A DNA stretch of 64,000 bases from Tubulanus polymorphus (Eukaryota; Animalia; Nemertea), in NCBI RefSeq assembly GCF_964204645.1, contig NC_134030.1, positions 13,384,556-13,448,555 of the forward strand, read 5' to 3'. Both the position numbers and the translations under genes were made by a program. The notes under the pieces are model-generated. The model searched no databases. It was not told where the DNA came from and saw only the letters and a list, made by a program, of their open reading frames with translations. Below are positions 1 through 64,000 of this stretch, one piece after another. Each line of letters opens with the position of its first letter. The first letter of the stretch is position 1.

Positions 1-1114
1 ATTTATCAGCTGATATAGAAGTAACTGGAAATAATAATAATCATGTTGTAGATAAATGTTGGCCGATATTTGATACAAAAATTAACCATAAAAATTTGAC
101 CGGAAACTGTTTTTAAATTAGATGATTATAATTGATTTGCACATTATAAAGATTTATGGTTAACTAAAGAAAATAGAAAAAAAATATGACATTTCAAGGA
201 ATTCAAACAGAAAACCAAAATAAATTGAGAACGAAAGCTAATAATGCAATAGTAACAGTTGCCGCAGATAAATTAATAAATCAGATTTATGGTAGTAGGT
301 ATAAAATTCCATTAGATTTTGAATTAATGAATGATAATGCGCCTTTATATAAATATGCAATTCAAGAAGATTAAATATTCGAAATCACTTATGCCCCTGT
401 TATTGATATAGTATTCTTGAGTGTAATTAAAGATATGGGTTATGAATTATCAAATATATGCTTTGAATATGATGCAGTAACTAACGAAAATATTGCGAGT
501 AAAATTCAAACTTATGATTATATGATGATAAATTATATGATTATATTGATAAATTTAAGACTCTAACTATTAATCCAAGTGATGAAATAATTAATGAAAA
601 TATCAATTTTCCTGGAAGATCTATTAAAGGTATATCAATATTCTTTACTAAAATATATTCTAATGGTACAATTGATGTAGATAATTATTATTATACTGAA
701 ATATTAAAAGTAGAAATAACAATTGAAGGTATAGCTAATAAGATATTTTGTCGAGGAATGAGAATGATAGATCAATGGGTGGAAATTTAAAATCATTTTA
801 TGAATGAAAAAAATAAATCTGAGGATTGTAATATTAATCAAATTAATTATTATACTGGTAATAAATTTGCATTATGGTTAGATTGAAGAACAACTGAAGA
901 TAATTCATTACATTTGCATTATGATAAGATTTAAGAACAACTGAAGATAATTCATTACATGGTTCTAGTAAAAAAAATTAGAAAATACATAAGATGGACT
1001 ACAATCATTTATGAAAAAGAAAAAGGAATCGACAATTATAAAATGCATTTATATATCATTTCTGATGCGCAATTAAATACAACAAATAAACAATTACATA
1101 GTATTCAATATTGA
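1..1114 (+). pseudogene. Major capsid protein remnant, copy 1 (5' part outside window)
   Basis: Collinear with 2440-3511 (FQGIQ..N.NKLR, YKIPLDFEL, VEITIEGIANKIFC). Multiple stops and frameshifts, a ~47-bp internal duplication near 866-960 and a deletion near 512. Confidence 0.8.
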
Positions 1115-1144
1115 AAATAAACAGTTAATATTAATGATATATAA

Positions 1145-1975
1145 ATGGGAGACAAACAAACTCCTAATCCTTAAGAACAATATTTAAGAAAGTAATATTA
1201 TAATCCTGAGAGTTCGGTCGCCTATATTTCTGTAAAAGTAATGTGGCACCAAGATAAATTAATTAAGATAATCACATAAAATTTAGTTCAATAAAACGTA
1301 TCAATGAATTTATATTAGAACAACCAACATACACAACTCATAAAAAATTGTAAGAAAATATAAAACGCGTAAAACTATGGTAAGATATGTAGATCAGGGA
1401 GATTTGATTGATATGAAAAATCTTAAAAAAAGATAATGATGATTATATGTGGATATTAAATATAATTGATATGTTTAGTCGTTACGTATGGAGTTTTCCA
1501 GTATTCAGAAAAGATGCTGTTCAAACATCAATAGTTTTAAGAAAATTTCTATCAGGTACATTAAAACCAGAAAAAATACAATTTGATGATGGAAAAGAAT
1601 TTGATATTTCATTAGTTCATGGATACTTAGATTACCATAATATTAAATATTTTTCAACAAAATCAGATACATAAGCAGCAGTTGTTGAGCAATTTAATAG
1701 AACATAAGGAACAAGAATGTGGAAATATTTCACAGCAAATAATACTTATAAATGGATTGATATTTTACCAAAATCAATAGGTTTTAGCAATTCTTATCAT
1801 CCATCTATTGGAATGAAACCTATTGATGCTAGAAAACTTGAAAATGCTGAAATTGTTCGGAATAATTTATATGGTGCATTTCTTGTAAATGATTTTGGTG
1901 AACCTAAATTCAAAGTCACAATGTTAGAATTTCTAAGTATCAAAAGATATTTGACAAAGGATACGATCGAAATTT
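1145..1975 (+). pseudogene. Retroviral-like (rve) integrase remnant, copy 1, 3'-truncated
   Basis: Collinear with 3542-4400: IIDMFSRYVWSFPV, QFDDGKEF, MWKYFTANNTYKWID. Internal stop at 1672-1674 and several frameshifts. Confidence 0.85.
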
Positions 1976-1983
1976 AAAAATAA

Positions 1984-2229
1984 CAAATTGATAAAGATAA
2001 AGTTAAGGATGGTTTAAAGAAATTAGCAAAATATTTATGGGAACTATCTAAAAAATCTGCTGCAGCTTTACCAGGAATTATTGCATCAATTGTTGGTTTT
2101 ATATTGAAATCTGCAGGTAATATTCTTAACTTTGCTGCTGAACATATTATTTTATTTTTAATTACAGTTGTAAGTGCTATTATTTTTGGGTTAGTAAACA
2201 TGATATCAAAAAATATCAAGAAAACATAA
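1984..2229 (+). pseudogene. C-terminal remnant of a Polinton/adintovirus amphipathic membrane protein (missed by the ORF track)
   Basis: The plus frame reads QIDKDKVKDGLKKLAKYLWELSKKSAAALPGIIASIVGFILKSAGNILNFAAEHIILFLITVVSAIIFGLVNMISKNIKKT*. I recall the AAALPGII.SIV motif with a hydrophobic tail from the capsid-adjacent gene of these elements. The N-terminus is lost at the junction with copy 1. Confidence 0.6.
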
Positions 2230-2263
2230 TAAAAAATAAATGATTAATTTTTTTGTTAAATAA

Positions 2264-3511
2264 ATGAGTGGGCGTTATATCAATCCTTCTAAGAATCATA
2301 GAATATCTAATGCTATTAAAGCAGAAAGATCACATCATATAATTACTCATAATCCTTCAAATGTTAATCCCGATGAAGCTTTATATGTTAGAATTCCTAG
2401 ATTAACACAAAATACTTTTTATGTTCCAAATAGTATTTTATTTATCAGCCGATATAAAAGTAACCGGTAATAGTAATAATTATGTTGTCGATAATGTTGG
2501 AAGATATTTGATTAAAAAATTAACAATAAAGATTGGTCCAGAAACAGTTTTCTCATTAGATGATTATAATTTATTTATGCATTATAAAGATTTATGGTTA
2601 ACTAAAGAAAATAGAAATAATATGATATTTCAAGGCATTCAATCGGAAAACCATAATAAATTAAGATCTGAAGCCAATAACGCAGTAGTAACTAATGACG
2701 TAGATAATTTGATTAAAAAGATTTATGGAAGCAAATATAAAATTCCATTAGACTTTGAATTGATAAATAATAATGCACCTTTATATAAATATGTAATTCA
2801 AGAAGATATTATGTTTGAGATAACATTTGCTCCTGTAAATGAAATTGTATTATCTAGCGTTGTTAAAGATATGGGTTATAAATTATCGAATATATGTTTA
2901 GAATATAACACAGTAACTAATGAAAATATTGCTAGCACAATTCAAACTCAATACAATCAAGGATTTTCATTATTATATGATTATATTGATAAATTTTAAA
3001 CTGTAACTATTAATGCAAATGATGAAATAATTAATGAGAATATTAACTTCCCAAGAAGATCTATTAAAGGAATATTAATATTTTTACCATTGCAACATAT
3101 TCTAATGGCGCAATAAAGGTAGATAATTATTATAATCCTGAAATGACAAAAGTAGAAATAACTATCGAAGGAATAGCAAATAAAATATTTTGTCAAGGAA
3201 TGAGAATGATAGATCAATGGCCAGAAATTAGAAAACATTTTATGAATGAAAAAGTAAAATCATCTGAAAATTGTAATATTAATCAAATTGATTATTATAC
3301 CGGTAATAAATATGCATTATGGTTAGATTTTAGAACAACAGAGGATAATTCATTACATGGTTCTGGGAAAAAACTACAGAACACTAAAGATGGAATACAA
3401 TTATTCATGAAAAAGAAAAAAGGAAGCTTAAATTTCAAAATGCACATTTATATTATATCTGACGCACAATTAAATATTGTAAATTCACAATTAGATAGTA
3501 TTCAATATTAG
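2264..3511 (+). pseudogene. Major capsid protein (double jelly-roll, hexon-like), about 415 aa, 3 frameshifts
   Basis: ORFs 2264-2470, 2421-2999, a 3000-3100 frame (TVTINANDEIINENINFPRRSIKGILIF) and 3143-3511 join into one protein. Motifs THNPS.V...LYVRIP, NVGR.LIKK.TIK, IPLDFEL, ALWLDFRTTEDNSLHGSG and YIISDAQLNI are typical of this Polinton capsid family. Confidence 0.8.
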
Positions 3512-3541
3512 AAATATAAAGTTAAAATTAACGATATATAA

Positions 3542-4647
3542 ATGGGCGGTAAAAAAACTCCTAATACTAAAGAACAATAGTTAAGAAATTTATATTACAA
3601 CCCTGAGAGTTCGGTTGCTTATTCTTCTACCAAAAATATATGGCGTCAAGTAAAACAAGATAAATTAGATAAGATAATCCCACAAAATTTAGTTAAATAT
3701 AAAGATATAAATGAATTTATGTTAGAACAACCAACATATACAACACATAGAAAAATTGTTAGAAAATATAAAACTCGTAAAACTATGGTAAGTTATGTAG
3801 ATCAACAGTGGCAAGGAGATTTAATTGATATGAAAAATGTTAAGAAAGATAATGATGATTATTGGTGGATATTGAGTATAATTGATATCTTTAGTCGTTA
3901 TGTATGGAGCTTCCCAGTTTATAGAAAAGATGCTGTACAAACATCAAATGTTTTAAGAAAATTTCTTTCGGATGATAAACTAAAACCACAAAAAATACAA
4001 TTTGATGATGGAAAAGAATTTGATAATTCACTTGTTCATGAACTCTTAGATAATCATAATATTAAATATTTTTCAACAAAATCGGATAAAAAAGCAGCAG
4101 TTGTTGAACGATTTAATAGAACATTAAGAACAAGAATGTGGAAATATTTTACAGCATATGATACTTTTAAATGGATTGATGTTTTACCAAAATTGATAGA
4201 AGGATATAATAATTCTTATCATTCTTCTATTGGAATGAAACCTATTGATGCTAGAAAACCTGAAAATGCTGAAATTGTTTGGAATAATTTATATGGAGCA
4301 TTTCTTGTAGATGATTTTGGTGAACCTAAATTTAAAATAGGACAACACGTTAGAATTTATAAGTATAAAAAGATATTTGATAAAGGATACGTAATTTTAC
4401 AAGAGAAATATATTAGATGAAAAAAATAATAAAAACAAAACCATTTGTCTATAAATTAGAAGATTTAGATGCTGAAGAAGTTGCAAGGTATTTTATGAAG
4501 AAGAATTAAGTTTAACTACTGAAAAACTAGAATAAGAATATGAAATTGAAAATGTATTAAAAACAAAAACTGTTAAAAGAAAAAAAGTAAAACGGTATGG
4601 ATGAATTTAATGAATGGATATTATCAAGTAAAATTAAAAATATATAA
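3542..4647 (+). pseudogene. Polinton DDE integrase with degenerate C-terminal chromodomain
   Basis: ATG 3542 is in frame with ORF 3719-4420. Premature TAG at 3578-3580, where copy 1 has TAT. Catalytic triad in WQGDLIDM / QFDDGKEF / AVVERFNRT. The frameshifted tail YEIENVLKTKTVK...EFNEWI resembles a chromodomain. Confidence 0.92.
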
Positions 4648-5227
4648 ATGAATAAGGAATTATTTATATTTGAACCTCATAATATGTTAATTTCTGGTGT
4701 AACAAATTGTGGAAAAACTTATCTTATTATTAATTTATTAGAAACTATTTATAAAAACTATTTTGATGATATAGTATTATTTAGTCCAACATATGAGTTT
4801 CATCAAACTTATAATATAAATATTACTAGAAATAATAAATTTATCGTATTGGATACTAAAATAGTGAAAGAAAATTTAGATAATTGTTTTAAAATAGCAA
4901 TTGATATTCATAAAGGAACAAATACATCACTTATAATAGATGATTGTGCAAATTATTCAATTGATTCAAAAATTAGAGAAAGTGAAAGCTTTTTCTGGTA
5001 GACATTTTGGGATAACCACATGGGTTTTAAATCAAAAATGTAATTCAATTGTAAAAGATTTTAGAGAAAACATTAGATTTTTAGTATTATTCTACAATAA
5101 AGATAGAAAATCAATGAAAATGCACTTGAAGAAAATTATATCATTCCACATGATTTTCATAATGAATATATGGATAAATTGGAAAATAACAAAAGATCAA
5201 ATTATTTCGATAACAACGCCCATTTAA
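4648..5227 (+). pseudogene. A32/FtsK-HerA-type genome packaging ATPase, frameshifted
   Basis: Walker A GVTNCGKT and Walker B LIIDD. After a frameshift near 4990 come GRH (arginine finger), WVLNQ and FRENIRFLVLFY. Confidence 0.9.
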
Positions 5228-5429
5228 ATGTGAATTTATCTAAACTCAACTAGTTTTTTAAAATCTATTTTATTTTAGCCACTTTCTATTTGAATTTTAG
5301 TTAGTAGTTGAAACAAATATCAAATAAAATTCAACAAGAAATAAATAAAAACAACAACTAGCTTGTTAAATTTAGTGTATTTTTAGTTAAATTTTAGTTG
5401 TAACAACTAATGTTTTTGTTAGATAAATA

Positions 5430-5950
5430 AGAGGTGAAAAGAAATAAAATCTAAAAATAGTGATGTTCAAACTAAAAAACTGGATGATTTCGGAATAATA
5501 GAAACAAAATTAACTGCAGATAATGAATTTCAAAATGATATTACAACAAATAATAATTTTGAATGTTATATTTATTGCAAACCTCAATTAGAAATATTAA
5601 TTGCATCTGGAAAAATTTAAAACCTTTATTGTTAAAAATTTGACTTATTATGAATTAGATATAATGAAATCAGATCAAATCATAAACTTATTTAAGATTT
5701 ATAAAACTGCGAGAATAGCTAGAATTAATGACACGATATCAGAAAATGTGATAAAAGGTTATTCTAAATTATGTAATTATATGCTACCAATTGTGAAGAT
5801 GAAAATAAATTTCATTCCGATTTGAAAAATGATTATTTAGTTAAGACTGAATTAAATGAATTGGATTGGATATTGATCATTTCAATCAGGTAGATTTATG
5901 ACATTATTACTCAACTGGAGTTATTACATTTTCAAACATTGATAATAAAT
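5430..5950 (+). pseudogene. Degraded Polinton hypothetical gene downstream of the ATPase
   Basis: Fragment KNLTYYELDIMKSDQIINLFKIYKTARIARINDTISENVIKGYSKLCNYMLPI, with the same codon/AT style and strand as the neighbouring element genes. Boundaries are approximate. Confidence 0.45.
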
Positions 5951-5965
5951 ATTTTTCTACAATAA

Positions 5966-6179
5966 ATGAGCGAAACGGAAGAAGTGAAAGAAATAACTGT
6001 GAAGAAAAAAACCGAGAACTCAGAAACACATTGAATGGTCTCGACAATTAGGAAAAAAATCAAAAGAATTTAAAAAAGCTAAAAAAGAAAAAATGAATAA
6101 TAAAAATGTTGATAAAGATGAAAATAATGTTATTTCTACTCCTAGATTAAATTTCAAAATTCACTATAAAGAAACATGA
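5966..6179 (+). pseudogene. Small lysine-rich protein (possible virion core/DNA-binding), frameshifted
   Basis: TAAATG start at 5963-5968. MSETEEVKEITVKKK, then a frameshift in the A-run to RTQKHIEWSRQLGKKSKEFKKAKKEK. Confidence 0.45.
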
Positions 6180-9100
6180 TTAATATTTTAAAAAGCAAAC
6201 AAAATAATTCATTTTACTTAACAATTTCTATTTTTAATAGATTACATATCTCACTATTTTTGTATGCGGAGCAATTATATCGTCATTTTCTTGTTAAATA
6301 TCGACTAATTTTTTATTTCATATTGTTCTTTTGATGGTTTCTATTCTATTATCTATTGACGCTAAGAATGCTTTTCTGTCTCCCATTTAAATAGAAAAAA
6401 AATTACTTGTGGTGGCGAGTCGCTCTATCGCTCTCTGGTATGAAACCCTGATTTTGTAATTACTGACATGTTTTATGATTGTGGCGAGTTTCAATGTCAT
6501 AATTTTGTGTATGGTCACCAGAGGATGTTCAATTGCTGAAAAACTAAGTATTTAAATATAACATTGGTACCTAGTCATATTTTGTAACCACATTCAATTG
6601 CATAAATTTAGCTAGTGACATGTTCTCTGGTTTGGCGAGTTTTAAGGTTATTGCTTTCTTAATATATTCACCAGGGTACGTCAAATATTGATATTTTTGT
6701 TTATTGAGAATTTTAAACCATTTCCCAGGCGGCCGTGGTGTCCCTGGACCCCTAGTTCATTTTGAAAGTGTTTTTTTTAAATAATTGTAGTTCATCGTAT
6801 ATCCGGACACATGGACCTATGATAAATTCGAGAACATTTTCAAAGCAAGTAAAGCGGATCTATATATTCCGCGAGCAACAAACGCTTAGATTTCAACATA
6901 GACAATAATCCGTTAGCCTTAAGATTCTTTTCAAGGCAATTTAAAAATCATACGGAATCTGGAAACTATATCAATCAGCTCGATGAGGAATGCGGGCATA
7001 ACGTTGAGAGTGACCAGTTCTTAGATTTGCCGATGATGAGACTTCGAACGGACCTGGAAGCAGTTTCAGTCAACACACACAGCGTTAGAACGGACCTGAT
7101 TCGCACTTTTAGGTCGGTCGAATTGGACCTGCTCAAAAATTGACCAGGCCATTTTAGAACGGACTTTTTGCAAGCTTTAACAATCGGTCCCAATTAGTAC
7201 GGTCCAAAATTCTGACCGGTTGTCTAAATGAAGTTGTTTTTTGTCTTAAAAAAAAAAGCTGACTCAATGATAATGACCAATGACGAAGAGAAGATGTCCT
7301 TTATCCGTGGAGGCCACTAGTAGCAAAACTATAGGCTAGGAAGTGAACAGAAATGATTTTAGTTCGATTAAATGTATTCATTAATAGAATATGAAAATAT
7401 ATGCACCGCGCAGGTCGAACCTCTGAGCAAAATATATCTCCCGTACCTGCTGCGTACTAAATGGACTACAGCTGCAACTATTGACCGCAGCTGCTTGTAA
7501 TTGCTCTTCAAACTAACGAAACAGCCATTGAAGCAGATACCTCTCAGCAATAACATTGCGAAAATACACGTAATCTGTAATGTCTGTTACAAAATGGTGG
7601 CGCGTATGGTATGCCATGATGCTTAATTCCTTACATATCATCGTCACAGATGTCGACTTTCGAGGAGAAAGCATCTGCTTTCAAACTGTGTGAGCGAGGC
7701 TATCCACAACTTATATTCGATTGAATTCTCAATGATACCGATTAAAAAAGAGAATTGAACGCAGTGTGATTGACCACGCCCTGAGAGGTTTACTTCAGAA
7801 CTATCGCCATATCAAACGCACATGGTTGCTTTTGTAACAAATAAAATGGACAATGCACCTATTCAAAGCGAGGTGTTTTGGTTCAGACCCCGAGCTTGTG
7901 TGGCCTCGGGGTTTGTTTTCATATTATTACTTCCAAGTTTGAGTCCGCCGCGTTTGGGCTCGCGTACACAGTGTAGGCCTACTGGCATTCCTATTCCTAA
8001 ATGGTATTTTATCGGACTCAAGACTTAGATATAATCCACTTATCTCAAAATAAGTGCACTAAATTAACAGAAATTAAAATAACACTCTTATTAAATTTGG
8101 CAACAGACCCGTTCGTTCGTATCGCTACTTGTCTGGCCATGGGACTCTACTAAGAATCCTGAAGGTTAAGCTGGAAGAAACTTAGTACGTTAGTAAACAT
8201 TAAGTAAATTAATAACAAGTTGCAGTGCCATATTTTGTGAACCAATTGATTTATCGTTATTTTTATCAAGTGACATTGATGAAACAGGTGGTAAAACGAT
8301 ATAATCTGATGAACTCCATCGAATTGTGGGATGATAGGGATAAAAGTCTTTGAATATGATTTTTGGATCGCCGATAGAAAATGATTACTAGAACCCACCA
8401 GTCTTTTTAATCACTACATGTATAGTAGATCAACTGATCGTAGTACTCAAACATACATTTTGAACAAGAGTCCATCAATGCCACATATGGAACGAACTAT
8501 TACTTCGATTCGGTCAGTTCTCTGGGGCTGGTTTCAATTGGGGCGGTGCCAGATTTTCAACGCGCCAAACCGCCCAGTAGATACATGGTCAGATTTTGAT
8601 GTTGAAAATACATCTATTGGTCCTATCTTACCAAAACATCGATATGACGTATTCGAAAGGTAACAAACTATTAGTTTTTAATATATCAATTATGGTGATG
8701 ATTATCGAAGGTAATCTATTCGCTGTTACAAAACGAATACCATGTTGGCACGAATAGGGTTTTGTGTGCAGAAAAAAATTATATTCATATCTCGTTTTTC
8801 CTGGGAGTAGAACTTACAACGCAAGTGCTAATCAATCTCTGTGTTCATGGCTTAGGAGCTGAAGAGTAGATGAAAATTCTGGGGTCTCATGAAAAGAAAA
8901 TCAATTTGTGTTGTGAAATCACAGATGGGCTAGAATAATATGACTGTAATTTATTGAGTTCCATATTTCATTATGGTGTTATCGAAATTGAAATAAACCG
9001 AGTGATTACATCTGGCGAACACTCCGAATTGGAAAGCTGTATAAGGAGAGGACTCATTATTAAAAGATAAGTTGAGCATGATTGGATTAATCTGTATTTC

Positions 9101-9464
9101 AAATTCCACATGAACAATATTTGTGATATGCTAGTTGATTCGAGTTAAGAGGTATCTTCGTCTAATAGTTCGAATGAATTTGTGAATATTACTTCGTGTA
9201 TTTAGATATTTCCGAATTTGTATGAAAACTTCGACATTTTATCTAACCACTGTTCATTTATATTTTATTTTGAGATCTCTACATTTAATATTCTATGTCA
9301 TATTGACATCGGTATTCCATTGCATGATTGAAAACAACGTACTATTCACATCAATTCTTCAGCGTGATTTTCATCATCACGGGTGAGGGTGGGGCAAGAT
9401 GGAGGCAAACAATACTTCAGCCAATCACTGGGTGGGATTTTTTAAGCCCAGCGCACACTATAAA

Positions 9465-9892
9465 AGCCCAACGCACACGAAACGGAAAAAACACGTTTTT
9501 TCTTCCCTCTTGAAAAACGATGTTTCTTCGATGCGTTTTGTTATTCCGTGTGCGTTGAAGTCATAACAGAGAATGCTCAACATAAAGAAGGTTTTTCGCG
9601 ATACAACCATTGCTTGATTTGATCAAAATTATTTGTGTCGTCGAATACATTTTTCGTCCCGTGTGCGTTTGCGAAACACATCCATAGCTGAAAAACCGAT
9701 CAGCGAGCATCACGTGACATTAACAAATATTCACGAAAGCTTATCATTGCAACACGGTGCATAAACGGTTTGCCACGCATTTTTGTTTCACCGCAGTCGT
9801 TGATCATCTAAAAGTTTGCCCGGAGAAATACGATTGTAAAAAACGTGTGTTCTGTCTTGATGGAACAAAACGCATGCCGCGTGCATTAGGCT
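9465..9892. mobile_element. Old PIF/Harbinger-like MITE
   Basis: Imperfect 15-bp TIR (AGCCCAACGCACACG / CGCGTGCATTAGGCT, 12/15), AAA on both flanks, and internal repeats of the CCGTGTGCGTT motif at about 9546 and 9659. Confidence 0.45.
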
Positions 9893-10038
9893 AAACAGGC
9901 TATCATTCCGTGAATATAATGTTACAGTGCAGCATATAGTATCATTATATATTAACAGCCAAGTCTAAGTCCAACAACTAATAATTAAATAAGAATGATA
10001 ATAATAATGATGATAAAACTATTTTGAATTATATGTTT

Positions 10039-10100
10039 TTGCAAAGTGGCAAAGCCACAGGAGTTGGTGGAATACCAAATGAAATCTTTAAAGAAAAAAG
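10039..10100 (+). pseudogene. Non-LTR retrotransposon fragment (motif just upstream of RT)
   Basis: Translates as LQSGKATGVGGIPNEIFK, matching the LINE K..KA.G.DGIPNE.LK motif. Confidence 0.55.
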
Positions 10101-10478
10101 TGTTGGGACCAACTACGCTATACTAGTGTAGCGTAGTTGGCCCCAGATATGATTTAACATTATACATTATTTTTTAATTTAAAGGCATGTTATTTATTTA
10201 ATGTGTATCTGTATGTATTTTATGTTATATCTTCTTTGTTCATTCTTGTCACTAACTGGAGACAGTGAACGTTTTACATGAGAGAGTGAGCTCGACTTGA
10301 TAGTATTCGTCACTGTTTGTACAACAATTTGCCATCTGTTTCGGAGTAGCTGTACTGGTCATTTTCTTTGAAAATGTGTCAGACATGTCTTTAACATATG
10401 TAGTTTATTTAAGATATACAAAGCTTCTAAAATAAAGTGAGAGGAATCAGAGTTAGACTTTCGTCTTTGTATGGATCC

Positions 10479-10747
10479 TGTCGGTGACGCCATTAAGTTT
10501 GACACAATTCTTTCTCTAATCTAAAGTTTAAACCGCTCTAATCAGTACATTTTCATTCAGGCATTACGGTAATTCGACTCTCTTTAAGTAAACGAGGCAT
10601 CACCCACGTCTCTCCTTCCTCTGCACATGCGCATGCAATCATAACCATATAGATTTTAGTACAATATACTCAGTTAGTCATATGGAAATTCTTGAGTTAC
10701 GTCTTATAAATCGGTAGTCGCCACTCGGACGGTCAGAGTCGACGACA
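10479..10747 (+). repeat. 5' LTR (269 bp)
   Basis: TGTCG...CGACA. Direct repeat of 14660-14933 with about 18 substitutions and one small indel by manual count (about 93% identity). Confidence 0.97.
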
Positions 10748-10748
10748 G

Positions 10749-10766
10749 TGGTGCCGTGACCAGGAT
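10749..10766 (+). promoter_or_regulatory. Primer-binding site, tRNA-His
   Basis: TGGTGCCGTGACCAGGAT lies 1 nt after the LTR and is complementary to the tRNA-His 3' end (...GTCACGGCACCA). Confidence 0.88.
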
Positions 10767-10863
10767 AATAATCATCATCGATCATCAATACACAACGCAA
10801 TGCATTAATGGATAAAGTCAACTTACTCAAACGAAGTCAAAAGTTAAGAAAATTCAAATCATC

Positions 10864-13724
10864 ATGACGAAGATCGAACAACTCATCAGAAAAAGAGAAT
10901 CAACCATCGACGCATTTGATGTGGAATACTCTGTTATTCTGCAAATAATGCAGCAAGCAACGGCAACCGAAGACCAGGTGACTGAGCTCGAAGCTCGCTG
11001 GAAGAATTACAAGACGCACACGAAACACGGGAAAATGTTTCTAATCAAATTCAAGAGATGATTAGAAACGACGATGACTATAAAAACGAAACGAAAACAT
11101 CAAACGTAAGACGATCTGAAGAACGAGTAAAACTTCTGAAAACCAAACGATACATCGACAACCATACGAAGTCTAAACAACCCGAGACATCAACTGTCCG
11201 GATAACAGACGACTATGATCATGATCAATTTACGGCGAGATTACCTAAATTGAAACTACCTGTATTCGATGGAACCTTCACCCAGAGGACAGCGTTCTGG
11301 GAAACGATTGAATGCGACGTCTTCAAAGGAAAATTCAGCGATACAACAAAATCCAACTTTATCGTCGGTCAGCTTCGGGGAAGCGCCCTCGAAGCAGTTA
11401 AGGGACTGTACGCATCCGGCTCGAATCTCGGACATTGACATCAATGCTGAAAGATCGTTTCGGACAAAATCGTGAAATTGTTCGAGCGCATATTCAGGAA
11501 ATCTATGATATTCCATCACCAACTTCGAACTATTGGGGACTGTCTCAATTTCTAAATAAGATCAACGCGAATGTAAGATCATTAAAACATCTGGCCGTTG
11601 ACGTTAACGCGTGTGCACCATTCATCATAACATCGTTAGAGAAAACACTACCGCGCAATCTATTAGAAAAAAATGGGCACATGTGGTCAAAAAGAGAACT
11701 TCGATCTGAATAAATTCATTTACACATACGAAGAATGTCTCGACAATCTAGGAGAAAATATAAGTGAAAAATCTCTACAGTACCAATATTAGTATCGAAA
11801 TTCAAGACCCGGTACTGCGACATCATTGGTGACCGTCGCTAAACAGACACAGTTGAAATGCACATTTTGTGACGGCGAACACTACCTAACAAACTGTCAA
11901 CTACCGATCGAAGAACGTCTCCAAAGGGTAATCGAAAGACGATTATATCAGAACTGTCTTCAACCAAATCACCAAGCAAAGGACTGTCACAACCGCAATC
12001 ACTGTAAGATATGCAAGAAAACACACCACACGTCATTTCACCGAGATCAACATCAACAAACCGTCTCCGGATGTACATTCGTCAACCAAGGTCATGCGCT
12101 GGATAACATCGTTCAAACATCGGATATAAATAATGTTAAATCATGCGAGGATATGAATTTCAGTACCGATTTCGGAAAATACGCATTGGATACTACCAAC
12201 ATGGTCGGTAATCAAAACCATGATTATCAAAATGAGGTTGTGTTACTGCAAACGGGGCAGGTGAGTATTGAATATCACAATCACACTTTGGAAGACAATA
12301 CCCTGCTCGACAATTGTTCCTCTATGTCATACATTCGCAGCTCCGCTGTTGCTAAAGCTCTAAAATTGGTACTGTCGTACCAACTGTCGAAAGAAGTAAA
12401 TGGTTTCGGTGGCCACTCTACGAAATGCGTATTTGATATGGCGCCCATGGGCATTAGAACGTCTGATGGCATTAGTCATCGATGAAGCAATCACTATTGA
12501 GATAATTCGTCCCATCTATCGACACAGAGGGCTGATTGTCTATAATACGAACAAATCTCAAATGCAAACCTCGCAGATAACTCTAACTGCAAAGGTATTC
12601 GTGGTCGATGTATTAATCGGTACTGCCCATCATCATTTATTCTTAAAGAACAATCTGGAGGACGTACCGGACGGTCCCCAGTTACAACACACGAATCTCG
12701 GTAGTTTCGTTTTCAGGCCGTTACACAGGTCATAAACCCCTATTGGTACAAATAGGTCTATTACAAATGCATACACGGTAAGTACCCTTAAAGACTTATC
12801 AATTAACCATCGGGAACTGTTGGATGACCAAAGCATAGGAGATTATCTACACCAAAACATAGCAGAGTTTCCCTGGGATAAAACCTTCGATCGAGAAAGT
12901 TTCATAACGCAGTATCAAGGTAAGATAGAGATTTCGGAAAATACGCATTGGATACTACCAACATGGTCGGTAATCAAAATCATGATTATCAAAATGAGGT
13001 TGTGTTACTGCAAACGGGGCAGGTGAGTATTGAATATCACAATCATACTTTGGAAGACAATACCCCGCTCGACAATTGTTCCTCTATGTCATACATTCGC
13101 AGCTCCGCTGTTGCTAAAGCTCTAAAATTGGTACTGTCGTACCAACTATCGAAAAAAGTAAATGGTTTCGGTGGCCACTCTACGAAATGCGTATTTGATA
13201 TGGCGCCCATGGGCATTAGGACGTCTGATGACTTTAAAGTCATCGATGAAGCAATCACTATTGAGATAATTCGTCCCATCTATCGACACAGAGGGCTGAT
13301 AGTCTAAAATACGAACAAATCTCAAATGCAAACCTCGCAGATAACTCTAACTGCAAAGGTATTCGTGGTCGATGTATTAATCGGTACTGCCCATCATCAT
13401 TTATTCTTAAAGAACAATCTGGAGGACGTACCGGACGGTCCCCAGTTACAACACACGAATCTCGGTAGTTTCGTTTTCAGGCCGTTACACAGGTCATAAA
13501 CCCCTATTGGTACAAATAGGTCTATTACAAATGCATACACGGTAAGTACCCTTAAAGACTTATCAATTAACCATCGGGAACTGTTGGATGACCAAAGCAT
13601 AGGAGATTATCTACACCAAAACATAGCAGAGTTTCCCTGGGATAAAACCTTCGATCGAGAAAGTTTCATAACGCAGTATCAAGGTAAGATAGAGTATAAA
13701 CATGGGTGTTACTGGGCCCCACTG
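10864..13724 (+). pseudogene. BEL/Pao gag-protease polyprotein remnant
   Basis: RLPKLKLPVFDG..AFWE (DUF1759-like gag). Three knuckles: CTFCDGEHYLTNC, YQNCLQPNHQAKDC and CKICKKTHHTSFH. Protease region LLQTG...LLDNCSSMSYI. Multiple frameshifts. Confidence 0.9.
12168..13694 (+). repeat. Tandem duplication of about 763 bp covering the protease region
   Basis: 12168-12930 and 12930-13694 are near-identical (GATTTCGGAAAATACG...GGTAAGATAGAG), and the duplicated ORFs show in the ORF track. Confidence 0.95.
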
Positions 13725-13725
13725 A

Positions 13726-14229
13726 TTGATACCTAACGAAGAAATCGGGGAATCTGAAATATTTGATGCGGATTATTTGAACAAAACGAGCATAACGTTG
13801 CAAAAGATGGCCGATTTCCAAAACCGCTTTAAATCTGAGGACCAAGCTGTACTCCGCGAACGACATACAACTGAAATCAAAAAGTGGCACCACAAAAAGG
13901 CCACAATAGAAAACGGTGATGTGGTAGTGATTAACGACAAAGACACTCCTCGTCACAAATGCAAACTCGGAATTATTACCAAAACCCTCGAAAGTAGTGA
14001 CGGCGGTATTCGCGCAGCTAGGGTCAAAACCATCAACGTCACAACCTGTCGAGCAGTGTCAAAATTGTATCCACTTGAATTTAGTTTAGATATGATTGTG
14101 AAACAAAACAAATCAGCAGCTGACAAACCCAAACCATTAAAAAGACCCTGTCGTGAAGCAGCACACAAAGCTCGAGCTAAGATTGCTCAACTGGCGACCG
14201 ATAGTGATCATAATTCGGATTCGACTTAG
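13726..14229 (+). pseudogene. BEL/Pao integrase C-terminal domain (DUF5641-like)
   Basis: FQNRFKSE...LRE.H...GDVVVINDKDTPRHKCKLGII...SSDGGIRAARVKT...RAVSKLYPLE. Confidence 0.9.
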
Positions 14230-14647
14230 TTGGAAATTTACATTCGAAAGTGTTTAAGTTAAAATTAAAATTCTTACGTTTACACTGTGTGCACCTCGTT
14301 CAATCTCGCTCATATTATAGTTTAGTGTAGATTAGTATTAGATTAAATTGTTTAGTTATATGTTACATGTTCAATTGAAATCAAAGTGTATCTGTGATTA
14401 CATATTCGTGGATTATTTCAACGCGTGCAGCCATGACCTATGGAATGGAACACAGTGACCTACAACCGTGGATAACTCATGTCACCGGATGATATAAACA
14501 TAACTAACTTTAATCACTCCAGTAACTGTTAACGCGTTTACATCTGGAACTTAAACTGTTTCAGTGCAAATTGTATATGTGGATATTATAGAAAGACACT
14601 AGGACTGCGCTGCGACTACATGTATTTCATATCGTGTCAGATTTTCC

Positions 14648-14659
14648 GGCGCGGGAGGA
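14648..14659 (+). promoter_or_regulatory. Polypurine tract
   Basis: GGCGCGGGAGGA immediately before the TG of the 3' LTR, in the BEL-type form. Confidence 0.8.
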
Positions 14660-14933
14660 TGTCGGTGACGCCATTCAGTTTGACACAATTCTTTCTCTAA
14701 TTTATAGTTTGAACCGCTCTTATAAGTACATTTTCATTCAGGAATTACGGTAATTCGACTCTCTTTAAGTAAACGAGGCATCACCCACGTCTCTCCTTCC
14801 TCTGCGCATGCGTATGTAATCATAACATCATCTTATCGATTTTAGTAAAATATATTCAGTTAGTCATATGTAAATTCTTGAATTACGTCTTATAAATCGG
14901 TAGTCGCACCTCGGACGGCCAGAGTCGACGACA
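14660..14933 (+). repeat. 3' LTR (274 bp)
   Basis: Direct repeat of 10479-10747, followed by TSD GATCC. Confidence 0.97.
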
Positions 14934-15074
14934 GATCCTTGCTGTGACTTGGAATACCCATACCCAATATTTGAAAACGCCAAGATTTTGTTAGCTTTAG
15001 TTAAAATAAACTACGGTTTCATCGGAGTTGGAGCTTTGTCGTCTTACTTATCGAGGACCTGGAGCTGAGCCTGC

Positions 15075-15372
15075 GTTGAAGATGAATTTCACTTAATTAT
15101 GTCATGTAAGAAATACAAACACGAGCGGTATGAACTTTTTGTAGATATGCCACAGCAGGTGCATGACTTCCAAGAGCTAACAAAACAACAACTGTTTCAA
15201 ATATCAATGGCTAACTATCAAATTACTCTAGCAACTTTTATTGAACAATGTTGGAGAAAAAGGAGTCTATGTATTTCCAGTGCCACTTGAATCTTTTTGT
15301 AATAAATCTAATTAGTATGATTGGATAACCCCGTTGAGGGCTAGATAGTGTTGAAATGAATAAATAAATATA
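15075..15372 (+). pseudogene. 3' end of a LINE (RTEX-like C-terminal zinc-knuckle region and tail)
   Basis: VEDEFHLIMSCKKY..ERYELF...F..L...LATFIEQCWRKR matches the EDE.H.L..C..Y...R C-terminal motif of LINE ORF2. It is followed by AATAAATAAA. Confidence 0.6.
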
Positions 15373-16596
15373 TACATTTCACCTCTCAAACCCGATCGCA
15401 CTCCTTTCTGAATATAATGGTTGACGAATGGAAAAGTTTAAGGTTCTGTGCTAAGAAGAAAACACCCGTAATTTCCACGAGTGTTATGTGCTCCAGTATT
15501 TTATTATTTATTAGATAATTGAAGCTAATATTCAAATAATTGTGGTATATCCACAAATGATGCGCAAATGGATTCAGAATCGAATTTAACTTGGCATTCA
15601 CACCTGATAACTATGGAATCTGAGGACATTTGGAGATGAAAGTGCATTTTCTTAAAACGTTTTTTAAATACCACGCATTACGCGACTATGCGGTGCCTAC
15701 AAAGGTTTGAATTACAATATGTTCTGAAAAACATAGATAAAGATAGGCCTAACACGAATGAAGAGCCAACAATATACTAAACAAATCAACTATATATTTA
15801 CTAAACGATTATACTTTCTAATTGTCATGTTTGTCTGTCATATTTACTCCAAATAACGTAATCACAATCGCAACCGCCAGTTTACGTGGTCTTGTCAAAT
15901 AATTTAGCTTGGAAAATGTTTGCCGTCATCGTTCTACATTACTTAGACTGCTGTGTTAAAATGATTCTGAGTATTTCAAATTACAAAAATAAAATACTAT
16001 CGATTGATTCCAGGTTGACATTAAACCAACAACCGGTTAATTGGACCCACATTCAAACTAGAAATACATGTACAATTGAATCGAATTAAAACCCAAAATA
16101 AGGAACAAAACTGGGGAACCGAATTCAACTCAATACAAAACGAATGAAAATGAAAAGGGAATGAAAGCAGCAAACATTCGGGCAGCGATAATGGGTTTTC
16201 TGTAGCCTGCTGCGTACTCATTTTAAGGTGGGCGATAGGTTAGAACCCCCCCCCCCGCCCCCCAACATGAGGCGAACGGTTAAAATGGTCAAATGAGCGC
16301 TTATGCGGGCAGTCTCGCGATGCATTGCGAAGCGTGTATAGATCGACTGGTTTTTGTGACACGATTGTCCACGGGAGTGAAAGGGAATCGTGTCCACTGT
16401 CGCAACGAGTCGCTGGCAAGTGCAAGTGCGTGTACGATGTCTGGTACTTGCAAAACAGTCGTCGCTGTCGGTCACAGGGAATCGCGTTGTTGTAACTTCA
16501 TAGATAGAACATGCATACGTAGTATAAACGCACTTCATTTTTACTCTATGACTAACGAGACGAGTAGTACTATATAGGTTAACTATTTATTTGACG

Positions 16597-16637
16597 CACG
16601 AGCTTTCGCTTCTAATGTATAGAAGCTTCATCAGGTG
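16597..16637 (-). ncRNA. Minimal type I hammerhead ribozyme (intact core)
   Basis: Minus strand: cac CUGAUGA a gcuucua-uacau-uagaagc GAA AGCU C gug. 3-bp stem I, 7-bp stem II, palindromic AGCU in place of stem III, and a UC cleavage site. Confidence 0.8.
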
Positions 16638-16663
16638 AATGAGCTGATTCAAATGAGTTCATT

Positions 16664-16699
16664 CACCTGATGAAGCTTCTATACATTAGAAAGCTCGTG
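16664..16699 (+). ncRNA. Hammerhead ribozyme copy with a 5-nt deletion at the stem II/GAAA junction (probably inactive)
   Basis: cacCTGATGAagcttctatacattaGAAAGCTCgtg lacks 5 nt relative to the minus-strand copy. Confidence 0.65.
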
Positions 16700-17482
16700 C
16701 GTCAAATAAATAGTTAACCTATATAGTACTACTCGCTCGTCTCGTTACTCATTTTAAACCAGGTTAACACGGCTACTCTACGAATATACTCTATGCCTAG
16801 TGAGGGTTCGAATGATCATTCACTCGTTTAATGTAGATAACTAAATCAATATAGATTTATTAATGAAGATTAATCAATATAGATTCTAGAATGAACTTTG
16901 ACTAATGCCTTTAATATTCTTGCGAAGGACTGTCCTAAATTATGGTTCGAACCAATACAAATCTTCGTATACGAGTCCGGGCCGTGTACTCGGATGAATT
17001 GTACCCAAACTACTCTTCAAGTGCAACACTGCTAGTCGTCTAAAGTTCATATGCCTTTTCTGTAGATAATTAGGTCTATGCTTAAAAGCATTAGATAACC
17101 TAGTATTTAGGCACAGCTCTACCCTAGCATTAACTTATGCCATTTACGATAGGCCTAGAGATCATTTCGCTATTTCGATCCGTAGACGTAACATTTTTAG
17201 ACAAGTTGAAAAGATGGGCGCCACAAAAGATTTGTTTTGATTCGGTAATGGGTTTTTTTGCGGTGTAGGTACTGGATAAATACTGGGGGTCGTTATATAT
17301 ATTTTGTCTCAAAATCACGAAAAATCTCGGAGATTTGTAGAGTAATCCATAATTAACGTGCGCGATGAAGTTGCGCAGCGTGGCCCGTGAGACATTAAAT
17401 GATTGGTAAGGACGTATGCTTTTCCGACTTCAGTCGCCCACGGCAGTTCGCTAGTGTGCCGTTGTAGTCGCCTACGGCAGAG

Positions 17483-17507
17483 CTTGGAGTAATCTGGTTA
17501 CTCCAAG
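17483..17507. mobile_element. 25-bp palindromic insertion/footprint with 7-bp TSD
   Basis: GGCAGAG|CTTGGAGTAA-TCTGG-TTACTCCAAG|GGCAGAG. Confidence 0.7.
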
Positions 17508-18088
17508 GGCAGAGCAAAGAAGCTATGGGTTTCATCGGCTCTTTTCAGTATCCACCAATAAACACAACACTGTGGAACTGGATCACTGTTGGATCATCCA
17601 TTTTGCAAAACTGTGGAGCTTGGGCCGGAAACGCACTGATAATATAAACTGTACCCTCTTATGTGTACGTATGAAGTATTTTTTTAACAATAATATCTAA
17701 AAGTGATATAATTCGACAGTACACACATATCATGAAACTCGAACCGTGTAGTAAATTGATTCGTATAGGTGGTAAAATTCAGTTACAAAAAGTGATGAAA
17801 TGACTAATGGTTAGAGTTCGTATAGTAGTTTCAGCGTAATATGTTGGATCAATCTAGATTCTAGATTTTAAATTTAGGCTTAGTGATAATATTTCAATCT
17901 GAGTTAAATCATTGAGCACATTCAATTTTACTATATAATCTGGACCCAGTTTCACATGTTCTGAGATTTTACTCAGAGTTAACTCTTAACTCACACCTTT
18001 TAAACCGGTCCCCGAGTTGTTGCGAGGATAAGTGTTTTGAGAGCCAATGATAAGGCACTGGAGTCTTGTGATACAAGTTTAGTATTAA

Positions 18089-18108
18089 CAGGGAGGTATA
18101 TCTCCCTG
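18089..18108. mobile_element. 20-bp palindromic insertion/footprint with 7-bp TSD
   Basis: GTATTAA|CAGGGAG-GTATAT-CTCCCTG|GTATTAA. Confidence 0.7.
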
Positions 18109-19029
18109 GTATTAATTAGATTGATTTGAATTTTGTCTGAAATTGAATTAAGTGGCGGTACGTTGGACTAGAAAACGATGGCAATGTAATAGATAGTGTT
18201 TAAGAGATTTAACATAGGCCCAAAAATTGATACCTTGCTTCTCATATCCGGCTGGGTGCAAAAATCTTAGGATTAGAGACTGGTAAATTAAAAACCTGAA
18301 AATTAGTTCCTGGGTTACAAGAAGTAAAATTAAAAACCGTTCGGGCTGGTGTCAATTCGTTTGACAATATACATACAATATACATTTAATGCGGTGTTGT
18401 TGTGTGTGAAATTGGACACAGGCATCAAAGATCCCTCTGCCTTGGTCCACCGTGTCAATGATCCAAGATATACAAGGCGTATTGACGATGTGTTCGTTCA
18501 GTGAGAGTAAGTACAGTGTAGCCTGATAGTTATTTCTCGGTTCTGGCGTGAGTCAATGCTCGCAATCCTCTATGTGACACATTTTACTTGTAAAACAAAG
18601 GAGGGTTGCTTCCAATTATTTTGTTAACAATATTTGGAATAATCTGCCTGCCGGTTCATTATTTCAAAAAATTCATGCTTTAAAAAAAAGTTAACACCTG
18701 CCTGCCAGGTTATTTTCAGGAATTTTAAAAATGAGAAATATGGTATCATTTTCTTGCCCTTTATGCAAAAACCATAGGGAGGTTTTAAGAGACATCTAAA
18801 ACGTGGTGTACGGGAACAGGTATTGAAACCTTCCCAGGTGGAAATCCCCTGTAAATATCTAGGTTATTCCATATGGTAAAAGTTCATCCAAATCTAATTT
18901 TACAATGAAATTTGAGAAATTTTTTCAAAACAAAAGTTTTATGTTGAAATACATTGATAGATATAAAAAAATCTCAAATGTTCAGTAGTGTTGGTGACAG
19001 TATTCACTTTGGAGAATGTGTGATTTTTA

Positions 19030-19359
19030 AGCCGGGCGTAGGTCGGCCTTGCGACGGCTTGCGACTCACTGCGACGCGACTCAGTGCGACCGCCAGCGAC
19101 GATCGCGTCTCAACGACCAACGGACCTACGCTACCTTGCGACTGCCAGTGACGGGTTGCGACTGGCAGCGACGCCAGTCGCAATGAGTCGCACATGTTCT
19201 ACTTTCTGCGACGCGACGCGACCGTCGCAACCGATCTACGCGCTCTTGCGACTGGGAGCAACTAGTCGCACACAGTCGCGTGTCGCAACCGACTTACGCC
19301 CCCACTTGTGACGCGACGCGACGATCGCGTCGCGTCGCAAGGTCGACCTACGCCCGGCT
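19030..19359. mobile_element. PIF/Harbinger MITE, 330 bp
   Basis: 27-bp TIR AGCCGGGCGTAGGTCGnCCTTGCGACG with 1 mismatch and TTA TSD on both sides. The GC-rich interior is filled with TGCGAC/GTCGCA motifs. Confidence 0.9.
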
Positions 19360-20201
19360 TTAGGAAGCTACATGCTTTGAGTTACCAAGGGGGGATTTAA
19401 AGAAATAGAATTAGAAAAACGAATGCAATGCGAGTTTTTTCACTGTTGATAGGAATAATTTTTGCTAGGATTTATTTTCGACCAATGAACCTTCGTGGAA
19501 CATTTTTCATAGTATATATATATTCCTTAGCCTTATTTATCAACTTAGTATCGGGTTTTCTTTCGTAATCATCACTCACAAATCATCAATATAGATAGAA
19601 GATATACATACCCCAAGAAATAAGAGATTGTACGCCTACATGTATTTGTAGCAAAACTTAGAATTCACCTAATCATTAAATGCAAACGATTCGCTTCTCT
19701 AAGAACTTTTGCGATCGCTTACTATGAAGCCCGTTTCAAAAGATCTTTCGCATGATCATACCTTTACTAACACAAATAAGGTGTCGTGTCTCTTTGGTCT
19801 ATTTTGTTTTGCTATTTCTTTGAAATGTGTAAATATTTGTATAATGTCAAGCCGTGTCCATATTTTACATCAAAACAGATTTGCGAAATTTCTGCCTCCT
19901 TGAATTTAAATATAGATACGTTCATACCGATTCGATTATTTGACCAATTAGGTCAAAGATCAAAGATATATTCGACACCACCAAAGCTCGGTAAATTTAT
20001 TTTAAAAGACCCAACTTATTTAGATTTCTATCGTATTTTCAAATCAGTTACACGGTGTCAGATCCCAACTCTAATTAAAATCAACCGCCCAAACTTAACT
20101 GAATACGACACTCCGTGGTGTCCAATTTATTCAATATTGCATTCGCCGGTTAGAATTCACCACGAACCAAACATATGATAAATGTCGATGTTTTTCTTTA
20201 C

Positions 20202-20670
20202 CTGATGTATTACTCGGTATTTCTGGTGTTTGGTCTCTTTGTTCGATATCTGACTGATGGTCGTCGCCACTTCCTGTACTAGATAATCTCTGGTAATGGT
20301 GCTGCTGTAGAGTCAGTGAGGCTGGTATAGCTGCAACTGCCCCTGTTGAAGATGTTGTTATCGATTCCGTTGCATATCCGTAAGGGGCCGAATATACGGA
20401 TGGTGAAAGAGTTAGTTGAGACTGGTGATATCCTACTCCAGTTCTAATGTACGATCCTGTAGATTGTGGATTTGTTCCAGCAGTTGCAGCCGGCAATAAC
20501 CCGTGCGATGTCACAGTACGTGGATCGAACAATAATCTCGGACTAATTAAAGCCTGTGGCATAAACGTGGTATAAGTATACGGGTGTAAAGTGTGCGGTA
20601 GTCCGGGGTAACATGGTAAAATGCCGTGTTGTCCAGTTTGGCCAGGTACTCGTTCCGTAATGGCATACAT
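20202..20670 (-). CDS. Probable first coding exon of a host gene (P/S/T/Y/Q-rich N-terminus, family not identified)
   Basis: 156 open codons from ATG 20670, with coding-like composition. Ends at a consensus donor CAG|GTAAAG (GT at 20201-20200, phase 1), followed by AT-rich intron-like sequence. No downstream exon identified. Confidence 0.62.
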
Positions 20671-21008
20671 GTTCTCCGATTCCAGGTGGCGTTTGCCAGC
20701 AAAAGTTGAACCGAGTTTCCGAAACGAATGAGTCCTGAATTGGCCGTTGAACTCGAGTTCAGTCCCTGATCGGCTACAAACACTCTAACCCGGTGCTTGG
20801 TCGCTTTAATAGATCTGGGTCATTGATTACGCTAGACAGTTTTCTCGTTTTTTATTGTAAATCCCACAGTCCTGCTGCTACATTACAGACTCACGTATTT
20901 GCGTTCGAAAGCTAGAATACCCAGTGAGTGTCATCGAGAATAACTTAGCGAAACTTGTCCCATTAAATACTAGGGCGGTAACTCTGTTCTTTAACGCTGA
21001 ACCGACAA

Positions 21009-21072
21009 CTGTCACGTGGTGTGTACAATAGCTGTTGGTTGGCCAAACGGGTGACAGTGGAATGATTGATGG
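21009..21072. promoter_or_regulatory. Candidate cis-regulatory cluster (Meis/Prep x2, E-box, Pbx-Hox)
   Basis: CTGTCA 21009-21014, CACGTG 21013-21018, TGACAG 21052-21057 and TGATTGATGG 21063-21072, located 340-400 bp upstream of the putative ATG. Confidence 0.35.
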
Positions 21073-23260
21073 GTTCGCAATGCGAGCTCCGCCAAAGCAA
21101 TAAACTGTTATTAATGAAATGATGAATGAGCAACTTAAGCTTAACGTTTCTACCTGATAGGCTGTTCCACCGTATGTTCAACTTTGTAGGATATGCTATA
21201 AACGTATAGCGTTTTAAGTTCACTGCTTGATCGGGATTAAGTTTGATGATTTTACCCATGCAAAACTTATTTTACCATATCCATCTAAATCCTACCACTA
21301 AAAATACCTTTTTGCAATAGTTTTCCTAATCTAAAAACTCAAGCTAACATTTTTTGTAACCTACCACATCTTATATTGACCCTTAAACTACACTTTCCCA
21401 TTATCAAGGATGCATTAACGATACGGGCTTTACACATACGAAACATTTATGACTGTCTGTAAAATTTGTCCAGACATCTCCAAAGTTTACAAGAAAAGGC
21501 AACGCGACTAATACGACCGAGCCCAATATGCGCTAAATATCTAAGATCTTTTGCGTTATAGGTACAATTTCGAACGCTTAAAAATCGACACTTTAATAGC
21601 CACTCAAAACCTCAAACCACTGAATGGTAGATATACCGTATATGCATGTATTAGAAATACTTGTATCTGGTACGCATAGTATAGATTTAATGTTATCAAA
21701 ACATGTGCTTCATTCATTCCTTATCGATCCTTTCGTTGACTGATAAGTTCATTGGGCGGTTTCATTTTCGACTGGACCAATTATTAGCAACCAAAAGGTC
21801 AATTCAGCTACGTTCTGAATTATGGAATGGACGTAATCTGTTAAGACAGAAACCGGTTCCAAGGTCCGCTCTTTATCTTAACTGGGAATCTGCGATGTGA
21901 ACTTAATTGAAATAAGCTCGGCATTTGATCGTCTTCACGCTTATTAAATGTAGTATTCATGTATAAAGAACTAAAATATCACGTTATAGGAACATATTTT
22001 GTTCAGTTATTATGCTGGCAAGAATATTCAACTTAAGAACACGGTTGGCTTGCTTTGTTTGATGATGACCGACAACTTGTAAACTAGAACATTGATGAAA
22101 ATTACCATGCTCCAGAATTGAATTTTGGCATGACTTTTCGGAGATTTACCTTGCCGGTTTTTCATTCCATCGATAAGTATAACTAAAATACGTTTTATTT
22201 ATCTCGAGGGTCTTCCACCTTTGGGCTGGGTGCAGGTTAAGGCAATTGACTCACATCATACTTCACTATAATAAATGAATTATAAGTAAAATTGAAATTA
22301 TTTGTAGTTTGCAGGAGGGTAATTACGTACAACTTTGCCATAACCCAACTATATTTATTTTGATAAATGTCTTTAGACCATACCCCACCTAATCTAAACC
22401 CAAACCTAAAGCCCACCTTACTATGCAACTGGGGCCCGAATCCAGGTAAAATGACAGAGGTTGAAATGCCAAAAGAAAAATCACACCATAGGTAAAAATG
22501 CCAGGGGTAAAAATGCCAGAGGGAAATATGATGAAAATTGAGTGAAGAATTTATTAATATTGGACCTGAAAATTCTTATTTCCACTAGATTTTACGTAAT
22601 GAATGCACAGTTTAGAACACATTCCGGCCTAAGATGAAAAAAAAAATTAATGACAAATTTGTAATCACAAATCTATAAAATAAAGTCTAACATAAGCAAA
22701 GGATTCATTAAAAATTATTGCTATTTTTATTTTGAGATTATTGGAAATTAGAAAATTAACACATGTTCTTATATAATTGTAATCAAAAAAGGAACGTAGT
22801 CATGATATATAACACGTTTCTAAATTAATGAATATTAACAAATGTACAAACGAATGGGCAGAGTTTACGTATTGAATGCACAGTTTGCCATGCAAACATA
22901 GGCTAGATTTTTTCAGGGTCATACATTGCTGTATATTGCTGATTATAACTTGAGAATTCTTTTTTAGCAAATTGTGATAATCATTGGAACCAAAAAGTAT
23001 CACAGGCACTGAATAACGCAGGAGAGTAATGATAACGAAAAATGAATATAATATTCGTGTGACCTATGGCGTGAAATTACTCACTTCAAGGTTAACAATC
23101 GGTTATCGCGGTTAAAAATCACTAAACGATGTCGGGATGAAATTGAGTCGGGTCGCCTTTGATGTTTGCGAGTAAATTATTTAATTATCGTCAATTACAC
23201 GCAATCTTATGTCTAATGGTACCACGACGCTATTGCTTTTGACGGTCGACCCATAAATAT

Positions 23261-23821
<561 letters not shown>

Positions 23822-24542
23822 GGCTGGCAAACCACTGATAACTGTAGTACCCTCATCATACCAGACACAATATGCTTAATAGCTTCGAAAATAAGCTGTA
23901 ATCGCTACTTTTGACGTTGTTATGCACACTAATTGCACGGTAGTTGACGCGCCTTTGAAGGTGCCGATCGACGCTCAGTGTTCATATTTTCGAAACTAGG
24001 TGTAGGGTTAAAAGCTGGTCCGTTAAATTAGTTAGTTCCGGGTTTACAATAAAAGCTGGTGCATAAACCAGCCCTAGTCGACTGAGTCAAGTTAAAACAA
24101 TTATTCTGCGCACGGTCCTGGTCTTAAACCTGGCCCATCTATTCTTCTCTCCGGCCGGCCTTTATGGCGGTGTGGACGACTTTTATACAGCTACTTACTA
24201 TCGCCCGGGGCACAATCAAACTTTAACGTCTCAAAGGCTTTAATGCGCATTCGGAAGGGACAATGTTTTGATTTACAACAAAGGCCGGAGAGTACATAAT
24301 CTCGCGAAGAATAATCGTGTTAAAATGATCCAAGGCCCATTGAGCTTTCAAAGGCGCCCGACTGCACGTAAAATAACCATCGATCAATGTCGACAAAACA
24401 ATGCCGAGCGAAAACACCTTCTGATGATAAAAACGACAACTCGACAACTCTGGTTCTAAGCTTGCAAAAGTGCAATAGTGCAAAAATATAGCGCATTTCG
24501 TAGCGTATTATTCATTATAAATCCTCACAACATGATTGTTAT

Positions 24543-24639
24543 AGAAAGAAAACACCAGGCAAAAGCAATGTTTAAACAAAGCTATATGGAGAAAGAAAAC
24601 ACCAGGCAAAAGCAATGTTTAAACAAAGCTATATGGAGA
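24543..24639. repeat. Perfect 47-bp tandem duplication
   Basis: AGAAAGAAAACACCAGGCAAAAGCAATGTTTAAACAAAGCTATATGG x2. Confidence 0.95.
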
Positions 24640-25262
24640 TGAATGATATTAACAGCGTCTCATGATTAAATTTTGCAAACGTATTTATAAAGTTCCAAGC
24701 TCGATTGATATTTACCCATATGTCAATTTTAGATTAATATTAATATTTAACAATAGATCTGTTCACAGTTTGATCGAAACTAGTGACTTCGGCAGGCGAG
24801 TGGTTTCACAACTACTTTGAACCATTCTTGTGAGCTAGCTCTGCTACTTAGAATAGGAAGAAAAAATAATTCGCGTCAACAAAATTTGAATAGCTGGATC
24901 TATTCATTGTCATGTTAATGGTTTGGATTGTTAATTGTAACCCCGCCTGGGTTATCAAAGAATTCCCGAGCAATCGATCATATTACGAGCCGGTCTCTTC
25001 GACGTGCCAATAATGGAGAATTACGTTATTCAGAGCACTTAAGAATTTCATTCGCTATCAAAGACGGCTGCTAAATTCGGGTTTCGTCTGCGGGCGAGTT
25101 AATCGCCATTTTCCACTGGCGGAATGTTGTATTGAATTTTAATTGGCTTGCTTGCATTTAATCAAGCGTAAGCCTTTAAAGTAAGATGAATTTCTGTTTC
25201 GGGTCCGCATGTTTTTCTTGTAATGTACGTAATCCTTATTGTATTTTTCTAAGTTTTCTTTG

Positions 25263-25702
25263 TGTAACGATTAAGAGAAATTAGTGAAATTACGCGCACT
25301 CACCGGGGATCGAACCCGGGTCTTGTGCGTAGAAAGCAAGCGTGCTAGCCAGTACACAGAACTAGTACACTTGGTCAGCGGGTATACAGCTTCTCCTAAT
25401 ATGCGTAACACTGCCCTCCCCTCTAATTTCGGCTGCCCTCAGGCGATTTTAAAAATATATTTTATTACTATTATTGATAGATGATTATTATGAATATTTC
25501 ATAGAATATTTCAACAGAATTCTGTTGCCCGATTCGGGGTCTCCACCGATATAACGATTAAGAGAAGTGACAGTGAAATTACGCGCACTCACCGGGGATC
25601 GAACCCGGGTCTTGATTTCAGAAAGCAAGCGTGCTAGCCAGTAGACCAATAGAACTAGTCCACTTGGTCAGTGGTTATACAGCTTTTCGTATATGCGTAA
25701 CA
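25263..25702 (-). mobile_element. TRIM (miniature LTR element) with tRNA-derived LTRs, Helenus-like
   Basis: LTRs at 25550-25702 and 25263-25410 (TGTTACG...CGTTACA), 4-bp TSD TTTG, PBS-like (C)GGTGGAGA at 25548-25540 and PPT AGAGGGGAGGGCAG at 25424-25411. Each LTR carries B box GGTTCGATCCC; the A box TGGTCTACTGG is clear in the 25550-25702 copy and degenerate in the other. Confidence 0.85.
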
Positions 25703-26384
25703 TTTGTGCCTTGACATTTAAAGGGCACCAGCATTACCCAGCCATTACTTTTTTGCGGTTCTGCATAGTATGTTAGGACGTCGTATTAACATGTATGATT
25801 TCCAAGCAAATACAGATTACTTGCAGAAAACCTGTGGTAACTATTGTCATTTTCAGGCCAGGTCAAACTTTTCGATTCATTGCCCCGTGAACATAATAAG
25901 AGCATTGTATAATGTACGTATGAATATATTTTGATACATGTTCTCTCTACTGCCATGCGGTATCCCGTGCCCAGAATTCATTTGTAAATCTTTTATATTT
26001 CTCATTTTAAACACAACTGCGATACAACCCAGAACTATGGTGGCTGATAAGGGCCAAATACAATAATTTTCACACGACCTCGATTATATTAAAACACAAA
26101 ACGAAACTTATAGAGCAAAAACGAACTCTTCGTTTTTGCTAGGGCGCAAAAACGAAAAATCATAGAGCAAAAATGAATATTTTACATTACTCACTCTCTC
26201 TACTCTAAACTAGTGAAGAATCGTTACTACAGAGTTGTAAGCCTTGCCTCCGGCTGTAACGACTCGGGCAATGGTAATGCGAGTTGTGAATTGGCAATCT
26301 CAGCGTGAAGCACACGAACTGTAAGTTTCAAGTAAGAACCAGTACATCGTACTATACGATTCTCACTTCCCTTCTTTTATGTAA

Positions 26385-29075
26385 TATTTGAATAGAATTA
26401 TACATCAATTACAGGAAAGGAGGTGATACATGAAATTATATTTAAAGGAAGAAACAGACAAGCTATCACGAATTTGATGTGGGATGCTATTCCAGATCTT
26501 GGGACCAGACATATTTTTATGGAGAATAACCTGTGGGTTGTGCGAAAATACGGTTTATTGAGATCCTGTACATTGCGTAGAATTCTTAACTGTCACTCAT
26601 TTTAAAAGACAATGAATACATGAAGTTATGGGCACTAGATGATGGACTAGTTTATATATAAAGACCGCTGTAAGAAACTTATCAATATCAGCAAGATTAA
26701 GAAATCTGCCAAGTTTAAACGGAGGGGCCGTACATATATGCAAGAAATGGGGCATTGGATACAACGCGAATTGCTTTCTTTGAAGGAAGCAATTTGACTT
26801 TCTTTGACTTGTTTATACGTCCATAATCAAACCGATCGCTCGTGAAACTTTACTAGAAATATAGTCTATATGAGGAGACCATTGTAACACACCTAAGAAT
26901 TTCGAGGTATCAGTTTACCAAAGATTATATAGCTTGTTCTATTTATATTTAGGGAGAGTTTGTTTAATCTAAACGAGGAAGAGAGCCGCTTTAGCTCATT
27001 GTTACTTTTAATAACGAGAGCTATTGGGTCTTTATTGCTGTAAAATATAGTAGTGTCATCTGCGAACAGGATGAAGTTGAGAGGCTTTAGTAATATCGTT
27101 GATGTAGAGTTAGAATAGAAGAGGTCCGAGAATTGATCCTTGAGGTACTCCACAAATTATAGATTGTTTCGAAGAAAATGCACCGTTGTAAGAAACATTC
27201 AGTGTTCTTTCTTTTAGATAGCTAGTGAACCAAGAACACCTTTCTGTAATTTGCTGACGAGTATGCCATGGTTGATTGTGTCGAATACTTTTGAAAGGTC
27301 GATGAATATTCCCACAGTAACGTAACCCTCTTCAGTTAATTTGGAAATTTGATCAGTGAAACCAAGAAGGGCAAGCTCAGCGGAGTAACCCTTCCTAAAA
27401 CCGTATTGCTTTGGTGATAATACATTGTGTTTTTTGATAAATGAAATGTACTTCGCTCCAGTATCTTTGAGAAACAAGATAACATTGAAATCGGTCGATA
27501 ATTCGATATAATCTCCCTAGAACCGTTCTTAAATAGAGGAATTACTTTAGCAATTTTAAACTGAGTGGAAGCAATACCTGTTACATAAGAACGATTAAAA
27601 ACGTGTAAGAGAGGAGACAATATTTCATATATTGTGTTTGTATGTATGATATTATTATTATGTATTGATAATCTTTGGTTTAATATCATCAGGGCACGTC
27701 CCATTATCGCCGTCCATACTACTTACAATGCTTAAGATTTCAGATTGTATGATAGGTGAAAGGTAAATATTGTCCTCAATCCTAGCGTCAAGGTACACAG
27801 AAGCTGGTGATGATGGTGTCTTAGCTGCAAGGTCAGGCCCAATATTAACGAAGAAGGTATTTAATGCGTCAGCAACTTGATCAGTTGTCAGAAGAAGTCC
27901 ATCGCGAGACTTAAATTGAGGGATAGACTGATCTTGGATAGAAGTTCCCACTACTTTATTGAGAGTTTCCCAGGTTTTCCGTAGATCATGTATAACTTTC
28001 AAAAGTGATTCAGAATAATACTTTTTTCAGCAGTTTTAAAAGTCTCTCTGTTTGGTGCTGTACTGGAAACGATTCATCATATATGAATTTGTTTCTATCA
28101 AAAAATAAATTTTATGCTTGATTAGGGTCAGGTTCAGTAACGACAGGATTCCAATCTGTCATTAGTTGTCTGGTTTTCAAGTCGCGGGTCTTAGCCTCGG
28201 TTATAGGTCGAGAGGAAATGACGCTTCTATGAGAACTGTGTTTATGTATGAAATAGTGGATGACAAAAGTAGAGAAGTGATCGGAAATATCGGTGGTCAC
28301 AATACCTGAACGTGTTGAGTAATGATGAATAACATTAGAATATATGTGGTCAATGCAATAGGCGGTATATTCAGTGACGCGGGTCGGTTGGGAGATCAGA
28401 GGATTAAGCGAGAAGGTCAAAATATTATTGAGTAAAGCCTCGGTAGCTGCATTATTACTAAGTTTAGTGAGATCAATGATAAAGTCACCTAGTATGTAAA
28501 CGTTGTTATGGGTAATTCGGATAGTGAACCATTTATTTCATCAATAAAGTGATCAATGGGATGACCTAAATTTTTGTACATGACGCCGATTGTTACTTTT
28601 TCTCTTAGGAGACAAATTAACTTTGCACAATAGAAGTTAAAAGCATGTTGATCGAATTTATAGGTCGTCACGGATTTTGTATTCGGAACAATTATCAAAA
28701 TAAAGTGCCACACCCCCAGAATGATTGAAGTAACTATTGAAAAATATACTATTGTAACCATCCAAGGCATCAAAGAGTATGATTAGCATTTCCATCAGAT
28801 GCACACGTTTCGGTAACGCAAACAATGCTAGGTAAATTAACAAATGCATGGAAGGTGTCTCCTAAAGACTTACAATTCTTATCAAAGCTTCTGATGTAGG
28901 CATGGTAGATCCACGTCCCGTGCTTTCGCGAAGGAAAGTTGATAAGCTGGTTAAGCTGATCGATTGAGTAGTATGAATCATCAACGTTATCCCCATCGCT
29001 GGCTTGATCGAAATTGAAGTCATTTAACATCCCAAATCATGCGTTCAGAATTAGGAGGAACAAGTATTGCCTGCC
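26385..29075 (-). mobile_element. Decayed CR1-group (L2/Crack/Daphne-like) LINE ORF2: APE endonuclease + reverse transcriptase
   Basis: APE motifs VTET, GGVALY, GDF.IDL, PTRVT...IDHIYSN and SDHF. RT motifs KIAKVIPLFK, NYRPIS, QYGFR, FIDLSK.FDTINH, GVPQGSILGPLLF and FADDT. C-terminal GPKIWNSIP. Many frameshifts; ends approximate. Confidence 0.92.
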
Positions 29076-32000
29076 ATAAAAATGATAAATCGATAATAGT
29101 TTACCACAATTGACAATATATTGTAGAAGATGTCATGTCTATATCTGATGCTTTTAACAGAGAAAACGAAACATGAATATAGCTGTAACAACTACCATTT
29201 ACAGTGCACTCGGGAACTAGCTTGTCAAAATAAATCCAAAGTCATCAATTCCAATTCCATCTTGATGAAATATCTTTTATTCAAATGCTTGGTCGGCTAC
29301 CGACCGCAACAACTGCTCAGTACAAACTTCCCACTAAAAGTGTGTGTCGTGTCTCCAATTCTATCTCAACTCGACTCTAAGGTATATATAATATGAAAAC
29401 AAAAACAAAAACAGACAGAGGGGTACGTGGTATTTCACAATACATGTGGAACAAGGCATTTGACATTGAAATATTGACTAATCTACTGGCACATTTGCCA
29501 TCTCAATATCGCTTTAGAGATGGTCGCGATCGTTTCCAAAAAATTAATGAGCATCCAATAAATCACGACACTATTCCTTTTATTCCAAAAAGTTATGTCT
29601 TTTTAATCAATCGCAAACAGAACACAAATTTTGAATTTTCTCATCGAGAATAGAAATATCGCCTGCGGTTTCCTCGGTAGAATACACATTATTTACTAAG
29701 ATGCACTGGTCAGGGACATGATTTTGGATTTTTTCGAAATTGAGATCCAGCTCACTCGCGCTAAAAATTGAGTTACTCACGAATTCAAGTAGCTTTGATG
29801 TGTCTAACTGCTCCGGTTGTAAAATATCCACTGACAAATGCTCATTATCCCAGTCTAAGATGAAAACAACGTCGAAAACATCAAGTTCTCCCCGTATCTG
29901 AAAATGTCGATGCGCAAAAGCTCTCAAATCGACGGGAAAAGCACATTTCGACCCGAAAACATCGTTCAGCGCGAGAAAAGACGTTTTCTCATCAGATCTT
30001 CCCCGTATCGAGAAAATGAAAATGTCGATGCGCAAAAGCGCTCAAATCGACGGGAAAAGCACATTTCGACCCGAAAACGTCGTTCAGCGCGAGAAAAGAC
30101 GTTTTCTCATCAAGTTTTCCCCGTATCGAAAAAAATGAAAATGTCGATGGGCAAAAGCGCTCAAATCGACGGGAAAAGCACATTTCGACCCGAAAACGTC
30201 GTTCAGTGCGAGAAAAGATGTTTTCTCATCAAATTTTCTCCGAATCAAAAAAATGAAATTGTCGATGCGCAAAAGCGCTCAAATAGACGGAAAAAGCACA
30301 TTTCGACCAGAAAACGTCGTTCAGCGCGAGAAAAGACGTTTTCTCATCAAGTTTTCTCCGAATCGAAAAAATGAAAATGTCAATGCGCAAAAGCGCTCAA
30401 ATCGACGGGAAAAGCACATTTCGACACATTTCAACCCGAAAACGTCGTTCAGCGCGAGAAAAGACGTTTTCTCATCAAGTTTTCCCCGTATCGAAAAAAT
30501 GAAATTGTCTATGCGCAAAAGTGCTCAAATCAACGGAAAAAGCACATTTCGACCCGAAAACGTCGTTCAGCGCGAGAAAAGACGTTTTCTCATCAAGTTT
30601 TCCCCGTATCGAAAAAATGAAATTGTCTATGCGCAAAAGTGCTCAAATCAACGGAAAAAGCACATTTCGACCCGAAAACGTCGTTCAGCGCGAGAAAAGA
30701 CGTTTTCTCATCAAGTTTTCCCCGTATCGAAAAAATGAAAATGTCGATGCGCAAAAGCGCTCAAATCGACGGGAAAAGCACATTTCGACACATTTCGACC
30801 CGAAAACGTCGTTCAGCGCGAGAAAAGATGTTTTCTCATCAAGTTTTCTCCGTATCAAAAAAATGAAATTGTCGATGCGCAAACGCGCTCAAATCGACGG
30901 AAAAAGCACATTTCGACCCGAAAACGTCGTTCAGCGCGAGAAAAGACGTTTTCTCATCAAGTTTTCTCCGAATCGAAAAAATGAAAATGTCAATGCGCAA
31001 AACCGCACAAATCGGCGGCAAAAGCACATTTCGACACATTTGAACCGAAAACGTCGTTCAGCGCGAGAAAAGACGTTTTCTCATCAAGTTTTCCCCGTAT
31101 CAAAAAAAATGAAATTGTCGGTGCGCAAAAGCGCTCAAATCGACGGAAAAAACACATTTCGACCCGAAAACGTCGTTCAGCGCGAGAAAAGACGTTTTCT
31201 CATCAAGTTTTCTCCGAATCGAAAAAATGAAAATGTCAATGCGCAAAACCGCACAAATCGGCGGGAAAAGCACATTTCGACACATTTGAACCGAAAACGT
31301 CGTTCAGCGCGAGAAAAAACGTTTTCTCATCAAGTTATCCCCGTATCGAAAAAAATGAAAATGTCGGTGCGCAAAAGTGCTGAAATCGAAGGGAAAAGCA
31401 CATTTCGACCCGAAAACATCGTTCAGCGCGAGAAAAGACGTTTTCTCATCAAGTTTTCTCCGTATCGAAAAATGAAATTGTCGATGCGCAAAAGCGCTCA
31501 AATCGACGGGAAAAGCACATTTCGACCCGAAAACGTTTTTCAGCGCGAGAAAAGACGTTTTCTCATCAGATCTTCTCTGTATCGAAAAACGAAAATGTCG
31601 ATGCGCAAAAGCGCTCAAATCGACGGGAAAAGCACATTTCGAAACGAAAACGTATTTCAGCGCGTGACAAGACGTTTTCTCATCAGATCTTCCCCGTATC
31701 GAAAAAATGAAATGTCGATGCGCAAAACCGCTCAAATCGGCGGGAAAAGCACATTTCGACACATTTGACCCGAAAAAGTCGTTCAGCGCGAGAAAAGAGG
31801 TTTTCTCATCAAGTTTTCCCCGTATCGAAAAAAGGAAAATGTCGATGCGCAAAAGCGCTCAAATCGACGGGAAAAGCACATTTCGACCCGAAAACGTCGT
31901 TCAGCGCGAGAAAAGACGTTTTCTCATCAGATCTTCCCCGTATCGAAAAATTAAAATGTCGATGCGCAAAACCGCTCAAATCGGCGGGAAAAGGAAATTT

Positions 32001-35000
32001 CGACACATTTGACCCGAAAACGTCGTTCAGCGCGAGAAAAGACGTTTTCTCATCAAGTTCTCCCTGTATCGAAAAAATGGAACTGTCGATGCGCAAAAGC
32101 GCTCAAATCGACGGGAAAAGCACATTTCGACCCGAAAACGTCGTTCAGCGCGAGAAAAGACGTTTTCTCACCAAGTTTTCCCCGTATCGAAAAAAATGAA
32201 AATGTCGATGCGCAAAAGCGCTCAAATCGACGGGAAAAGCACATTTCGACCCGAAAAACGTCGTTCAGCGCGAGAAAAGACGTTTTCTCACCAAGTTTTC
32301 TCCGTATCGAAAAAATGAAATTGTCGATGCGCAAAAGCGCTCAAATCGACGGAAAAAGCACATTTCGACCAGAAAACGTCGTTCAGCGCGAGAAAAGACG
32401 TTTTCTCATTAAGTTTTCCCCGTATCGAAAAAATGAAAATGTCGATGCGCAAAAGCGCTCAAATCGACGAGAAAAGCACATTTCGACCCAGAAACGTCGT
32501 TCAGCGCGAGAAAAGACGTTTTCTCATCGAGTTTTCCCCGTATCGAAAAAATGAAAATGTCGGTGCGCAAAAGGGCTCAAATCGACGGGAAAAGCACATT
32601 TCGACACATTTCGAACCGAAAACGTCGTTCAGCGCGAGAAAAGACGTTTTCTCATCAAGTTTTCCCCGTATCAAAAACATTAAATTGTCGATGCGCAGAA
32701 GCGCTCAAATCGACGGGAAAAGCACATTTCTACCCGAAAAGTGCGTTCAGCGCGAGAAAAGACGTTTTCTCATCAAGTTTTCCCCGTATCGAAAAAAATG
32801 AAAATGTCAATGCGCAAAAGCGCTCAAATCGACGGGAAAAGCACATTTCGACATATTTCGACCCGAAAACGTCGTTCAGTGCGAGAAAAGATGTTTTCTC
32901 ATCAAGTTTTTTCCGTATCGAAAAAATGAAATTGTCGTTCCGCAAAAGCGCTCAAATCGACGGAAAAAGCACATTTCGACCAGAAAACGTCGTTCAGCGC
33001 GAGAAAAGACGTTTTCTCGTCAAGTTTTCCCCGTATCAAAAAAAATGAAATTGTCGATGCGCAAAAGCTCTCAAATCGACGGAAAAAGCACATTTCGACC
33101 CGAAAACGTCGTTCAGCGCGAGAAAAGACGTTTTCTCATCAAGTTTTCCCCGTATCAATAAAAATGAAATTGTCGATGCGCAAAAGCTCTCAAATCGACG
33201 GAAAAAGCACATTTCGACCCGAAAACGTCGTTCAGCGCGAGAAAATACGTTTTCTCATCAAGTTTTCCCCGTATCAAAAAAAATGAAATTGTCGATGCGC
33301 AAAAGCGCTCAAATCGACGGAAAAAGCACATTTCGACCCGAAAACGTCTTTCAGCGCGAGAAAAGACGTTTTCTCATCAAGTTTTCCCCGTTTCGAAAAA
33401 TGAAAATGTCGATGCGCAAAAGCGCTCAAATCGACGGGAAAAGCACATTTCGACACATTTCGACCCGAAAACGTCTTTCAGTGCGAGAAAAGACGTTTTC
33501 TCATCAGATCTTCCCGTATCGAAAAAATGAAAATGTCGATGCGCAAAAGCGCTCAAATCGACGGGAAAAGCACATTTCGAAACGAAAACGTCTTTCAGCG
33601 CGTGAAAAGACGTTTCCTCATCAGATCTTCCACGCATCGAAAACAATGAAAAATGAAATTGTCGATGCGCAAAAGCGCTCAAATCGACGGGAAAAGCAAA
33701 TTTCGACACATTTCGACCCGAAAACGTCTTTCAGCGCGAGAAAAGACGTTTTCTCATCAGATCTACCCCGTATCGAAAAAATGAAAATGTCGATGCGCAA
33801 AAGCGCTCAAATCGACGGGAAAAGCACATTTCGACCCGAAAACGTCGTTCAGCGCGACAAAAGATGTTTTCTCATCAGATCTTCCCCGTATCGAATAAAT
33901 GAACATGTCGATATGCAAAAGCGCTCAAATCGATTGTAAAAGCACATTTCGACACATTTCGACCCGAAAACGTCGTTCAGCGCGAGAAAAGACGTTTTCT
34001 CATCAAGTTTTCCCCATATCGAAAAAATGAAAATATCGATGCGCAAAAGTGCTCAAATCGACGGAAAAAGCACATTTCGACCCGAAAACGTCGTTCAGTG
34101 CGAGAAAAGACGTTTTCTCATCAAGTTTTCTCCGTATCGAAAAAATGAAATTGTCTTTGCGCAAAAGTGCTCAAATCGACGGAAAAAGCACATTTCGACA
34201 CGAAAACGTCGTTCAGCGCGAGAAAAGACGTTTTCTCATCAAGTTTTCCCCGTATCGAAAAAAGGAAAATGTCGGTGCGCAAAAGGGCTCAAATCGACGG
34301 GAAAAGTACATTTCGACACATTTCGAACTGAAAACGTCGTTCAGCGCGAGAAAAGACGTTTTCTCATCAAGTTTTCCCCGTATCAAAAAAATGAAATTGT
34401 CGATGCGCGAAAGCGCTCAAATCGACGGGAAAAGCACATTTCTACCCGAAAATTGCGTTCAGCGCGAGAAAAGACGTTTTCTCATCAAGTTTTCCCCGCA
34501 TCGAAAAAAATGAAAATGTCGATGCGCAAAAGCGCTCAAATCGACGGGAAAAGCACATTTCGACACATTTCGACCCGAAAACGTCGTTCAGTGCGAGAAA
34601 AGATGTTTTCTCGTCAAGTTTTCTCGGTATCGAAAAAATGAAATTGTCGATGCGCAAAAGCGCTCAAATCGACGGAAAAAGCACATTTCGACCAGAAAAC
34701 GTCGTTCAGCGCGAGAAAAGACGTTTTCTCATCAAGTTTTCCCCGTATCGAAAAAATGAAAATGTCGATGCGCAAAAGCGCTCAAATCGACGGGAAAAGT
34801 ACATTTCGACATATTTCGACCCGAAAACGTCGTTCAGCGCGAGAAAAGATTTTTTCTCATCAAGTTTTCTCCGTATCGAAAAAATGAAAATGTCGATGCG
34901 CAAAAGCGCTCAAATCGACGGAAAAAGCACATTTCGACACATTTCGACCCGAAAACGTCGTTCAGCGCGAGAAAAGATGTTTTTGTCATCAAGTTTTCTC

Positions 35001-35405
35001 CGTATCGAAAAAATGAAATTGTCGATGCGCAAAAGCGCTCAAATCGACGGAAAAAGCACATTTCGACCAGAAAACGTCGTTCAACGCGAGAAAAGACGTT
35101 TTGTCATCAAGTTTTCCCCGTATCGAAAAAAATGAAAATGTCAATGCGCAAAAGCGCTCAAATCGACGGGAAAAGCACATTTCGACATATTTCGACCCGA
35201 AAACGTCGTTCAGTGCGAGAAAAGATGTTTTCTCATCAAGTTTTTTCCGTATCGAAAAAATGAAATTGTCGTTCCGCAAAAGCGCTCAAATCGACGGAAA
35301 AAGCACATTTCGACCAGAAAACGTCGTTCAGCGCGAGAAAATACGTTTTCTCATCAAGTTTTCCCCGTATCAAATAAAAATGAAATTGTCGATGCGCAAA
35401 AGCTC

Positions 35406-38400
35406 TCAAATCGACGGAAAAAGCACATTTCGACCCGAAAACGTCGTTCAGCGCGAGAAAATACGTTTTCTCATCAAGTTTTCCCCGTATCAAAAAAAAT
35501 GAAATTATCGATGCGCAAAAGCGCTCAAATCGACGGAAAAAGCACATTTCGACCCGAATACTTCGTTCAGCGCGAGAAAAGACGTTTTCTCATCAAGTTT
35601 TCCCCGTATCGAAAAAATGAAAATGTCGATGCGCAAAAGTGCTCAAATCGACGGAAAAAGCACATTTCAACCCGAAAACGTCGTTCAGCGCGAGAAAAGA
35701 CGGTTCTCATCAAGTTTTCCCCGTATCGAAAAAATGAAATTGTCTATGCGCAAAAGTGCTCAAATCAACGGAAAAAGCACATTTCGACCCGAAAACGTCG
35801 TTCAGCGCGAGAAAAGACGTTTTCTCATCAAGTTTTCCCCGTATCGAAAAAATGAAAATGTCGATGCGCAAAAGCGCTCAAATCGACGGGAAAAGCACAT
35901 TTCGACACATTTCGACCCGAAAACGTCGTTCAGCGCGAGAAAAGATGTTTTCTCATCAAGTTTTCTCCGTATCAAAAAAATGAAATTGTCGATGCGCAAA
36001 CGCGCTCAAATCGACGGAAAAAGCACATTTCGACCCGAAAACGTCGTTCAGCGCGAGAAAAGACGTTTTCTCATCAAGTTTTCTCCGAATCGAAAAAATG
36101 AAAATGTCAATGCGCAAAACCGCACAAATCGGCGGGAAAAGCACATTTCGACACATTTGAACCGAAAACGTCGTTCAGCGCGAGAAAAGACGTTTTCTCA
36201 TCAAGTTTTCCCCGTATCAAAAAAAATGAAATTGTCGGTGCGCAAAAGCGCTCAAATCGACGGAAAAAACACATTTCGACCCGAAAACGTCGTTCAGCGC
36301 GAGAAAAGACGTTTTCTCATCAAGTTTTCTCCGAATCGAAAAAATGAAAATGTCAATGCGCAAAACCGCACAAATCGGCGGGAAAAGCACATTTCGACAC
36401 ATTTGAACCGAAAACGTCGTTCAGCGCGAGAAAAAACGTTTTCTCATCAAGTTATCCCCGTATCGAAAAAAATGAAAATGTCGGTGCGCAAAAGTGCTGA
36501 AATCGACGGGAAAAGCACATTTCGACCCGAAAACGTCGTTCAGCGCGAGAAAAGACGTTTTCTCATCAAGTTTTCCCCGTATCAATAAAAATGAAATTGT
36601 CGATGCGCAAAAGCTCTCAAATCGACGGAAAAAGCACATTTCGACCCGAAAACGTCGTTCAGCGCGAGAAAATACGTTTTCTCATCAAGTTTTCCCCGTA
36701 TCAAAAAAAATGAAATTGTCGATGCGCAAAAGCGCTCAAATCGACGGAAAAAGCACATTTCGACCCGAAAACGTCTTTCAGCGCGAGAAAAGACGTTTTC
36801 TCATCAAGTTTTCCCCGTTTCGAAAAATGAAAATGTCGATGCGCAAAAGCGCTCAAATCGACGGGAAAAGCACATTTCGACACATTTCGACCCGAAAACG
36901 TCTTTCAGTGCGAGAAAAGACGTTTTCTCATCAGATCTTCCCGTATCGAAAAAATGAAAATGTCGATGCGCAAAAGCGCTCAAATCGACGGGAAAAGCAC
37001 ATTTCGAAACGAAAACGTCTTTCAGCGCGTGAAAAGACGTTTCCTCATCAGATCTTCCACGCATCGAAAACAATGAAAAATGAAATTGTCGATGCGCAAA
37101 AGCGCTCAAATCGACGGGAAAAGCAAATTTCGACACATTTCGACCCGAAAACGTCTTTCAGCGCGAGAAAAGACGTTTTCTCATCAGATCTACCCCGTAT
37201 CGAAAAAATGAAAATGTCGATGCGCAAAAGCGCTCAAATCGACGGGAAAAGCACATTTCGACCCGAAAACGTCGTTCAGCGCGACAAAAGATGTTTTCTC
37301 ATCAGATCTTCCCCGTATCGAATAAATGAACATGTCGATATGCAAAAGCGCTCAAATCGACGGGAAAAGCACATTTCGACCCGAAAACGTCGTTCAGCGC
37401 GAGAAAAGACGTTTTCTCATCAAGTGTTCCCCGTATCGAAAAAATGAAAATATCGATGCGCAGAAGCGCTCAAATCGATTGTAAAAGCACATTTCGACAC
37501 ATTTCGACCCGAAAACGTCGTTCAGCGCGAGAAAAGACGTTTTCTCATCAAGTTTTCCCCATATCGAAAAAATGAAAATATCGATGCGCAAAAGTGCTCA
37601 AATCGACGGAAAAAGCACATTTCGACCCGAAAACGTCGTTCAGTGCGAGAAAAGACGTTTTCTCATCAAGTTTTCTCCGTATCGAAAAAATGAAATTGTC
37701 TTTGCGCAAAAGTGCTCAAATCGACGGAAAAAGCACATTTCGACACGAAAACGTCGTTCAGCGCGAGAAAAGACGTTTTCTCATCAAGTTTTCCCCGTAT
37801 CGAAAAAAGGAAAATGTCGGTGCGCAAAAGGGCTCAAATCGACGGGAAAAGTACATTTCGACACATTTCGAACTGAAAACGTCGTTCAGCGCGAGAAAAG
37901 ACGTTTTCTCATCAAGTTTTCCCCGTATCAAAAAAATGAAATTGTCGATGCGCAAAAGCGCTCAAATCGACGGGAAAAGCACATTTCTACCCGAAAATTG
38001 CGTTCAGCGCGAGAAAAGACGTTTTCTCATCAAGTTTTCCCCGTATCGAAAAAAATGAAAATGTCGATGCGCAAAAGCGCTCAAATCGACGGGAAAAGCA
38101 CATTTCGACACATTTCGACCCGAAAACGTCGTTCAGTGCGAGAAAAGACGTTTTCTCATCAGATCTACCCCGTATCGAAAAAATGAAAATGTCGATGCGC
38201 AAAAGCGCTCAAATCGACGGGAAAAGCACATTTCGACCCGAAAACGTCGTTCAGCGCGACAAAAGATGTTTTCTCATCAGATCTTCCCCGTATCGAATAA
38301 ATGAACATGTCGATATGCAAAAGCGCTCAAATCGACGGGAAAAGCACATTTCGACCCGAAAACGTCGTTCAGCGCGAGAAAAGACGTTTTCTCATCAAGT

Positions 38401-41400
38401 GTTTCCCGTATCGAAAAAATGAAAATATCGATGCGCAGAAGCGCTCAAATCGATTGTAAAAGCACATTTCGACACATTTCGACCCGAAAACGTCGTTCAG
38501 CGCGAGAAAAGACGTTTTCTCATCAGATCTACCCCGTATCGAAAAAATGAAAATGTCGATGCGCAAAAGCGCTCAAATCGACGGGAAAAGCACATTTCGA
38601 CCCGAAAACGTCGTTCAGCGCGACAAAAGATGTTTTCTCATCAGATCTTCCCCGTATCGAATAAATAAACATGTCGATATGCAAAAGCGCTCAAATCGAC
38701 GGGAAAAGCACATTTCGACACATTTCGACCCGAAAACGTCTTTCAGCGCGAGAAAAGACGTTTTCTCATCAGATCTACCCCGTATCGAAAAAATGAAAAT
38801 GTCGATGCGCAAAAGCGCTCAAATCGACGGGAAAAGCACATTTCGACCCGAAAACGTCGTTCAGCGCGACAAAAGATGTTTTCTCATCAGATCTTCCCCG
38901 TATCGAATAAATGAACATGTCGATATGCAAAAGCGCTCAAATCGACGGGAAAAGCACATTTCGACCCGAAAACGTCGTTCAGCGCGAGAAAAGACGTTTT
39001 CTCATCAAGTGTTCCCCGTATCGAAAAAATGAAAATATCGATGCGCAGAAGCGCTCAAATCGATTGTAAAAGCACATTTCGACACATTTCGACCCGAAAA
39101 CGTCGTTCAGCGCGAGAAAAGACGTTTTCTCATCAAGTTTTCCCCATATCGAAAAAATGAAAATATCGATGCGCAAAAGTGCTCAAATCGACGGAAAAAG
39201 CACATTTCGACCCGAAAACGTCGTTCAGCGCGAGAAAATACGTTTTCTCATCAAGTTTTCCCCGTATCAAAAAAAATGAAATTATCGATGCGCAAAAGCG
39301 CTCAAATCGACGGAAAAAGCACATTTCGACCCGAATACTTCGTTCAGCGCGAGAAAAGACGTTTTCTCATCAAGTTTTCCCCGTATCGAAAAAATGAAAA
39401 TGTCGATGCGCAAAAGTGCTCAAATCGACGGAAAAAGCACATTTCAACCCGAAAACGTCGTTCAGCGCGAGAAAAGACGGTTCTCATCAAGTTTTCCCCG
39501 TATCGAAAAAATGAAATTGTCTATGCGCAAAAGTGCTCAAATCAACGGAAAAAGCACATTTCGACCCGAAAACGTCGTTCAGCGCGAGAAAAGACGTTTT
39601 CCTCATCAAGTTTTCCCCGTATCGAAAAAATGAAAATGTCGATGCGCAAAAGCGCTCAAATCGACGGGAAAAGCACATTTCGACACATTTCGACCCGAAA
39701 ACGTCGTTCAGCGCGAGAAAAGATGTTTTCTCATCAAGTTTTCTCCGTATCAAAAAAATGAAATTGTCGATGCGCAAACGCGCTCAAATCGACGGAAAAA
39801 GCACATTTCGACCCGAAAACGTCGTTCAGCGCGAGAAAAGACGTTTTCTCATCAAGTTTTCTCCGAATCGAAAAAATGAAAATGTCAATGCGCAAAACCG
39901 CACAAATCGGCGGGAAAAGCACATTTCGACACATTTGAACCGAAAACGTCGTTCAGCGCGAGAAAAGACGTTTTCTCATCAAGTTTTCCCCGTATCAAAA
40001 AAAATGAAATTGTCGGTGCGCAAAAGCGCTCAAATCGACGGAAAAAACACATTTCGACCCGAAAACGTCGTTCAGCGCGAGAAAAGACGTTTTCTCATCA
40101 AGTTTTCTCCGAATCGAAAAAATGAAAATGTCAATGCGCAAAACCGCACAAATCGGCGGGAAAAGCACATTTCGACACATTTGAACCGAAAACGTCGTTC
40201 AGCGCGAGAAAAAACGTTTTCTCATCAAGTTATCCCCGTATCGAAAAAAATGAAAATGTCGGTGCGCAAAAGTGCTGAAATCGACGGGAAAAGCACATTT
40301 CGACCCGAAAACGTCGTTCAGCGCGAGAAAAGACGTTTTCTCATCAAGTTTTCCCCGTATCAATAAAAATGAAATTGTCGATGCGCAAAAGCTCTCAAAT
40401 CGACGGAAAAAGCACATTTCGACCCGAAAACGTCGTTCAGCGCGAGAAAATACGTTTTCTCATCAAGTTTTCCCCGTATCAAAAAAAATGAAATTGTCGA
40501 TGCGCAAAAGCGCTCAAATCGACGGAAAAAGCACATTTCGACCCGAAAACGTCTTTCAGCGCGAGAAAAGACGTTTTCTCATCAAGTTTTCCCCGTTTCG
40601 AAAAATGAAAATGTCGATGCGCAAAAGCGCTCAAATCGACGGGAAAAGCACATTTCGACACATTTCGACCCGAAAACGTCTTTCAGTGCGAGAAAAGACG
40701 TTTTCTCATCAGATCTTCCCGTATCGAAAAAATGAAAATGTCGATGCGCAAAAGCGCTCAAATCGACGGGAAAAGCACATTTCGAAACGAAAACGTCTTT
40801 CAGCGCGTGAAAAGACGTTTCCTCATCAGATCTTCCACGCATCGAAAACAATGAAAAATGAAATTGTCGATGCGCAAAAGCGCTCAAATCGACGGGAAAA
40901 GCAAATTTCGACACATTTCGACCCGAAAACGTCTTTCAGCGCGAGAAAAGACGTTTTCTCATCAGATCTACCCCGTATCGAAAAAATGAAAATGTCGATG
41001 CGCAAAAGCGCTCAAATCGACGGGAAAAGCACATTTCGACCCGAAAACGTCGTTCAGCGCGACAAAAGATGTTTTCTCATCAGATCTTCCCCGTATCGAA
41101 TAAATGAACATGTCGATATGCAAAAGCGCTCAAATCGACGGGAAAAGCACATTTCGACCCGAAAACGTCGTTCAGCGCGAGAAAAGACGTTTTCTCATCA
41201 AGTGTTCCCCGTATCGAAAAAATGAAAATATCGATGCGCAGAAGCGCTCAAATCGATTGTAAAAGCACATTTCGACACATTTCGACCCGAAAACGTCGTT
41301 CAGCGCGAGAAAAGACGTTTTCTCATCAAGTTTTCCCCATATCGAAAAAATGAAAATATCGATGCGCAAAAGTGCTCAAATCGACGGAAAAAGCACATTT

Positions 41401-42961
41401 CGACCCGAAAACGTCGTTCAGTGCGAGAAAAGACGTTTTCTCATCAAGTTTTCTCCGTATCGAAAAAATGAAATTGTCTTTGCGCAAAAGTGCTCAAATC
41501 GACGGAAAAAGCACATTTCGACACGAAAACGTCGTTCAGCGCGAGAAAAGACGTTTTCTCATCAAGTTTTCCCCGTATCGAAAAAAGGAAAATGTCGGTG
41601 CGCAAAAGGGCTCAAATCGACGGGAAAAGTACATTTCGACACATTTCGAACTGAAAACGTCGTTCAGCGCGAGAAAAGACGTTTTCTCATCAAGTTTTCC
41701 CCGTATCAAAAAAATGAAATTGTCGATGCGCAAAAGCGCTCAAATCGACGGGAAAAGCACATTTCTACCCGAAAATTGCGTTCAGCGCGAGAAAAGACGT
41801 TTTCTCATCAAGTTTTCCCCGTATCGAAAAAAATGAAAATGTCGATGCGCAAAAGCGCTCAAATCGACGGGAAAAGCACATTTCGACACATTTCGACCCG
41901 AAAACGTCGTTCAGTGCGAGAAAAGACGTTTTCTCATCAGATCTACCCCGTATCGAAAAAATGAAAATGTCGATGCGCAAAAGCGCTCAAATCGACGGGA
42001 AAAGCACATTTCGACCCGAAAACGTCGTTCAGCGCGACAAAAGATGTTTTCTCATCAGATCTTCCCCGTATCGAATAAATGAACATGTCGATATGCAAAA
42101 GCGCTCAAATCGACGGGAAAAGCACATTTCGACCCGAAAACGTCGTTCAGCGCGAGAAAAGACGTTTTCTCATCAAGTGTTTCCCGTATCGAAAAAATGA
42201 AAATATCGATGCGCAGAAGCGCTCAAATCGATTGTAAAAGCACATTTCGACACATTTCGACCCGAAAACGTCGTTCAGCGCGAGAAAAGACGTTTTCTCA
42301 TCAGATCTACCCCGTATCGAAAAAATGAAAATGTCGATGCGCAAAAGCGCTCAAATCGACGGGAAAAGCACATTTCGACCCGAAAACGTCGTTCAGCGCG
42401 ACAAAAGATGTTTTCTCATCAGATCTTCCCCGTATCGAATAAATAAACATGTCGATATGCAAAAGCGCTCAAATCGACGGGAAAAGCACATTTCGACACA
42501 TTTCGACCCGAAAACGTCTTTCAGCGCGAGAAAAGACGTTTTCTCATCAGATCTACCCCGTATCGAAAAAATGAAAATGTCGATGCGCAAAAGCGCTCAA
42601 ATCGACGGGAAAAGCACATTTCGACCCGAAAACGTCGTTCAGCGCGACAAAAGATGTTTTCTCATCAGATCTTCCCCGTATCGAATAAATGAACATGTCG
42701 ATATGCAAAAGCGCTCAAATCGACGGGAAAAGCACATTTCGACCCGAAAACGTCGTTCAGCGCGAGAAAAGACGTTTTCTCATCAAGTGTTCCCCGTATC
42801 GAAAAAATGAAAATATCGATGCGCAGAAGCGCTCAAATCGATTGTAAAAGCACATTTCGACACATTTCGACCCGAAAACGTCGTTCAGCGCGAGAAAAGA
42901 CGTTTTCTCATCAAGTTTTCCCCATATCGAAAAAATGAAAATATCGATGCGCAAAAGTGCT
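35406..42961 (+). repeat. Near-perfect 3778-bp higher-order tandem duplication (about 31 monomers)
   Basis: Identical variant strings and ORFs are offset by 3778 (36494/40272, 37572/41350, 38547/42325). Boundaries approximate. Confidence 0.9.
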
Positions 42962-45900
42962 CAAATCGACGGAAAAAGCACATTTCGACCCGAAAACGTC
43001 GTTCAGCGCGAGAAAAGACGTTTTCTCATCAAGTTTTCTCCGTATCGAAAAAATGAAATTGTCTTTGCGCAAAAGTGCTCAAATCGACGGAAAAAGCACA
43101 TTTCGACACGAAAACGTCGTTCAGCGCGAGAAAAGACGTTTTCTCATCAAGTTTTCCCCGTATCGAAAAAAGGAAAATGTCGGTGCGCAAAAGGGCTCAA
43201 ATCGACGGGAAAAGTACATTTCGACACATTTCGAACTGAAAACGTCGTTCAGCGCGAGAAAAGACGTTTTCTCATCAAGTTTTCCCCGTATCAAAAAAAT
43301 GAAATTGTCGATGCGCAAAAGCGCTCAAATCGACGGGAAAAGCACATTTCTACCCGAAAATTGCGTTCAGCGCGAGAAAAGACGTTTTCTCATCAAGTTT
43401 TCCCCGTATCGAAAAAAATGAAAATGTCGATGCGCAAAAGCGCTCAAATCGACGGGAAAAGCACATTTCGACACATTTCGACCCGAAAACGTCGTTCAGT
43501 GCGAGAAAAGATGTTTTCTCGTCAAGTTTTCTCGGTATCGAAAAAATGAAATTGTCGATGCGCAAAAGCGCTCAAATCGACGGAAAAAGCACATTTCGAC
43601 CAGAAAACGTCGTTCAGCGCGAGAAAAGACGTTTTCTCATCAAGTTTTCCCCGTATCGAAAAAATGAAAATGTCGATGCGCAAAAGCGCTCAAATCGACG
43701 GGAAAAGTACATTTCGACATATTTCGACCCGAAAACGTCGTTCAGCGCGAGAAAAGATTTTTTCTCATCAAGTTTTCTCCGTATCGAAAAAATGAAAATG
43801 TCGATGCGCAAAAGCGCTCAAATCGACGGAAAAAGCACATTTCGACACATTTCGACCCGAAAACGTCGTTCAGCGCGAGAAAAGATGTTTTCTCATCAAG
43901 TTTTCTCCGTATCGAAAAAATGAAATTGTCGATGCGCAAAAGCGCTCAAATCGACGGAAAAAGCACATTTCGACCAGAAAACGTCATTCAACGCGAGAAA
44001 AGACGTTTTGTCATCAAGTTTTCCCCGTATCGAAAAAAATGAAAATGTCAATGCGCAAAAGCGCTCAAATCGACGGGAAAAGCACATTTCGACATATTTC
44101 GACCCGAAAACGTCGTTCAGTGCGAGAAAAGATGTTTTCTCATCAAGTTTTTTCCGTATCGAAAAAATGAAATTGTCGTTCCGCAAAAGCGCTCAAATCG
44201 ACGGAAAAAGCACATTTCGACCAGAAAACGTCGTTCAGCGCGAGAAAAGACGTTTTCTCATCAAGTTTTCCCCGTATCAAATAAAAATGAAATTGTCGAT
44301 GCGCAAAAGCTCTCAAATCGACGGAAAAAGCACATTTCGACCCGAAAACGTCGTTCAGCGCGAGAAAATACGTTTTCTCATCAAGTTTTCCCCGTATCAA
44401 AAAAAATGAAATTGTCGATGCGCAAAAGCGCTCAAATCGACGGAAAAAGCACATTTCGACCCGAATACTTCGTTCAGCGCGAGAAAAGACGTTTTCTCAT
44501 CAAGTTTTCCCCGTATCGAAAAAATGAAAATGTCGATGCGCAAACGTGCTCAAATCGACGGAAAAAGCACATTTCAACCCGAAAACGTCGTTCAGCGCGA
44601 GAAAAGACGTTTTCTCATCAAGTTTTCCCGTATCGAAAAAATGAAATTGTCTATGCGCAAAAGTGCTCAAATCAACGGAAAAAGCACATTTCGACCCGAA
44701 AACGTCGTTCAGCGCGAGAAAAGACGTTTTCTCATCAAGTTTTCCCCGTATCGAAAAAATGAAAATGTCGATGCGCAAAAGCGCTCAAATCGACGGGAAA
44801 AGCACATTTCGACACATTTCGACCCGAAAACGTCGTTCAGCGCGAGAAAAGATGTTTTCTCATCAAGTTTTCTCCGTATCAAAAAAATGAAATTGTCGAT
44901 GCGCAAACGCGCTCAAATCGACGGAAAAAGCACATTTCGACCCGAAAACGTCGTTCAGCGCGAGAAAAGACGTTTTCTCATCAAGTTTTCTCCGAATCGA
45001 AAAAATGAAAATGTCAATGCGCAAAACCGCACAAATCGGCGGCAAAAGCACATTTCGACACATTTGAACCGAAAACGTCGTTCAGCGCGAGAAAAGACGT
45101 TTTCTCATCAAGTTTTCCCCGTATCAAAAAAAATGAAATTGTCGGTGCGCAAAAGCGCTCAAATCGACGGAAAAAACACATTTCGACCCGAAAACGTCGT
45201 TCAGCGCGAGAAAAGACGTTTTCTCATCAAGTTTTCTCCGAATCGAAAAAATGAAAATGTCAATGCGCAAAACCGCACAAATCGGCGGGAAAAGCACATT
45301 TCGACACATTTGAACCGAAAACGTCGTTCAGCGCGAGAAAAAACGTTTTCTCATCAGGTTATCCCCGTATCGAAAAAAATGAAAATGTCGGTGCGCAAAA
45401 GTGCTGAAATCGACGGGAAAAGCACATTTCGACCCGAAAACGTCGTTCAGCGCGAGAAAAGACGTTTTCTCATCAAGTTTTCTCCGTATCGAAAAATAAA
45501 ATTGTCGATGCGCAAAAGCGCTCAAATCGACGGGAAAAGCACATTTCGACCCGAAAACGTTTTTCAGCGCGAGAAAAGACGTTTTCTCATCAGATCTTCT
45601 CTGTATCGAAAAACGAAAATGTCGATGCGCAAAAGCGCTCAAATCGACGGGAAAAGCACATTTCGAAACGAAAACGTATTTCAGCGCGTGAAAAGACGTT
45701 TTCTCATCAGATCTTCCCCGTATCGAAAAAATGAAAATGTCGATGCGCAAAACCGCTCAAATCGGCGGGAAAAGCACATTTCGACACATTTGACCCGAAA
45801 AAGTCGTTCAGCGCGAGAAAAGAGGTTTTCTCATCAAGTTTTCCCCGTATCGAAAAAAGGAAAATGTCGATGCGCAAAAGCGCTCAAATCGACGGGAAAA

Positions 45901-48900
45901 GCACATTTCGACCCGAAAACGTCGTTCAGCGCGAGAAAAGACGTTTTCTCATCAGATCTTCCCCGTATCGAAAAATTAAAATGTCGATGCGCAAAACCGC
46001 TCAAATCGGCGGGAAAAGGAAATTTCGACACATTTGACCTGAAAACGTCGTTCAGCGCGAGAAAAGACGTTTTCTCATCAAGTTCTCCCTGTATCGAAAA
46101 AATGGAACTGTCGATGCGCAAAAGCGCTCAAATCGACGGGAAAAGCACATTTCGACCAGAAAACGTCGTTCAGCGCGAGAAAAGACGTTTTCTCACCAAG
46201 TTTTCCCCGTATCGAAAAAAATGAAAATGTCGATGCGCAAAAGCGCTCAAATCGACGGGAAAAGCACATTTCGACACATTTCGACCCGAAAAGTCGTTCA
46301 GTGCGAGAAAAGATGTTTTCTCATCAAGTTTTCTCCGTATCGAAAAAATGAAATTGTCGATGCGCAAAAGCGCTCAAATCGACGGAAAAAGCACATTTCG
46401 ACCAGAAAACGTCGTTCAGCGCGAGAAAAGACGTTTTCTCATTAAGTTTTCCCCGTATCGAAAAAATGAAAATGTCGATGCGCAAAAGCGCTCAAATCGA
46501 CGAGAAAAGCACATTTCGACCCAGAAACGTCGTTCAGCGCGAGAAAAGACGTTTTCTCATCGAGTTTTCCCCGTATCGAAAAAATGAAAATGTCGGTGCG
46601 CAAAAGGGCTCAAATCGACGGGAAAAGCACATTTCGACACATTTCGAACCGAAAACGTCGTTCAGCGCGAGAAAAGACGTTTTCTCATCAAGTTTTCCCC
46701 GTATCAAAAAAATTAAATTGTCGATGCGCAGAAGCGCTCAAATCGACGGGAAAAGCACATTTCTACCCGAAAAGTGCGTTCAGCGCGAGAAAAGACGTTT
46801 TCTCATCAAGTTTTCCCCGTATCGAAAAAAATGAAAATGTCAATGCGCAAAAGCGCTCAAATCGACGGGAAAAGCACATTTCGACATATTTCGACCCGAA
46901 AACGTCGTTCAGTGCGAGAAAAGATGTTTTCTCATCATGTTTTTTCCGTATCGAAAAAATGAAATTGTCGTTCCGCAAAAGCGCTCAAATCGACGGAAAA
47001 AGCACATTTCGACCAGAAAACGTCGTTCAGCGCGAGAAAAGACGTTTTCTCGTCAAGTTTTCCCCGTATCAAAAAAAATGAAATTGTCGATGCGCAAAAG
47101 CTCTCAAATCGACGGAAAAAGCACATTTCGACCCGAAAACGTCGTTCAGCGCGAGAAAAGACGTTTTCTCATCAAGTTTTCCCCGTATCAATAAAAATGA
47201 AATTGTCGATGCGCAAAAGCTCTCAAATCGACGGAAAAAGCACATTTCGACCCGAAAACGTCGTTCAGCGCGAGAAAATACGTTTTCTCATCAAGTTTTC
47301 CCCGTATCAAAAAAAATGAAATTGTCGATGCGCAAAAGCGCTCAAATCGACGGAAAAAGCACATTTCGACCCGAAAACGTCTTTCAGCGCGAGAAAAGAC
47401 GTTTTCTCATCAAGTTTTCCCCGTTTCGAAAAATGAAAATGTCGATGCGCAAAAGCGCTCAAATCGACGGGAAAAGCACATTTCGACACATTTCGACCCG
47501 AAAACGTCTTTCAGTGCGAGAAAAGACGTTTTCTCATCAGATCTTCCCGTATCGAAAAAATGAAAATGTCGATGCGCAAAAGCGCTCAAATCGACGGGAA
47601 AAGCACATTTCGAAACGAAAACGTCTTTCAGCGCGTGAAAAGACGTTTCCTCATCAGATCTTCCACGCATCGAAAACAACGAAAAATGAAATTGTCGATG
47701 CGCAAAAGCGCTCAAATCGACGGGAAAAGCAAATTTCGACACATTTCGACCCGAAAACGTCTTTAAGCGCGAGAAAAGACGTTTTCTCATCAGATCTACC
47801 CCGTATCGAAAAAATTAAAATGTCGATGCGCAAAAGCGCTCAAATCGACGGGAAAAGCACATTTCGACCCGAAAACGTCGTTCAGCGCGACAAAAGATGT
47901 TTTCTCATCAGATCTTCCCCGTATCGAATAAATGAACATGTCGATATGCAAAAGCGCTTCAAATCGACGGGAAAAGCACATTTCGACCCGAAAACGTCGT
48001 TCAGCGCGAGAAAGACGGTTTCTCATCAAGTGTTCCCCGTATCGAAAAAATGAAAATATCGATGCGCAGAAGCGCTCAAATCGATTTGTAAAAGCACATT
48101 TCGACACATTTCGACCCGAAAACGTCGTTCAGCGCGAGAAAAGACGTTTTCTCATCAAGTTTTCCCCATATCGAAAAAATGAAAATATCGATGCGCAAAA
48201 GTGCTCAAATCGACGGAAAAAGCACATTTCGACCCGAAAACGTCGTTCAGTGCGAGAAAAGACGTTTTCTCATCAAGTTTTCTCCGTATCGAAAAAATGA
48301 AATTGTCTTTGCGCAAAAGTGCTCAAATCGACGGAAAAAGCACATTTCGACACGAAAACGTCGTTCAGCGCGAGAAAAGACGTTTTCTCATCAAGTTTTC
48401 CCCGTATCGAAAAAAGGAAAATGTCGGTGCGCAAAAGGGCTCAAATCGACGGGAAAAGTACATTTCGACACATTTCGAACTGAAAACGTCGTTCAGCGCG
48501 AGAAAATACGTTTTCTCATCAAGTTTTCCCCGTATCAAAAAAATGAAATTGTCGATGCGCAAAAGCGCTCAAATCGACGGGAAAAGCACATTTCTACCCG
48601 AAAATTGCGTTCAGCGCGAGAAAAGACGTTTTCTCATCAAGTTTTCCCCGTATCGAAAAAAATGAAAATGTCGATGCGCAAAAGCGCTCAAATCGACGGG
48701 AAAAGCACATTTCGACACATTTCGACCCGAAAACGTCGTTCAGTGCGAGAAAAGATGTTTTCTCGTCAAGTTTTCTCGGTATCGAAAAAATGAAATTGTC
48801 GATGCGCAAAAGCGCTCAAATCGACGGAAAAAGCACATTTCGACCAGAAAACGTCGTTCAGCGCGAGAAAAGACGTTTTCTCATCAAGTTTTCCCCGTAT

Positions 48901-50699
48901 CGAAAAAATGAAAATGTCGATGCGCAAAAGCGCTCAAATCGACGGGAAAAGTACATTTCGACATATTTCGACCCGAAAACGTCGTTAAGCGCGAGAAAAG
49001 ATTTTTTCTCATCAAGTTTTCTCCGTATCGAAAAAATGAAAATGTCGATGCGCAAAAGCGCTCAAATCGACGGAAAAAGCACATTTCGACACATTTCGAC
49101 CCGAAAACGTCGTTCAGCGCGAGAAAAGATGTTTTCTCATCAAGTTTTCTCCGTATCGAAAAAATGAAATTGTCGATGCGCAAAAGCGCTCAAATCGACG
49201 GAAAAAGCACATTTCGACCAGAAAACGTCGTTCAACGCGAGAAAAGACGTTTTGTCATCAAGTTTTCCCCGTATCGAAAAATGAAAATGTCGGTGCGCAA
49301 AAGCGCTCAAATCGACGGGAAAAGCACATTTCGACACATTTCGACCCGAAAACGTCTTTCAGCGCGAGAAAAGACGTTTTCTCGTCAAGTTTTCCCCGTA
49401 TCAAAAAAAATGAAATTGTCGATGCGCAAAAGCTCTCAAATCGACGGAAAAAGCACATTTCGACCCGAAAACGTCGTTCAGCGCGAGAAAAGACGTTTTC
49501 TCATCAAGTTTTCCCCGTATCAAAAAAAATGAAATTGTCGATGCGCAAAAGCGCTCAAATCGACGGAAAAAGCACATTTCGACCCGAAAACGTCTTTCAG
49601 CGCGAGAAAAGACGTTTTCTCATCAAGTTTTCCCCGTATCAAAAAAAATGAAATTGTCGATGCGCAAAAGCTCTCAAATCGACGGAAAAAGCACATTTCG
49701 ACCCGAAAACGTCGTTTAGCGCGAGAAAAGACGTTTTCTCATCAAGTTTTCCCCGTATCAAAAAAAAATGAAATTGTCGATGCGCAAAAGCGCTCAAATC
49801 GACGGGAAAAGTACATTTCGACATATTTCGACCCGAAAACGTCGTTCAGCGCGAGAAAAGATGTTTTCTCATCAAGTTTTCTCCGTATCGAAAAAATGAA
49901 AATGTCGGTGCGCAAAAGCGCTCAAATCGACGGGAAAAGCACATTTCGACACATTTCGACCCGAAAACGTCGTTCAGCGCGAGAAAAGATGTTTTCTCAT
50001 CAAGTTTTCTCCGTATCGAAAAAATGAAATTGTCGATGCGCAAAAGCGCTCAAATCGACGGAAAAAGCACATTTCGACCAGAAAACGTCGATCAACGCGA
50101 GAAAAGACGTTTTGTCATCAAGTTTTCCCCGTATCGAAAAAATGAAAATGTCGGTGCGCAAAAGCGCTCAAATCGACGGGAAAAGCACATTTCGACACAT
50201 TTCGACCCGAAAACGTCTTTCAGCGCGAGAAAAGACGTTTTCTCGTCAAGTTTTCCCCGTATCAAAAAAAATGAAATTGTCGATGCGCAAAAGCTCTCAA
50301 ATCGACGGAAAAAAGCACATTTCAAACCGAAAACGTCGTTCAGCGCGAGAAAAGACGTTTTCTCATCAAGTTTTCCCCGTATCAAAAAAAATGAAATTGT
50401 CGATGCGCAAAAGCGCTCAAATCGACGGAAAAAGTACATTTCGACCCGAAAACGTCTTTCAGCGCGAGAAAAGACGTTTTCTCATCAAGTTTTCCCCGTT
50501 TCGAAAAAGGAAAGTGTCGATGCGCAAAAGCGCTCAAATCGACGAGAAAAGCACATTTCGACCCGAAAACGTCGTTCAGCGCGAGAAAAGACGTTTTCTC
50601 ATCAAGTTTTCCCCGTGTCGAAAAAATGAAAATGTCGATGCGCAAAAGCGCTCAAATCGACGGGAAAAGTACATTTCGACACATTTCGACCCGAAAACG

Positions 50700-53600
50700 T
50701 CGTTTTAGCGCGAGAAAAGATGTTTTCTCATCAAGTTTTCTCCGTATCGAAAAAATGAAATTGTCGATGCGCAAAAGCGCTCAAATCGACGGAAAAGCAC
50801 ATTTCGACCAGAAAACGTCGTTCAGCGCGAGAAAAGACGTTTTGTCATCAAGTTTTTCCCCGTATCGCTAAAATGAAAATGTCGGTGCGCAAAAGTGCTC
50901 AAATCTACGGGAAAAGCACATTTCGACACATTTCGACCCGAAAACGTCTTTCAGTGCGAGAAAAGACGTTTTCTCATCAAGTTTTCCACGTATCAAAAAA
51001 AATGAAATTGTCGATGCGCAAAAACTCTCAAATCGACGGAAAAAGCACATTTCGACCCGAAAACGTCGTTCAGCGCGAGAAAAGACGTTTTCTCATCAAG
51101 TTTTCCCCGTATCAAAAAAAAAATGAAATTGTCGATGCGCAAAAGCGCTCAAATCGACGGAAAAAGCACATTTCGACCCGAAAACGTCTTTCAGCGCGAG
51201 AAAAGACGTTTTCTCATCAAGTTTTCCCCGTTTCGAAAAATGAAAATGTCGATGCGCAAAAGCGCTCAAATCGACGGGAAAAGCACATTTCGACACATTT
51301 CGACCCGAAAACGTCTTTCAGCGCAAGAAAGACGTTTTCTCATCAGATCTTCCCCGTATCGAAAAAATGAAAATGTCGATGCGCAAAAGCGCTCAAATCG
51401 ACGGGAAAAGCACATTTCGAAACGAAAACGTCTTTCAGCGCGTGAAAAGACGTTTTCTCATCAAGTTTTCCCGGTTTCGAAAAATGAAATTGTCGATGCG
51501 CAAAAGCGCTCAAATCGACGGGAAAAGCAGATTTCGGCACATTTCGACCCGAAAACGTCTTTCAGCGCGAGAAAAGACGTTTTCTCATCAGATCTTCCCC
51601 GTATCGAATAAATGAACATGTCGATATACTAAAGCGCTCAAATCGACGGAAAAAGCACATTTCGACCCGAAAACGTCGTTTAGTGCGAGAAAAGACGTTT
51701 TCTCATCAAGTTTTCTCCGTATCGAAAAAATGAAATTGTCTTTGCGCAAAAGTGCTCAAATCGACGGAAAAAGCACATTTCGACACGAAAACGTCGTTCA
51801 GTGCGAGAAAAGACGTTTTCTCATCAAGTTTTCCCGGTATCGAAAAAATGAAAATGTCGATGCGCAAAAGCGCTCAAATCGACGAGAAAAGCACATTTCG
51901 ACCCGAAAACGTCGTTCAGCGCGAGAAAAGACGTTTTCTCATCAAGTTTTCCCCGTTTCGAAAAATGAAAATGTCGATGCGCAAAAGCGCTCCAATCGAC
52001 GGGAAAAGCACATTTCGACACATTTCGACCCGAAAACGTCTTTCAGCGCGAGAAAAGACGTTTTCTCATCAGATCTTCCCCGTATCGAAAAAATGAAATT
52101 GTCGATGCGCAAAAGCGCTCAAATCGACGGAAAAAGCACATTTCGACACATTTCGACCCAAAAACGTCGTTCAGCGCGAGAAAAGACGTTTTCACATCAA
52201 GTTTTCCCCGTATCGAAAAAATGAAATTGTCGATGCGCAAAAGCGCTCAAATCGACGGGATAAGTACATTTCGACACATTTCGACCCGAAAACGTCGTTC
52301 AGCGCGAGAAAAGATGTTTTCTCATCAAGTTTTCCCCGTATCAAAAAAATGAAATTGTCGATGCGCAAAAGCGCTCAAATCGACGGGAAAAGCACATTTC
52401 GACCCGAAAACGTCGTTCAGCGCGAGAAAAGACGTTTTCTCATCAAGTGGTCCCCGTATCGAAAAAATGAAAATATCGATGCGCAGAAGCCCTCAAATCG
52501 AGTGTAAAAGCACATTTCGACACATTTCGACCCGAATACGTCGTTCAGCGCGAGAAAAGACGTTTTCTCATCAAGTTTTCCCCGTATCGAAAAAATGAAA
52601 ATGTCGATGCGCAAAAGTGCTCAAATCGACGGAAAAAGCACATTTCGACCCGAAAACGTCGTTCAGTGCGAGAAAATACGTTTTCTCATCAAGTTTTCTC
52701 CGTATCGAAAAAATGAAATTGTCGATGCGCAAAAGCGCTCAAATCGACGGAAAAAGCACATTTCGACCAGAAAACGTCGTTCAGCGCGAGAAAAGACGTT
52801 TTCTCATCAAGTTTTCCCCGTATCGAAAAAATGAAATTGTCGATGCGCAAAAGCGCTCAAATCGACGGGAAAAGTACATTTCGACACATTTCGACCCGAA
52901 AACGTCGTTCAGCGCGAGAAAAGATGTTTTCTCATCAAGTTTTCCCCGTATAAAAAAAATGAAATTGTCGATGCGCAAAAGCGCTCAAATCGACGGAAAA
53001 GCACATTTCTACCCGAAAACGTCGTTCAGCGCGAGAAAAGACGTTTTCACATCAAGTGGTCCCCGTATCGAAAAAATGAAAATATCGATGCGCAGAAGCC
53101 CTCAAATCGATTGTAAAAGCACATTTCGACACATTTCGACCCGAATACGTCGTTCAGTGCGAGAAAAGACGTTTACTCAACAAGTTTTCTCCGTATCGAA
53201 AAAATGAAATTGTCTTTGCGCAAAAGTGCTCAAATCGACGGAAAAAGCACATTTCGACACGAAAACGTCGTTCAGCGCGAGAAAAGACATTTTCTCATCA
53301 AGTTTTCCCTGTATCGAAAAAAGGAAAATGTCGGTGCGCAAAAGGGCTCAAATCGACGGGAAAAGCACATTTCGACACATTTCGACCCGAAAACGTCGTT
53401 CAGCGCGAGAAAAGACGTTTTCTCATCGAGTTTTCCCCATATCGAAAAAATGAAAATGTCGATGCGCAAAAGCGCTCAAATCGACGGGAAAAGTACATTT
53501 CGACACATTTCGACCCGAAAACGTCGTTTAGCGCGAGAAAAGATGTTTTCTCATCAAGTTTTCTCCGTATCGAAAAAATGAAATTGTCGATGCGCAAAAG

Positions 53601-56050
53601 CGCTCAAATCGACGGAAAAGCACATTTCGACCAGAAAACGTCGTTCAGCGCGAGAAAAGACGTTTTGTCATCAAGTTTTCCCCGTATCGAAAAAATGAAA
53701 ATGTCGGTGCGCAAAAGTGCTCAAATCTACGGGAAAAGCACATTTCGACACATTTCGACCCGAAAACGTCTTTCAGCGCGAGAAAAGACGTTTTCTCATC
53801 AAGTTTTCCACGTATCAAAAAAAATGAAATTGTCGATGCGCAAAAACTCTCAAATCGACGGGAAAAGCACATTTCGACCCGAAAACGTCGTTCAGCGCGA
53901 GAAAAGACGTTTTCTCATCAAGTTTTCCCCGTATCAAAAAAAAAATGAAATTGTCGATGCGCAAAAGCGCTCAAATCGACGGAAAAAGCACATTTCGACC
54001 CAAAAACGTCTTTCAGCGCGAGAAAAGACGTTTTCTCATCAAGTTTTCCCCGTTTCGAAAAATGAAAATGTCGATGCGCAAAAGCGCTCAAATCGACGGG
54101 AAAAGCACATTTCGAAACGAAAACGTCTTTCAGCGCGTGAAAAGACGTTTTCTCATCAAGTTTTCCCGGTTTCGAAAAATGAAATTGTCGATGCGCAAAA
54201 GCGCTCAAATCGACGGGAAAAGCAGATTTCGGCACATTTCGACCCGAAAACGTCTTTCAGCGCGAGAAAAGACGTTTTCTCATCAGATCTTCCCCGTATC
54301 GAATAAATGAACATGTCGATATACTAAAGCGCTCAAATCGACGGAAAAAGCACATTTCGACCCGAAAACGTCGTTTAGTGCGAGAAAAGACGTTTTCTCA
54401 TCAAGTTTTCTCCGTATCGAAAAAATGAAATTGTCTTTGCGCAAAAGTGCTCAAATCGACGGAAAAAGCACATTTCGACACGAAAACGTCGTTCAGTGCG
54501 AGAAAAGACGTTTTCTCATCAAGTTTTCCCGGTATCGAAAAAATGAAAATGTCGATGCGCAAAAGCGCTCAAATCGACGAGAAAAGCACATTTCGACCCG
54601 AAAACGTCGTTCAGCGCGAGAAAAGACGTTTTCTCATCAAGTTTTCCCCGTTTCGAAAAATGAAAATGTCGATGCGCAAAAGCGCTCCAATCGACGGGAA
54701 AAGCACATTTCGACACATTTCGACCCGAAAACGTCTTTCAGCGCGAGAAAAGACGTTTTCTCATCAGATCTTCCCCGTATCGAAAAAATGAAATTGTCGA
54801 TGCGCAAAAGCGCTCAAATCGACGGAAAAAGCACATTTCGACACATTTCGACCCAAAAACGTCGTTCAGCGCGAGAAAAGACGTTTTCTCATCAAGTTTT
54901 CCCCGTATCGAAAAAATGAAATTGTCGATGCGCAAAAGCGCTCAAATCGACGGGATAAGTACATTTCGACACATTTCGACCCGAAAACGTCGTTCAGCGC
55001 GAGAAAAGATGTTTTCTCATCAAGTTTTCCCCGTATCAAAAAAATGAAATTGTCGATGCGCAAAAGCGCTCAAATCGACGGGAAAAGCACATTTCGACCC
55101 GAAAACGTCGTTCAGCGCGAGAAAAGACGTTTTCTCATCAAGTGGTCCCCGTATCGAAAAAATGAAAATATCGATGCGCAGAAGCCCTCAAATCGAGTGT
55201 AAAAGCACATTTCGACACATTTCGACCCGAATACGTCGTTCAGCGCGAGAAAAGACGTTTTCTCATCAAGTTTTCCCCGTATCGAAAAAATGAAAATGTC
55301 GATGCGCAAAAGTGCTCAAATCGACGGAAAAAGCACATTTCGACCCGAAAACGTCGTTCAGTGCGAGAAAAGACGTTTTCTCATCAAGTTTTCTCCGTAT
55401 CGAAAAAATGAAATTGTAAATGCGCAAAAGCGCTCAAATCGACGGAAAAAGCACATTTCGACCAGAAAACGTCGTTCAGCGCGAGAAAAGACGTTTTCTC
55501 ATCAAGTTTTCCCCGTATCGAAAAAATGAAATTGTCGATGCGCAAAAGCGCTCAAATCGACGGGAAAAGTACATTTCGACACATTTCGACCCGAAAACGT
55601 CGTTCAGCGCGAGAAAAGATGTTTTCTCATCAAGTTTTCCCCGTATCAAAAAAATGAAATTGTCGCTGCGCAAAAGCGCTCAAATCGACGGAAAAGCACA
55701 CTTCTACCCGAAAACGTCGTTCAGCGCGAGAAAAGACGTTTTCTCATCAAGTGGTCCCCGTATCGAAAAAATGAAAATATCGATGCGCAGAAGCCCTCAA
55801 ATCGATTGTAAAAGCACATTTCGACACATTTCGACCCGAATACGTCGTTCAGTGCGAGAAAAGACGTTTTCTCATCAAGTTTTCTCCGTATCGAAAAAAT
55901 GAAATTGTCTTTGCGCAAAAGTGCTCAAATCGACGGAAAAAGCACATTTCGACACGAAAACGTCGTTCAGCGCGAGAAAAGACATTTTCTCATCAAGTTT
56001 TCCCCGTATCGAAAAAAGGAAAATGTCGGTGCGCAAAAGGGCTCAAATCG
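50700..56050 (+). repeat. About 2695-bp higher-order duplication (about 22 monomers)
   Basis: Offsets 51730/54425, 52043/54738 and 52595/55290 all equal 2695. Boundaries approximate. Confidence 0.8.
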
Positions 56051-59000
56051 ACGGGAAAAGCACATTTCGACACATTTCGAACTGAAAACGTCGTTCAGCG
56101 CGAGAAAAGACGTTTTCTCATCAAGTTTTCCCCGTATCAAAAAAATGTAATTGTCGATTCGCAAAAGCGCTCAAATCGACGGGAAAAGCACATTTCTACC
56201 CGAAAATTGCGTTCAGCGCGAGAAAAGACGTTTTCTCATCAAGTTTTCCCCGTATTGAAAAAAATGAAAATGTCGATGCGCAAAAGCGCTCAAATCGACG
56301 GGAAAAGCACATTTCGACCCGAAAACGTCGTTCAGTGCGAGAAAAGATGTTTTCTCATCAAGTTTTCTCGGTATCGAAAAAATGAAATTGTCGATGCGCA
56401 AAGCACTCAAATCGACGGAAAAAGCACATTTCGACCAGAAAACGTCGTTCAGCGCGAGAAAAGACGTTTTCTCATTAAGTTTTCCCCGTATCGAAAAAAT
56501 GAAAATGTCGATGCGCAAAAGCGCTCAAATCGACGGGAAAAGCAGATTTCGACACATTTCGACCCGAAAACGTCTTTCGGCGCGAGAAAAGACGTTTTCT
56601 CATCAGATCTTCCCCGTATCGAAAAAATGAAAATGTCGATGCGCAAAAGCGCTCAAATCGACGGGAAAAGCACATTTCGAAACGAAAACGTCTTTCAGCG
56701 CGTGAAAAGACGTTTTCTCATCAAGTTTTCCCCGTTTCGAAAAATGAAATTGTCGATGCGCAAAAGCGCTCAAATCGACGGGAAAAGTACATTTCGACCC
56801 GAAAACGTCGTTCAGCGCGAGAAAAGATGTTTTCTCATCAAGTTTTCCCCGTATCAAAAAAATGAAATTGTCGATGCGATAAAGCGCTCAAATCGACGGG
56901 AAAAGCACATTTCGACCCGAAAACGTCGTTAAGCGCGAGAAAATACGTTTTCTCATCAAGTGGTCCCCGTATCGAAAAAATGAAAATATCGATGCGCAGA
57001 AGCCCTCAAATCGATTGTAAAAGCACATTTCGACACATTTCGACCCGAATACGTCGTTCAGTGCGAGAAAAGACGTTTTCTCATCAAGTTTTCTCCGTAT
57101 CGAAAAAATGAAATTGTCTTTGTGCAAAAGTGCTCAAATCGAAGGAAAAAGCACATTTCGACACGAAAACGTCGTTCAGCGCGAGAAAAGACATTTTCTC
57201 ATCAAGTTTTCCCCGTATCGAAAAAAGGAAAATGTCGATGCGCAAAAGCGCTCAAATCGACGGGAAAAGCACATTTCGACACATTTCGACCCGAAAACGT
57301 CGTTCAGTGCGAGAAAAGATGTTTTCTCATCAAGTTTTCTCGGTATCGAAAAAATGAAATTGTCGATGCGCAAAAGCGCTCAAATCGACGGAAAAAGCAC
57401 ATTTCGACCAGAAAACGTCGTTCAGCGCGAGAAAAGACGTTTTCTCATCAAGTTTTCCACGTATCGAAAAAATGAAAATGTCGATGCGCAAAAGCGCTCA
57501 AATCGACGGGAAAAGTACATTTCGACATATTTCGACCCGAAAACGTCGTTCAGCGCGAGAAAAGATGTTTTCTCATCAAGTTTTCTCCGTATCGAAAAAA
57601 TGAAATTGTCGATGCGCAAAAGCGCTCAAATCGACGGAAAAAGCACATTTCGACCAGAAAACGTCGTTCAACGCGAGAAAAGACGTTTTGTCATCAAGTT
57701 TTCCCCGTATCGAAAAAATGAAAATGTCGGTGCGCAAAAGCGCTCAAATCGACGGGAAAAGCACATTTCGACCCGAAAACGTCGTTCAGCGCGAGAAAGA
57801 TGTTTTCTCATCAAGTTTTCTCCGTATCGAAAAAATGAAATTGTCGATGCGCAAAAGCGCTCAAATCGACGGAAAAAGCACATTTCGACCAGAAAACGTC
57901 GTTCAACGCGAGAAAAGACGTTTTGTCATCAAGTTTTCCCCGTATCAAAAAAATGAGATTGTCGATGCGCAAAAGCTCTCAAATCGACGGAAAAAGCACA
58001 TTCCGACCCGAAAACGTCGTTCAACGCGAGAAAAGACGTTTTCTCATCAAGTTTTCCCCGTATCAAAAAAAATGAAATTGTCGATGCGCAAAAGCGCTCA
58101 AATCGACGGAAAAAGCACATTTCGACCCGAAAACGTCTTTCAGCGCGAGAAAAGACGTTTTCTCATCAAGTTTTCCCCGTTTCGAAAAAAGGAAAATGTC
58201 GATGCGCAAAAGCGCTCAAATCGACGAGAAAAGCACATTTCGACCCGAAAACGTCGTTCAGCGCGAGGAAAGACGTTTTCTCATCAAGTTTTCCCCGGTA
58301 TCGAAAAAATGAAAATGTCGATGCGCAAAAGCGCTCAAATCGACGGGAAAAGTACATTTCGACAGATTTCGACCCGAAAACGTCGTTGAGCGCGAGAAAA
58401 GATGTTTTCTCATCAAGTTTTCTCCGTATCGAAAAAATGAAATTGTCGATGCGCAAAAGCGCTCAAATCGACGGAAAAGCACATTTCGACCAGAAAACGT
58501 CGTTCAGCGCGAGAAAAGACGTTTTGTCATCAAGTTTTCCCCGTATCGAAAAAATGAAAATGTCGGTGCGCAAAAGTGCTCAAATCGACGGGAAAAGCAC
58601 ATTTCGACACATTTCGACCCGAAAACGTCTTTCAGCGCGAGAAAAGACGTTTTCTCATCAAGTTTTCCACGTATCAAAAAAAATGAAATTGTCGATGCGC
58701 AAAAACTCTCAAATCGACGGAAAAAGCATATTTCGACCCGAAAACGTCGTTCAGCGCGAGAAAAGACGTTTTCTCATCAAGTTTTCCCGTATCAAAAAAA
58801 AATGAAATTGTCGATGCGCAAAAGCGCTCAAATCGACGGAAAAAGCACATTTCGACCCAAAAACGTCTTTCAGCGCGAGAAAAGACGTTTTCTCATCAAG
58901 TTTTCCCCGTTTCGAAAAATGAAAATGTCGATGCGCAAAAGCGCTCAAATCGACGGGAAAAGCAGATTTCGGCACATTTCGACCCGAAAACGTCTTTCAG

Positions 59001-62000
59001 CGCAAGAAAGACGTTTTCTCATCAGATCTTGCCCGTATCGAAAAAATGAAAATGTCGATGCGCAAAAGCGCTCAAATCGACGGGAAAAGCACATTTCGAC
59101 CCGAAAACGTCGTTCAGTGCGAGAAAAGATGTTTTCTCATCAAGTTTTCCCGGTTTCGAAAAATGAAATTGTCGATGCGCAAAAGCGCTCAAATCGACGG
59201 GAAAAGCAGATTTCGGCACATTTCGACCCGAAAACGTCTTTCAGCGCGAGAAAAGACGTTTTCTCATCAGATCTTCCCCGTATCGAATAAATGAACATGT
59301 CGATATGCAAAAGCGCTCAAATCGACGGAAAAAGCACATTTCGACCCGAAAACGTCGTTTAGTGCGAGAAAAGACGCTTTCTCATCAAGTTTTCTCCGTA
59401 TCGAAAAAATGAAATTGTCTTTGCGCAAAAGTGCTCAAATCGACGGAAAAAGCACATTTCGACACGAAAACGTCGTTCAGTGCAAGAAAAGACGTTTTCT
59501 CATCAAGTTTTCCCGGTATCGAAAAAATGAAAATGTCGATGCGCAAAAGCGCTCAAATCGACGAGAAAAGCACATTTCGACCCGAAAACGTCGTTCAGCG
59601 CGAGAAAAGACGTTTTCTCGTCAAGTTTTCCCCGTATCAAAAAAATGAGATTGTCGATGCGCAAAAGCTCTCAAATCGACGGAAAAAGCACATTCCGACC
59701 CGAAAACGTCGTTCAACGCGAGAAAAGACGTTTTCTCATCAAGTTTTCCCCGTATCAAAAAAAATGAAATTGTCGATGCGCAAAAGCGCTCAAATCGACG
59801 GAAAAAGCACATTTCGACCCGAAAACGTCTTTCAGCGCGAAAAAAGACGTTTTCTCATCAAGTTTTCCCCGTATCGAAAAAATGAAAATGTCGATGCGCA
59901 AAAGCGCTCAAATCGACGGGAAAAGTACATTTCGACAGATTTCGACCCGAAAACGTCGTTGAGCGCGAGAAAAGATGTTTTCTCATCAAGTTTTCTCCGT
60001 ATCGAAAAAAGGAAAATGTCGATGCGCAAAAGCGCTCAAATCGACGGAAAAGCACATTTCGACCAGAAAACGTCGTTCAGCGCGAGAAAAGACGTTTTGT
60101 CATCAAGTTTTCCCCGTATCGAAAAAATGAAAATGTCGGTGCGCAAAAGTGCTCAAATCGACGGGAAAAGCACATTTCGACACATTTCGACCCGAAAACG
60201 TCTTTCAGCGCGAGAAAAGACGTTTTCTCATCAAGTTTTCCACGTATCAAAAAAAATGAAATTGTCGATGCGCAAAAACTCTCAAATCGACGGAAAAAGC
60301 ATGTTTCGACCCGAAAACGTCGTTCAGCGCGAGAAAAGACGTTTTCTCATCAAGTTTTCCCCGTATCAAAAAAAAATGAAATTGTCGATGCGCAAAAACG
60401 CTCAAATCGACGGAAAAAGCACATTTCGACCCAAAAATGTCTTTCAGCGCGAGAAAAGACGTTTTCTCATCAAGTTTTCCCCGTTTCGAAAAATGAAAAT
60501 GTCGATGCGCAAAAGCGCTCAAATCGACGGGAAAAGCAGATTTCGGCACATTTCGACCCGAAAACGTCTTTCAGCGCAAGAAAGACGTTTTCTCATCAGA
60601 TCTTGCCCGTATCGAAAAAATGAAAATGTCGATGCGCAAAAGCGCTCAAATCGACGGGAAAAGCACATTTCGACCCGAAAACGTCGTTCAGTGCGAGAAA
60701 AGATGTTTTCTCATCAAGTTTTCCCAATTTCGAAAAATGAAATTGTCGATGCGCAAAAGCGCTCAAATCGACGGGAAAAGCAGATTTCGGCACATTTCGA
60801 CCCGAAAACGTCTTTCAGCGCGAGAAAAGACGTTTTCTCATCAGATCTTCCCCGTATCGAATAAATGAACATGTCGATATGCAAAAGCGCTCAAATCGAC
60901 GGAAAAAGCACATTTCGACCCGAAAACGTCGTTTAGTGCGAGAAAAGACGCTTTCTCATCAAGTTTTCTCCGTATCGAAAAAATGAAATTGTCTTTGCGC
61001 AAAAGTGCTCAAATCGACGGAAAAAGCACATTTCGACACGAAAACGTCGTTCAGCGCGAGAAAAGACGTTTTCTCATCAAGTTTTCCCGGTATCGAAAAA
61101 ATGAAAATGGCGATGCGCAAAAGCGCTCAAATCGACGAGAAAAGCACATTTCGACCCGAAAACGTCGTTCAGCGCGAGAAAAGACGTTTTCTCATCAAGT
61201 TTTCCCCGTTTCGAAAAATGAAAATGTCGATGCGCAAAAGCGCTCCAATCGACGGGAAAAGCACATTTCGACACATTTCGACCCGAAAACGTCTTTCAGC
61301 GAGAGAAAAGACGTTTTCTCATCAGATCTTCCCCGTATCGAAAAAATGAAATTGTCGATGCGCAAAAGCGCTCAAATCGACGGAAAAAGCACATTTCGAC
61401 ACATTTCGACCCAAAAACGTCGTTCAGCGCGAGAAAAGACGTTTTCTCATCAAGTTTTCCCCGTATCGAAAAAATGAAATTGTCGATGCGCAAAAGCGCT
61501 CAAATCGACGGGAAAAGTACATTTCGACACATTTCGACCCGAAAACGTCGTTCAGCGCGAGAAAAGATGTTTTCTCATCAAGTTTTCCCCGTATCGAAAA
61601 AATGAAATTGTCGATGCGCAAAAGCGCTCAAATCGACGGGAAAAGCACATTTCGACCCGAAAACGTCGTTCAGCGCGAGAAAAGAGGTTTTCTCATCAAG
61701 TGGTCCCCGTATCGAAAAAATGAAAATATCGATGCGCAGAAGCCCTCAAATCGAGTGTAAAAGCACATTTCGACATATTTCGACCCGAATACTTCGTTCA
61801 GCGCGAGAAAAGACGTTTTCTCATCAAGTTTTCCCCGTATCGAAAAAATGAAAATGTCGATGTGCAAAAGTGCTCAAATCGACGGAAAAAGCACATTTCG
61901 ACCCGAAAACGTCGTTCAGTGCGAGAAAAGACGTTTTCTCATCAAGTTTTCTCCGTATCGAAAAAATGAAATTGTCTTTGCGCAAAAGCCCTCAAATCGA

Positions 62001-64000
62001 CAGGAAAAGCACATTTCGACACATTTCGACCCGAAAACGTCTTTCAGTGCGAGAAAAGACGTTTTCTCATCAGATCTTCCCCGTATCGAAAAAATGAAAA
62101 TGTCGATGCGCAAAAGCGCTCAAATCGACGGGAAAAGCACATTTCGAAACGAAAACGTCTTTCAGCGTGTGAAAAGACGTTTCCTAATCAGATCTTCCCG
62201 CATCGAAAAAAATGAAAAATGAAATTGTCGATGCGCAAAAGCGCTCAAATCGACGGGAAAAGCAGATTTCGACACATTTCGACCCGAAAACGTCTTTCAG
62301 CGCGAGAAAAGACGTTTTCTCATCAGATCTACCCCGTATCGAAAAAATGAAAATGTCGATGCGCAAAAGCGCTCAAATCGACGGGAAAAGCACATTTCGA
62401 CCCGAAAACGTCGTTCAGCGCGAGAAAAGATGTTTTCTCATCAGATCTTCCCCGTATCGAATAAATGAACATGTCGATATGCAAAAGCGCTCAAATCGAC
62501 GGGAAAAGCACATTTCGACCCGAAAACGTCGTTCAGCGCGAGAAAAGACGTTTTCTCATCAAGTGTTCCCCGTATCGAAAAAATGAAAATATCGATGCGC
62601 AGAAGCGCTCTAATCGATTGTAAAAGCACATTTCGACACATTTCGACCCGAAAACGTCGTTCAGCGCGAGAAAAGACGTTTTCTCATCAAGTTTTCCCCA
62701 TATCGAAAAAATGAAAATGTCGATGCGCAAAAGTGCACAAATCGACGGAAAAAGCACATTTCGACCCGAAAACGTCGTTCAGTGCGAGAAAAGACGTTTT
62801 CTCATCAAGTTTTCTCCGTATCGAAAAAATGAAATTGTCTTTGCGCAAAAGTGCTCAAATCGACGGAAAAAGCACATTTCGACACGAAAACGTCGTTCAG
62901 CGCGAGAAAAGACGTTTTCTCATCAAGTTTTCCCCGTATCGAAAAAAGGAAAATGTCGATGCGCAAAAGCGCTCAAATCGACGAGAAAAGCACATTTCGA
63001 CCCGAAAACGTCGTTCAGCGCGTGAAAAGACGTTTTCTCATCAGATCTTCCCCGTATCGAAAAAATGAAAATGTCGATGCGCAAAACCGCTCAAATCGGC
63101 GGGAAAAGCACATTTCGACACATTTGACCCGAAAACGTCGTTCAGCGCGAGAAAAGAGGTTTTCTCATCAAGTTTTCCGTATCGAAAAAAGGAAAATGAC
63201 GATGCGCAAAAGTGCTCAAATCGACCGGGAAAAGCACATTTCGACCCGAAAACGTCGTTCAGCGCGAGAAAAGACGTTTTTCATCAGATCTTCCCCGTAT
63301 CGAAAAAATGAAAATGTCGATGCGCAAAACTGCTCAAATCGGCGGGAAAAGCTCATTTCGACACATTTGACCCGAAAACGTCGTTCAGCGCGAATTATCA
63401 TGAGTTCCCCGTATCGAAAAAAGGAAAATGACGATGCGCAAAAGTGCTCAAATCGACGGGAAAAGCACATTTCGACCCGAAAACGTCGTTCAGCGCGAGA
63501 AAAGACGTTTTTCATCAGATCTTCCCGTATCGAAAAAATGAAAATGTCGATGCGCAAAACCGCTCAAATTGGCGGGAAAAGGACATTTCGACACATTTGA
63601 CCCGAAAACGTCGTTCAGCGCGAGAAAAGACGTTTTCTCATCAAGTTCTCCCTGTATCGAAAAAATGGAATTGTCGATGCGCAAAAGCGCTCAAATCGAC
63701 GGGAAAAGCACATTTCGACCCGAAAACGTCGTTCAGCGCGAGAAAAGACGTTTTCTCATCAAGTTTTCCCCATATCGAAAAAAATGAAAATGTCGATGCG
63801 CAAAAGCGCTCAAATCGACGGGAAAAGCACATTTCGACCCGAAAAGTCGTTCTGTGCGAGAAAAGATGTTTTCTCATCAAATTTTCTCCGTAACGAAAAA
63901 ATGAAATTGTCGATGCCCAAAAGCGCTCAAATCGACGGAAAAAGCACATTGTCAGGAAAAGCACATTTCGACCCGAAAACGTCGTTCCGCGCGAGAAAAG

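Follow-up and report, generated by a model that had tools for sequence, protein, structure and literature searches.

A 440-bp miniature LTR element with tRNA-like segments in its LTRs, probably a Helenus (TRIMp3) copy, in the ribbon worm Tubulanus polymorphus

Helenus elements (TRIMp3) are TRIMs that carry tRNA-derived sequence in their LTRs, together with a primer site (PBS) and a polypurine tract (PPT) (Kojima 2024, Biology 13:119, PMC10886601). They have been recorded from six animal phyla, with target-site duplications (TSDs) of 4 bp in animals and of 5 bp in fungi and plants, and the animal elements are primed by tRNAs for Lys, Leu, Trp, Arg, His, Ile, Pro, Glu or Ser (PMC10886601). Whether they use RNA polymerase III (Pol III) was left unvalidated in that study (PMC10886601). 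Cassandra in plants and Ajax in nemerteans likewise hold a small-RNA Pol III promoter within the LTRs of a TRIM, but theirs is a 5S rRNA module and their TSD is 5 bp long, whereas the element described here is tRNA-derived and has a 4-bp TSD. A scan around our element gave no Rfam match to 5S rRNA, and the PBS-leader word of Ajax is absent from the genome; on these grounds, and from the length of the TSD, membership of Cassandra or Ajax was rejected. A Retrozyme was also rejected, as no hammerhead motif was found at E ≤10 in positions 24500-26500, and none at the gathering score in the window.

The window is the 64,000-nucleotide stretch of the T. polymorphus genome that we analysed. The 440-bp element at positions 25263-25702 falls inside the size range of Helenus (311-1263 bp) and shares with it the A/B-box tRNA segment in each LTR, the PBS, the PPT, the 4-bp TSD of the animal members and an abundance of solo LTRs. 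As in Helenus, the tRNA part is not a functional tRNA, and the LTRs show no similarity to those of the presumed Gypsy helper. The first-pass annotation had pointed to a Helenus group with tRNA-like LTRs and 4-bp TSDs in animals; the group exists and is defined in this way (PMC10886601). We consider it very probable that the element is a Helenus/TRIMp3 copy that would depend on a Gypsy-type element for mobility and would carry a Pol III promoter in its LTRs. After the 2024 description of Helenus such a find is largely expected, and it leaves the understanding of Helenus-type elements unchanged.

The sense strand of the element is the minus strand, on which the order is 5' LTR, PBS, core, PPT and 3' LTR. 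The 5' LTR (25550-25702, 153 bp) and the 3' LTR (25263-25410, 148 bp) were found as annotated, both by reading the sequence and with a repeat finder. Their alignment has 135 identical bases out of 145 (93%) and 11 gap columns. Both begin with TGTTACG in sense; the 3' LTR ends in CGTTACA and the 5' LTR in CGTTATA, with TA replacing CA. The inverted termini that had been reported are present, but the repeat is not a perfect 7 bp: TGTTACG and CGTTACA match at six of seven positions. The entire LTR-core-LTR unit lies between two identical copies of TTTG (plus strand), at 25259-25262 and 25703-25706, which bears out the proposed 4-bp TSD. The 500-bp left flank occurs nowhere else in the genome, which therefore offers no paralogous empty site.

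The internal region (25411-25549) is 139 bp long, non-coding as first described, and A-rich in sense; about 26 nt of leader present in other copies are missing. The PBS, CGGTGGAGACCCCG (25535-25548, minus strand), begins one base (T) inside the core after the 5' LTR and has two mismatches to the family PBS, TGGTGGAGAACCCG. The PPT, AGAGGGGAGGGCAG (25411-25424, minus strand), adjoins the 3' LTR directly, and the same PPT-LTR junction is repeated at 11 genomic sites, in support of the original call. Between PBS and PPT the minus strand has a T5 run (25451-25455), a potential Pol III terminator that three of six other cores lack. Stop-free stretches in the 440 bp reach at most 69 aa, and the element codes for nothing.

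The window's own genome (268 Mb in 77 contigs) was searched, which gave at least 402 first-look LTR candidates, 40 of which were scored. Most candidates are single units of about 150 bp that comprise the complete LTR, end to end. This predominance of single units, and the tRNA-like A/B-box segment in each repeat, would also be expected if the locus were merely two adjacent ordinary tRNA-derived SINEs, lying 139 bp apart by chance. Against such a pair, however, stands the structure of the single units themselves. About 10 of 12 independent ones end sharply in TG..CA and are each flanked by a perfect 4-bp TSD of their own (GGGG, CAGT, ATAT, CAGG, CAGA, ATGA, GCCG and CCTA, as well as GGTG with a 1-nt shift), where chance would give a perfect TSD in 1/256 per copy, and none of the 12 carries a tail. 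Within the unit the tRNA-like part begins at position 55 rather than at the very 5' end. PBS, leader and PPT recur between paired units at other loci, and in the window a single TSD encloses the whole pair. The end structure, the TSDs and the LTR-core-LTR copies elsewhere thus refute the SINE pair, to which we give next to no credence. The single units are solo LTRs produced by LTR-LTR recombination. The family does share with SINE2 elements its short length, lack of coding capacity, high copy number and tRNA-like A/B-box module, but it differs from them in its LTR ends, PBS, PPT, fixed 4-bp TSD and lack of a tail; SINE2 elements use LINE machinery, whereas this family was mobilised by that of LTR retrotransposons. 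Hence 400 or more tRNA-like stretches of this genome represent LTR debris rather than tRNA genes or SINEs, which matters for the annotation of tRNAs and repeats.

Further LTR-core-LTR copies were found at loci L002, L006, L010, L027, L029, L042, L051 and L062, with TSDs TCAT at L010 and CCCC at L027. Copies with an intact internal region have in common a leader starting with TTGGTGGAGAACCCGAATTGATCTCGG and the PPT block; the internal region of L027 differs and is without the family PBS. Genome-wide, we counted 19 LTR-PBS junctions at up to three mismatches (0-1 with a reversed control) and 11 PPT-LTR junctions at the same threshold (control, 0). Set against at least 402 LTR candidates, these counts imply that solo LTRs and fragments outnumber internal regions by about 20:1. 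The solo LTRs, further full copies and individual 4-bp TSDs that had been suggested as a check are thus all present, and the single-TRIM interpretation has gained support from the recurring LTR-PBS-PPT-LTR layout. The signs of an ordinary SINE (5' truncation, tails, TSDs of variable length, a pair unique to this locus) were not seen among the genomic copies. A metagenome scan with a conserved 24-mer of the family gave no match.

The element might instead be an internally deleted copy of an autonomous element with the same LTRs, and not belong to a dedicated miniature family. Unusual sequence follows some of the LTR-PBS junctions (L003, L004, L016 and L043), as this would predict. Yet not one of the 19 LTR-PBS junctions that have a true TRIM LTR enters coding sequence within 1.5 kb; the junction matches that do enter gag/protease-like ORFs (L046 and L049) are without a TRIM LTR body; and cores of 90-170 bp recur in at least six copies. 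We regard a deletion derivative as highly improbable and retain the interpretation as a TRIM family.

Some family-related sequences have had other fates. Loci L008, L018 and L020 (C4:19354886, C6:16642700 and C75:15956) have an identical solo LTR with identical flanks and the same ATAT duplication, the LTR sitting within a larger duplicated segment or another repeat. In contig C11 (G000:C11:8824151-8824859; L017, L024, L025 and L028) the interior of the LTR has given rise to a tandem array, in which units of LTR positions 9-142 alternate with units of 9-88; without LTR ends, PBS or PPT, the array constitutes a mini-satellite derived from the LTR. In a similar manner, LTR positions 19-70 are repeated three times at C9:14952725-14953120. 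The 3' LTR of the full copy in L010 (1846-2287) is interrupted by an insertion of about 430 bp that is rich in TAGAATAG-type words and may be a small nested element.

The 4-bp TSDs show that the family was inserted by a retroviral-type integrase. The layout fits minus-strand synthesis primed by tRNA-Ala at the 5' LTR and plus-strand priming from the PPT. The required proteins would have been supplied by an autonomous element of the Ty3/Gypsy type.

The primer assignment rests on the genome's own tRNA genes. Over 14 nt the family PBS is perfectly complementary to the 3' end of tRNA-Ala with CCA added. From this PBS we predicted a tRNA gene starting GGGGAAY, and a search with this query returned 19 genes with a complementary 3' end, with anticodons AGC and TGC and all ending in GCCCGGGTTCTCCA; ARAGORN classes all 19 as tRNA-Ala. 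The PBS of the window copy matches the tRNA-Ala 3' end plus CCA at 12 of 14 positions. The annotated primer identity therefore stands, with two mismatches in 14 positions in place of the one in nine originally counted. The PBS sequence bears no relation to the tRNA-like module. Genes for tRNA-Ala(AGC/TGC) are clustered at C12:80863-81221 (G000) and C12:1235854-1269957, with spacings of about 145 bp or a few kb.

The tRNA-like segment occupies positions 25589-25648 of the 5' LTR and 25300-25357 of the 3' LTR, in both cases on the minus strand and thus in the sense orientation of the element, and its A and B boxes are spaced as in tRNAs. The 5' LTR has an intact A box (TGGTCTACTGG, 25638-25648) and B box (GGTTCGATCCC, 25595-25605), the A box being identical to that of the tRNA-Glu gene at 10 of 11 positions. 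In the 3' LTR the B box is intact (25307-25317), but the A-box region has been shortened by a small deletion. The claim of a sense-strand segment with both boxes in each LTR accordingly holds for the segment and the B box, and fails for the A box of the 3' LTR.

We compared the module with two tRNA genes of T. polymorphus, one tRNA-Glu(UUC) and one tRNA-Gly(UCC). The segment of the 5' LTR is identical to the former at 46 of 63 positions and to the latter at 47 of 63 (z 11-12 against shuffles). Where LTR positions of about 55-113 align with tRNA positions 8-66, identity is 73-76%, with z 11-15 when tRNAs are shuffled, while tRNA-Ala aligns with the T-arm only. The loop CTTTCTA would read as the anticodon TTC. 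By its sequence the module is Glu/Gly-like, in agreement with the earlier call, with Glu and Gly being indistinguishable.

The module runs from the D arm to the T arm, has no acceptor stem and cannot yield a tRNA. The Rfam tRNA model scores 24.9 bits at 25303-25357 on the minus strand (E 0.025; gathering score, 29), and in 18 other loci all scores are below 29 bits, with a best of 26.1. ARAGORN called no tRNA at the element. A tRNA-fold test gave no significant stability (z 0.3 and -1.2). Among 37 LTR copies, conservation is 0.81-0.94 per block everywhere, the A and B boxes being no different from the rest of the LTR.

The A and B boxes, their tRNA-like spacing and the sense orientation suggest that the module may have served Pol III as an internal promoter. 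The predicted start site, some 10 nt ahead of box A and close to LTR position 45, would divide the LTR into a U3 of about 45 nt and an R-U5 of about 108 nt. The transcript would cross the 5' LTR, PBS, core and 3' LTR before ending in the flank, and would thereby retain the repeated R on which strand transfer depends. Neither LTR of the window element has a T4 run, and a Pol III transcript could therefore traverse both LTRs and a core. The core of this copy is a different matter, as the T5 run at 25451-25455 would stop Pol III; T4 runs are present in two of five other cores. The general scarcity of T runs is mostly explained by composition, the sense strand of the cores being rich in A (37%, against 24% T).

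Pol III drive of the LTRs is what we infer from these features, and it has a competitor. The element could be a TRIM in which the tRNA-like module is a passively captured fragment of a tRNA or SINE, the template RNA being made by Pol II or by read-through. The module is indeed incomplete and in no copy reaches the Rfam threshold, its boxes are conserved no better than their flanks, T4 or T5 runs occur in half of the cores, and the LTR contains AT-rich, TATA-like words (CATATAGG and TGTATAAC) 25-45 nt upstream of the module. On the other hand, the module lies in sense with a tRNA-like A-B spacing, the LTR has neither a T4 run nor an AATAAA signal, and the boxes are conserved across many independent Helenus families (Kojima 2024, PMC10886601). 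The uniform conservation within the LTR is itself less telling than it appears: because the copies are old, neutral decay would wipe out any differential conservation of the boxes. A passive relic thus seems to us unlikely, though well within consideration, and a Pol III promoter within the LTR remains the preferred explanation of the module.

The age of the copies can be judged from their divergence. Measured against a majority profile of the 153-bp LTR alone, 37 LTR copies are 78-96.5% identical to it, with a median of 90%. The LTR pairs of L002 and L006 are 85% identical, and near-identical LTR pairs occur only within a duplicated segment or tandem array. The copy in the window is old and has lost its competence: its PBS is mutated, its 5' LTR ends in TA, part of the leader is deleted and the core has a T5 run, so that it must be considered dead. 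The whole TRIM family looks extinct, with no recent activity in the copies sampled.

Candidate helpers occur in the same genome. A Gypsy-type family, here called family G, has the PBS TGGTGGAGAACCC(A/G)AAT at no fewer than 24 genomic sites, an LTR of 514 bp (TGTCAC...GGTTACA) and 4-bp TSDs (TAAT in L082, CGTT in L081). In L081 (522-3352) a single TSD-flanked element encodes RVT_1 and, after it, Integrase_H2C2, the domain order of Ty3/Gypsy elements. Matches to reverse transcriptase proteins lie 1.0 kb downstream of at least eight family G PBS sites, within open frames of 662-1447 aa. Several genomic copies of family G retain open frames of 900-1450 aa, and L083 also belongs to this tRNA-Ala-PBS Gypsy-type family with L081 and L082. 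A 2.2-kb non-coding derivative (L082:453-2636) has an LTR pair that is 99.2% identical, from which we conclude that family G has been mobile recently.

The PBS region of one family G copy equals that of the TRIM over 18 nt, 4 nt beyond the match explained by the tRNA. Other coding elements with a tRNA-Ala PBS are L046, with a gag-aspartyl-protease ORF, and L049, with an 18-nt perfect PBS. None of family G, L046 and L049 has LTR-body similarity to the TRIM. The first-pass annotation had suggested looking for an autonomous Gypsy element that shares the ends, PBS and PPT; family G shares the tRNA-Ala PBS, the GTTACA terminus and the 4-bp TSD, but not the LTR body. For TRIMp3 no LTR similarity to the helper is expected (Kojima 2024, PMC10886601). 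Since family G was recently active and the TRIM copies are old, a current partnership of the two is doubtful. Mobilisation of the TRIM by a Gypsy-type element is suggested by these shared sequence features, and the elements named are plausible candidate helpers only.

A different repeat came close to the TRIM at its PPT. Loci L055, L058 and L061 (C1:20972408, C2:9326555 and C8:4295618) are three copies of a repeat that has GAGGGGAGGGCAC next to the first 17 nt of the TRIM LTR, matching the TRIM PPT and these 17 nt at 21 of 24 positions. About 290 nt are conserved upstream of this point and only 46 nt downstream, into the supposed LTR. As a helper this repeat was rejected: neither an LTR pair nor a long ORF, a Pfam domain or a remnant of pol was found in the 10-kb stretches around the copies.

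Every structural feature that defines Helenus (LTRs, boxed tRNA segment, PBS, PPT and TSD) is present in the window element. The Helenus entries nearest to it by host, those from ribbon worms, are Helenus-1_LiLo, Helenus-1_NGe and Helenus-2_NGe. The published set of Helenus consensus sequences lacks eight words of our family (six 10-11-mers and the words that open and close the LTR), and the LTR-PBS junction of Helenus-1_LiLo is absent from the window's genome. The earlier suspicion of an uncatalogued family is upheld against the Kojima 2024 set by these absent words. With the structure in place and no match to the consensus set of PMC10886601, we conclude that this is a new Helenus family. 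A literature text search found no later paper on TRIMp3.

The family differs from described Helenus elements in two respects. Its primer is tRNA-Ala, which is named for no Helenus PBS in the paper or its supplements (PMC10886601), and its module is Glu/Gly-like, whereas Lys, Val and Thr types are aligned there (PMC10886601). The TRIMp3 class thus gains a family with a primer and a module type unlisted in its founding paper. A more ambitious proposal would be that the family is an independent Helenus lineage in an unlisted host, the first animal one primed by tRNA-Ala, and that the young Gypsy-type family G is its helper. We put this forward tentatively, as a combination that is rather improbable in its entirety. 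If it were true, the TRIM and family G would be a tractable pair for testing Pol III transcripts as templates of LTR retrotransposons.

The element lies in an ORF-poor, repeat-rich part of the window, with a (TCTCCCTC)n tract on one side and a 118-bp satellite on the other. The tract consists of 69 copies of the 8-bp unit at positions 23265-23819, and the satellite extends from position 29899 onward. Regularly spaced plus-strand ORFs occur from 30.5 to 64 kb, including 204-aa ORFs at 37572, 41350, 42935 and 48179; these ORFs are without a convincing Pfam match. An ORF at positions 3719-4420, which encodes an integrase core domain (rve, E 1e-10) and shares 59% identity with an ORF in L082:5491-6318, is a leftover of another retroelement or transposon.
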